DNA of 64,000 nt, from the NCBI RefSeq assembly GCF_028641065.1, contig NC_073378.1, forward strand, positions 62,558,001 to 62,622,000, given 5' to 3'. Every line of letters starts with the position of its first letter. Positions within the stretch are counted from its first letter, which is position 1. The notes beneath the pieces were generated by a model. That model ran no database searches. It saw only the letters and a list, made by a program, of their open reading frames with translations, and was not told where the DNA came from. Position numbers and translations under genes: made by a program. The stretch is from Leucoraja erinacea. Taxonomy: Eukaryota. Below, piece by piece: positions 1 through 64,000 of the stretch.

Positions 1-1015
1 ACCAACAGATTACAATCAGTGAGGAGAGGTAACAAATCATCCTTTACGATCAATCCTCAACACTGGTGCCATGCAAGACTGCTTTCTCAGCCCCTTTCTA
101 TACTCCTGAAACACTCATGACTCTGCAGCCAAATACCAATCCAACTCAATTTACAAAGTCGTAGGCGACACCACCTTAATGGGCCGGATATCAAATAATG
201 ATCAGACGGAGTACAGGAAGGAGATTGAGAAACCCCGTAACCTGATGCCAAGAAAACTAATCCTCAATACCAAGAAGACCAAGGAGTTTGTGATTGACTT
301 AAGGGAACAAAGCGGTACACTCACATTGATGGTGCCGAAGTAGAGATGGTTGAAAGTTTCAAGTTCTTCAAAATAAATATCACCAGCAATTTGTCCTGGA
401 CTAGCCATAGCATGGCATTGGCCAAGATAGCACAACAATTACTCTACTTTCTTATAAAGCTTGGGATGTGCATGGCCCCAACAGCCCTCACCAGCTTCTA
501 CAGATGCGCCATAGAAAGCATTTTATCACCATGCATAGTTTGGGAACAGCTCCATCCAAGACCGCAAGAAATTGTAGAGAGTTGTGGACGTAGCCTAGAC
601 CATCGCGCAAACCAAACACTCTTCCATTGATTCCATCCACACTTCACATTGCCTCGGCAAGACTACCAGCATAATCAAGGACCACTCACCCCAGTCACTC
701 CCTCTTCTCTCCTCTTCCATCAGGGAAGAGATACAGAAGTTTGATAAAGGATTATTCCAGAGTCAGGGTAAGTTTCTTCCAGCTTTTAACAGGCAACTGA
801 ACCATCCTCTCGCCAACTAGAGCCCTGATCTCCCATCTACCTCATTGGAACATTTATTTAATCAGACTTTATCTTGCACTGAATGTCATCTCCTTGTCCT
901 GTGGATGGCTCGATTGTAATAATTGAATAGTCTTTTCACTGACTGGATAACTCGTGGAAAAAAAAAGAGGCTTTTCACCTGACCTCGGTACACTTGACAC
1001 TAATAAACTAAACTA
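1..1015 (+). mobile_element. Degenerate Rex1/Babar-like non-LTR retrotransposon, 3' part
   Basis: Frameshifted RT motifs (NTGA.Q.C.LSP.LYS..THD; TKE.VID; FY..AIESIL) and an AATAAACTAAACTA tail at ~1002-1015; same family as 16545 and 51240. Confidence 0.7.
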
Positions 1016-2727
1016 GCCTGCAGGCCCTGATAACATTCTGGTGAATCTCTTGCTGAAGGAATTTTCAAACAGACATCTTTTTGTCTCCTGGGTAGACCCA
1101 TTGTCTCTGCCTGTTCGTGCCCCACCAAACTCATCTCCACATACCTTGACTCCATCCTATCCCCCTTGGTCAAATCCCTTCCTACCTATGTTCAAGACAC
1201 CTCAGACGTTTTCCTCTTTTTGTCTCCTGTTCTCTTCTACTTCAAATATTCTTTGCCAAGATGGCAATCAATGGCCATTGAGTGCTCTTGAGTACCTTTT
1301 TACATAATCCATCTTTCTGAAGTCTTGACTTTTCTGATTTTCTGACTGATTTCCTAACTGTCATCGGTGACGGTCACCCATCACCATAGCCATTTTTTTC
1401 CTTTTATCTTACCCTTTATTCAATAATCATGCTTACATTTTAAGAGGAATGGGGATGGTGGGGGGGATCACTGGGTGGTGGAGTTGCTGGTTGGCAATGG
1501 GTTAGCTGATGTGTTAGATGAACACTGATGAGGAATTAAATATCTAACTATATTGTACAGCTCGGTTAACCTTTTGACATGCTTGTTGAGGCATTACTGA
1601 AGTTACAGAATCTTGCATTCTTTCATGCACATTTGGATGCAACAATTTAAAATATAGAAGTGGTTATAATTGTAATAGGTGGTTTAAAAAAAAAAAAACC
1701 TTTAATGGGTTGCAGAAAAACCATGGTGTAACAATGAAAGGATAAATCAAATTAAAATGGGATTTATTCCAATAGAGGGAACAATAAAACAATGGAGGAA
1801 AAATGAAAAGCAATGATGTGCATATATTGAAAATGTCTGACTAACAAAATAATATTTAAAAGTTGTAGATGCAAATTTGTTAAAGTTTGCAGATGTACTG
1901 ATAATGAAGGCACCATCTGTGACAATGGAAGCAATGTTCACAGTTGCATAACTTAGCAGCAGTCACTGATCAAGCACATCTCCATGGGCTCTGCTATTTG
2001 TGGCCTTCGTTAACAATCAAATGAAATCACTCCACTGAATTTGGACTACTATTATGGAATAAACCTGTGGAAAAATGTTGAGTCGATTATCTCTGCGTTT
2101 TTAATGCTGATTTCAGCCATTATTGCAGTTTACTAAAAGTTCATTTTACTTATGCATTGCATTTCACTAGGCATAGATATTTTGAAAATAACCTATTTTA
2201 AATCTGTTGGTTCAGCTTGTGCTTTAATTCTGTGCATGTTCCAAATGCAATGTATCATTGTGTCCAATTTTTTGAAAGTTTAAATTCCTGCATATGTTTG
2301 GATATTCAGTCCCAATGACATCATAATCTAGGATTTCAGAATGTGGGAAGGTTTCACCACAAAACATTAGATCTTTGCAGGGAACGTTTATTGGAATGCC
2401 AGAAATCATTCTAATTTCACTGCTGATTGCAATTTCTGATCTGGTGTATGACTAAGAAGGTTCCTTAAGGCTTCAATAGATCAAACATTTCTGTTGGAGT
2501 CAAAGGCATGAATTATGACGTAGCATTCAGATTTGGAAGGACATAAGTTGTTTTGGCCAAAACAAAAAGATGGTTGTACATTAAAAGAAATAAATTGCTT
2601 ACAATTTTGCCATTTCAGTGTCTCAAAACATGCAGAAAATGTTTGCATTATTTTCAACAAAAAATATCTTTGGCAATTATAAGTTGTCTTAGCTGTAATT
2701 TTTTTTTAAAACCATTTCATTTTTTAG

Positions 2728-2845
2728 AACGCCCACCATGGCAGGAGGACTTTTTTCAATAGACAGAGATTACTTTGAGTTAATAGGAACGTATGATGCA
2801 GGCATGGATATATGGGGAGGAGAAAACCTAGAGATATCTTTCAGA
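2728..2845 (+). CDS. GALNT1: GALNT1 coding exon (catalytic domain, Gal/GalNAc-T motif)
   Basis: ttttag|A ACG CCC...TTC AGA|gtaag; encodes [39 protein letters not shown]; not recovered in this frame by the ORF track. Confidence 0.96.
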
Positions 2846-3141
2846 GTAAGTATTTGATCATTTATTTTGGGGGGGAGCATTATTCATACCTAATATAATA
2901 TATCTAAAGTTCAGTGTTTTAGGGATTTGCATTCTTTATTAATATTATAAAGTGCTAAGTAGATATATTTGTAATAATTTATTTTTGGATATTTAAAGAG
3001 AAGGATGATTATTCAGAGTTTCTCATTTACTTATTACAATCTGCAGTCACTTGGTCCATGTCAACTCTGGCTGATCAATCCACTATATTCCATTCTCCTT
3101 TCTCTTATTTTCTGCAGCTTTGCAAGTTATTTTTTCTCATA

Positions 3142-4751
3142 CAGTACATTCAGGAAGTATTCAGACCCCTTCACTTTTTCCACATTTAGTTACGTTACAG
3201 CCTTATTTAAAAATGGATTAAATCATTTTTTTATCATCAATCTACACACAATACCCCAGAATGAAGAAGCGAAAACAGGTGTTTACAAAATTTTCCAGAG
3301 TAATTAAAAATAAATAACTGAAATATCACATTTACATATTCAGACCCATTGCTGTGACACTCAAAAATGAACTTGGGTTCATCCTGTTTCCATTGATTAT
3401 CCTGGAGATGTTTCTACAACTTGATTGGAGTCCACCAGCGGTAAATTAAATTGATTGGCATGAGTTGGAAAGGCAGACACCTATCTCTATAAGGTCCCAC
3501 AGTTGACAGTGTATGTCAGAGAAAACACCAAGCCATGAAGACAAAGAAATTGTCCGTAGACCTCCGAGACAGGATTGTGTTGAGACACAGATCTGGGGAA
3601 GGATATAAAACAATTTCTGCAGCATTGCAGGTCCCGAAGAGCACAGTGGCCTCAGTCATTCTTAAATGGAATAACCCGCCCGGCCAAGCTGTGCAATCGA
3701 GGGGGAAGGGCCTTGGTCAGGGAGGTGACCAAGAACTCGATGGTCACTCTGACAGAGCTCCAGAGTTCCTCTGTGGAGATGGGAAAACCTTCCAGAAGGA
3801 CAACTATATCTGCAGCACTCCACCAATCAGGCCTTTATGGTAGAGTGGCCAGACGGAAGCCACTCCTCAGTAAAAGGCACATGACAGCCTGCTTGGAGTT
3901 TGCCAAAAGGCACCTAAAGGACTCTCAGACCATGAGAAACAAGATTCTCTGATCTGATCTAATGAAACCAAGATTGAATTCTGGCCTAAATGCCAAGCGT
4001 CACGTCTGGAGGAACTGGGAGACTAATCAGGATTGAGGGAAAGATGAACAGAGCAAAGTACAGAGAGATCTTTGATGAAAACCTGCTCCAGAGCGTTCTG
4101 GACCTCAGACTGGGGTGGAGGTTCACCTTCCAACAGGACAATGACCCTAAGCACACAGCTAGGACAATGCAGGAGTGGCTTTGTGACAAGTCTGTGAATG
4201 TCTTTGAGTGGCCCAGCCAGAGCCCGGACTTGAACCTGATCGAACATCTCTGGAGGGATCTGAAAATAGCTATGCAACGACACTCCCCATCCAACTTGAC
4301 AGATTGAGAGGATCTGCAGAGAAGAATGGGAGAAATTACCCAAATACAGATTTGCCAAGCTTTAGGTGTCATACCCAAGAAGACTTGAGCCTGTAATCGC
4401 TGCCAAAGATGGGAGTAAAGGGTCTGAATACTTATGTAAATGTGAAATGTTATTTATTTTTAATTTGGGACGATCAGGGACGATTGGGGACGATCAGCCA
4501 TGATCGCAATGAATGGTGGTACTGGCTCGAAGGGCCAAATGGCCTCCTCCTGCACCTATTTTCTATGTTTCTAATTTGTAAAAAATTTCGAAACACCTGT
4601 TATTGCTTTTTTATTATGGGGTTATTGTGTGTCGATTGGTGATTTACAAAAAAAAATTAATACATTTTAGAATAAAGCTGTAAATTTTGTAAAGCAAATG
4701 TAACAAAATGTGGAAAAAGTGAAGGGGTCTGAATACTTTCTAAATGCACTG
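3142..4751 (+). mobile_element. Tc1/mariner transposon (DD34E, IR/DR type), defective
   Basis: TA|CAGT...ACTG|TA ends; ~200-bp TIRs with internal TATTCAGACCC direct repeats; transposase fragments MKTKKLSVDLRDRIV..., [18 protein letters not shown]-(34 aa)[11 protein letters not shown]; frameshifts and internal deletions. Confidence 0.95.
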
Positions 4752-6022
4752 TAGGACAGCAGGGTTCATTAAGATTCCATTGACACAAGGTACACAAAAG
4801 GAACATTCACACCAGTCATGACTGTATCTTTGCCTTTGCACTATCTATTCTACTGGAGTTTGACGATTGTATTTATATATAATCAATCTGATCTGGAGAT
4901 AGCACACAAAACGAAACTTTTCCCTGTTCTTCAGCCGGCCTACCCTTTACATCTTTAGAATGCAGCAGAAAAGAGAAGCACCTGTGGGAAATGCATGCAA
5001 TCACAGGATGAGTGCACATTCTGCATGCAGACGCACCTGAACTGTCCGCATGGAGAAAGCACCATACTACCACATGCTATCATATTGTCCTGCTGTGTCA
5101 CATTTGAAAGAACTTGCTCCCCACCGCAATTTGTCATTTCTTCTTGGATATTGCTCAATGGCAGTGCTCCTGTTTCGGAGATCATAGTTAGTACAATCAG
5201 GCCATGTATCAGAAATTTGAATCGCATTATTTATATTGGTACCTTTGTGCATAACTGACTTAATGCTTCACTGTTAGATTTGTTATGATTTAAATTAGAG
5301 ATTAACACCTGTTATAAATTTCTGCCTAGGAATAAATTATCATTTGCTGCATTCTGAGAAGTACAATGACGTGTTGATGATCTAGTCAACATTTATTCTG
5401 CTACCTTCTTAAACTGTTAATGATGTTTAAAGGGCATTTGGGAGGGGGCAGGAGTGTATGTTTAAATTTATTCTTGGAGTCAAATGAGTTTAGTTTACGT
5501 TGAATGGCAATCAATTTTAAGCACTGAGGATTTAATTTTAGTTAATGGCTAACTTTGGATTTTTGACTTGCTTTGGAAACCTAAAGCACATTCTGCTAAC
5601 TGCTCAACTTTCAGAACAGTAAATACATTGTTCATGATGAGAACGTCTTGAATATTTAAATGATGAATCTGCAAACAAATCTAGTTATATTACTTAATGA
5701 TCATATTTAATTAATATTTTAGCATCATGATGTAACTTATACAAAGATGGTTATGACATGCTATCACTGCAAACCAGGACAATTTTGTAATGTAAGTATT
5801 AACATGCAAAATTGTCCTGGTTTGCAATGATGTGTCATAACCATCTTTGTGTCTGTTACATCATGAAGCAAAAATATTAATTCAATGCGTAAAAATATAA
5901 TATTACATTTTAATTCAATTTTAAAACCTTGGGCAACTTTAAAGTTTGTGAATACTTGTCTCAAAAAAAGGATATCACAAAGTTACGCGAGGTGCTTCAT
6001 AAATGCACATTATATCTTCTAG

Positions 6023-6203
6023 ATCTGGCAATGTGGTGGTACTTTGGAGATAGTTACTTGTTCACATGTAGGCCATGTATTTCGTAAAGCTACTCCTTAC
6101 ACTTTTCCTGGAGGCACTGGTCAGATAATAAACAAGAATAATAGAAGGCTCGCAGAGGTCTGGATGGATGACTTCAAAAGTTTTTTCTATATTATTTCTC
6201 CTG
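6023..6203 (+). CDS. GALNT1: GALNT1 coding exon
   Basis: ttctag|ATC TGG...CCT G|gtaagt; [60 protein letters not shown]; GTL and GQIINK match GALNT1 rather than GALNT13. Confidence 0.97.
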
Positions 6204-6299
6204 GTAAGTATAGAAAATATCCACCTCCTTGAATGTATTTTGTATCATTTTTTAGTCAAGAGAATATACTTTGAGCACATCACATAAGATCACAATGTC

Positions 6300-6960
6300 T
6301 TGTAGAACAACAATCTAACGTCCCAAGTTATATATACTCTTATTTCCTGGCTGATGAAGGCCAGCATGGCAAAAGCTGCCTTCACCATCCTATCTACCTA
6401 TGAAGCCATTTTCAGGCTACTCTGTACTTGTACTCTGAGATCTCTTGGCTCCGCAGCCCTCCCCAGGATCCTGCCATTCACTGAAGGTCTTGCCCTGATT
6501 GGACTTCCGAAAATGCAACATCTCTCCATCATCTGAATAAACTCCAATTTGGCCTATTTGTCCAGCTGATCAAGATCCAATTGTAAACCTTGATAACCAC
6601 CTGTCTATAATACCACCGGTTTTAGTGGTGTCTGCAAACATACTAATCTTGTCTCGTATATTCTCAAGCAAATTGTTGATGTTGATAACAACAGCAATGG
6701 TCCCAGCACCAACCTCTGAGGCACACCACTCGTCACAGGGCTCCAACCCAAGATACAACTTTGCACTGCAACCCTCTGCTTTCTCTTCCATCGTGAATAT
6801 TTTGAATTCAGTTAGCTATCTCCCCATGGATCCCATGTGATCTAACCTTCTTGCGCAACCTTATCAAAGGCCTTGCTAAAGACCATGTCTATGAGCCTGC
6901 CTTCATCAACCCTCTTGGTTACTTAAAAAAACTCAAATTTGTGAGACACGGTCTCCCATG
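6300..6960 (-). mobile_element. Old CR1-like LINE RT fragment
   Basis: Minus strand gives degenerate RT motifs (ISMFADTTKTGG, EVLHFG-like). Confidence 0.6.
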
Positions 6961-7591
6961 ATTTTAAAGACAATCGAAAGTTAGTTTGGAACACAAGATG
7001 ATTTGGAATTAATTAATTTAAATGTCGCTATGCTACATAGTCCTCAGGCATCTCCATTGAAATCGATACAGTTTCAGGCATAGGATCCACTAGCCCTACC
7101 CAAGAATGGTGTGGAATCCCAAGCGTACTGAACTGTGCCATGAGACTCCGTGTGGAGTCCCATGAGAGATGTAATGTCGTCTCAGACCACTTGCACAACT
7201 ACAAAGCTCTGACATTTACTGAAGTTCAGCAGCTGATTGCCAGTGTGACTTCAGCCAATAAGACTTTGCCCACTAGATGAGACGCAAAACTGTAGCACAA
7301 AATGCTGTAGGGTCTATTACCCTTTTACAGTAAGCATAGATTTGTGCATAATTCTAAATTTGTGCAATATAATCCAGCCTGCAATTGTGTTTCAATTATA
7401 ATTAATAATAATTGCCAAAAGATACCTTAAATTTCTTGAAATCCGGAGGAAACACAGCAAGTGCTGGAAACACGCAGCAGGGTGAAAGTATTTGTGGAGA
7501 TGAGTTAACAAATTTGGTACAATTGTCTTTAACTTAATCAACATTAATTTTTTTTTTCATGATTTATTGTGATATGGTTTTAATTCAATAG

Positions 7592-7731
7592 GTGTTACGA
7601 AGGTTGAATATGGAGACGTAGCAGCACGCAAAGCTTTGAGACAAAAGCTGTCATGTAAACCTTTCTCTTGGTTCCTGGAAAACGTTTATCCTGACTCCCA
7701 TATTCCACGGCATTATTTCTCCCTGGGAGAG
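7592..7731 (+). CDS. GALNT1: GALNT1 coding exon
   Basis: caatag|GT GTT ACG...GGA GAG|gtac; (G)[46 protein letters not shown]; phase matches the previous exon. Confidence 0.95.
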
Positions 7732-8189
7732 GTACAATTTTCAGCAATTCTGAAGATGATTTTAATTTTATCAACGATATAATTTGAGACAAAATAGCTG
7801 CTGCTTCACAGAGCTGTCACTATTTTCAATTCATTTGTTTGAAGTTATTACATTTTTGTCTATCGTGTGTCGTCATTGAATGTTGGTCTTGTTGATTTGA
7901 TCACAAGTGCACGCTGACGTCATTTGTGTGTGACGATGCTTTTTGTAGGAATAACCAGGTTGAAAATCAATCTCCTCTTGCAAACACGTGGTCTGAATCT
8001 GCTGAGAGACCCCTGCTGCTGTTATGCTGACCGCAGGTTGAATTTGGACTCTGTAATTTCCCAGCATTGCGATTATAAATTTGGGTGTTGATTATGTGCC
8101 GCGCTAGAATTGTGTACTCCTGGCATTTAACTGGGGCTCTCTGTGGTTAATCCACAAAATTCGCAAAAGCAAAATAATTTTCTTGTGTA

Positions 8190-9145
8190 ATTAACCATAT
8201 AACAAACCATATAACAATTATAGCACGGAAACAGGCCATCTCGGCCGTTCTAGTCCGTGCCAAACACTTATTCTCCACCTGGCCCCATCTACCTGCACTC
8301 AGACCATAACCCTCCATTCCTTTCCCGTCCATATACCTATCCAATTTATTTTTAAATGATAAAATCGAACCTGCCTCCACCACTTCCACTGGAAGCTCAT
8401 TCCACACAGCTACCACTCTCTGAGTAAAGAAGTTCCTCCTCATGTTACCCCTAAACTTCTGTCCCTTAATTCTCAAATCATGTCCTCTTGTTTGAATCTT
8501 CCCTACTCTCAATGGAAAAAGCTTATCCACGTCAACTGTCTATCCCTCTCATCATTTTAGAGACCTCTATCAAGTCCCCCCTTAACCTTCTGCGCTCCAA
8601 AGAATAAAGACCTAACTTGTTCAACCTTTCTCTGTAACTTAGTTGCTGAACCCCAGGCAATATTCTAGTAAATCTCCTCTGTACTCTCTCTATTTTGTTG
8701 ACATCTTTCCTATAATTAGGCGACCAAAATTGTACACCATACTGCAGAATTGGCCTCACCAATGCCTTGTACAATTTTAACATTGCATCCCAACTTCTAT
8801 ACTCAATGCTCTGATTTATAAAGGCCAGCACACCAAAAGCTTTCTTTACCACCCTATGTCCATGAGATTCCACCTTCAGGGAACTATGCACAGTTATTCC
8901 TAGATCCCTCTGTTCAACTGCATTCCTCAATTCGCTACCATTTACCATGTACGTCCTATTTTGATTTGTCTTGCCAAGATGTAGCACCTCACACTTATCA
9001 GCATTAAACTCCATCTGCCATCTTTCAGCCCCCTCTTCCAAATGGCCTAAATCTCTCTGTAGACTTCATTAACCACACCACCACCTATCATACTTACTAA
9101 TTCAATTTACCACACCATCATCCAGATCATTGATGTATATGACAC
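8190..9145 (-). mobile_element. Young CR1-like LINE, 5'-truncated
   Basis: ORFs 8532-9041 and 8147-8530 (WQMEFNADKCEVLHLG...YKALVRP.L.Y.VQFWSP...LERRRLRGDLIE...FFTQRVVAVWNELP); (GGTTATAT)n-type tail. Confidence 0.92.
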
Positions 9146-10256
9146 CTTTAACAAATGCCGGTTATTATTCTAATATCTTGACACTAAAAGTTAAACATCA
9201 TTGTTATTTCAATTGGATTTCTATTGTCTTTTACACTTGTAAAACTTCATGAGTAAATTGTCCCTCTGATACCATAACTGGCAGGTGTGACTTGAACCAT
9301 CCGAAACTTGTGCTTTGTTTTTCTCCTTCTAAATTTATCTGCCTCTCCACTTCCCTTGTTTAAAAAAAATTCCTTTGATTAAGCTTTTGATCACCCAAAA
9401 ATATTTGACCCTTGTATCTTGGTCTATTTTTTTGTGTACGTTATTAAATTTTTGTGAAACAGCTTGAAAATACTGTTTAAAGTATTATGTTAACACAAAT
9501 TGTTTATAATGATGAAAGCATGGTCAGATAGGTATAAACAAAATAGAGTGATATGTTGGCTAATGGTCTATTCTGTACAAATCCTTTTTCCAAATCTGCC
9601 TCTTCAATCTGGCAATCCAAACCAGAGGAGATTTTGCAAATTTCCATTCAACATTTAAGCCCATGATAATAGGCTTTCAAAAAGCACTCGCGTGATTAAC
9701 ATAAAAATATGAAACATGAAATCAGAATTTTGTTTGAGGTGCAGTTGCCATTAAACGACTCAAAACTCCTGGGAAGTAGAAGAGATGATATTTTATCGTT
9801 ACACAGAGTAATTATAATATCAGAACATTTAAAATATTGAAGGTGGGCCTGTATGTCCACGGATGTTTGCATTTCATCTCGAGCCCCTCAATTCTAATTC
9901 AGTCTTCGTCCCTATTTAATTTAATGTTCTTCTTTTACAGGCAACTTTCTAATTTCCACTTCAATAATTTTGTCTGACCTAATAACTATGCTTAATGTAT
10001 GGCATTTTCACTGGATCCATGTTGAATAGATTCTTTCCAGTTTTCCTTTGTCTTTAGAGATATTCTTTGGTTTCCGTTCTATGTAGTACAACTAATTAAC
10101 CAACAGAACATTTCATTCTTTTGACTTTCAAGACTTTCCTCAGTATAGATGCCATGAGTTGCAGCCTATTTTCTGGTCCAGCTATTAGACCCTGATTTTT
10201 GAAGCATCTTTAAGAAGCCCATATTCTTTCTTGTATCATACATATGCATTTTGCTG

Positions 10257-10470
10257 AAGATAGACCTCAAAAGCTGGAGTAATCCAGTGGGTCAAACAGC
10301 ATCTCTGGAGAAAAGGAATAGGTGACGTTTCAGGTTGAGACCCTTCTTCATGTCTCGACCATGTCACCTATTCCTTTTCTCCAGAGATGCTGTCTAACCT
10401 GCTGAGTAATTCCAACTTTTTGTTTCTATATTCGGTTTAAACTAGCATCCGCTGTTCTTTCCTACACACT
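10257..10470. mobile_element. Palindromic Penelope-derived short element with hammerhead-like core
   Basis: Inverted arms; minus strand TGAAGAAGGGTCTCAACCTGAAACGTC; flanked by ATTTTGCTG direct repeat (10248-10256, 10471-10479). Confidence 0.7.
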
Positions 10471-10546
10471 ATTTTGCTGTGATGTTCATTGCTCCATGAG
10501 CTATCCTACAATGGGATGCAGTTTTGCATGCAATTACTCGGGAGTG

Positions 10547-10848
10547 AGGGCGGCATGGTGGTGCAGCAGTTGAGTTGCTGCCTTTCAGCGCTTGGAGCGC
10601 TGGAGACCCGGGTTTGATCCTGACTCTACGTGCTGTCTGGAGAAGTTTGTACCTTTTCCCGTGACCACGTGGGTTTCCTCACAAATCTTCGGTTTCCTCC
10701 CACTGGAGGTTTGTGGGTTGATTGGCTTGGTGTAAGTGTAAATTGTCCCTAGTGTGTAGGATAGTGTTAATGTTTGGGGATCACTGGTTGGTGCGGACTC
10801 ATTGGGCCGAAGGGCCTGTTTCAACGCTATTTCTTTAAACTAAACTAA
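10547..10848 (+). mobile_element. tRNA-derived V-SINE (HE1-like)
   Basis: tRNA-like head with A/B-box-like motifs, V-domain-like core (gtgggtttcctc...cggtttcctcccac), LINE-like 3' end and (TAAAC)n tail. Confidence 0.85.
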
Positions 10849-11819
10849 TCAGAATCTAATACAGATTCAGAAGGATAATTAAAGGTTCCAATGCAGATTA
10901 TTTGCTCTATTAAGCACTAATCAAAAGTTTTTTCCCTGCTTTTGAATTAATTTATGTTAAGACAATAATATTTCAATAACGCATAATTGATATGCATTGT
11001 GAAATTTCCTTGTTACATTAATTTTATCCATGAAAATTCCAATCCTTCATACTTTCTAAGATTAATTTTTTTCCAAAACATTTTTTATATGCAGTAAATG
11101 AGAAATGCAGTGTATATCAGGAAATTTCCATTTCAATCGTAGTTTGTCTTAATGCAAGATGTTTAACAGCAAATTAATGGCCTTTTTGGATGTTAATTTC
11201 TCTATCATTTATCAGAATGCCCTATGATAAAATTGCAACTTTAAAATGAGTCAAATTTATTGCAAGATAAAGATAGTGGAACATATGATTTAAGTTATTC
11301 ATAAAACTCTTATCTTATTTTTACTTATAAATAATAGGAATGAGAAATAACACGCAAACTCCTTTAAAGGACAGGTCTTAGTTAGAATATTGCAGACAGT
11401 ACAGATAACATTGTAGGAAAAAATATATTGCATAAGTGAGAATGCAGAGGAGATGCTGGGTGATGTTAGGAGGATTTTGCTGTAAGACTTAATGGTCCTA
11501 ACTTGAAATTTGCCTCCAACTGCTGAGTTCTTCCTGCAGTTTATTCTTTTTATGCTCGCTGGCATTGCTTTGACTGAAGTAGGGGAGGAAGGCTGAGTGT
11601 CCACTGTTGTTGCCATGTTTCTGATTTTTATGTTGCTTAAAATGGTGGAAGCAGAATTTTAAATTGAAATTTAAAATTTGCGACCACTATTATAGGAATC
11701 TTTCTATTTCCTCAGTGGTTTGCATATATTAATGTTTTCTCTCGTACTTCTATATTTTTTGCTGCCCTCGTATGAAGATATTGGTTCCTTCCTGCAATTT
11801 AGTTATATGAACTTCTTAT

Positions 11820-12433
11820 ATCCACACATTCATCTCCTCCCGCCTAGATTACTGCAACTCCCTTTACAATGGCATCAGTCAATCTTCCCTGTCCCGCCTG
11901 CAACTGGTCCAAATCGCCGCAGCGAGACTCCTGACGGGCACCCGAAAAAGGGGCCACATCACCTCGATCCTGGCCTCTCTCCACTGGCTCCCTGTGCGGT
12001 TCCGTATAAACTTCAAGATCCTCCTCCATGTCTACAAAGCCCTCAATGGGCTTGCCCCCACCTACATAAAAAGTCTTCTCACCCACCACTCCACCTCCAG
12101 GCCCCTCAGATCGGCCGACTTGGGGTTGCTGAATATCCCACGGTCTAGGCATAGGTTCAGGGGCAATCGCGCCTTTGCGGTTGCAGCCCCTAAACTGTGG
12201 AGCAGCATCCCCTTTCCCATCAGAACTACCCCCTCCATCGACTCTTTTAAGTCGAGACTGAAGACCTATCTATATTCCCAAGCCTTTCCTGACGTTCTCT
12301 GAGTGAGGGCTACATGTATATATGTATGTAGTTTGTTTTGTTGTGCTATTCTTATAACAAATGTAAAGCACTTTGGCCAATGAGAATTGTTTTTTAAATG
12401 TGCTATATAAATAAATGTGACTTGACTTGACTT
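11820..12433 (+). mobile_element. L2 LINE 3' fragment, intact reading frame
   Basis: IHTFISSRLDYCNSL...HITSILASLHWLPVRFRINFKILL...AFAVAAPKLW...SFKSRLKTYL; tail AATAAATGTGACTTGACTTGACTT. Confidence 0.92.
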
Positions 12434-12791
12434 ATAGTTTTAACCAAATTAGTATTTCTCATGTTTGTATCAAAATCAGCAATTTTGAAAGATTTTTGGG
12501 AGTTTAATTTTCATGGTTCTACTTGATCAATTCCTTAATCTTGTCATCACTCAGTTGATGTGTAATAATCAGTAACAGAAAGCCAAATAGTTTGGTAATT
12601 GTACTCTGCAGCAATGGCCCATCTCCCTGGTGAAAATACATTAATAGAAATAGAGCAAATATCAAGCTTGGGGCTTGTATTGCTGCATTCAGTAGTTGAT
12701 TGAGTTACTGAGTAAAGACTCTAAAGATGAATATGTTTTCAAATATGTCTTGGCTGGTTAACTAATCTATTTTATTTACCTTGTATTTTAG

Positions 12792-12890
12792 ATTAGAAAT
12801 GTAGAGACAAATCAATGTCTAGATAATATGGCAAGAAAGGAAAATGAAAAAGTGGGAATATTTAACTGTCATGGTATGGGAGGCAATCAG
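12792..12890 (+). CDS. GALNT1: GALNT1 coding exon (ricin lectin alpha repeat)
   Basis: ttttag|ATT AGA...AAT CAG|gtgagc; [33 protein letters not shown]. Confidence 0.97.
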
Positions 12891-13549
12891 GTGAGCTGCA
12901 GTTTGTTTATTTCCGATTTTCTCTGTTTTCCACAAGTGATAACGTCAGAACCGTGTGTGCTGATTTTGAATATTTCCAGTTTGCATTCGTTCTACTGTAT
13001 GTTGCACTATTATACAATACTCAACTGTCTTAGTTCTGCCTCTGTGGGTTACTTTGACAGAACAGCAAGTTTATTTGATGAATTTGTATGTATGTTCTTG
13101 ACTTCAGACCAAATTTCAAAGACTGAATTGATCTACGTTCATGTGATTGTAAGCTTTTGATATTAATTTGTGGTTATTTTATTTGCAAGGAAATTCTGGG
13201 CTCCAGCTGCCATTTAAATCAAAATAGATATTTCACGAGCACCCTGATAGTTGGCATTGTGCATAAGGCAGATATCTGTGATTTATGTATCTGCTGCTGA
13301 TAGTTGGCTGAACTAAGAAGTTATTTCCGCTTTCACTAGTTTTAGGGGGCATTTAGAGAAATAAGTGTGTTGTAGTTTTAAAAAACAGAATTTATGGGAA
13401 AAGAAATGTAGATAAGTTAAAATATATTTTAATTTCAATAGTAATTTTTAAGGAATAGAATTACAGTCTACAAGCCAATAAAATATAAATTGTTATTGGA
13501 AATGATAACTGAAAAATGTATTTAGAATATGCCTCTAGTTTTAATGGTA

Positions 13550-15383
13550 CAGGTGCACAACCTTTTATCCGAAAGCCTTGGGACCAGACATTTTTCGTAA
13601 TTCGGAATTATTCGGCTTTCGGATTGGAAGATTTTTAGCGTAGATTTTAACGGCTGGCTCAGTGGTAGAGTGCTCGGCTCATATCCGCAAGGTCGCGAAT
13701 TTGCGCCTCGATCCCGGCAGTTACTCGATCGCGAGTTTGAGTCTTCAATGTAGTTTTTTCTTGCAGAATAGGAGAGAATAGGGAGGGATAGGCTGGGATC
13801 GTTCTCTGCGAGATAATCTTAGTGCAGGAGACAAGTATAGGAGAGGTGTACTGACTGTGTGGGCAGAACTTTGGAAGTGATTGCCCACCATTCTCAAAAG
13901 CCGCTGTGTCTCCCTGTCCCTCCAACTCCAGAGGAATCCTCTCCCCGATGGGCCGCTATGGCGACAAGTGGCAGTTCGCCCACAGCCCGAGCTGCGCCAC
14001 CCCAAGAACAAGACGTACCTTGCACACCATCAGCTTCTGCCCCTCTGGAGTTGGAGCGGGGCTGGGCTGGAGTTGCTGATCTGGGATCTCCGTGCTTGTA
14101 GTGGGCCTGGGGTTCGGAGTCCCGATGAGGGGGCGCAGCTCGGGCTGTGGGCGAACTGCCACTTGTCGCCATAGCGGCCCATCGGGGGGAGCGGCTTCTG
14201 GTGGTCCTGACGTCTTCGGCCACCCCCCTGTACAGGAACTGAGACTGGGAACTGTACCGCCCTTGCAGGTGAGCAGGAGAGTGGGGTTGTTTGCGGTTGC
14301 AGAGGGAGGGGGCAAGGGCGGTACAGTTCCCAGTCTCAACTCCTGTCCAGGGGGGTGGCCGGAGACATCAGGACCAACAGGAACCCACTCCCCGATGGGC
14401 CGCTCCAGCGATAAGTGGCAGTTCGCCCACAGCCCGAGCTGCGCCCCCTCATTCGCAACCCGGGTTCCTCTGGAGTTGGAGCGGGGCTGGGCTAGAGTTG
14501 CTGTTGGCTGTGAGTCTCCGGGATCTCCGTGCTTGCGGTCGGTGTCCCGTTGGTCCTGACGTCTCCGGCCACCCCCCTGGACAGGAGCTGAGACTGTGAA
14601 CTGTACCGCCCTTGCCCCCTCCCTCTGCAACTGCAAACAACCCCACTCTCCTGCTCACCTGCAAGGGCGGTACAGTTCCCAGTCTCAACTCCTGTACAGG
14701 GGGGTGGCCGGAGACGTCACAGCCCGAGCTGCGCCCCCTCATCTGCAACCCCAAGAACAAGACGCACCTTGCGCACCATCAGCTTCTGTCCCTACGGGAA
14801 GCGTGTTCCTCTGGAGTTGGAATGGGGCTGGGCTGCTGCTGGCTGTGGGTCTCTGGGATCTCCGTGCTTGCAGTGGGCCTGGGGGTCGGTGTCCCGTTGG
14901 TCCTGACGTCTCCGGTGACTGGCATTGACGTGAAGACGCAAAGCCCCTGCGCTGGTGCAATGGGCGGGGAACTGGAGAGGGGAGGGAAGGGGTCACACAC
15001 ATGGCCGGGAAGCAGAGGGGTGTAGGTGGGGTGAAACTGAAGGGAGCGACAATCTGCTGCTGCCTGCCAGCTGAGTTAAAATGTTCCCACGCAAGACTCA
15101 CGACACACTGTGTATCGTGAGTCTACCGTGGGAACTTTTTAACTCAGCGGGCAGGCAGCAGCAGATTGTCAATTATTAACCCTCCCGCGCCATATACCCT
15201 CACCTCTTTTATGAATGGGGATTTAGTTCCCCTTTCTTCGAGGACCGACCGGAGGTTCCGCTGTCACCTCTGCGGGCCGCACTCGGTAAACGTCTTCAAG
15301 GACCTTTCTTCAAGGACTGAAAAAATGTCCGCTATTCGGAGCTTTTCGTTATTTGGATCTTCGGATAAAAGGTTGTGCACCTG
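13550..15383. mobile_element. Non-autonomous pogo/Tigger-like DNA transposon
   Basis: TA target on both sides; perfect 24-bp TIR CAGGTGCACAACCTTTTATCCGAA / TTCGGATAAAAGGTTGTGCACCTG; subterminal TTCGG repeats; GC-rich palindromic interior; no transposase. Confidence 0.88.
13651..13718 (+). pseudogene. tRNA-Met(CAT)-like sequence / SINE-like head inside the transposon
   Basis: A-box TGGCTCAGTGG (13655-13665), CGG-CTCATAT-CCG anticodon-like arm, AAGGTCGCG then an interrupted B-box ...TCGATCCC; no acceptor stem. Confidence 0.55.
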
Positions 15384-15619
15384 TACTAGCATTTGCAGGG
15401 TAGGAGAGTTGACGCTTGGAGCTCATTAAAGCTATTTGCTCAAGTTTGTGTTTTAATCACCTGTTTAGCTGCACATTTTTGCTTAATGGTAGCCTACATC
15501 TTAAAAATAAACCAACGAATAAATATGGGACAATATTTGGCAAATATTAAAATATTTTATTTTACACATGAATTATTATTTTTTTAACAAACTCATCCTG
15601 TTTTTTTTTAATTTTCCAG

Positions 15620-15754
15620 GTGTTTTCTTACACTGCAAACAAAGAAATTAGAACAGATGATTTGTGCCTAGATGTGTCCAAACTTCATGGCCCTATCATG
15701 ATGCTGAAGTGTCACCATCTAAAAGGCAATCAGCTTTGGGAGCATGATGCTGTG
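15620..15754 (+). CDS. GALNT1: GALNT1 coding exon (ricin lectin beta repeat)
   Basis: ttccag|GTG TTT...GCT GTG|gtaagt; [45 protein letters not shown]. Confidence 0.97.
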
Positions 15755-16044
15755 GTAAGTATTGCCTTTATAAAAACATTAGCTTAAAATGTTCTATCCA
15801 AATAATGCTGGCTATAACACTGTTGGGCAGAAATCCTGGGGGGGGGGCTCGTCCCCTCCATGTTTTGAGAGGTGGGGGACAATCCCAACCATGTTTTGTA
15901 ATATGGATTTTAAAATTCGGTAAAAACAATCTATTAAAAATCTCTGGTTTCCGCGAGACAGTGGGGGTGGGACTGATGATCGAGGGTGCTGATTGGATGA
16001 GAGAGACGTCGGTCAGAAGGCAGTGGGGGGGGGGGGGGGGTTAT

Positions 16045-16310
16045 TCACCCCAGCGGTATGAACATTGACTTCTCCAATTTCAGGTAGTCCTTGCTTTCTC
16101 CCTCTTTCCCCTTCCCAGCTCTCCCACAGCCCACTGTCTATGCCTCTTCCTTTTTTCTTCCCCCCCCCCCCACCTCCACATCAGTCTGAAGAAGGGTCTC
16201 GACCCGAAACATCACCTATTCCTTTGCTCCATAAATGCTGTCTCACCCGCTGCGTTTCTCCTACGCTTTTCTCTACCTTCGATTTTTCCAGCATCTGCAG
16301 TTCCTTAAAC
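16045..16310 (+). mobile_element. Penelope-like element 3' end with hammerhead-like motif
   Basis: PSGMNIDFSNF ORF end, pyrimidine tract, then CTGAAGAAGGGTCTCGACCCGAAACATC at 16186-16213. Confidence 0.75.
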
Positions 16311-16544
16311 ACCATAAAACCTTATCGCTGCACTGAATTTCAATTAAATTTGTATGAGGATTGATCTATATAGTTCCGCTTGCACTATTATGGTCTGGTT
16401 ACCTAATATAACCGATAATTTACTGTATTATTGATTGTATATTTATTTGTTGTGATGTTGCGTTAATGTGTTAAAAGCTGCAGCAACAATAATTTCACTG
16501 TTCTGTTCGCAATGCATATGATGATTAAACATTCTTGATTTGTC

Positions 16545-17860
16545 TTGTCCTTGACCCTCAACACTAGTACCCCTCAGGGTTATGCATTCAATTCCTTGCT
16601 GTACTCCCGCTACTCCCATGATAATGTGACCAAGTACAATGCCAACACGATCTTTAAATTTGTCAATGATACCACTGTTGATGACCAGATTAACAATAAT
16701 GATGATGAGACAAAGTACAGGGAAGAGACTGAGAATTGTTGTTTCATGGTGTCTGGACAAAAATCTAGCCTTAATGCCAGTAAGACAAAAGAGTTAGTTG
16801 TTGACCTAAGGAAGAAAGAAGTGAGCACAACCCTGTCCTAATCAATGGAGCTGCTGTCGGGGTGGTTAATAGCTTCAGGATCCATTTCACCAACAAATCC
16901 ACCAACTTTTTATTCTACTGACAGGATGATATGGCAACAGCTCTGTTCATGACCACCTAAACCTGCAGAGTGGTTGTCACAGCTCAGCCAATCACAGGCT
17001 CGACACTTCCTTCCATCCAATCCATCTTCATTATATGGTGCATCAAGAAGGCTGGAAGTATGCCTTCCACCCTGGCCATTCCCTTTTCTTTCTTCTTTCT
17101 GAAAGTTTGGAGATCCAGAGTTCAGAACAGCTTCTTCCCCCGTTGCTATATGATTCATGAACCTATCATCTCTTTTGCACCGATTTCCTGAAGGTGTTAC
17201 ATGTACTCTTATTCTTAATTTTATCTCATTCCATTATTTTACTTTAATATTTTGTTTTGCTTTTCTCAGCTAATGCACTACAATCTTGTACCATTCTGCT
17301 GTTTTGCATATTATTGTATTTATTGTTGTAATTATTACTGTATGTTTACTCAGCTTCATGTCATACAGCACAGAAACAGGCACTTCAGCCAAGTTTGCCA
17401 TGCCGACCAAGGTGCCCCATCTACAGTAGTCCCACCTGCCCGTGTTTGGCCCATGCCCCCCTAAAGCTTTACTATTCAAGTACCTGTCCAAATGTCTTTC
17501 AAATGTTGTTATAGTTTCTGCCTCAACTACCTCCTACAGCAGCTCATTCCATATACCCACCACCCTTTGTGTGCAAAGTTGCCCCTCAGATTCCTATTAA
17601 ATCTTTCCCCTCTTACCTTAAAAATACATGTGGTTCTTGATTCCCCTACTCTGGGTAAAATAGTACAGTACTTCTATAAGATCACCTCTCATATCCTCCT
17701 ATGCCCCAAGGAACATAGTCCTAGCCTGTCCAACCTCTTCCTATGGCTCAGGTCCTCAAGCCCTGGCACCAACCTCCTAAATCTTCTCTGCATTCTTTCC
17801 AGCTTGACAACATCACACTGAATTTTGTTACACTCTGCAGTACATGACTAAACTAATCTG
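16545..17860 (+). mobile_element. Degenerate Rex1-like LINE with nested CR1 3' fragment (17363-17815, minus)
   Basis: LTLNTSTPQG...LLYSRYSHD...FKFVNDTTV...LNASKTKELVVDLRK; nested piece matches the CR1 3' end. Confidence 0.65.
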
Positions 17861-18012
17861 AACCTAGGATCAGGCTTGTTTGCATTTATGAAATCTGACT
17901 ACACCACATGTTTTGCTTAAATGCTTTGTAAAGTAAGGGTTTTTTTGCATTAGAAATTTTTATGGGACCTTTTTCGTACAAAAATAATAGTACAATTTTT
18001 CTAATGTTTCAG

Positions 18013-18159
18013 AAACTATTCCTGATGCATGTGAACAGCAATCAGTGCTTGGATAAATCCACAGATGCAGACAGCCAAGTGCCCACCATGAAGGATTGCA
18101 ATGGAAGCCGCTCACAACAGTGGATTTTGCGCAACGTCACACTCCCTGAGGTTTTCTGA
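18013..18159 (+). CDS. GALNT1: GALNT1 terminal coding exon (ricin lectin gamma repeat, stop TGA)
   Basis: tttcag|AAA CTA...; [48 protein letters not shown]; the C-terminus RNVTLPE.F is GALNT1-type. Confidence 0.97.
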
Positions 18160-19430
18160 TTGGTCAGCTCTGAAGATTTAATGGGCTACCTCTGTGCACC
18201 TTACTGCTAGATCTGTACTTAAAATGAACTTTCATCTTAGCAGCGAATAGGTTCCTCCTCTGAGCATGTAGACTACTTGAAGGATATTGTGAATCTGCAT
18301 TCCTTCTTTGCGGTTTGAAACTACAGACTTCGGAGAAACTGTGCGCACTGATGTTTACAATGTTTCTAACTGATTTAAAAAGGGGAAGGTGGGGCTGGCA
18401 AGATTGTTTAAATCTTAGTGAATGGACTTGCACTGCTCATTAAGTAAATATGATTTAATCAAGGAAGTGGTCCTGACACATCACCATTTTCCCGTAAGCA
18501 GCATATCATAGTAATTTAATTGCACAATTGTATTTGTATTTGTTTGAAAGTGTGGCATAGACCCCAGAAATGTTCATAAAATCACAAAATATCTTGGTTT
18601 ATTTGTGGTGACCAATATTGCGTCTTATCAGTGCAAGAATACAATGAACATATATCAAACATACATTTAAATCACTTTTGTATAAATACAAAATCTATTT
18701 AACTGGGACAGAATTCATGGAAAAATGAATATTACAATTATGAGGAATTTAATTTTGTGTAGATTTTTATATCTCAATGAAGAATTAACCAGTTCTGATT
18801 TACAAATTGTGAACCTTCTGTTTTGTTTGCCATGGAATTGTTTCAGTTAATTCATTCGTAATGAGGGGAAATTGAAAATTAGAGGCCACATAGAGACGGG
18901 AAATTATAGAGATGTCTTTTTATTTTCTTCACATATGTTATTTCATTTAATTTTTTCCCCTTTTATAACTTCTTGTTCGGGTTCTGTAGGCTGTTAAATT
19001 TTGTTTTTGGCTCCTTCCTGACTTCTTCTCCTTGAATTATTCGAACTGCTGCTACGAACCAGTCGAGGATCATTTCATTAACCAGCTTCTGAAATACAGT
19101 GAATAAATGTTTCTGTATAGTTCGGCTTTGTATTCTTGATGAATAATGCATTTCCTCATAATGTTAGGAGTGTGTGTGGCCTAGCTTTATCGGATGTAGA
19201 TTTTTTTCCCCCCCTTTTTATATATTTTGTTTTATAAACAATAAAATTCACTATATGTTCTCATCAGTGGGCTGGGCTGGTCTGGACTGCAGCTGGGTTT
19301 TTGCAGGATAAAATCTTCATTCCGTCCACAAAACAGTTCCTGCTACTCCACTATTTGCATAACTATACTAGATTCTGTGAAATACTGGTGATTGCTTTTT
19401 CCTAATAAAAGATTTGAAACTGATTTAATT
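18160..19430 (+). promoter_or_regulatory. GALNT1: GALNT1 3' UTR with candidate poly(A) signals
   Basis: TE-free AT-rich tract after the stop; AATAAA at 19102, 19240 and 19404; true end not determinable. Confidence 0.6.
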
Positions 19431-19624
19431 GTGTTTTCTAACTACCCTTGTCAGACAGTAATAAATTATCCATTCAATACAATGCATTTCTTTCTCCATT
19501 TTATGCATTATAGACACTTTCCTGATGCAGGGTTGGAAGTGATGTGCCACAGGGATTGTTTGAACAAAGCTGGGCCTTTTGCTGTTCATCATTTATTTAA
19601 ATTGTTTAAGAATTCAAGGCATAG

Positions 19625-20875
19625 TTTATATGTTTGCAGATGACAAAATAGGAGACATTATAGACAGTGAAGTAGGGTGTCAAAAATTACAGCAGATTTT
19701 TGATCATCTAGGTAAGTGGACGAAGGAGTAGCATATGGCGTTCAATTCAGATAAGTCGTAGTCTTGTATTTTGAAAAGTCAAACTAGAGTAAGACTTCTG
19801 TACAAAAGTGTACACAATCATGAGATGAATAAATCGGGTAGACCCACAGAGTCTCTTGCCCAGGATAGGGGAATCAAAAACTAGAGGACATAGGTTCAAG
19901 GTGAGTGGGGAAAGATTTAATAGGAACCTGAGGGGTATCTTTTTCATGCAAAGGGTGGTAGGTGTACGGTACGAGCTGCCGGAGGAGGTAGTTGCGGCAG
20001 GTACTATTGCAACGTTTAAGAAACATTTAGACTGGTACATGGATAGATCAGGTTTAGAGAGATGTGGACCAAATGCAGGCAGGTGGGACTAGTATAAATG
20101 GGACATGTTGGCCGGTGTGGGCAAGTTGGGCTGAAGGACCTGTTTCCACACTGTAAGACTCTATAGCTTGCATGAACAGTAGGACATTCAGGAATGTTGT
20201 GGAACAGAGGAACCTAGTATAAGTACATGCTTCCATGAAAATAGCAGCACAGGTAGACAGGTTGGAGAAGGAGCAGTTTGGAATGCTGGCCTTCATCAGT
20301 AAGGGCATTGAGTATAGGAGTTGGGACATTTTGTTGCAGTTGTACAAGCAGTGAGGCTGCAATTGGAGTATTGTGTTCAGTTTTGATTGCCCTACTGTAG
20401 GAAAAACATCTTAAGCTGGAAAGAGTACAAAGCAGATTTACAAGAATGGTGCCAGGACTTGAGGGTGTGAGTTGTATGGAGCGGCTGGATTATTCCTCTC
20501 CCTATAACTAAGGTTGACCTTGCCAAGTTATATAAAATCATGAATGGCACAGATAAGATGAATGTACACAGTCTTTTTCCCTGGGAAGGGGAAATTAAAA
20601 CTAGAGGACTAGTTTTAATTTTGTTACTGTCCACAATTAGATTTAAGGGGTGAAGGGAAACAATTAAAAGGCTCCCAGGAGATCACTGCTTCACTGTGGT
20701 GCACATGGAATGAGCTGTTAGAGAAAGTGGTTGAACCAGATGCGATAGCGACATAAATGGAAAGGAAAGATTTAGAGGGGCATAGGCCTAATGCAGGTAA
20801 ATGTGATTGGCTTAGATCGGTGTGTTGGCCGTCATGGACAAGTTGAGCTGAAGGGCCTTTTTCCGTGCTATATGA
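19625..20875 (+). mobile_element. Two adjacent CR1-like LINE 3' fragments
   Basis: FADDK.IG..., ESKTRGHRFKV.GERF...FFMQRVVGV...LPEEVV; two GGGCTGAAGG-type tails at ~20130 and ~20850. Confidence 0.8.
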
Positions 20876-22053
20876 ATAAACCTTTCAGTGGCAGTCAAAA
20901 GTTGACTTTTTTTTGTATATTCTCTTAAAGATTGACTGATGCAAAACCAGTGGCACAAGAAATTGCAGTCTGAAGAAGGGTCCTGAACCAATGCGTCGTC
21001 TGTCCATTTCCTTCATCTTCAACATGGTCAATAAAGATAATTGTTAACATTTCAACTGCCAACTGAATTACCCAACACTGCTTAGAAATTCAGGTGGGAC
21101 TCATTGCAATATTTGAATTGTCTGTTGTACTAGTTTATTCCTTATTGTACCATTTAGGGTTAAGCAAAGAGAAAAGTGACATCAAGTAACTCAGAATTCA
21201 AATAGATTCTTGAGAAGGATGTCATTAATCCTGGAGAGGAATGATCCATTGAAACTGCATAATTCCAATGCCTGATTGTCATATTTCTATATACCCTATT
21301 TCTGACTGTAACTCTTGATCATATACCCTATTTCTAGTTCTACAGCAACTACTGCACAGGATAGAATTCTCAATATCACTACCTTGCAGAAAGAACTGTA
21401 TTTTAACCAAGACTAATCTTATTCCAGAATAAAACAACATGATCAGCCTTGCAGTCATAAATACATAAGATCACTCTATTCACCCAGCTTTCTTTTCATT
21501 ATAATTGTCTTTATGAATGAGAATATACACAACTTTCTCAATGATTCAATTGATTTTAGTACTGCCCCAAAAGGTTCTACTTTCATTCAACGTAAAGTTA
21601 TTGCTGAAGCAATACTAAAACTTGGTCTTAATTTTCCTTCTCTGCTTGAATAGTAGTACAATTTATGCTCCAAATATATCTTCCACATGTTGAGCTTTAT
21701 TTTAGAGCATAGCTCAAAAATTCAAAAAGGAGTGTTTTGATAGGCGTGCAGAATAAGGCTGTTTACTGGTTCTATTAGATGTTGGATTTCTCATTTTTTA
21801 AAAGTTTTATGAGGAGAAAAGGGGTTTGTTAGTAAAGGAAGTGAAATCTGAGGCTATACAGTGGCGTATACGTGGTGAAGTCACTATAATGTCTCCGATT
21901 TCTACCCATTTGTGTCTCCGACTCGAGCGGACCTTTCACAAGCTAAGGATGTATACCCGCCCTCACCCCTACTCCCATCTACCTTTCTGCAGAACTTACA
22001 CTTTAAAAAAAAAATCTGCTCTTTCCCTGAACCTGTATTGCTATATTCTGCAA

Positions 22054-22198
22054 ACGGACACAAATTACTGGGGTAATTCAGCAGGTAAGGCAGCATCTCT
22101 GGAAAACATGAATAGATGATACTTCAGGTCGAGACCCTTTTTCAGACCTTTGTGTCATTTTGCGTATATTAACCAATATCCGCAGTATTTTTTTTCTA
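22054..22198. mobile_element. Penelope-derived short element
   Basis: Family sequence; flanked by CTATATT(C/T)TGCAA direct repeat (22041-22053, 22199-22211). Confidence 0.65.
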
Positions 22199-23034
22199 CT
22201 ATATTTTGCAATCTGTTTCCTTTCTCTTTGCACTATTTGTATACTCGTGAATGGTTCTGGTTGTAATCATGTATGGATGTTTTTACCTTAATTGCAGCCA
22301 AAACAATGTTTTTCACTATCGGTACACATTACAGTAATAAATCTATATCAATAGATGTGACAGCCATTAATGACTGACTGGTTAAGAGTACTAGTGAGGC
22401 ATTGAACCAAAACTCATTTATTTTAGGTCTGGTTCAAATTCAAAGCTCTCATATATTCATTCTTATAATTACATATATTTCTAATTATTTTTAGATCCTG
22501 TTCCTTTCTGGGCAAGGTGCCACAAATTGGTTGAATAGTATCGATGTTGATTGTGTGATTTTTTTTTATTGATTTTTTCCTGAAAAGAGACTGAAGCCTT
22601 ATGAGGTTATATTTTTGGAGGATTCTGAATATCTGTGTGACTTTGTCAAATAAAGTGTGTGGAATTCTACTTGGTGTAACTATGGAAAACAAATGTAAAT
22701 CTCTTCTGGGAAGTGACATGAGAATTACCAATCTCATTTGGATTCAATTGTTTGTAATATGCATTATCCAGATTTCACTTCATTTTTAATGAATGTTCAC
22801 TGGCATGACTTAAAATGCCACTTATACAAGACCATCAATTACTTCCTTATTAGCTCTGATTGGTGTTTTACAAAGAGAAATGTAGCAGCATAATTTACTA
22901 CATCCTGGAATCAGTTACGTTAAAGGAAGCATAAAATTGTGTGCTTTGTTTCTGGTAGCTACTCTTCTACAATCTCCTTTGAGAAATATGTGTTTGGTTT
23001 CTATGTACTGAACAAGTCTAACTACACAGCATGT

Positions 23035-23148
23035 TGTTTAAGAAGGAATTGCAGATGCTGGAAAATCGAAGGTACACAAAAATGCTGGGGAAACTCAGCG
23101 GGTGCAGCAGCACCTATGGAGCGAAGGAAATGGGCAACGTTTCGGGCC
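23035..23148 (-). mobile_element. Penelope-derived short element (second subfamily)
   Basis: Matches the 55509-55625 terminus (gcagatgctgg...gcaacgtttcgggcc). Confidence 0.7.
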
Positions 23149-23602
23149 TATTTTGTGTTAAGTCACAATTAATTTGGGGATGGTTTGGATAAGCCAATAA
23201 CCATTTGGGGCATGCGACCTGGATAACTACACATCGCCTTCACCAATATGGCAATTCAACATATATCCAGTGTAGCCAGATCACATGTCTGATGCTAGCA
23301 GTATTGCACCCCTCAGTATCTGTCCTGCCCAAAAACTGATGATGCAAAAGTGCACTTTTGGGGGCTATTTTGCCTGTGCAATTCTCTAAAGGAGAGTTTT
23401 GAATGTATTGCTTTATTTCTCTGAGTGTTTCCTCTTAACACTCCCCTGTCAGATACTCCTTTAAACTTGGTAATATTTAAAAGTGCCTAATTAATTTAGT
23501 ACATTATCAAATCTGATCCTTAACCTGTTGCCTTGTTGGACATTCCTGTATAAAATATTTGAAGATAATATTTTCAGGCAATGTAAATCTAGCAGGTTTT
23601 AC

Positions 23603-23930
23603 CGGCATGGTGACGCATTAATAGTGTTGCTGCCTTACAGCGATTGCAGCGCCCAAGACCCGAGTTCGATCCCGACTACGGGTGCTGTATGTATGGAGTT
23701 TGTATGTTCTCCCTGTGACCGCGTGGGTTTTCACTGAGATCTTCGGTTTCCTCCCCACGCTCCAAAGACATACAGGTATGTAGGTTAATTGGCTTGCTAA
23801 ATGTAAAAATAAAATGACCCTAGTGTGTTGTGTGTGGGATAGTGTTAATGTGCGGGGATCGCTGGTCGGCACAGACTCAGTGGGCCGAAGGTCCTGTTTC
23901 CGCACTGTATCTCTAAACAAAAACTAAACT
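23603..23930 (+). mobile_element. V-SINE (HE1-like)
   Basis: GAGTTCGATCCC B-box, V-domain, AAACTAAACT tail. Confidence 0.87.
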
Positions 23931-25794
23931 TGGGATGAGCAGGTTCTGATGCAATTTTACACCATAATGGGAGAATAATCTCTTTAAAATGGTTCTGGGA
24001 AAATAAATATTTTGCCCTATTTTGGGAATTAATTTTATTCAGTTGACTGGGTTTATATGAAATGTGTCAGTAGTAATATGTTGTTCCAAAATTCTGTCTT
24101 TGTACTTAATGCCTTACTGGATTCCTCTGTCACTATCTTGGCACATCAAGCTACAATGTGATTCATGTTTAGAAGTTAATTGATATACAGTAAACCTAAT
24201 AAAAGTTTATGTGCTGCTGTACCGTTATTGGACATTTTCTGGGTGTATCAATAAAACGTTTGCATATTTCACATCCTTTTCAAATGAACAAAGTTAAACT
24301 GTGGCCACGACTGGCCTTGTGAAATTTTGATCAGGGTAAAGCCACATATTTAAGTCATTTTGTTCCGTTTTGTTGATGAATGCAAGTATTGTTTTATGGG
24401 ATCATATCAGAAGCTCCACAGTGAGTCTTTTCTGACTGCCTTTCCTATCTTAATCAGTCACCAACTAAGTCAGTACCATTGGATCTATCAAATCATTGCT
24501 CCATAACTTTGGTGGGAAATGCAAGTATCACTAAACTAAAAGTAGATGCTGGATTTTATGTCACCTGGTGTAACTGAGAAGATAATATAGCTACGTAATT
24601 TATCAGAACTAACATCCAAAAAGTTAAGTAAAATGTGTACATTATTGTGTGACAGTGATTTCTTAGACAAGTATCTTATGGTTTCTTTGATTTGAGATTA
24701 TTAAGGACAAGCATCAAATATTCTGCTCTTTCTTCAATACAAGTGCTGTATTGAAAATCTATAGCCTTCCTTGGGGTTGTTATTTCTTTGCTCACAAAGA
24801 AGTCCCTTTACTGCAATTTCTCTTGCCTATATAACAGATTGTTACCTAGAAGCTGCAGAAAATATTTATAAGATGGCCATGCCCTTGGGATGTGTATCTA
24901 ATTATCTCCCATTAAAGATGCATTGTAAATCATATCTCTTTTGACAGCTAGTTCTCAAGGTGTAATAATCGGAAATAAGGCCAGGAATACTGGAAATGCT
25001 CAGCAAGACAAACCATCTGGCTGCCTTGCAGGTGAATTATTATACTGTGGCCAGTTAGTGGTTCAACTGCAGGACATGCAATTTGAAAGGTCGATGGGGC
25101 CGAATTGTGTGTCAGAAGATAAGATTTTTGTGGAATTAGGAAATGTTAGAAAACAAGCATGGGTTTAACTTGCTGGGACGGAGGCGGGGTGGAATGAATA
25201 ACAGGAATAACTGATATAGGACGGAGACCAAGTGCAGCTGATGTTTGAATTCTGGAATGTACTGATTGAGTGGGTGGTAAAAACAGAGATTCTCATGGCA
25301 ATTTCAAAGTATCTAGATGAGCACTTGAATTGTCAATATGTAGAAGGCAATGAATTAAGTCCTGGCAAATAGGATTAGTATAGATGTGTACTTGATGGTC
25401 AACATGGTTAAAGGTATTCTCCAACTAAAGTAGCGCAGTGATGCTGCCAGGAGGACCCATTTTTTTAATCCTGAAATCCAGACATTTCCTGTGGGTACTG
25501 CCCTGGATGTCCTGTCACTGCCCAAATACATGTAGCTCGTAGGTCAGATGGTCAATGTTGTAACACAATGTAAGAGTTGTACCAAAGCTTATTTTGATCA
25601 GTTATGTGTCCATTTTATATGGTTAGAAGCACATTGGAAGGGTAGCCTCAATAGAGATGTAAAATTCATAGTGGGATCTGATTTAAATTATGCAACTGTG
25701 GGTTATGGATTGACTGTCCGATCTATATAGGCTTTACTCCAACGAGCTTCCAAAACTCCCCAATTATATTGCTACTCTTTCACTGCTTTTTGTA

Positions 25795-26145
25795 TATTGA
25801 ATTGAATTGAATAAATGTTATTAGCCAAATATGTATACATACAAGGAATTTGCCTTGGTGCTTTGCTTGCAAGTAACAACACGATATACAGTTAACAATT
25901 AAAAATAAAACATTATAATTTAAACATATGAAGAATAAAATAAAATACCAGAGCACAAAGAGGCTAGACTTTTGGCTGTTGAGTAGAGCTACTGCTCGTG
26001 GAAAAAAGCTGTTTTTACGTCTGGCTGTGGCAGCTTTGACGGTCCGGAGTCGCCTTCCAGAGGGAAGTGCTTCAAAGTGTTTGTGGCCCAGGTGAGAGAT
26101 GATCTTACCCGCTCGCTTCCTGGCCCTTTCAGTGTACAAATCTTT
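25795..26145 (-). mobile_element. Rex1-like LINE 3' end
   Basis: RARKRAGKII..H.GHKHFEALPSGRRLR..KA.T.R.KNSFFPRAV.LLN; (TTCAA)n tail. Confidence 0.8.
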
Positions 26146-26699
26146 GATTTTTTTTCTTGCATGTTGTAAAACAATATTCAAGTGCCAGTCTACAACTTGT
26201 AGATCAAATTCTGCTGAGGTCATGTCTTATCATCATAAGGACAATTTAGGAAATTAACCTTCCAGAGAGAAACAGCATTTCAACCCAAAGATCATCCTGA
26301 AATTTTCAGAAATTTAAGAATAATTCCTGTGATATTGTCTGTAAGGACAATATGGTTCTTTCATTCTTGTATTTACCAGATGTAACATTAGTTTAGGATG
26401 AAGGGTAAAAGGTTGAAAGAGGAAATCTGTAGATGCTGGAAACCAAAAACAAAACTGGAAATATTCAGCAGGTCAGGCCCCATGTCTGCGGGAAGAAAAT
26501 CAGTCAATATTTTGGTCAAAGATCATTCGTTAGAATAGAGGCCAGACAATTGCAAATTGTTAGTGATGTCAGAGGGTGTTGGGGGTTGTGGGGAGAAGGC
26601 AGGAGAATGGGGTCAGGGGTCAGGAGTGAGAGATAGAGCCATCAGCTCTAGTCCTTACGTGGAGCTCAGAGAAGCAGCAAGCAGAAGCAGAGAGAAGAG

Positions 26700-29600
26700 A
26701 CAATTGGCTTGAAAATCCATGAGAAACAAGGTGAGTAACGGGGAAAGAGTTTAAAAAGAGCGGCAAGCCCCAGGTGTAGGTAATTTACTAATTAGCCCTA
26801 AAGTAATTAATTGGGTAAGAGAATAAAAACTAGATGCAGCTGTAGCAGAGCGGCCTTGTTGGGAGTGGCCTGGCTGAGGGGAAGTGCCTTGGTGAGTATA
26901 GTGTGTGTTTGGCTCCAGAGTCTTTGGCGAGGAGACTGAGGCAAGGAGGCTACACGATTCGAAATCTGTCTTTTTTTTTTTGTCCGTTGAAGAAATGGCA
27001 GGTAAGTTGGTGCAGTGTGCTTTCTGCAGGATGTGGGAAGTCGGGAACACTGCTGGTACTTCTGGAAACCACACCTGTGGAAATTGTGGCCAGGTGCAGC
27101 TCCTGAATGAACGTGTTGGGGAACTGGAGCAGCAGTTGGATGACAGGGCCATCCGGGTAAACGCGAATTTCCTGGACACGACCTACAGTGAGATTGTCAC
27201 ACCAAGGATATCGGAACAGAGAAGGCGGCTGACTGTGGGAAAAGAGGAGTAAACGTGGAGTGCAGGAGACCCTGGTGGCTGTACCTACTGAAAACAGGTA
27301 CACCCCCTCGGAAGCGGATGACACAACAATATTGAGTGGTAACCAGGGCTGTGATTCCAACCCCGGTGCTGAGGCTCAATGGGGAAGAGTGACGTCAGGC
27401 AGAGCCGTAGTGGTGGGAGGCTCCATTGTCAGAGGTGCGGATAGGAGATTCCGCTGCAACAGGTGTGACTCCAGGATGGTGTGTTGCCTCCCTGGTGCCT
27501 GGGTCCAGGACATCTCGGAGCGGCTGCACGGCATCCTCAAGAGTGAGGGGGAGCAGCTGGAGGTTGTTGTGCATGTTGGTGCGAATGATATGGATGGGAA
27601 GAGGTAGGAGGTTCTGCAACACGAGTTTAGGGAAATGGGTAGAAGACTGAAAAGCAGGACCAGCAGGGTAGTGATCTCAGGATTGCTTCCAGTACCTCGT
27701 GCTAGTGAAGGTAATAAGAAGATAGAGGATATGAATGTATGGCTGAGGAGTTGGTGCACGGGCAGTGATTTGAATTTCTGGATCATTGGAATCTCTTCCG
27801 GTGACTTGTATGAAAGGGATGGGTTGCACCTAAACTACAGAGGGACCAACATCCTAGCGGGAAGGTTTGCTAATGCTACACGGGAGGGTTTAAACTAGAT
27901 TAGCAGGGGGGTTGGATCTCATGCAGGATAGAGGCACAAGAGAGGCTAGAAGTTGGTATGGAAGGTGGTGTGGGTTAGGTTAATAGACAGAATATGCAAA
28001 TGGCCGGAGAGCGAGGAAGGAGGGTTGGTTTAAACGGCACGTATTTTAATGCAAGGGGCCTGATGGGTGAGGCAGATGAGCTTAGGGCATGGATAGGTAC
28101 GAGTGACTGGGACGTTAGAGCCATGACTGAAACCTGGTTAAGGGAGGGGCAGGACTGGCAGCTCAATGTTGCGGGTTACAGGAGCTTCAGGAGAGACTGG
28201 TGAGAAAAAAGAGGAAGGGGAGTTGCAGTGTTTGTTAAGGAGGATGTCACAGCTGTGTTCAGCAGTGACATTACGAATGGAATGGTTCATCTAGTGAGAT
28301 TATATGGGTGGAGCTGAGGACCAAGAAAGTGATGATCACTTTGTTGGGGGTGTACTACAGAACCCTAAATAGTCAATGGGAATTAGAAGAACAAATATGC
28401 TAGGAGATTGCAGACACCTGCAGGTCATTTCAACTTTCCCAATATAGACTGGGAAAATCATAGCGTGGTTTAGATGGGGTGCAATTCCTCAAAAGTGTTC
28501 AGTAGAACTTTCTTAAACAGTATGTGGAGGCCCCCACACGTGAGAGGGCAACATTGGATCCGGTATTGGGAAGGGTAAGTTAATGAAGTGTGTGTGGAGG
28601 AGCCTTTTGGGACAAGTGACCACAGTCGATTAGGTTTAAGATAGTTATGGATCGGGACGGAGAGGGTCCATGTGTTAAAATGCTCAACTTGTCTCAGGCT
28701 AACTTTGAGGGTATGAGAGAAGGTCTCGCTCAAGTTGACTGGAGCAGGTTATTTGAAGGAATAGGAACATCGGCCAAGTGGGATGATTTTAAAATTGTAC
28801 TGAAGGGAGCTGTACGTCCCCGTTAGAGTGAAGGGTAAAGCAGGCAAACGTAAGGAAGCTTGGTTAGCGAGGGAAATTGAGACAGTCAAAAACAAGAAGG
28901 ATGCATGGGTCAGGTATAGGCAGCTAGGATCAAGTGCATCCTTAGAGGAGTTTCGGGGTCTAAGGAGCAAACTAAAAAGGAGATGAGAAGGGTAAAAATG
29001 GGCCAAATAGCTCTGGCTGGGAAGCATAAAAGACAATCCCAAAAGATTTTATAAATACATAAGGGGGAAAAGGGTAACTAGAGAGAGAGAGAGAGAATGG
29101 GACATCTCAGGAATAAAAGTGGTCACCTCTGTGGAGCCACAGGAGATGGGCAAGGTCCTCAATGAGTAGTTCTCCTCAGTATTTACCGAGGAGAAAGACA
29201 GTAGGATGGAGGAAATTGGAGTAGTCACTGGAAGTGTCATGAGAGCAGTCAGGGTTACCGTCGATGTACTGAAGGTACTGACATGTTTGAAGGTAGACAA
29301 ATCAGGGCCTGATCAGATATATCCAAGGACATTGCAGGAAACTAGAGGGGAAATTGCGGGAGCCCTGGTTGAAGTTAGGAGATCTTATAGAGGTATACAA
29401 AATCATGAGAGGAATAGGTCGGGCAGAGTAGAGGACCAGAGGACACAGGTTCAAGGTGAAGGGGAACAGATTTAATAGGAATCAGAGGGGTAACTTTTTC
29501 ACACAGAGGATGGTGGGGGTAAGGAACAAGCTTCTAGAGGAGGGAGTTGAGCCTGGGACTATCCCATCATTTATGAAATAGTTGGACAGGTACATGGATA

Positions 29601-29730
29601 GGACAGGTCTGGAGGATTATGAACCAGGCGCAGGCAAGTGTGACTCGGGTAGCTGGAACATTGTTGGCCGGTGTGGGCGAGTTGGGCCAAAGGGCCTGTT
29701 TCCACACTGTATCACTCTATGACTATGATT
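26700..29730 (+). mobile_element. Near full-length CR1 LINE: ORF1 (zinc finger/leucine zipper + SGNH esterase), ORF2 endonuclease, RT core deleted
   Basis: CAFCRMW...CGNC..VQLLNERVGELEQQL; VVVGGSIVRG...CLPGA...VVHVGANDM...VVISGLLP...RDGLHLN..G; YFNARGL...AMTETWL; after GPDQIYPRTL it jumps to GDLIEVYKI; CTATGACTATGA tail. Confidence 0.9.
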
Positions 29731-29799
29731 GAATGGTGGAGTAGATTTGATGGGCCGGCCCACCTAATTTTGCTCTGATTACTTAAGACCTTATGAAAT

Positions 29800-29985
29800 A
29801 CAAGGAACAACAGATGCTGGAATCTTGAGTAAAACACAAAGTGCTGGAGTAACTCAGTGAATCAGGCAGTATCTGTGGAGGGGAAGGATAGGGGCCGAAA
29901 GGGTCCTGACCTGAAACGTCACTTGTCCATTCCCTCCACTGCTGCTGCCTGACCCACTGAGTTGCAACAGCACTTTGTGTTTTGT
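29800..29985. mobile_element. Palindromic Penelope-derived short element
   Basis: Inverted arms acacaaagtgctg...cagcactttgtgt with GGGTCCTGACCTGAAACGTCACT core. Confidence 0.65.
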
Positions 29986-31084
29986 TCAATTGGAAATAGT
30001 TGGTAGGATGAAAATTACTATAACTAAATGTTTTACACCTGTATATTACCATCCTCTCTTGTAGATTGGTTACAGTGGTCATAAAAAATAATGGTATTAC
30101 TAATAATTATCGTTGTTTTTCTATTAGTCAAACTGCTCATGAGCTTTCGGACTAAGTATTCAAAATGATGCATCTGCTAAATGTTAAGGAATTAATTATT
30201 GCTAATTGGTTTTGTGACAATAGTAAACAAAAATGGTGATTTCCCCAGAAATGGGAAATAATTTTGCTGAATTCTTGAGAAGTGGATGCAAATGTTCTCT
30301 TTGTAGATACTGACCAATATACCAGATTTCGATTTTTAATTTGCTCTCAATTCAGCTGCCAAACACATGGACTTAAATATTTTGATCTTGGTTGTTCGCT
30401 AATTCATTTGAAAGGAGAGACTATAGTTAAGGCTATGGGCCTCACAATTCATCAAAGAGAACATCTTCAAGGTTTCAAGGTCAGTTTGTTGTCACACGTA
30501 CTAGTTAAGGTACAGTGAAATTTGAGTTATCAAAACCACAAATAGTTCACATCACTTGTAAAGTTGTACAAGAGTCAGAAATATAAGAGTATGACTATAG
30601 CTTAATATGAAATCAAGTGAGTCTAGTTTCTGCTATGGTTTTAGATGTATTATATGTTAGCAGCAACTGAGGTAAGAACAGAAGACTGATGGGAGAAACC
30701 TGCAACTTTCACACAGTAATGAATTTGCTGATGTAAAATGGAAATTCAAACCAAGCTTTGGGCTGTGTTACTCACTGGTTTGTATGAAGAAGCATGGTTT
30801 AATTAAGATAAGCCAGTTGTCCAAGGGCTGATGACATGGAGGTCTCCAGTGAGCACACTATATGCATATGATTATTTTCTAGTTGATTTTCTTTAAGCTA
30901 ATTTTCCAAAAAGGAATGTTCCATGAGTTTATGATCTAAGGAATTTTTACAGCTGACTAAAAAAAGCCTTAGGCCCATTCTATGATATTGAATTTGTTCA
31001 TAAATTGTTAGCTTGGTGAACATGATATGATTTTTTTTATTCTTAGGAAATTAACTTCATCACAAAACCTACTTTTTTTTTTTT

Positions 31085-31378
31085 AAGTTTAGAGATACAG
31101 CGTGGAAACAGGCCCTTCGGCCCACTGAGTCCGCACCGACCAGCGATCCTTGCACATTAACACTATCCTACACACACTGGGGACAATTTACACTTATACC
31201 AAGCCATTTAACCTACAAACCTGTACGCCTTTGTGGTGTGGGAATAAACCAAAGCTCTCGGAGAAAACCCATGTGGTCACGGGGAGAACGTAGAAACTCT
31301 GTACTCAGGAGCTCCCGTAGTCAGGATCGAACCCAGGTGCCGCAAGTGCTATAAGGCAGCAACTCTACCGCTGCGCTG
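31085..31378 (-). mobile_element. V-SINE (HE1-like)
   Basis: Reverse complement of the 23603 and 33258 family. Confidence 0.87.
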
Positions 31379-32187
31379 CCTGTAGATTACAGCAGGGAAG
31401 ATCAAGCCAAATGTTAGGATTTATTGCTCCAGCATCATTCAATGTTAGGGCCACTGCCAAATATTCGAAAATGAGTGGTTGATGAGATGCTAGGTGGGAA
31501 AGCACTGCCAGATTTTTTTATTGGTAAGTTTCTTCTCCAAGTAGTTCAATATTTTAACTGACATCCGAAGAGACATCTACGCACAATTCAAATTACCTGC
31601 ATTTCTGGGTGTGATCATATCTGTGTGTTCATGAGATATAAATAGATGTTTGTATAGAGAGAAAGAGAGAGAGTGATTGAATGAGTGACTGCGTGAGTAT
31701 TGGAGAGAGTGTTGGACTGGCTCACTTCCAAAGGTACTAATACAATGTTACATTGATACTTCCTCAATAAAGATGTAGGTGCCTGAGCTAAACATGCTTT
31801 GACTGTGGAGATGATGACCACAGAAGGTGCACTGTTTTATTTGTGCTCCTTGTTGCCTCGCATGCCTACAGCATGCATTATCTGTACTGTTCCTACAAGG
31901 AGCATATATCAGCAATGAATCCAACATTGTAAGTGTCTGGCGCCACTCAAAGCTACCCTGCCCCTCTAAAAAAAGAAAGTTGGCTGTGCAGTGTGTCCAA
32001 AGGAGAAAATGACAGGGAGATCAGGCTCCAGTATTTTCCGATGGTGTGCTGCATGCAAAATTGAATAGACGTCCTGCATTCATTTGGGCCGAACCATCTC
32101 CAGGGCAAACGCCATGGAGACAGGGAGAAGTCACCTTGGTGAGGAGCTTCAAAAGGTTTATGACCACAAGCAGTTAAGGTCAGTGAC

Positions 32188-33180
32188 AAAATTTTCAAAT
32201 GCCAGATTTAATCGTGGATGCCTAACATCATTGCATCACTCAATTGAGTGATTTCTAAGAATTATGTCTCAGACCTAAAATCTACAATGCTATGCTGCAT
32301 CCTCACAAATTACACTACAGCAATTGGTGGCAACCTTGGATTTAATTGGAGAGGCAATGAGTGAACACAGCAATTAATATAGTACATCAAAGCTGGGAGG
32401 GAGATTTCCCTCAGCTCATCATACATGATACATGCATGCATATTCCCACTTCAAACCTGTGCACTGACGAACACTCTTTAACTGTGAAAGAAATGATACC
32501 AGAAATGATACCACTGAATTGATTCAAGAAATGACATATTGCTCAAGAAATCAAAGAAACTCAGAAAACCTGTGAAAAGTCACAGCTGTAAATACAGTGT
32601 ACAAATGAATCACCTTTTATTAAAAAGTGTTTACATTTATGAATGTTAATACTTTACATTATGTTAATACTGGTTAACTGTTATTCCCTCTAATTATGTG
32701 CCACTGTTTCCTACAAGAGAGAAAATGCATCAGTGAGTGTCAGGCAATGCATTTGATGTGTTGACGGTTGAATTTCTGGCACAGTGTGCAAGACACATGT
32801 GGTGCTATTTGTAGTGTTATTTGTGAGGATGCAGCACAGCATTGTACATATTGGATCTGTCCTGATTCCTAGATTTTATTGACGCAATAAAATGCAATGA
32901 TGCAATGATGTTAGGCATCTACTTGTTTAAATCTGGCATTCAAAAATTTTCCTAAAACATGTGCAACTGATTTATTCAGTACACTGCATCTGTGCATACA
33001 TCTTACATGTCATAAATTTAAACACTATATTGGGTTCCTTTTTTTTTTTTAAAGGAGATTCATTTGTACACTGTATTTACAGCTGTAACTTTTCACAGGT
33101 TTTCTGAGTTTTGATTTTTATGAGCAATATGCCATTCCTTGAATCAATTCAGTCGTGACTGATGTCATTTCTTTCACAGT
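32188..33180. repeat. Interlocking inverted repeats (three arm pairs)
   Basis: 32188-32238/32898-32950; 32283-32319/32810-32846; 32481-32619/33050-33180. Confidence 0.8.
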
Positions 33181-33257
33181 ATCCACTGGGTCAACTTCCC
33201 TCTCTCTTCAATTCTACTAAACCCGCAACTTTCCTCCCGCTTTTCCTCCCTATTTGT

Positions 33258-33488
33258 GGCGGCCCGGTGGTGCAGCGGTAGAGTTTCTGCCTTACTGCGC
33301 TTTCAGCGCCCGAGTTCGATCCCGACTATGGCTGCTGTCTGTACGGAGTTTGTACGTTCTCCCCGTTACCTCGTGGGCTTTCTCCGAGATCTTCGGTTTC
33401 CTCCCATGCTCCAAAGACGTACAGGTTTGTACGTTAATTGGCTTGGGTTTGTATACTTGGTATAAGTATAAAATAAATATCGTCCCTA

Positions 33489-33531
<43 letters not shown>

Positions 33532-33616
33532 CGTGTTAATGTGCGGGGATCGCTGGTCGGTATGGACCCGAAGTGCCTGTTTCTGTGCAGTATCTCTAAA
33601 CTAAGCTAAACTAAAC
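33258..33616 (+). mobile_element. V-SINE (HE1-like) with internal (GT)n microsatellite at ~33490-33527
   Basis: tRNA head GGTGCAGCGG...GAGTTCGATCCC, V-domain, (CTAAA)n tail. Confidence 0.88.
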
Positions 33617-34062
33617 TCTTACACTCACTGGACTCTCTCTCTTTTTCTCCAGAGCTGATCATGACAAAACTACCAGGGTTTAGAGCTGAAGTCTGTTCCC
33701 CATAGTCATGGCCATTAGTGGGCCAGGGTCAGATTGCCTTCATTCATCAATATTGAACAATGAAATCCGATGAGGCAGTGGCAGTCAGCAAGGCCCAGAA
33801 GTAGATGTGTGGCAATAAAAACTGGTGTCTTGTTTGGTCTTGGGGAGCCCGGCAGAATCCAGGGTTCGGCAGCTGGTTCAGTGGAAACTGATGTGTGGGC
33901 CACTTGTTCCCAGCTGCATGTAGCTCTGGAGTATTTTTTGGAAAAAATTCTGGCAATTATTTTCCTGGCACTAAATTAAGGTTTAAAAAAAAAACCCATG
34001 TTGATATGCAACTGTGTGAATTGTGACTGTCCTAAACATTGACGTATCACCTCACTATGACA

Positions 34063-34670
34063 CCATATAACCATAACCATATAACCATATAACAATTACA
34101 GCACGGAAACAGGCCATCTCGACCCTTCTAGTCCGTGCCGAACACATAATCTCCCCTAGTCCCATATACCTGCGCTCAGACCATAACCCTCCATTCCCTT
34201 CCCATCCATATAACTATCCAATTTATTTTTAAATGATAAAAACGAACCTGCCTCCAGCACCTTCACTGGAAGCTCATTCCACACAGCTACCACTCTCTGA
34301 GTAAAGAAGTTCCCCCTCATGTTACCCCTAAACTTCAGTCCCTTAATTCTCATGTCATGTCCCCTTGTTTGAATCTTCCCTACTCTCAGTGGGAAAAGCT
34401 TTTCCACGTCAACTCTGTCTATTCCTCTCATCATTTTAAAAACCTCTATCAAGTCCCCCCTTAACCTTCTGCGTTCCAAAGAATAAAGCCCTAACTTGTT
34501 CAACCTTTCTCTGTAACTTAGTTGCTGAAACCCAGGCAACATTCTAGTAAATCTCCTCTGTACTCTCTCTATTTTGTTGACATCCTTCCTATAATTAGGC
34601 GACCAAAACTGTACACCATACTCCAGATTTGGCCTCACCAATGCCTTGTACAATTTTAACATTACATCCC
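34063..34670 (-). mobile_element. Young CR1-like LINE 3' fragment
   Basis: Open ORF 34156-34662; (GGTTATAT)n tail; near identical to the 8190 and 40970 copies. Confidence 0.92.
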
Positions 34671-34744
34671 ATCATCCCTTGTAAACAATTATTTTCAAAT
34701 AAATAGCTGCAGCTGAAATATGGTATAGCCATTAGAGTTCTTGG

Positions 34745-35240
34745 AGTATTGCAGGCAGTTGTGTCACCCCAATACAGTAAGGATGTGGAGGCTTTGGAAT
34801 GGGTGTAGATGTGGTTTAAAAAAAAAATGATGCCTGGATTAGTGGGTGGGGTTGGGAGAGGCTGGGCTGACTCGGTTTACTATCTCTGACAGTGGAGGTT
34901 GAGGGGAGACCTGATAGAAGGATATAAAATGATGAGAGGCATATATAAGTGGACAGTCAGAGCCTTTTTCCCCAGGATGGAAATATCTAATACTAAATGA
35001 GTTGTGTGGGGCAAGGTTTTTTTACACAGAGTATTGAGCTCCTGGAATGCGGTGTAGTTTGGTGATAGGGACAGATATGATAATAACCACGATAATGGTC
35101 TGAGCCTTTTGGACAGGCACACGGACATGCAGGGAACAGAAGGACATCGATTATGTTCAGGCAGATAAGAGTTGGTCTTGGCATCATGTTTGGCACAGAC
35201 ATTGTGGACCGAAGGCTCTGTCCTGCGGTGTGTTCTAGCT
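34745..35240 (+). mobile_element. Old CR1-like LINE 3' fragment
   Basis: RLRGDLIE.YKMMRGI-like codons and CR1 tail. Confidence 0.65.
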
Positions 35241-36522
35241 GTGGATAATCTTCGTCATAATTTATTGTTTTTGAATAATCCATTAGACCTGAAGCCTTTA
35301 CAATAACCTTTACCCCGTTGGAGCTATTCACTATGATCTTTGCCAGCGGATTTCAAAGATTACACCTACTACTGGTGTGTTAAAGAATCACTTGGCAATA
35401 TATCAAAATATTGCTTGTATATCATAGAGAGCATGTATACAAGAGTTCATTACTTAAATAATTTTAAATGTTCTGAATTAATTTTAAGAGCCATGAAATT
35501 TTCTGTACTTGTGTAGGAAGTGGCAATTCTGTGACTGGCAACTGTTGAGTGTTATCACACAGTCTTTTTGTCAGTTGAGATGTTTAATGCAAATCAATTG
35601 AACGAAGGACATTATTAAACGAGTAACTGGGGAGAACATTTCAAAATAGGATGCGTTATATCATATCGATGAAATTTGGAACCGAATGCCCACATATCAC
35701 CTTCTGACATAGAGTTTGATTCACCAAGAGACCTCCAAAACTTCTTACATTTCTTTGTTATTCGAGTTACCACACAAACATGATTCTGACTCTTCAGTAA
35801 TACTTTAGTTTTTGGAGGTAACACATTATCTCTATAACACTTTAATATAGTTTTTGGCCTTGGGGAAAATTGCCTTTTGGTATTCAAACAACCAAACATT
35901 TGTTCAGCAGCTGTAATTTTGATCCTGCCCTTTAACCATGCATGAATTCTATAGAGAAGCTGCCAGGTAGTCTTAATTGCCCTATCTCTGTAGTCTTTTA
36001 AGATGTTCTGTCAAACTAGCTGGTTGGCCAGGTTTTTAGGCACCTTTCCTAATTTCTCAACATGTGGCTTTGATACGAGTGCAGAGTGTGTTAGGATGTT
36101 TTACAAGGTTGAATGAGCAAGTTACTGTTATTGATTGAAGGTAAGAGGCAGATCTAGAGATCATTGTTTGGGAAATGCACATGCCAACTTGGCCTTGAGT
36201 TACTGTATTGGCAAAGTAATACTGCATGCATAGCTCTCACGAGCCAGAGTTTACAGAGTAGACAGATTGTGATGTCAATCAGTTGCAGCACTGCCAAAAC
36301 TTGGATAGGTACAAAATATTTAATGGCATGTATTCAACTCGACTAAACCTCAATGTCCTGCACATCTCCATTAAACGTTTCCCCTTTCACCTTATAGCTA
36401 TGCCCTCTGGTCAGGGAGTCATAGAGTGTGGAAACAGGCCTTTGGCTCAACCTGCCCACACCAGCCAACATGTGCTATCTACACAAACCCCAGCTGCCTG
36501 CATTTGGCCCATATCCCGCTAA

Positions 36523-38050
36523 ACATAGAAATGTAGAAAATAAGTGCGGGAGGAGGTCATTCAGCCCTTCGAGCCAGCACCGCCATTCAATAAGATCATG
36601 TCTGATCATCCAAAATGAGTACCCCGTTCCGGATTTTTCCCCTTGATTCCCTTAGCCCTAAGAGCTAAATCTAACTCTTGAAAACATCCAGTGAATTGGG
36701 CTACACTGCCTTTTGTGGCAGAGAATTCCATAGATTCACAAATCTCTGGGTGAAAATGTTTTTCCTCATCTCTGTCCTAAAAACCCCTTATTCTTAAACT
36801 GTGACTGGTGGTTCTGGACTCCCCCAACATCATTTTTCCTGCATCTAACATGTCCAATCCTCTTAAGAATGTTATATGTTTCTATAAGATCCCTTCTCAT
36901 CCTTCTAAATTCTAGCGAATACAAGCCCAGTTGACACATTCTTTCATAATACGTCAGTCCTGCCATGCCGGGAGTTAACCTGGTGAACCTACATTGCATT
37001 CCCTCAATAGCAATAATGTCCTTCCTCAAATTAGGAGACCAAAAGTGCACACAATACTCCAGGTGCGGTCTCACCAGGGCCCTGCACAACTGCAGTTGGA
37101 TCTCCTTGATCCTAAACTCAAATCCTCTCGCAATGAAGGCCAACATCCATTGGCTTTCTTCACTGCCTGCTGTACCTGCATGCTTACTTTCAGTGACTGA
37201 TGAACAAGGACACCCAGGTATCGTTGCACCTCCCCTTCTTCTAATCTGACACCATTCAGATAATAATCTGCTTTCCTGATTCTTTCCACCAAAGTGGCAA
37301 ATCTCACATTTATCCACATTATACTGCATCTGCCATGCTTCTGCCCACTCACCCAACCTATCCAAGTCACCCTGCAGCCTCATAGCATCCTCCTCGCTGC
37401 TCACAATGCCGCCCAGCTTTGTGTCATCCGCAAACTTAGAGATATTACAATTAATTCCCTTGTCTAAATCATTAATATATATTGTAAACAACTGGGGTCC
37501 CAGCACCGACCCTTGTGGCACCCCACTAGTCACTGCCTACCATTCTGAAAAGGCAGATGAGTTGAACAGGTATTCACTAAGGAGGACACAAACAATCTCC
37601 CTGATGTTCTAGTGGCCAGAGGATCTGCAGTGACGGAGGAGCTGATGGAAATCCACGTTGGGCAGGAAATGGTGTTGGACAGACTGATGGGACTGAAGGC
37701 TGATAAATCACCAGGGTCTGATGGTCTGCATCCCAGGGTACTTAAGGAAGTGGCTCTAGAAATCGTGGACGCATTGGTGATCATTTTCCAATGTTCTATA
37801 GATTCAGGATCAGTTCTTGTGGATTGGAGGGTAGCTAATGTTATCCCACTTTTTAAGAAAGGTGGGAGAGAGAAAACAGGGAATTATAGACCAGTTGGCC
37901 TGACATCGGTGGTGGGGAAGATGCTGGAGTCAATCATAAAATATGAAATAGCGGCACATTTGGATAGCAGTAACAGGATTGGTCCGAGTCAGCATGGATT
38001 TACAAAGGGGAAATCATGCTCGACTAATCTTCTGGAATTTCTTGAGGATT
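36523..38050 (-). mobile_element. CR1-like LINE with inverted 5' segment (37552-38050 on plus strand)
   Basis: Minus: VTSGVPQGSVLGPQLFTIYINDLD...FADDTKL to the tail; plus: KSPGSDGLHPRVLKE...DWRVANVIPLFKKG...NYRPV.LTSV...QHGFTKGKSC.TNLLEF. Confidence 0.88.
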
Positions 38051-38054
38051 TTTT

Positions 38055-38433
38055 GAGACCCAGGTTCAATCCCGACTATGGGCGTCGTCTGTATGGTGTT
38101 TGTACATTCTCCCTGTGACTGTGTGGGTTTTCTCCGAGATCATTGGTTTCCTCCTGCAGTCCAAAGATGTACAGGTTTGTAGGTAAATTGGCTTGGTATA
38201 AATGTAAAGATTGTCCCTAGTGTGTGTAGGATAGTGTTAATGTGTGGGGATCACTGAACATAGAAACATAGAATCATAGAAAAATAGGTGCAGGAGTAAG
38301 CCATTTGGCCATTCAATATGATCATGGCTGATCATCTAAAACAGTACCCTGTTCCTGCTTTTTCCGACGGTGCAGTCTCGATGGGTCAAAGGGCCTGTTT
38401 CCGCACTGTGTCTCTGAACTAAATTAAACTAAA
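38055..38433 (+). mobile_element. V-SINE (head truncated) with nested CR1 tail (38257-38365, minus)
   Basis: GGTTCAATCCC, V-domain and AAACTAAACT tail, interrupted by acatagaaacatagaa... Confidence 0.75.
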
Positions 38434-38929
38434 CTTTAGCCATACCTGGTGTCTCCTGTTATGGGGTTTTGGTGACCATTCCTCTTAGTCTCGGGCATGA
38501 TGAAGAGAATGCATTGTTGTCACTTCAGCTGCTATGTGATTTTACCTTTCAGTTTAGTTTATTGTCACATGTACCGGGGTACAGTGAAAAGCTTTTGTTG
38601 CATGCTAACCAGCCAGCAGAAATTATAAGACACAATTACAATTTCCACAATGTGCAGACACATGATAAGAGTATAATGTTTAGTGCAAGGTAAAGCTCAT
38701 AAAGTCCAATCAAAGATAGTCCGAGGGTCTGCGATGAGGTAGATAGTAGTTCAGGACTGCTCTCAGGTCCCAGTAGGAAGCGATAGGTGCCAAGTCCTGC
38801 CGCAGCTGCTCGGGGTCAGATCTTCCTACTTAGGCCAAAAGTGTCTCTGGGCTTTCCAGATGGCATTAGCAAGATTGAACCTGGACTTCATGTATGACCC
38901 TATATCGCCCGACCTGAATACCTGAGATC

Positions 38930-39785
38930 TGGCAGATAGTGAAGATGGTTGTGAACGATTGCAACAGGACCTGGATCGATGAGTGGTTGATGGAATTTAA
39001 TACAGAGAAGTGTGAGGTGTTGCATTTTGGGCCGTCGAACAAGGGCAGGACCTACACAGTAAATGGTAGGCCTCTGGGTAATGTTGTAGAGCAGAGGGAT
39101 CTAGGAGTACAGGTGCATGGTTCCTTGAAGGTCGAGTCGCAGGGAGATAAGGTGGTCAAAAAAGCTTTTGGCACTTCGCCTTCATCAGTTAGAGTATTGA
39201 GTATAGATGTTGGGAGGTCATGTTGCAGTTGTGTAAGATGTTGGTGAGACTGCATTTAGAATAATGTGTTAAGTTGTGGGCACCATGGGAAAGATATTGT
39301 CAAGCTTGAAAGGATTCAGAAAAGATTTAAGAGGATGTTGCCAGGACTAGAGGGTGTGAGCTATAGGGAGAGGTTGAGTAGGCTGGGTCTCTATTCCATG
39401 GAGCGCAGGAGGATGAGGGGAGATTTTATATACAAAATCATGAGAGGAATAGATTGGGTAGATGCACAGAGTCTCTTGCCCAGAGTAGGGGAATCGAGGA
39501 CCAGAGGACATAGGCTCAAGGTGAAGGGGAGAATAATTAATTGGAATCTGAGGGGTAACTTTTTCACACAAAGGGTGGTGGGTGTATGGAACAAGCTGCC
39601 AGAGGAGGTAGTTGAGGCTGGGCTATCCCATCATTTAAGAAACAGTTAGACAGGTACATGGATAGGACAGGTTTGGAGGGATATGGACCAAGCACAGGCA
39701 AGTGGGACTAGTGTAGCTGAGTCATTGTTGGGCGAGTTGTGCCGAAGGGCCTGTTTCCACACTGTATCACTCTATGACTCTATGA
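38930..39785 (+). mobile_element. CR1-like LINE 3' fragment
   Basis: WLMEFNTEKCEVLHFG...ERRRMRGD...FFTQRVVGVWNKLP; CTCTATGACTCTATGA tail. Confidence 0.9.
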
Positions 39786-39969
39786 CAGCCAGTATGTGGA
39801 AATGAAGTTGTATTTATATCCCTTCTCCCCCTCATTTCAAAGGCTCATCACCTGCCCCACCAGGTTTTATTCCCCATGTCCCATATACCCATCTAACTGG
39901 GTTTCTTACCATTGGTTCATCTTTATTATCTCCCCCACCTGTTTTCACCTGTCCATCGTAATAAAAAGG

Positions 39970-40385
39970 AACAGCTGATGCTGGTTTATACCAAAGATAG
40001 ACACAAATTGCTGGAGTAACTCAGTGGGTCAGGTAGCATCTCTGGGGGAAATGGATAGCTGACATTTCAAGTCGGGGTCCTTCTTCAGACTGAAGAAGAC
40101 TACATCAAGGTCATGACCTGAAACGTCACCTATCCATTTTCACCAGAGATCAATGGTGGTCAATGTTTCAGTTCGAGACCCACCTCAGAACCTTGAAGGT
40201 AGACGGCAAAATGCCAGTGTATAGAATTGAGAGAAAGGGGGTGAAACAGAAGCTGATAGGTGAAACTAGATAAGGGGGAGATGAAACATGACAGACACAA
40301 AATGCTGGAGTATCTCAGCGGGTCAAGCAGCATCTCTGGAGGAAATGGATAGGTGACTTTTCAGGGTGAGACCCTTCTTCAGTTT
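39970..40385. mobile_element. Cluster of Penelope-derived short elements
   Basis: Family arms in both orientations, including ttcttcagactgaagaa centre at ~40081-40097. Confidence 0.65.
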
Positions 40386-40424
40386 GATTGTCGTGGTGGT
40401 GGGGAGGAGTGGGGGGGGGGAATG

Positions 40425-40737
40425 TAGTGGGAGAGTCTAAAATTAGAGGTCATAGCCACAGAATTAAAGGACGTTCTTTTAGGAAGGAGATGAAATTTTT
40501 CTTTAGTCAGAGGGTGGTAAATCTGTGGAATTCTTTGCCATGGAAGGCTGTAGACGCCAAGTCAGTGGATATTCTTAAGGCAGAGATAGATAAATTCTTA
40601 ATTAGTACACGTGTCATAGGTTAAGGGGAGAAGGCAGGAGAATGGGGTTAGGAGGGAGAGATAGATCAGCCATGATTGAATGGCCGAATGGACTTGATGG
40701 GCCGAATGGTCTAATCCTACTATTCATGACCTTATGA
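40425..40737 (+). mobile_element. CR1-like LINE 3' end
   Basis: GESKIRGHS.RIKG..F..EM.FFFSQRVVNLWNSLP; tail. Confidence 0.8.
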
Positions 40738-40969
40738 CAGGAAGCGAGAAAAGACCAGGACAAATCAAGGCCGGCAAAAGATGACTTCATGGACCTCAGG
40801 CAGGGTGGTTCCCTGATAGGCCAATTGTTGTCTAGGGATGGTGTGATCCCTAGAGGGATATATCACATGGAACTATAGCTTTTAATGGAGGAAGGGGGTG
40901 CAGGGAGGGGAGTGTTTGTATATGTTTGCTAAAATTAGAAAATTCAATGTTCATGCCACTGGTTGTATC

Positions 40970-41788
40970 TTATAACCATATAACCAGATAACAATTACAG
41001 CACGGAAACAGGCCATCTCGGCCCTACAAGTCCGTGCCGAACAAATTTTTTTTTCCCCTTAGTCCCACCTGCCTGCACTCATACCATAGCCCTCCATTCC
41101 CTTCTCATCCATATGCCTATCCAATTTATTTTTAAATGATACCAATGAACCTGCCTCCACCACTTCCACTGGAAGCTCATTCCACACCGCTACCACTCTC
41201 TGAGTAAAGAAGTTCCCCCTCATATTACCCCTAAACTTTTGTCCCTTAATTCTGAAGTCATGTCCTCTTGTTTGAATCTTCCCTATTCTCAAAGGGAAAA
41301 GCTTGTCCACATCAACTCTGTCTATCCCTCTCATCATTTTAAAGACCTCTATCAGGTCCCCCCCCTTAACCTTCTGCGCTCCAGAGAATAAAGACCTAAC
41401 TTATTCAACCTATCTCTGTAACTTAGTTGTTGAAACCCAGGCAACATTCTAGTAAACCTCCTCTGTACTCTCTCTATTTTGTTGACATCCTTCCTATAAT
41501 TGGGCGACCAAATTGTACACCATACTCCAGATTTGGTCTCACCAATCCCTTGTACAATTTTAACATTACACCCCAGCTTCTATACTTAATGCTCTGATTT
41601 ATAAAGGCTAGCATACCAAATGCTTTCTTTACCACCCTATCTATATGAGATTCCACCTTCAAGGAACTATGCACGGTTATTCCCAGATCCCTCTGCTCAA
41701 CTGTATTCTTCAATTCCCTACCATTTACCATGTACGTCCTATTTTGATTTGTCCTGCCAAGGTGTAGCACCTCACATTTATCAGCATC
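40970..41788 (-). mobile_element. Young CR1-like LINE 3' fragment
   Basis: ORFs 41059-41337 and 41474-41770; same subfamily as 8190 and 34063. Confidence 0.92.
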
Positions 41789-42825
41789 TTGGATTATACC
41801 ACACCTTCATCTTCAGAGCCAGTGAGGAGTGAGCACTGACCTAGTTGCGAAGCTGACATTTCATATAAACTGTAGAGTGTGGATAAAATCCCTGCAGCAA
41901 TGCTGCATGAGAGGGTGCAACGCAACATTTGCATATTAGCTATCAAATCTGATGGATAGAGATTGCCGGTTGGTCAGAGAATCGTGTGAGGTGCATCCAA
42001 CATTGTTCGAGACCAATAGTATGGAAGGATATAGCTTTTGAAATTATTCACCCTGACTAGGAGCATAAATTCACTAAAGTTTCTCACTAAGGCATCCCGA
42101 TTTTCAGGACATGACTCCTGGCATTGACTGCCATAGTTACAGTATCTGCTGCCTTCAGGGAGTTTGAATGGGGGAGGGGGGGGGGGGGCACCTGTGTACC
42201 CATGGAGAGTGTCTTTCATTTCATTACTGAAAGGGCTTTCAGGCAGCTGTGTAGAATCTGGGAGCCCAGTCTCTTCCAGCCTGTGACTTTCTCCAATGTC
42301 CACGTCTCTGTGAATTCAAGAATGCCTGTCTTCATCTGGCGAAGCCGTAATGCACCCCCCCTTTAAAACTGCTGGCTGACTTTAATGAGGGCAAGCGTAA
42401 TGGTGATAGTTACTGGAATTGAGGCTCTGCTGAGTCGGGGAGCCACTCTGCTGTGCAATTAATCCTGTCTGCATGTGGCTATCACCTAAATGTGCACGCA
42501 ACACACATTTGCCATGCTCACTGCGTGGGAAACAATGCCCTTAGCTTATTATGCACCGCCTTCCCCATACTTGTTTTCCATGTTTACCTGACTGTAATCT
42601 CCTTTCTTTCCAATGACGTAAATGAGCTAATGTTTTGTGACTGCGCAAAATGTAACAATACTTTCCAAACTGTCCCTTTGCTTTGGGGAATACAACAAAA
42701 GGGCTATGCAGCTATTTTTTTATTGTTAAATGTAGATGAATGACTTTGATATCAACAGTAATAAGGAAAATAGGGCATAGTCATTTTATTAAAAAAATGG
42801 ATATTCCAAACAAATAAAGTCCGTT

Positions 42826-43039
42826 AGACACAAAAAGCTGGTGTAACTCAGCGGGACAGGGAGCATCTCTGGAAAGAATAGGTGATGTTTCGGGTCGAGA
42901 CCCTTCTTCAGATAGTCTGAAGAAGGGTCTCGACCCGAAATGTGACCCATTCCTCTACAGAGATGCTGCCTGTTCTGCTGAATCACTCCAGCTTTTTGTG
43001 TCTATCTTGGGTTTAAACCAGCATCTGCAGTTTCTTACT
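42826..43039. mobile_element. Palindromic Penelope-derived element with two opposed hammerhead-like cores
   Basis: ...TTTCGGGTCGAGACCCTTCTTCAGA tag TCTGAAGAAGGGTCTCGACCCGAAA...; flanked by ACAAATAAAG direct repeat (42810, 43040). Confidence 0.8.
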
Positions 43040-43430
43040 ACAAATAAAGCCCTTTGTTACTGAGTGATCATTAGGAGGGACTGGAAAGGCTATCTAAATT
43101 GTCATCTGCTGTATTCCACTGACTGAGACAATAATTCCCTTTATCTCTTGGCAGCTGGGCTAGCCATTGTGTATGGGGGTGTTGAAGAGGGCCCTTGCTG
43201 GTGCCTTTAAATATTTGCAAGATTCTAAAACATCTGTTTCTAGTCTGACCATCTTTGGCAGGAAGGAGCATAGCGATTTACGGATCAGAGAAACAGCACA
43301 ACACTGCTGGCAGTTTTCTGCTTTCTGCTCTCTGATCCAACTGATTTGTTACAGTTTAAAATTACATATTTCCGAATAAATTTTGAATTAAACTACACTA
43401 CAGTATACACTACACCGTATCCTTAACAAC

Positions 43431-43524
43431 TCTGAAGAAGGGTCTCGACCCGAAACGTCACCCATTCCTTCTCTCCAGAGATGCTGCCTGTCCCGCTGAG
43501 TTACTTCAGCTCTTTGTGATCTAC
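43431..43524 (+). mobile_element. Penelope-derived short element with cleanest hammerhead-like core (43432-43459)
   Basis: CTGAAGA A GGGT-CTCG-ACCC GAAAC GTC. Confidence 0.75.
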
Positions 43525-44145
43525 GTTACGATACAATTTGATACGATAAAACTTTATTCATCCCCTGAGGGAAATTGGTCGGCCGACAGTTACAACAAAC
43601 AAGGTACACGAGAACTTGAAATTAAAAGTGAAAACAAAAAGAAAAGGACATGTGACTGTTGGCTGCCGTGTGCACAGTGTCGTCACCGGAACAAACAAAC
43701 ACAGACTTATCCCCTGGGCAGAGGATTCTAAACTAGAGTGCCCCCCACCCCCCGCACCTTTGTTCTCCCACCGTCCCTCATAGCGGTCCCCCTAGGCTCA
43801 GTCCCCATTGTCTTCCCCTCCCCCCTCACTCTCATTGACCGTGAGGCCCCACCGCCATTGAGGCTCCGTTGTGGCCGAGTCCCATGTTGCCGCCGAGACA
43901 CCCGCTGCTGCTGCTGAAGCTCCCATCGCCGCAGAGGCTCCTTCGGCTCAGACAGGCCTCGCCGCCTGGCTTCACCGCAGTCACCTGGGAGGCCTGTGTG
44001 GCGAGTCGGGCCAACCGGCGCGCGTTCCGCTCTTTGGTTGTCATTCTGGTCGTCGGCGTCACGGTTGTTTGGCGGGTGGATCGGGCCCGCACGGCTCCCT
44101 GGGACACTCCCGCCACGAGCAAAGCTCCCCTCCCCAGTATGCTTT
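43525..44145 (-). mobile_element. GC-rich non-coding retroposon with Rex1/L2-like 3' end
   Basis: Minus-strand end AATTTCCCTCAGGGGATGAATAAAG + (TATCG/TATTG)-type repeats; CpG-rich body. Confidence 0.55.
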
Positions 44146-44734
44146 TTAATGCAGTCTTATCGTGCTGTATGAAGCAGCTACTGCATATTTACTAAATTAA
44201 AAGTGCAAAGTTTGGATCTGAGTGAGAAATAGGTTGTGTGGGGGATCGCTGGTCGGTGCGGACTTGGTGGGCCGAAGGGCACTGTATCTCTGAACTAAAT
44301 GTGACACAGGAGCCCCAGGAGTTGGACTCGAACACCCAATGTCCTGTGAAAAGTTGTAGAGATGGTGATTGGATCTGGAAGCGGACCATTGCATCTATAA
44401 ATAAAATTGAACGACCTCAGACATCTTTTCATTTGCACAATTGATTTTATTGTATTAATTTTAATATATTAATGTTTAAAATCCATGCATTGAAGGAAGG
44501 ATATTTTACAGCCCATCTGTGGTCCCTAACCCTAACTGGGCATCACCCGCATGACAGCATGCGTTAGCGTGTATGTCGTGCAAATTGATGGTTTTACGGG
44601 CGTCAGTCACTGACGCTCCGCAGTTGCCAAAAAAATGGCAACGTGGGATAGGCCCTTAAGATATCTTGTTCGATATCTTCAAAACTACTGTTCAAGTTAA
44701 ATATCTTCAAAACTTCTGTTTTGGTTAGATATCT

Positions 44735-45405
44735 TGTGACAATAGACAATAGGTGCAGGAATACCTGGTGAGCATGTTTCCTGCCTCTAGCGTGTCCAAA
44801 CCCTTAATAATCTTATATGTTTCAATAAGATTCCCTCTCATCCTAAACTGCAGAGTGTACAAGCCCAGCTGCTCCATTCTCTCAGCATCTGACAGTCCCG
44901 CCATCCCGTCAATTAACCTTGTGAACCTACGCTGCACTCCCTCAATAGCAAGAATGTCCTTCATCAAATTAGGGGACCAAAACTGCACACAATACTCCAG
45001 GTGTGGTCTCACTAGGGCCCTGTACAACTGCAGAAGGACCTCTTAGCTCCTATACTCAATTCCTCTTGTTATGAAGGCCAACATGCCATTCGCTTTCTTC
45101 ACTGCCTGCTGCACTTGCATGCTTATTTTCATTGGCAGATGAACAAGGACCTCCAGATCGCGTTGTACTTCCCCTTTCCAAACTTGACACCATTTAGATA
45201 GTAATCTGCCTTCCTGTTTTTGCTAGCAAAGTGGATAAACTTACATTTATCCGCACTAAATTGCATCTGCCAACATACCCAACTGTCCAAGTCATCCTGC
45301 ATTCTCATAGCATCCTCCTCACAGTTCACACTGCCACCCAGCTTTGTGTCATTGCAAATTTGCTAATGTTAGTTTGAATCCCTTCATCTAAATCATTGAT
45401 GTATA
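44735..45405 (-). mobile_element. CR1-like LINE fragment
   Basis: YRALVRPHLEYCVQFWSP...GNLIETYKIIKGLD. Confidence 0.88.
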
Positions 45406-45659
45406 TTGGGGGGGGGGGGGGTTGTGTGTGTTAGCGTGTGTGTGTGTGTGTGTGTTAGCGTGTGTGTGCGGGGTGGTAGTTAGTGTGTGTGACGTCACAT
45501 GCCCACCCCCTCACAACCGCACGTTGGGGGAACATCAAAATTTTTAATCAAGCTGCTGTACGAGTCACAGCGCCATCTCACAGATGTCCAATCACAATGG
45601 ATCTCATTTACATATGATATCACAATGGGACAGGGTTGGCAGATGTAATTTAGGGGGCA

Positions 45660-46860
45660 GAGCTCCATTGGAGTTGATGTTCCCGATGCCTACCCTGGTA
45701 CCCTTCCAGAGGTGTTGGTCCTGGCCGATCCTGGCGTTGAAGTCTCCTAGGAAAATAATTTTATCTTTTCTGGGGATTTTAGACAGTGTCTTGTCCAAGC
45801 AGGAGTAAAAGGTCTCTTTTATTTCCTCTTCATAGTCTAAAGTAGCGACATAGGCACACACAATTGTTGCCATCTGGTTGTTGGCAAGCTCCAGACGGAT
45901 GGTCATGAGACGCTCGTTGATGCCCACAAGAGGTTCAGTGAGGTGGCTGATGAGCTGATTCCAGATGGCAAACCCAACACCATGGATCCAGGGCTCATCA
46001 GCAGCTTTTCCTTTCCAGAAGAAAGTGTAGCCAACCTTCTCCTCCTTCAGTTGTCCTTTGTCTGCCCGCCGGGTTTCAGAAAAGGCAGCTATGTCAATCT
46101 GGCATCTTCTCAGTTCTCTTGCGATGATCTCGGTTCTTCTCTCTGCTGTTACAGGTTGCACTATCCATCAATGTGCGCACATTCCATGCTCCACAGTTCA
46201 TATTCATATTTTTGCCGCGTGTGGTGATACCTCTGGATGCGGTAATCCAGTCGGTAAGTTTGAGGCAGGCTATTTTTAGGGCACCTTTTCTAGCCCTTTC
46301 CCCAAGTGGGGTGAGCACAGTGGATCCTAAAGAGGACTGCTCAGTCGTGGGTGCAGCTGCCGAAGAGCTCTTCTGCCTCATTCCAAGAGTCCAGCGACTG
46401 AATCTAGCACCCATCTCACAATCCTGCCCCCGTCGCCACTTCCTGATCGCCATCGGACTTAATCCAGGGTGTTAGGGTGGATTCCCTATATGGAGGATGT
46501 CTGTGTGTGACTTTGTTTAACGTTGGGAGACTGGTGCACAGACAGCCACCACACGTCCTTGACAGATCTGGGTCAGGATCCAGTGGCATGGAATCCAAGA
46601 CGACCGGAGACCCTTTTCTGCTGCAGCCTTCATCCCCTTTCCCAGCCGTTGTGATGCTCCACTAACGTCAGCCATCATTCTCCGCCTGTTCCACCGTTGA
46701 GGTCATGGTTAGATTGCTCTTTGTCAGAGTCCTCCCCCTCGACTTTACCGTCATGGGTGGTTCTACCAGGAGCATAGCTTCAGAAGGGATCACTCTCAGG
46801 ACCACACAAAACCTCTCCACCGTGACAAAGTGACAATCCACAGAGAAGAACACACAGGCA
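45660..46860 (-). mobile_element. RTE-clade LINE 5' portion (5' UTR + AP endonuclease)
   Basis: GAWNVRTL...ERRTEIIARELRR..IDIAAFSETR...GYTFFW.G...HGVGFAI...INERLMTIRL...FY..L...DKIIFLGDFNARIG. Confidence 0.88.
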
Positions 46861-46924
46861 CACACACACACACATATGTACACACACAACACACACACAT
46901 GTACACACTAAAAATAATAATAAC

Positions 46925-47155
46925 AGGTTCGATCCTGATTGCGGGTGCTGTCTGTGTGGAGTTTGCACATTCTCCCTGAGACCCTGTGGGTGTTCTCCGA
47001 GTGCTCCAGTTTCCATTCTCATTTCAAAGGCATGCAGGTTTGTAGGTTAAATGGCGTCTGTAAATTGTCCTTTGTGTGTAGGATAGAACTAGTGTATGGG
47101 TGATTGTTGGTCGGAGCAGAGTGGCTGTTGCTACCCTGTATCTCTAAACTAAACT
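46925..47155 (+). mobile_element. V-SINE, head truncated
   Basis: GGTTCGATCC, V-domain, CTAAACTAAACTA tail. Confidence 0.78.
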
Positions 47156-47917
47156 ACACACACCTTGTTTTGAGCTCCTTGTGTCTCCAGGACATCAGTG
47201 TGCACACCCTTCATGGTCCCATTAGTGGTTAAGAGCGCGCTGAGCTTGTATATTTTACGCTGATAATGAGGATGTGATAGCATGGAATCACAACTATCGA
47301 AAATAATGGTCATTAAAGACATTGAACTGACTTGGTCATATCGATATGAGAAACTTGTGAGCGCAAACTTAAACACTGGAAGAAAAATGTAGCACTTTCA
47401 AAATTGACTATGAATAGAAAAAGTTAGACGAGGAAGTGTAGACGAGTAAGATGAAACAAAATGTCAGTGAAGTTCAGATATTGGAAAACAGTACTTATAA
47501 CAAAGCATGTATCCCTTTCATTTATGCGATGAGTGGATTGAGACGTATTTAGGACAAACAACACAATCGACACAGAAGATGAGAATAAAACTACTCGGAA
47601 TGAGGCCATGTGCAAACATAAGACTATGATCCTACTGGATTGAATAGGGTCACGTGCCAATGCAATTCTGGGAAAGTTACTTGATAATGATCAATATCTC
47701 ATTTAAGAAGATAATAGGAAAGCTGCAAAACCATTTTAACCCTGTGCAATTGGAGATTATGAAGGGTTATTAGTAAGCAGAGGTCAAGAGGGATTACTGG
47801 TTGTCTCGTTCTCCAAAACTGTGCTTGGTTTGATGTGTTTGTTGTTGAATTGGGTTACAAGATAAGTTTGCATGCAGTCTGACTAATAAGCGCAACCAGT
47901 TCCATTTATTAAATATA

Positions 47918-49024
47918 TGAGATACATAGACAATAGGTGCAGGAGTAGGCCATTCGGCCCTTCGAGCCAGCACCGCCATTCAACGTGATCAAGGCTGATC
48001 ACATTTATTTACATTTGATTACATCAGTACCCAGTTCCTGCCTTCTCCCTATGCCCCTTGATTCTGCTAGCCCTAAGAGCTCTATCTAACTCGCTCGTGA
48101 ATGCATCCAGTGAATCGGCCTCCACTGCCTTCTCAGGCAGAGAATTCCACAAATTCACAACTCTCTGTGTGAAAAAGTTTTTCCTCATCTCAGTTCTAAA
48201 TGGCCCTCCCCTTATTCTTAAACTGTGGCCCATGGTTCTGGATTCCCCCAACATCGCGAACGTTTCCTGCATCCAGCGTGTCCAATCCCTTTACAATTTT
48301 ATATGTTTCTATAAGATCCCTCTCGTCCTTATTGAATATAAGCCCAGTCGCTCCATTCTTTCATCATATGACAGTCCTGTCATCCTGGGAATTAACCTTG
48401 TGAACCTATGCTTCACTCCCTCAATAGCAAGAATGTCCTTCCTCAAATTAGATCTAATGTTTAAGCAGGCATGTCGCTGCATTCAAATGTAGAAGTAAGG
48501 AACGACAGATGCTGGTTTGTAGAAAAGGATACAAACATTAGAGTAACTCAATGGGTCAGGCAGCACTGGAGAACATGGATCAGCTATGTTTTGTGTCAGG
48601 ACCCTTCTTCAGTGATACTGTGATGGGAATAACTTCTAAATATGCTTTGAAATGTCATCTGACATGAAATATTTATGCAATTATAGTACACAGATAATTA
48701 GCAGGGGCAGTGGCATGTGCTCCGAGATCAATGCCAGCTCCACCTGAGCATAAAACCCCTTAAGAATTTTGTAAGTTTCACACAGATAGTGGAGAATCTC
48801 TGGAATTCTCTGCCACAGAAGGTAGTTGAGGCCAGTTCGTTGGCTATATTTAAGAGGGAGTTAGATGTGGCCCTTGTGGCTAAGGGGATCAGGGGGTATG
48901 GAGAGAAGGCAGGTACAGGATACTGAGTTGGATGATCAGCCATGATCATAGTGAATGGCGGTGCAGGCTCGAAGGGCCAAATGGCCTGCTCCTGCACCTA
49001 TTTTCTATGTTTCTATGTTTCTAT
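47918..49024. mobile_element. CR1 3' fragments (47918-48450 minus; 48775-49024 plus) and a Penelope-derived piece (~48495-48612)
   Basis: FFTQRVVNLWNSLP motifs; (TTTCTATG)n tails. Confidence 0.8.
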
Positions 49025-49124
49025 CCCCCCTTCAGTACAATACCAATTATATGCTAAAATTGCTGACAATACTTTTCACTGTGGTAATTAACCACATTAC
49101 AGATGTCGTACATGTCGACCAAAA

Positions 49125-50620
49125 GTGAAACAACTTCACTTCGATGAGATGGTAGCAAATTTCCTTCCAATTTCACCAGATCTTGCTGGGTCCTTTGTTC
49201 TGGATCACAAGGCGTTGCTGGCCATTCTGGAGCTAAACACAGTTATTCCCCCAATGGCAGTCTCTAGAGGCAGTAGTGACTTATTTTCCTGCCTCAATTT
49301 GACCATGACACAGAATATAAGATTTCAAAATAAAGTTCTATGGTTGACACCCTTTCAAGATGACCTCATGGGGAAGCCAGAACACACAATAAATGTACTC
49401 TGCATGCAATAAAAGACAATTATCCTGACAGAGCAGTGGAAATAAATGGTAAAGAACCGATGTTAAGGCAAGAGTATAAACACACATTTCAGAGGATGAT
49501 CCAATCTGAATGAAGTCATGAAATTGTTCCAGTGTAGATGCTATGAACTAAGGTTGCATAAAATGGTGGCAGAGGAAAGGTTGGCCAAAGGATTCACCAA
49601 GCATAGTTATGTCAGAGCTGCATACCAACCACTTGAGTGGAGGATAATATGAAGGCAGAGGATGGAGGATTTGTTTACCATCCACCAAAAGCTAAGAGAG
49701 AGATGTGCAGGAAAGAACCGCAGATGCTGGTTTAAATCGAAAAGTAGACACAAAATGCTGGAGTCACTCAGCGGGACAGGCAGCATTTCTGGAGAGAAGG
49801 AATGGGTGACATTTCAGGTCGAGACACTTCTTCTGCCTGATAGAAGTCTGATCAGGCTGAAGAAGGGTCTCAACCCGAAACGTCACCCATTCCTTCTCTC
49901 CAGGGATGCTGCCTGTCCCCCTGATTTATTCCAGCATTTTGTGTCTACTAAGAGAGAGATGATCTCACTAGAACACAGCCTTGTCAAGCACCCACTGTGT
50001 GGGAGTGAAGTACAAAATTGTTGAATTGTGTAGACACAAAATGCTGGAGTAGCTCAGCGGGACAGGCAACATCTCTGGAGAGAAGGAATGGGTGATGTTT
50101 CGGGTTGAGACCCTTCGTCAGACAGATGATTGTGTCAATTATTTGTTAATTGACAGGCATTCAAAGTATTAGAAGTATAGCCAATGGGGTCATGCGTCTC
50201 CAGAGAAGGAACAATAGGGGAATTAACATTTAATTTTGCTACATGGTCTTCTGGAACAAGTCGTATGAAATAATGTTTAGATGATTTCAATTTGAACAAT
50301 TTATGAAGAGCAAATAAAACAGCAGAAATGAAATAAAAACAAATAAAGTAAGATTTTGCTTCTCACCACTCATTCTTCAAAGGGGGAAACAATTGTATAA
50401 TAAAGAGAGCTGTGAAGATCCAGGTCCGGGAATGTCACAATGAATCATGCACAGGCTGAACTGGTTTTAATGCTATCAAACAAACCACTTGCCACAACAG
50501 GATACATGGTGGAAATGACAGTGCATGAGAGGCTCAGGACATCCGGCATATACAGCATCATTTGGAACAAAAAGTTGAGGGAGGACAGTTTAGAGAGAGC
50601 AAGCTTTGCAACTCATGCAA
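49125..50620 (+). mobile_element. Ancient Ty3/Gypsy pol relic (RNase H to integrase), interrupted by Penelope-derived units
   Basis: Degenerate in-order motifs FVLDHKALLAIL...IPPMAVSR, VMSELH, LIDRHSK.LEV, FAT.GLLEQVV, FEQFMKS, ERAVK, PLATTG. Confidence 0.6.
49706..49947. mobile_element. Palindromic Penelope-derived element
   Basis: Inverted arms, CTGAAGAAGGGTCTCAACCCGAAACGTC core; 14-bp TSD CTAAGAGAGAGATG (49692-49705, 49948-49961). Confidence 0.82.
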
Positions 50621-51239
50621 GTACACCATTACTTTGCAACTCAAGCAAGTACACCATCCGGCATTCAGAAGTGAAAAGAAGGAGGAGCAGTGAACTCCTC
50701 AAATAATTATTTTGTGAACATTGACGAGAAATTCAAACGGACATAAACTACTTGTTCCCAGCATGTGATGCTCAGATGAATAACAAAGACCCTGAGAACA
50801 AAGATGTTCATGAAGGGAATACCCCAAATCCTCTCAATGTCGGCAAGACAAAGGCGAGAGTAATCTACTTCAGGAAGCGACAGAGTACACATGCCTGGCA
50901 TAGGCGGAAATCGCTTTTAAAACAGGGGGCGGACACAATGAGGCCTGACATCTGTAGATCAATCACTGTTAGCTGATCGGATCCATGTCGGGTTTTACTG
51001 TTGTGCACCTGATCCGTAATCCACTTCGAGTTTCCACTATGTCATCTGGTGTGCTGGTTTGGTTACTTGTCAGATTCATCCTGGAGTTCGAACCTACAAC
51101 AGTTATGTACACTTGCTCTATGTGTTCTGCTAATAGTGAACTTATATATGAAGTTGAATGACTTGGTATTTATACAACTTCCAACATGGTGTCAGAAGTA
51201 AGGGAGTGACCTTTCGGATCAATATTAATGGCTATTTTC

Positions 51240-52510
51240 CACAGTCCACAGTCAGTTCGAATTGGCAGAAACACTTCATCCCCAGTAACAATCAGTACAG
51301 GAGCACCTCAAGGCTGCGTGCTCAGCCCGCTGCTTTATTCTCTCGATACCCATGACTGCGTAGCCGGTCATAGTGCGAACTCCATCATCAAGTTCGCCGA
51401 CAACACCACTGTTGTTGGGCAAATCACAGATTGTGATGAGTCAGAGTATAGAAGTGAGATCGACCAATTGACCAAATGGTGCCAGCACAACAACCTGGCT
51501 CTCAACATCAGTAAAACCAAGGAACTGATTGTGGACTTTGGAAGGGGAAGGATGAGGACCCACAATCCTGTTTACATCAATGGGACGATGGTGGAGAGGG
51601 TCAGAAACTTCAAATTCATGCATATTTCCGAAGATCTTTCCTAGACCCAGCACACTGATGCAATTATAAAGAAGGCGCATCAGCGACTTACTTCCTAAGA
51701 AGGTTATGAAGATTCAGCATGTGAAAGAGGATTCTACTGAACCGGGGCATGCAGGCGACCTGGGCATTACAGCCAGACCTGAGGCAAGCGAGCCGACCTG
51801 GGTGATACAACCAGTCCTGAGGCACGCAGGCGACCTGGGCATTACAGCCAGACCTGGAGCAAGCGAGCCGACCTGGGAACTGCAGCTAGTCCCAGGCTGC
51901 TGGATTCTGGGAGCTGGCGGTGTCCAACTAGAATGGACCTGAGGGCTCCGGTCGCTGAGCCTGTGGATATACCATCACAGAGCTGGCTGATTTTGAAGGC
52001 TGTGGTGGCGTTGCGGTTGCGACTCGACTTAGGAGGCTTCGACCACGGGCCCTGTGGACGCCTGGGCGGGAACATCAGGAGCTTGCAGGTCCCTGGTTGG
52101 TGACCGACTTTCGGGAGCTCCAGCAGCAGCAACTTCATCCGCCCCGAATCGAGGGGCTTGAATCGGCCCATTCGCGGGGCCTTTCATCGCCCAGCACGGT
52201 TTAAAATCGGCCATGAGATTTACCATCGCCCGGCGGGAGGGCTTCAACATCGAGAGCCTCGATCCCCTTGACGCAGCAGTAGAAAACATTTTATCAGGAT
52301 TAATCACAGCACGGTTTGTGAACAGCTCCATCCAAGATCGCAAGAAATCGCTGAGAATTATGAACGCAGCCCAGACCATCGCACAAACCAACCTCCCTTC
52401 CATCGACTCCATCAACACCTCATGCTGCCCCTGCAAGGCCACCAGCATAATCAAGGATGTCTCGCTGACATTGTATCGTGGTACACATGACAATAAACTA
52501 AACTAAACTC
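51240..52510 (+). mobile_element. Rex1-like LINE fragment with GC-rich insert (~51740-52275)
   Basis: ISTGAPQGCVLSPLLYSLDTHDC...IIKFADNTTVVG...LALNISKTKELIVDF; resumes AVENILSGLIT...; AATAAACTAAACTAAACT tail. Confidence 0.85.
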
Positions 52511-53056
52511 AATACACAAGAACCAAAATGTACTGAAGAGAGTCAAAACAAGATCATATCTATGAGTTCATCAAAATCAGCAGTAGTATTATGTAAAGAG
52601 TACAGTAATACAAAGTCTGTAATTCAGACGAATAAAGAAATGTGCTAAATCAGTTTTATTTTAAATAAAAGGTGAGGCAGTGTGGTACAGTAAACTCTTA
52701 ATTTTCAGAGGAATGTGATCTGGAAGTAGCTGCGAATCCCAGAAACCAGGGATATGATTTTTATGTAAGTGCAGAAATCAAAGTATGTATGTAAAGTGTA
52801 ATCATAATGTAATGTAACTCAGTTAATAAACTTACCATAATGTTTAACTATAACAATCAAGTATTGTGCTGGTAAGTCTGCTGTTTGCTGCTTCAGTGGC
52901 AGTGGCTAATTATCAGCCATAAATGAAAAACAAACCCCACACTTGTTTTGACAAGCTCAAACATATAAATCATTCATTGAATTACCCTTATTGATGGAAA
53001 GGCCAGATGGAAGGGCATCATTAAGCCAATTAGCTGGAGTAAATAGCATTCATTTT

Positions 53057-53147
53057 CTGAAGAAGGGTTTCGGCCCGAAACGTCGCCTATTTCCTTCGCT
53101 CCATAGGTGCTGCCTCACCCGCTGAGTTTCTCCGACATTTTTGTCTA
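53057..53147 (+). mobile_element. Penelope-derived short element (subfamily 2) with hammerhead-like core
   Basis: CTGAAGA A GGGT-TTCG-GCCC GAAAC GTC; TSD CATTCATTTTC (53047-53057, 53148-53158). Confidence 0.78.
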
Positions 53148-54231
53148 CATTCATTTTCATAAATCAGTTTGAACATTGGCAAGAGTCTCTGTTAAATTAT
53201 TGATATTACATTGCCCCAAGTAATTTCTAGAAATTGTTTAATCCACTGAGATATTGACTGTGAATTTGCAAAATTGCCAAAGTGAAACATGCAAATGTAA
53301 ATGGTTTATTGTACGTTGTTTTTTGTGTAATGATTGTTAATAAAAACTTGTCATTGTTTCAAGGATTGTATTGTATTATCTGGTCTATATTTTGTCCCAG
53401 GGTGAGCCTGTAACTAGCCTTTAAATAATCCACACACATACCTTGTCTGAGAGCCTTGTTTCTCAGTTGCATACACTCTACAATGGACTTTATTCAAGAC
53501 TGAGAAACCATTGCGCATGGACATGTCGCAACCATAATTAATTTCTCTTTTTATAATCTTGAAAACATCTATTTGATCATTTCAAAATGTGTGCTTTTTG
53601 AAAGAAAACCACCATCTATAATCCTGATGAATTTTTGTTTCTGAAGTTGGAGTTATTTTTGTTGTTTGACTATCTACTCTCTCAAGAGACCATAACAGCT
53701 TTCACCAAGCCAATTTTGTGGTCAGCAGCTTGGTTCCGGCCAATTGGAATTTAGCAGGAGTTGTGAAATTGGCAGCTGGTGGTGGTTCCGTTCTTGCAAA
53801 AACATTTCTGTGATTTTAAAATCCAGCTTCATCCCCATGGAATGTTTTATAATGCATTCTGAAGCAAGAGCTTCATTTAGGATGCAGATGGCACAGAGGG
53901 GGTTGATTAGCAACTAAAAGATATATTTCCAGCCCTCATTAATGAGATGTGTGAAGAAAAACTAAGGGCAATGAATTGGCTTATTTTGATAAATAGCAAG
54001 ATTGAAAATCTAATGGACAAGTCAATAGCTGGATGAATGAGATGAGTTGCCAATGAGAGATATTGGAGAGTCGCTGAGTAAGAATTGATAACTGTGCATG
54101 GAATATTATGAAACGGTTGAAGTAGCAGCAAGCTTATTTGCATCGAACAGCAGACATCAGCAGCATGAGGTACAGCATTTAAAAAAATCTAATAATTAAA
54201 ACTGAAAAATTGAGATGAGATTACATTTGGT

Positions 54232-54855
54232 CATTCATAGCAAAAGGATTTGAGTATTGGAGCAGGGAGGTTCTACTGCAGTTGTACAGGGTCTTGGTGA
54301 GACCACACCTGGAGTACTGTGTACAGCTTTGGTCTCCAAATCTGAGGAAATACATTCTTGCCATAGAGGGAGTACAGAGAAGGTTCACCAGACTGATTCC
54401 TGGGATGTCAGGACTTTCATATGAAGAAAGACTGGATAGACTCGGCTTGTACTCACCAGAATTTAGGAGATTGAGAGGGGATCTTATCGAAACTTACAAA
54501 ATTCTTAAGGGGTTGGACAGGCTAGATGCAGGAAGATTGTTCCCAATGTTGGGAAAGTCCAGGACAAGGGGTCACAGTTTAAGGATAAAGGGGAAATCAT
54601 TTAGGACTGAAATGAGAAAAACATTTTTCACACAGTGAGTGGTGAATCTCTAGAACTCTCTGCCACTAAGGTAGTTGAGGCCAGTTCATTGGCCATATTT
54701 AGATGTGGCCCTTGTGGCTAAAGGGATCAGGGGGTATGGAGAGAAGGCAGGTACAGGATACTGAGTTGGATGATCAGCCATGATCATATTGAATGGCGGT
54801 GCAGGTTCGAAGGGCCGAATGGCCTACTCCTGCACCTAGTTTCTATGTTTCTATG
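54232..54855 (+). mobile_element. CR1-like LINE 3' fragment
   Basis: ORF 54282-54638; TTCTATGTTTCTATG tail. Confidence 0.9.
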
Positions 54856-55508
54856 TCATTTGAAATCTGTTGCTGGATTCCACTTTAAATGTATTATGAT
54901 TTCTAATTGTGTTTTGAACAGTCTTTTTCTTTTCCGTGTAATGTAGAATGTATGTGTAATTTGTATGTAATTTAAGTTTCTGTGTGTTTTCTGAGTCTGT
55001 GCATGTGATCCTGCAGCAAGCAAGATTTTCATTGCACCTGCTTCTCACTTTACTTGTGCATATGCCAATAAACTTGACTTGACTGAGCTCGTTAGATTTT
55101 ACAAGTACATCCAATATAATTAATTTAAATTGGTTCCTGGTGCTTGCAATATCTTGTTTATGGCTCCTGGGTCACTGGGAGTAACTCATTTGAAACTACA
55201 AGTATTCTTAATTTTATACCAGCTCTGAAAAATGATGTTAATTGCTTGCTTCAGTGTTTTATCCTGGTCCTCATCAACAAAGTAGCTCATCAAAGTATTT
55301 GGTTTGACTAATGACTTTTGGGGCCTGCACATAATGATGATTGAGAGCTTCAGTTTTCTGTGATTTTGTTTTTAGAAAATGAAATAATAATTAATATACT
55401 TTAAAAATAGATCAAAGACAGTGTTACAAAAATTAGAGCTTCTACAGTTTTCCACCTTTTCTAAATAGAGATTAATATTGATAGAGTGATGAAGTCACGT
55501 CAATCTAT

Positions 55509-56061
55509 GTGTTTAAGAGGGAACTGCAGATGCTGGAGAATCGAAGGTTACACAGAAAAGCTGGAGAAACTCAGCGGGTGCAGCAGCAGCTATGGAGCGA
55601 AGGAAATAGGCAACGTTTCGGGCCGAAACCCTTCCTCAGACTGATCAGGGGTGGGGGTGGGTGGGGACAAGAAAGGGAAAAGGAGGAGTAGCCGGAAGGC
55701 TGGAGGGTGGGAGGAGACAGCAGGGGAGCTGAGGAAGGGGAGGAGACAGCAAGGACTAACAGAATTGGGAGAAGTCGATGTTCATGCCCCCGGGGTGCAG
55801 ACTCCCCAAACGGAATATGAGGTGCTGTTCCTCCAATTTCCGGTGCTGCTCGCTGTGGCCATGGAGGAGACCCAGGACAGAGAGGTCGGAGGCGGAGTGG
55901 GAGGGGGAGTTGAAGTGCTGAGCCACCGGGAGGTCAGCTTGGTTATTGCGGACCGAGCGGAGGTGTTCGGCGAAACGTTTCGTGCCGAAACTTTGCCTAT
56001 TTCCTTCGCTCCATAGATGCTGCTGCACCCGCTGAGTCTCTCCAGCTTTTCTGTGTAACCT
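55509..56061 (-). mobile_element. Penelope-like element, 5'-truncated with inverted terminal copy
   Basis: GIY-YIG C-terminal RFAEHLRSVR...PVAQHFNS.SHS...RKLEEQHLIFRLG.L.P.GMNIDFS; ~85-bp inverted ends; 14-bp TSD TCACGTCAATCTAT (55495-55508, 56062-56075). Confidence 0.9.
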
Positions 56062-56149
56062 TCACGTCAATCTATTGTGGTTTCAAACTGAGATTGATCC
56101 AAACAGGTTTTTTTCCACTGGCAGCAGGCAATGAGAATATTAAACAGGA

Positions 56150-57378
56150 GGGATATCAATATCCCAGCAGGCAGGTTTGCTAGTGCTAAATGGGCGGCTT
56201 CAAACTAGATTGGCAGAGTGGAATCTCACAGAACCATGGCAGGTAAGAGGCTAGAAGTTGTAATAGAGGGTAATGAGAGAACGTATAGAGAGCATGGACA
56301 GGAGTAAGTCAGGGAGTGACGAAGGAATAGCGTCATAGAGTGATACAGTGTGGAAACGGGGATTTGTCCCAACTTGCCCACATCGGTAAACATGTCCCAG
56401 CTGCATTAGTCCCACCTGTCTGCCCTTGGTTCATGTCCCTCCAAACCTGTCCTATCCATGTTGTATTAAATTACACTTATTTCAATGCAAGAGGCCTGAC
56501 GGGTAAAGGCAGGTGAGCTTAGGGCAAAGGCTGGTACGTGTGACTGGGACGTGTAGCCATTACAGAAACCTGGATAAGAGCGGGTCAGGACTGGCAGCTC
56601 AATGTTCCAGGGTACAGGTGCTTCAGGAGAGACAGGGTTGAGGGTAAAAGAGGAGGGGGGGTGGTGGTTGCTTAAGGAGGATGTCACGGCAGTGGTCAGG
56701 GGTAACGTTACAGATGGTTTGTCTAGTGAGGCTATACTAGACAAAGAAAGGGACCATCTGATTCGGGATGTACTACAGGGCCCCAAAATAGTCAACAAGA
56801 ATTAGAAGTGCAAGTGTGCCAGGAGATTGCAAGCAGCTGCAGGTCTATATGCTATGGTTGTCGTGCTAGGGTATTTAAACTTTCCCAATATTGACTGGGA
56901 ATATCATAATGCGAAAGATTTAGACGGGGTGGATTTGTTAAATGTGTTCAGTACTGTTTCTTCCGGCAATACCTAGAGGGTCCCACACAAGAGAGGGCAA
57001 CGCTTGATCTAGTCTTGGGAAAATGGGAAGGGCCAGTGGATGAAGTGTTCATGGTTGAGCCTTTAGGGATCAGCGACCACTGTTTTGTTACGTTTAAGAT
57101 AGTTATGTTTCGGGACAAAGCGGGCCTACGAGTTAAAATGCTCTATTGAGGTAAGGCTAACTTTGAGGATGTGAGACAGGAACTCGCTCAAGTTGATTGG
57201 AGTAGGTTGTTTGAAGAAAGGAAGGTCAGGAAAATGTGGTGTTTTTAAAAGTGTGCTGATAAGAGTTTAGGACATGCATGTCGGTGTTAGAGTTCAGGAC
57301 ATGCACATCCGTGTTAGGGTGAAGGACACACACATCTGTGTTAGAGTGAAGGACAAGGCAGGCAAATGTAAGAAAACA
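56150..57378 (+). mobile_element. CR1 ORF1-end/endonuclease fragment (homologous to 27840-28865) with nested CR1 tail at ~56335-56465
   Basis: gcaggcaggtttgctagtgcta..., YFNARGL...AITETW, FNFPNIDW; ~27-bp tandem triplication at 57270-57355. Confidence 0.8.
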
Positions 57379-58615
57379 CTAGACTAAGTCGGACCCGTTG
57401 GGTCCCAGCATCACACGGGAGGGCTGGTCTCCCAACACAATATTCCATCTCTCCACCAATTCCAATATTGGAGGCCAGTGGGGAGAGGGGAGGGGGCTTT
57501 CTGGAGCGCTAGTACGGGTGTTGTGGGCTGAAAGGTCTGGTTTCCGGAGGGCTAGTATGGACATTGTGGGCCGAATGGATTCTTGGGCTGGCAGCTCACT
57601 TACTCACGGCTGATGGGCTGGCAGTTGACGCATGGCTATTCCTTGAAATTCCATTTCAAGCAGGGTGTAAGGCCACCAAATTCAAGTGCAGTTACCACCG
57701 CAAGCAGAGTGCAAGGCCACCATTCAAGTGCAGTTTCATATCATTTCAAGCAGGGTGCAAGGCCACTAAAGACAGCGAGTCATGACCTCTCCATCCTCCA
57801 TCTTGCAGAGACTGAGCCACACCCACACTTCTAGGTTTTATAGACCCCCCCTCTCCCACCAGAAGGGGCATGGCCTTCTTGGCGTGATTGACAGGAGAGC
57901 GAATCTCACCATTTTTTAAACACTAATAACTCTTTTATTTTTCATTGATGGGACAAATCCTTGGCACCTGATGAGCGGAGGGGGACTCCGAGTAAGATGG
58001 CCAAAAATCACAGCTGTACGTGGTAGCGTTTTTTCTAAAATCAATATAAAGCGCAAACAGGAAGTGGTCAAGATTTGTCTTTTAATTATATAGAGGGCAA
58101 GGCACCTTTAATTTGGCAAAGCAACTTTAATTAGGCAAGGCAACTTTAATTAGGCAAGGCAACTTTAATTAGGCAACACAGCTTTAGCATTTCCAAGCCA
58201 AAGGCAACACAGCTTTAGCATTTCCAAACTATATTCTCAAACCACATTAAGGGAACTGACAGTAAAACCACTCACAGTTTAGTCGACATGTGTTCAGTGT
58301 TATTCACAGCTCAGACTGAGAGACATGACCCTCTCGCTCCCCATCTTGCGGAGACTGATTGAGGCACTCAACACTTCCGGGTTTTATAGTCCCTTCGGAA
58401 GAGGCGTGGCCTTCAGGAGAGAGAATCTCAACATTTTTTAAACACTAACAACTCTTTTATTTTTCATAGATGGGAAAAACCCTCTTGTTCTGCGCAGCGG
58501 AGGGGGACTCTGAGTGAGACAGCCAAAAATCACAGCCGCAAGTGGCAGCGTTGTTTCTAAAATCAATATACAGAACAACAGGAAGTGGTCAAGATCAGAC
58601 TTTTAATAATATAGA
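57379..58615 (-). mobile_element. Non-autonomous Helitron
   Basis: Minus strand A|TCTATATTATTAAAAG...GGACCC-AAC-GGGTCC hairpin-GACTTAGTCTAG|T; no TSD; inserted at AT inside a CR1. Confidence 0.82.
58096..58225 (+). repeat. Minisatellites within the Helitron
   Basis: About 4 copies of 19-bp GGCAAGGCAACTTTAATTA, then 2 copies of AGGCAACACAGCTTTAGCATTTCCAA. Confidence 0.85.
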
Positions 58616-58639
58616 TGGATGATGTTTGATGATGTTTTG

Positions 58640-59620
58640 GTGGGGGGAAGAGAGGAGGGTCAGGATAAAGCCTGGCAAGTGATGGGTGATACAGGAAGAG
58701 AGTGCTGGAATGCTGGAGAGTTAACTAAATTAGAGAATTTGATGTTCATGGATTGAAAGCTACCCAAACAGAATACAAGGAGAATACAAGGAGCTGCTCA
58801 TCTAGTCTGCATGTAACCTCACTCTGATAATGGAGGTGGCCCAGGACAGAAAAGCCAGTATGGGAATGGGAGTTTAAATGGTTAGCAAACGGGAGATGCA
58901 GGAGGCGTTGGCGGACTGACTGCTGAGTGTACACTTGGTTTCACTAACGTAAAGATCAGGAACACTAAATGCAGTAGATGGGGATAGAGGAGGTGCATGT
59001 GAACCTCTGTCTCAGCTGTAAGGACTGCTGGGGTCACTGTATCGATATGAGGAACAGAGACGGTCGTTATTTCTCCTGGGGGAGGGGTTAGTTTGGGTGG
59101 GAGGGAATGCATGAACAAATGAATTGTGGAAAGAGTGGCCTCTGCAGAAGGCAGAAAGGAGTGGGGGTGGGAAGATGTGACTGGTGGTGGAATCACGTTG
59201 GAGGTGGTGGAAATGTTGGAGAATGATGTGTTGGATGCGGAGGCTGACGGGGTGAAAGGCAGGAACCAGGTGAATTCTACTCTTGTTTTGTTTAAGGGAG
59301 GGGAAAGCAAGAGCAGAACTACAGAACCCAGGAGACATGGGTGAGGGAACCATATATGACACCAGGGAGCAAACATGTTTACTAAAGACAAAGAACATCT
59401 TGGATGTTCTATAATGAAAAGCCTCATCTTTGGAACAGATGCAGCAGAGACAGAGAAATTGAGAGTAGGGAATAGTGTCTTTGTAAGTGGCAGAGTGAGA
59501 GGAGGTGTAGTCCAGATAACTGTGGGAGTCGGTGGGTTTGTAGTAGACATCAGTCGATAGTCTGTCCCTTGTGATGGAGACAGAGATCAAGGAAGGAGAG
59601 AGGGATGTCAGAGATAGACT
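58640..59620 (-). mobile_element. Degenerate Penelope-like RT thumb/GIY-YIG fragment
   Basis: LSTDVYYKPTDSHSYLDYTSSH...IPYSQFL...ICS; LPFANHLNS.SH. Confidence 0.85.
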
Positions 59621-60044
59621 TTACTTTTAATAATACGGTTTGATAGTTTAAGATGTCTTAATAGAATTGTTTAGAGCCTCAGTGAGATTCCACCTGGATT
59701 TCTGTGCAGTGTTGACTTCGTTACCTAAAAAGAATATGCTTTCCATTGACGGAATTCAATAAAGATTCAATAGATTTGTTCCAGCGATAGCAGATTTGCT
59801 GTATGACTAGTCAATTTTCAACAGCTCAGCATATTTAATAAAATTGTGTGAACAAAATGCTCACCAGTTACTTATAAAAGCCAATTTTAGAGATCACATC
59901 AGTCACCTATTAGTTGCTATGATGCTTTGGAAGAAGGTCAAAGCCTTAGAGGACTTTTCTTCAAAGCAGTCATAGAGCAGCTGGAAAAAGGCTACCGTAG
60001 AGATGAGGAAAATCCTTGGGAAGGTGGGATTATTGGCTTGGAGG

Positions 60045-61420
60045 GTCATAGAACAGTACAGCACAAGAACAGGCCCTTCAGTCCACAATGTCAATGCCAA
60101 ACTTGACGCCAAGATAAACTCATTTAATCTGCCTATACATGATCCCTCCATTCTACAATACAATACAATAATACAATACAATACAATTTATTTGTCATTT
60201 GAACCCCTTTGAGGTTCAAACGAAATGTTGTTTCTGCAGTCATACACACAAGAAAGAACCAAGACACAACACAATTTACACAAACATCCATCACAGCGCA
60301 TCTCCTCCTCGCTGCGATGGAAGGCAAAGACTTATCTCTCCCCTGCACTCCCCATTCCCCTCCCGATGTCAGAGTCAAAGCCCCCGGCGGGCGATGGTAA
60401 TTGTCCCGCGGCCATTTACGCCGTGCCGGGTGATGTAAGGCCGCGCTCCGGGTCTTGGTGTTGGAGCTCTTCAACCCCGCAACTCGGGCGGGTGAAGTCA
60501 CGTTGCGGAAGCCCCGAAAAGCGATCCCAGCAGGGACCCGCGGGCTCCCGGTGTCACTGTCTACCAGACCTGCGGTTGGAGCTCCGAATCACCGGGGTCG
60601 GGCTGCAGCAGCGCGCCACCACAGCTCTACCCGCTCCGAACGCGGCCAGCTCCACGATGGTGAGTAGGTCCGCAGCTCCGCGACTGGAGCCCCAGGTCGT
60701 TCCTGCTGGTGGCCGCTCCACGGTGCTCGGCCCCAACGACAACGGAGACCCGACAGAGAAAAGGTCGGGTTCTCCGTGCAGGGGATAGATTTTAAAAGTT
60801 TTCCCCACCCCCCACACACACACCCACACACATACATAAAAATAATAAAAACTACATTCAAACGAGACAAAAAATAATAAAAAGACAGACGGACTGCAGA
60901 GGCCGCTGCGACGTGAGTCGCGCCGCCCACGTGACCTCCCAACTGTGCATATACTGTGCATATACTATGCACATTCTGTGCATATACATATGCCTTTTTG
61001 AAAACCTTTAAATTGCCACTATCATATCTGCCTCCATCACCACCCTGACAGCATTTTTCATGCACCAACGACACTCTGTGTAAAAAAAATACTTACACCA
61101 CACTTCAACTTTGCTCCTCTCACCATAAAGCTATACCCTCTAGTCTTTGACATGGATGGCCCAACCCATCTATGCCTCTCATAATTCCATATACTTTTAT
61201 CACATCTCCTGTCAACCTCCAGGATTCCAAAGAAAACAATCCAAGTTTGTCTAACCTCTTTGTGTAGTTACTATTCCCTAATCCAGGCAGCATTCTGGTA
61301 AACCTCTACTGCAACCTCTCCAAAGCCTCCACATCCTTCTTGAAAAGGGTTGAATAGAACTGCAAAACATTCTCAAAATGTGGTCTAACTAAAGTCCTAT
61401 AGAGCTGCAGGTCACTTGTC
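60045..61420 (-). mobile_element. Old CR1 fragment interrupted by a GC-rich retroposon (60154-60935, minus)
   Basis: QLYRTLVRPHFE..QF...KKDVEALERLQ; the insert has a (TATTG)n tail and CpG-rich body. Confidence 0.72.
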
Positions 61421-61536
61421 TTCAGTGCCTGTTTCCCTGTTACTGTCCACATAGACCCATGTATACTGGCAGATGCAGAGAGAAGTACACCAACGATGCG
61501 GTGGGGATAAGTAATGGCTTTGGCTGATCTGGCTGT

Positions 61537-61930
61537 GAAGGACATTATTGCCATAGAGGGAGTGCAGAGAAGGTTCACCAGACTGATTCCTGGGATGTCA
61601 GGACTGTCTTATGAAGAAAGACTGGATAGACTTGGTTTATATTCTCTAGAATTTAGGAGATTGAGAGGGGATCTTATAGAAACTTACAAAATTCTTAAGG
61701 GGTTGGACAGGCTAGATGCAGGAAGATTGTTCCCGATGTTAGGGAAGTCCAGGACAAGGAGTCACAGCTTAAGGCAGGGGCGAGAGAGAGAACTTTTTTG
61801 ACACCAGAGAGTGGTGAATCTCTGGAACTCTCTGCAGAGGGTAGTTGAGGGTTCATTGGCTATATAAGTTAATGGCCCTTGTGGCTGATCTGGCTGTTGT
61901 TGATGCTGATCTTACAGGTCGAAGGGCCGA
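61537..61930 (+). mobile_element. CR1-like LINE 3' fragment
   Basis: KDIIAIEGVQRRFTRLIPGM...RGDLIETYKILKG; near identical to 54350-54590. Confidence 0.85.
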
Positions 61931-62654
61931 AAGAAGGGTCTCGAACTCGACCCGAAACGTCACCCATTCCTCCTCTCCAGAGATGTCCCGGTCCCACTGA
62001 TTTACTCCAGCTTTTTGTGTCTACCTTTGCTTCTTACTTTATTTTGTAAGGTTATGGATTTCACTATTATTACCCAATTTGCGTTGGTAAGCACAGAAAT
62101 GGATATTGCACATCGCATGACACCATTAGAAAATGCCAGACATACTGTCATGGATTGCAAATGGAAATGTCCAGGCCAATTTTGTGATGGTCACAAATCA
62201 AGCTGAAAATAAGCACAAGCATGATCTAATGTGAAATGGCCTTCATGAGTGAACTGGCTTTATTTTAGATGTTTTAAAATCTCTTACGTTCCCTATTTTT
62301 TTAATCATTCATAATTTTTATTTCTGACATGCACATACACATCTGCTTAGACATCTTTTTTGAAATCTGAAAATTCTAACCGTACCAGAAACTATTTTAA
62401 GTTGCTGGAAACAGAGAACCAAAAGATAGGGGCAGTATGTCTCCCAGCACTTTTTTTTACATTCTCTCATTCATTTAATCATGAGATTATTTTACTAATC
62501 GTGGAAGTGTTGTGAAGTGGAGCCCAAAAGCTCAATCTCAATTTGTTTATTTAAAATTATTCATAATCCAAATATGAAAGGGATTTGGAGCTGGCACAAG
62601 AAACAGAGAGCAACCAGGTTGTGTTTTCACTGGATGTGATGTTGGGGACATAAC

Positions 62655-62832
62655 AGACTACAGATGCTTGAATTCTGAGTAAAATACAAAGTGCTGGAGG
62701 AACTCAGCAGGACAGGCATCATCTCTGCAAGACATAGATGGACAAGGTTTATAGACAACATGGATAGAAAATTAATCCATCCATATTCTCCAGAGGTCCT
62801 GCCTTACCCGCTGAGTAACCTTAGCACTTTGT
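62655..62832. mobile_element. Old palindromic Penelope-derived short element
   Basis: acaaagtgctggaggaactcagc...gctgagtaaccttagcactttgt inverted arms. Confidence 0.55.
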
Positions 62833-64000
62833 GATGTGAGAATGGTGAGGAATCAACATTGTTTCCCAGCAACTGGAGGCTAAGAAGTCATGATGGAAAT
62901 TGCTGAGGAGATCAGTAGCATGTGCAATGTTGTTGGACTCAGTGGTGAAATGTACTGAAAGGATTACTGAAAGTGAGGAAAATTACACTTTCACTTAGAT
63001 GATTACAAACCAGGTTATGCCCCCCCCCCCCCCCCCCCCCCAACCCTCCTGCCCTTAATGCCCTCCGCTGCCTTCCACTTAATTTCCCATGAGTCTCCAG
63101 ACACTACTTTTCCAACAGAATTTTTTTGATATTTCCTCACTTACTGTCCCCATTGCATTGTTGGGGAAGAGAGCAATCATCCCCAAAATAGGAAAGGTTT
63201 TACATTTTCTCTGGTTGGTGTATCTTGCATTGGCTCTAGTCTCTGCAAGCCCAACACTGGCCAGGTTCTGAAAATCAATCTCTAAAGCTAAAGATGTTAG
63301 ATTGATTTTTAATGACAGATGAGATGAATAGTTGTCTAAACAAACTAAAGATCAGCACAAGTACAAGGTTTCTTCAGAATAATGTTTTGTCATTTTAAAC
63401 CTCATTTATTTATAACATTTAATGCACTTAATGATCTCTAATAATTACAAAGTGATGTGTAATTAGCATTATAATATCACTGACAGGATCAATATACCAA
63501 TAGAATTCTCCAAGGGAGCTGTAACAATGTGGTCTCTGACTTCAATGGACAATTAGTGGGAAAAATACTTCAGATTTGTTAGGTGGACATTTGAGTCGAT
63601 TCATAAAATTACATCACATGATTTACTTTCCATTTTGAGGAATTTGCAGATTACTTCACTTTAAACTAATGGCTTCCTTCCGTTCTGCGGACCCCTGTGA
63701 TGGTGATGTGGGTTGGGGTAAATTTCTGCAGTCATTCCCTTGACTATCTGGTGAAACTTTGGGGAGAGGGCTACTCATTCATTGAAAATGAGAAAAATCT
63801 GCCAGTGGAAATTCAGTCTCATAGCCCTTGTCATCTGATCAGGCTGACAGGACTGTAGTTTAAAGTCACTTCTGAAGGATCACAATCTTCAGGCAGTGGA
63901 TAGATTTTTAAAAGTAAAAGTTATTAACGCTTGTGAGGAGAGTGTGGGGATATGGTATTGAGACAGATGATCAGTCATGTTCTCAGAGCTTAATAGCGCA

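Follow-up and report, generated by a model that had tools for sequence, protein, structure and literature searches.

Penelope-like elements (PLEs) that encode an endonuclease (EN+) leave insertions of a distinctive anatomy: copies lie in partial tandems and are heavily truncated at 5', where an inverted copy is attached head-to-head; further marks are a tail of 30–40 bp at one end, target-site duplications of 8–10 bp or longer, palindromes at the junctions and an initiator-like word in the pLTR (PMC3846280, PMC8557442). The origin of the inverted ends and tails has been stated as an open question (PMC8557442, PMC11167929). Metazoan PLEs also carry minimal hammerhead ribozymes, with an additional base separating positions 9 and 10.1, a G10.1–C11.1 pair, a palindromic 15.2–16.2 and no helix III; dispersed single motifs are ascribed to truncated PLEs and opposite-strand pairs lie 100–700 bp apart (PMC4209133). 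For one anole element, Poseidon PAc of Anolis, both target strands are cut and extended at AT-rich targets, two internal reverse transcription start sites bound the tail, a dimeric protein is predicted and the template is mainly RNA that has not been cut (Frangieh 2024, PMC11167929). In the same paper the ribozyme is dispensable for insertion and there are no RNA ends at its cleavage site. Finally, non-LTR retrozymes are short, non-coding, PLE-derived sequences with a type I hammerhead, which form head-to-tail tandem arrays and occur in a chondrichthyan (bioRxiv 10.64898/2026.07.22.740005).

The window analysed here, a stretch of 64,000 nucleotides from the skate Leucoraja erinacea, is rich in short mirror-image repeats. 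These are the pLTR ends of endonuclease-bearing PLEs, left behind as solo stubs and head-to-head pairs. An inverted 5'-truncated copy, a tail of 30–40 bp at one end and a target duplication, the hallmarks of EN+ PLEs, are all found, as are the remaining features listed above for EN+ PLE insertions and metazoan hammerheads; the likeness to PAc covers the two tail-defining start sites, the extension of both strands, the AT-rich targets, a ribozyme dispensable for insertion and the lack of RNA ends at its cleavage site. The anatomy of inverted pLTR, tail, duplication and minimal hammerhead has been published (Arkhipova 2013, PMC3846280; Craig 2021, PMC8557442; Cervera 2014, PMC4209133; Frangieh 2024, PMC11167929) and, as objects, the skate stubs are nothing unusual: end repeats of PLEs that carry a ribozyme motif already known. 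No description of these stubs in cartilaginous fish was found in the literature searched; the family may be listed in Repbase or Dfam entries, subscription papers or the supplements of PMC4209133 and the bioRxiv preprint.

The skate copies also depart from these systems. Compared with the EN+ PLEs described in PMC3846280 and PMC8557442, they consist mostly of the pLTR alone, number ~10^5–10^6, and have allowed both a rule of one long and one short arm and a wall at the 5' end to be counted on hundreds of copies. Unlike in PAc (PMC11167929), the 5' UTR contains the hammerhead together with the two start sites, and the ATG follows C3 by ~165 nt; the linker motif of the protein is of Neptune/Nematis type, and the two strands of genomic pairs use different start sites. 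Helix I has 2 bp, which matches the D. virilis variant, versus the typical 4–5 bp, and helix II is 4 bp (PMC4209133). Whereas retrozymes form head-to-tail tandem arrays, the skate copies are dispersed or head-to-head.

An iterated profile built from window copies identified 26 arms, or ~1 per 2.5 kb, whereas the reversed-sequence control gave 0 matches in 1.16 Mb. An earlier note on this DNA had listed 13 positions of a recurring motif, and all 13 are among the 26 arms; the density of ~1 per 5 kb that it gave was too low for this window. The arms beyond that list lie at 7.45, 23.1, 26.5, 40.1, 53.1, 55.6, 56.0 and 62.7–62.8 kb. The four duplications that had been named are all present at the ends of elements: 10248/10471 (9 bp, exact), 22041/22199 (13 bp, one mismatch), 42810/43040 (10 bp exact, or 13 bp with one mismatch) and 49692/49948 (14 bp, exact). 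Two more were found at 55495/56062 (14 bp) and 53047/53148 (11 bp), and a lenient duplication search gave repeats at chance level only for the remaining 11 of the 17 window elements tested. As this search reached at least 9 bp at 28 of 100 random sites, the 9-bp duplications rest on their position. The proposal that head-to-head pairs insert as single events, with duplications, holds.

The region singled out in the earlier note lies at 42.8–43.5 kb. Here, a two-armed insertion is bounded by target-site duplications at 42810..42819 and 43040..43049 (10 bp, exact repeats of each other). The left arm, on the minus strand (42824..42914), is a short-ended pLTR copy that ends ~+91 from C3 and has a core decayed at G16.2. 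The right arm, on the plus strand (42915..43039), is long-ended, with a ~35-nt tail (~43004–43039) and a core decayed at C15.2 and H17. The two, both identified by the profile, meet head-to-head at a self-complementary TCAGA/TCTGA just upstream of both cores (42908..42920), with 3 nt between the arms (42876–42912 and 42916–42952), and neither passes the relaxed minimal-hammerhead descriptor. The profile also places a solo short pLTR stub at 43429..43521 on the plus strand, for which the lenient search detected no duplication. Within it, positions 43432..43459 (plus strand) read CTGAAGAAGGGTCTCGACCCGAAACGTC, an intact minimal type I hammerhead core by sequence and descriptor: CUGAAGA, the extra A, a 4-bp stem II, GAAA, CG and GUC, with a stem I of only 1 bp. 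Only five family arms in the window pass the relaxed descriptor (43432, 49857, 53057, 55639 and 40088); a sixth match, at 62903, is unrelated to the family.

Two-armed insertions occur throughout the window and differ in age and completeness. The profile and its 9-bp duplication define a short-plus-long pair at 10248..10479, in a GALNT1 intron, the sense arm of which lacks CUGA. At 22041..22211, bounded by the 13-bp duplication, a short arm on the minus strand is joined to a right arm consisting of the tail region only. An older long-plus-short insertion lies at 29798..29986, and profile matches define both an insertion joined at TTCAG-A-CTGAA with an interrupted right arm (39962..40150) and an old one without cores (62651..62876). 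The long-plus-short pair at 49692..49961, with a 14-bp duplication, retains by descriptor the intact core at 49857, without stem I. The young subfamily is represented by a solo short stub on the plus strand at 53047..53158, which begins at the core and has an 11-bp duplication, and a young asymmetric two-armed insertion is present at 55495..56075, as defined by sequence and its 14-bp duplication. In the latter, the minus arm comprises tail, pLTR, 3' UTR and 71 codons of the endonuclease end, while the plus arm is short and the joint lies inside stem II.

The window also contains other repeats. A cluster of GC-rich nested inverted repeats in a GALNT1 intron (13939–14915), with arms up to 175 nt and 95% complementary, contains at least two copies of a unit that itself bears ~60-nt inverted ends and is unrelated to the PLE stubs. 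Two further GALNT1 intron elements are MITE-like: an AT-rich palindromic element of ~180 bp at 5705–5886, and a hairpin at 15048–15170 with 61-nt arms and 1 nt between them. These two are the source of spurious Rfam miRNA-family matches in the window, which were rejected as generic hairpins. On the minus strand, 58882–59620 is a diverged PLE fragment of the reverse transcriptase and thumb, similar by eye to the young family's ORF; no pLTR arm adjoins it and Pfam gave no match.

The identity of the repeat is established by its position in longer copies. As had been proposed, a copy of the motif follows the end of a Penelope ORF at 16045–16310: a PLE ORF ends at positions 16046–16087, which encode its final 13 residues and the stop. 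By translation and descriptor, the whole feature (16046..16310, plus strand) is a 5'-truncated PLE with the last 14 codons of the ORF, a pyrimidine-rich 3' UTR and a tailed pLTR with a decayed core, and lies in sense within an intron of GALNT1. For the body to which the 55.6-kb arm belongs, the genome contains at least 41 near-identical matches among 1,163 candidates, and its full parents are found as two partial-tandem loci with a unit of ~3.95 kb and repeats that are 99% identical. Both long parent copies carry frameshifts. The parent ORF matches the reverse transcriptase (PF00078) at cut-off and, C-terminal to it, the GIY-YIG endonuclease (PF01541) at E=5.7e-4 and 20.6 bits, below the 22.6 cut-off; the translated linker contains C-x4-C-xx-C and CxxC, a Neptune/Nematis-type motif as defined in PMC8557442. 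In the partial tandems the motif follows the stop of the ORF by ~115 nt and precedes the next ATG by ~165 nt, and therefore the stub is the pLTR. The unit of ~130 nt thus spans the interval from the 3' UTR of a tandem copy to the 5' UTR of the copy behind it.

The same pLTR is attached to more than one type of body. Among 204 arms reaching C3, it is preceded by unrelated 3' UTR clusters of 37, 7, 6 and 2 members and by several singletons, and the sequence common to these clusters begins at TCAGT. An ORF match was present within 600 nt upstream of 39 of the 204, some from neighbouring copies. Successive PLE families have kept the pLTR block. Some PLEs have a spliceosomal intron in the pLTR; in the skate elements an intron-like arrangement of GT, pyrimidine tract and AG precedes the core, and no such joint was found among the RNA-read joints listed.

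The copy number is very high, as the earlier note had proposed. In 116 stretches of 10 kb from 11 contigs, 442 arms were found (3.8 per 10 kb), which extrapolates to ~830,000 arms in the 2.19-Gb genome, and a gene sample that included smaller contigs gave 5.9 arms per 10 kb. The exact intact-core pattern has 59,188 matches genome-wide and 0 in the control, compared with the ~4,000 in coelacanth and ~9,000 in Xenopus obtained with another descriptor (PMC4209133).

How the arms are arranged was analysed in these samples. Arm 3' ends fall at two sites ~35 nt apart, near +90 or +128 from C3, referred to below as short and long. Neighbouring arms lie within 30 bp of each other in 72 of 114 head-to-head cases, 8 of 95 tail-to-tail cases and 11 of 125 direct cases, and a second sample, of gene stretches, gave 69 head-to-head versus 4. 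There are 85 pairs within 300 bp, 52 of them classifiable at both ends: 40 are long plus short, 8 short plus short and 4 long plus long (p=6e-5). When only pairs with a duplication of at least 8 bp are considered, 24 of 25 are long plus short; the independent gene sample gave 40 of 47 classifiable pairs (72 in total), and in young pairs 10 of 11 combine a long (tailed) with a short arm. The rule is broken in 12 of the 52 and 7 of the 47 pairs.

The junctions in these pairs are individual. All 11 young pairs have different 5' ends and junctions, with microhomology of 0–7 nt or inserts of 1–16 nt, and their arms, whose points of truncation are individual, measure from ~90 nt up to 1.7 kb. Arm starts in the 85 sampled pairs spread from −5 to +96, with no shared centre or fixed length. 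Since the junctions differ and the arms are truncated separately, the palindrome is not copied as a unit. A two-template comparison showed that the arms of young pairs differ mostly at private sites. L1 offers a parallel: in L1 twin priming, second-strand priming gives an inverted 5' part inside one duplication, as in the skate pairs. L1, however, inverts an upstream, non-overlapping part of one RNA, whereas both arms of skate pairs repeat the same 3' end. No report of twin priming by PLEs was found in the literature searched, with subscription papers outside its scope.

Of the solo arms, only 28 of 227 have a duplication of at least 9 bp (control, 5). Several observations were made on single copies. 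Young single copies with long bodies end at the short site in 11 of the 12 having a visible 5' end, while short solo stubs with a duplication more often have the long-site end (19 of 28). In two young 'single' copies (L014 and L016), AGTGT lies at the 5' junction between duplication and body and is the reverse complement of the tail end; a second arm may have been aborted here after a few bases. At another locus (L104, near 8960, minus strand), duplication and stub are separated by an insert that repeats the duplication in inverted orientation, which would fit a target end that folded back before capture.

We favour, with a probability of about 0.75, the reading in which pLTR ends are left as solo stubs or pairs and every insertion forms its pair afresh, through priming of the two cut strands by the element's protein. 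The reverse transcriptase–endonuclease, acting as the dimer predicted by others, would cut the two target strands ~9–15 bp apart, and each 3' end would prime cDNA synthesis at one of the two internal start sites, ~+90 and +128 from C3. The templates may be two RNAs or the two pLTRs of one RNA. Priming at the first pLTR of the RNA would let the cDNA run off at the transcription start, probably the A of the initiator-like TCAGTCT, 3 nt before C3, producing stubs of 90–130 nt. The two cDNA ends could then be joined via a short self-complementary word, either AGACT or the GTTTCG/CGAAAC hairpin, or by end-joining to give palindromes, and loss of one arm would give a solo stub. The hammerhead would act after, or apart from, reverse transcription, leaving the template uncut. 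This reading interprets the genomic counts in the light of the anole results, although the long/short asymmetry of genomic pairs was not seen in that in vitro system (PMC11167929). The pairs that break the long/short rule and the scarcity of duplications at solo arms count against it. Evenly poised, in our judgement, is a more specific form of double priming in which it is asymmetric: one subunit of the dimer would always work at the tail site and the other at the short site, the stubs would be 'strong-stop' copies of the 5' end of a capped, uncut PLE mRNA, and a start 3 nt before C3 would limit stem I to 2 bp and keep the ribozyme off during reverse transcription.

The first alternative is a SINE- or retrozyme-like non-autonomous family, in which the 90–130-nt unit or the palindrome has its own internal promoter and is re-inserted in trans by PLE proteins. 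Stubs do far outnumber bodies, both in RNA reads (in run X24 the depth is ~5 upstream vs ~1,450 over the core) and in the genome (153 vs 70 arms); a stub that starts at the initiator may retain the promoter and both reverse transcription start sites; and non-autonomous PLE derivatives are known (Craig 2021, PMC8557442; bioRxiv 10.64898/2026.07.22.740005). However, every pLTR type examined is also found on ORF-bearing PLE bodies, the palindrome junctions vary from copy to copy, arm lengths grade from <50 nt to >1.6 kb, and head-to-tail neighbours are few. The separate family proposed in the earlier note is thus unlikely, although second-round copying of some solo stubs is possible.

Palindromes could also arise by self-priming (snap-back) of a single cDNA or from an antisense RNA template, with the tail produced by endonuclease resolution of the intermediate. 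Such routes have been proposed before (PMC3846280, for head-to-head palindromes and an antisense template; PMC8557442). The skate junctions often lie at small palindromes, and 10 of 16 stubs starting at TCAGT carry the T predicted by fold-back (p=0.05). In contrast, the two arms of a young pair break off at positions that are unrelated and differ by hundreds of bases, with 0–7 nt of microhomology and no hairpin at the joint, AGACT should not be able to close a loop within one strand, and the tail matches the start sites used in vitro (PMC11167929). Self-priming is possible but unlikely, and double priming remains the preferred reading.

The 5' ends of the arms were also counted. Of 226 arms reaching C3, 153 stop there, 70 enter the pyrimidine-rich body (by a test with a false-positive rate of 6%) and 3 are at a locus edge. 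Many short copies end 0–5 nt before the core, at TCAGTCT, a sequence that fits the vertebrate initiator consensus. In the young subfamily, 49 arm starts, with the two arms of a palindrome counted at their joint, comprise 18 at −5..+1, 22 at +2..+25, 5 downstream of these and 4 upstream. For Penelope itself, the pLTR has been reported to contain an initiator (PMC2377424, PMC3846280). RNA reads were taken from raw runs under the same species label and are mostly host transcripts with embedded copies; their loss of homology peaks at A(−3), with 563 reads in one run (X24), and no read pile-up marks a start site in the RNA runs. If the cap is copied, position −4 should show an excess of G. The sample had G in 13 of 22, and genome-wide the counts are 10,681 G, 9,363 A, 7,614 T and 84,277 C; G thus makes up 38.6% of the 27,658 non-C cases vs 28% expected. 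This modestly favours a copied cap, but the effect is small and, because C dominates at −4 and the G excess shrank genome-wide, the start site is not pinned down.

Arm starts are not in excess around the cleavage site, with a single arm at +28 and 11 of 442 at +25..+31, and the RNA reads show neither pile-up nor 5' ends there. The RNA ends after GUC that the earlier note had suggested mapping are thus absent from both reads and insertions.

The core itself is that of a minimal Penelope-type hammerhead, as first noted, with CUGANGA, GAAA and UH, the extra nucleotide at 9/10.1, G10.1–C11.1 and the palindromic 15.2–16.2. The descriptor has 48 matches in 1.16 Mb vs 1 in the control. Non-CpG core positions are kept at 92–98% over 168 arms, and the losses are mainly CpG decay at G12 and C15.2–G16.2. 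When core and flank are compared, the non-CpG core is better conserved than the downstream sequence (0.93 vs 0.83, p=0.0002–0.001), but conservation is just as high at 20 of 50 downstream positions; the comparison of core with flanks, which the earlier note had set as a refuting condition, thus gave a mixed outcome. Changes between subfamilies are all compatible with the fold (loop II, U-A to U-G in stems I and II, GUC to GUU); they are one-sided, and no two-sided compensatory stem change was seen between subfamilies. Stem I is short, as suspected, at 2 bp (U-A or U-G, and G-C); the next pair is A-C in 50 of 70 body-bearing arms, stem I is at most 2 bp in 45 of the 48 descriptor matches, and with an RNA start at −3 it could not exceed 3 bp.

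No Rfam hammerhead covariance model matched the window or 43390–43500 at E<=10, which would be unsurprising for a motif without helix III. An alternative hairpin is predicted in which a downstream UUCCUUC pairs with the core GAAGG, single units have no significant folding z-score, and a dimer fold with helix III is predicted at −13.3 vs −25.0 kcal/mol for the best dimer. Palindromes are predicted to form one long duplex of −135 to −163 kcal/mol, burying the core, and the predicted probability of stem II is ~0 in palindromes and 0–0.05 in solos. PLE hammerheads are weak in vitro, the anole one needing protein (PMC11167929, PMC4209133), and dimer cleavage has been described (Lunse et al., as cited in PMC6765202). 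Source elements retain an intact hammerhead, and it is likely to be active in them alone, either as a dimer or with the help of protein; the inserted stubs are likely inert and decaying at CpGs.

The placement of the locus bears on whether inserted copies act on host genes. By exon match, GALNT1 is on the plus strand and its stop is at ~18159, in what we take from likeness to the family's C terminus to be its last exon. Because of this position, only 4 of the 26 arms lie in GALNT1 introns; the claim of intronic copies holds for these, but none has an intact sense core and the 42.8–43.5 kb locus lies downstream of the gene. From 18.2 to 64 kb, the ORFs of at least 90 aa recognised by eye are only transposon fragments, a search in which short exons would be missed.

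Strand bias in introns was examined in 60 stretches of 10 kb from ten long channel genes, defined by PF00520 exon clusters without annotation, so that some of the sequence is exonic. Unpaired arms were 95 sense vs 115 antisense (p=0.19), with no bias overall, and intact cores in the same 600 kb were 13 sense vs 8 antisense. One channel gene (L189–L193) was the only skewed one of the ten, with 3 sense and 16 antisense unpaired arms (p=0.004, uncorrected). In two single-cell runs, the element's minus-strand reads exceed plus-strand reads ~3.4-fold; since the ORF part shows a skew at least as strong, the core is not its cause. Over one element copy (L073:6150–6600), minus-strand reads in runs X22 and X23 are in ~3-fold excess along the pLTR and in still greater excess along most of the ORF end, for which internal oligo-dT priming is a possible cause. 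The idea that sense copies are active ribozymes that cut host pre-mRNA, for which the 59,188 intact cores, the read skew and the one skewed gene might speak, is highly improbable in view of the unbiased orientation, the absence of ends at the cleavage site, a stem I of at most 2 bp, the negligible predicted stem II, the buried cores of palindromes and the weak activity of PLE hammerheads in vitro.

What the skate offers is data. The genome holds ~60 two-armed stubs per Mb together with a young, near-identical family with known parents, from which sharp predictions follow: a long plus a short arm, run-off at −3 and an uncut template. If asymmetric double priming is true, the genome would hold >100,000 independent records of the reaction. 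In addition, a vertebrate genome can hold tens of thousands of intact hammerhead cores without visible strand selection in the introns sampled.
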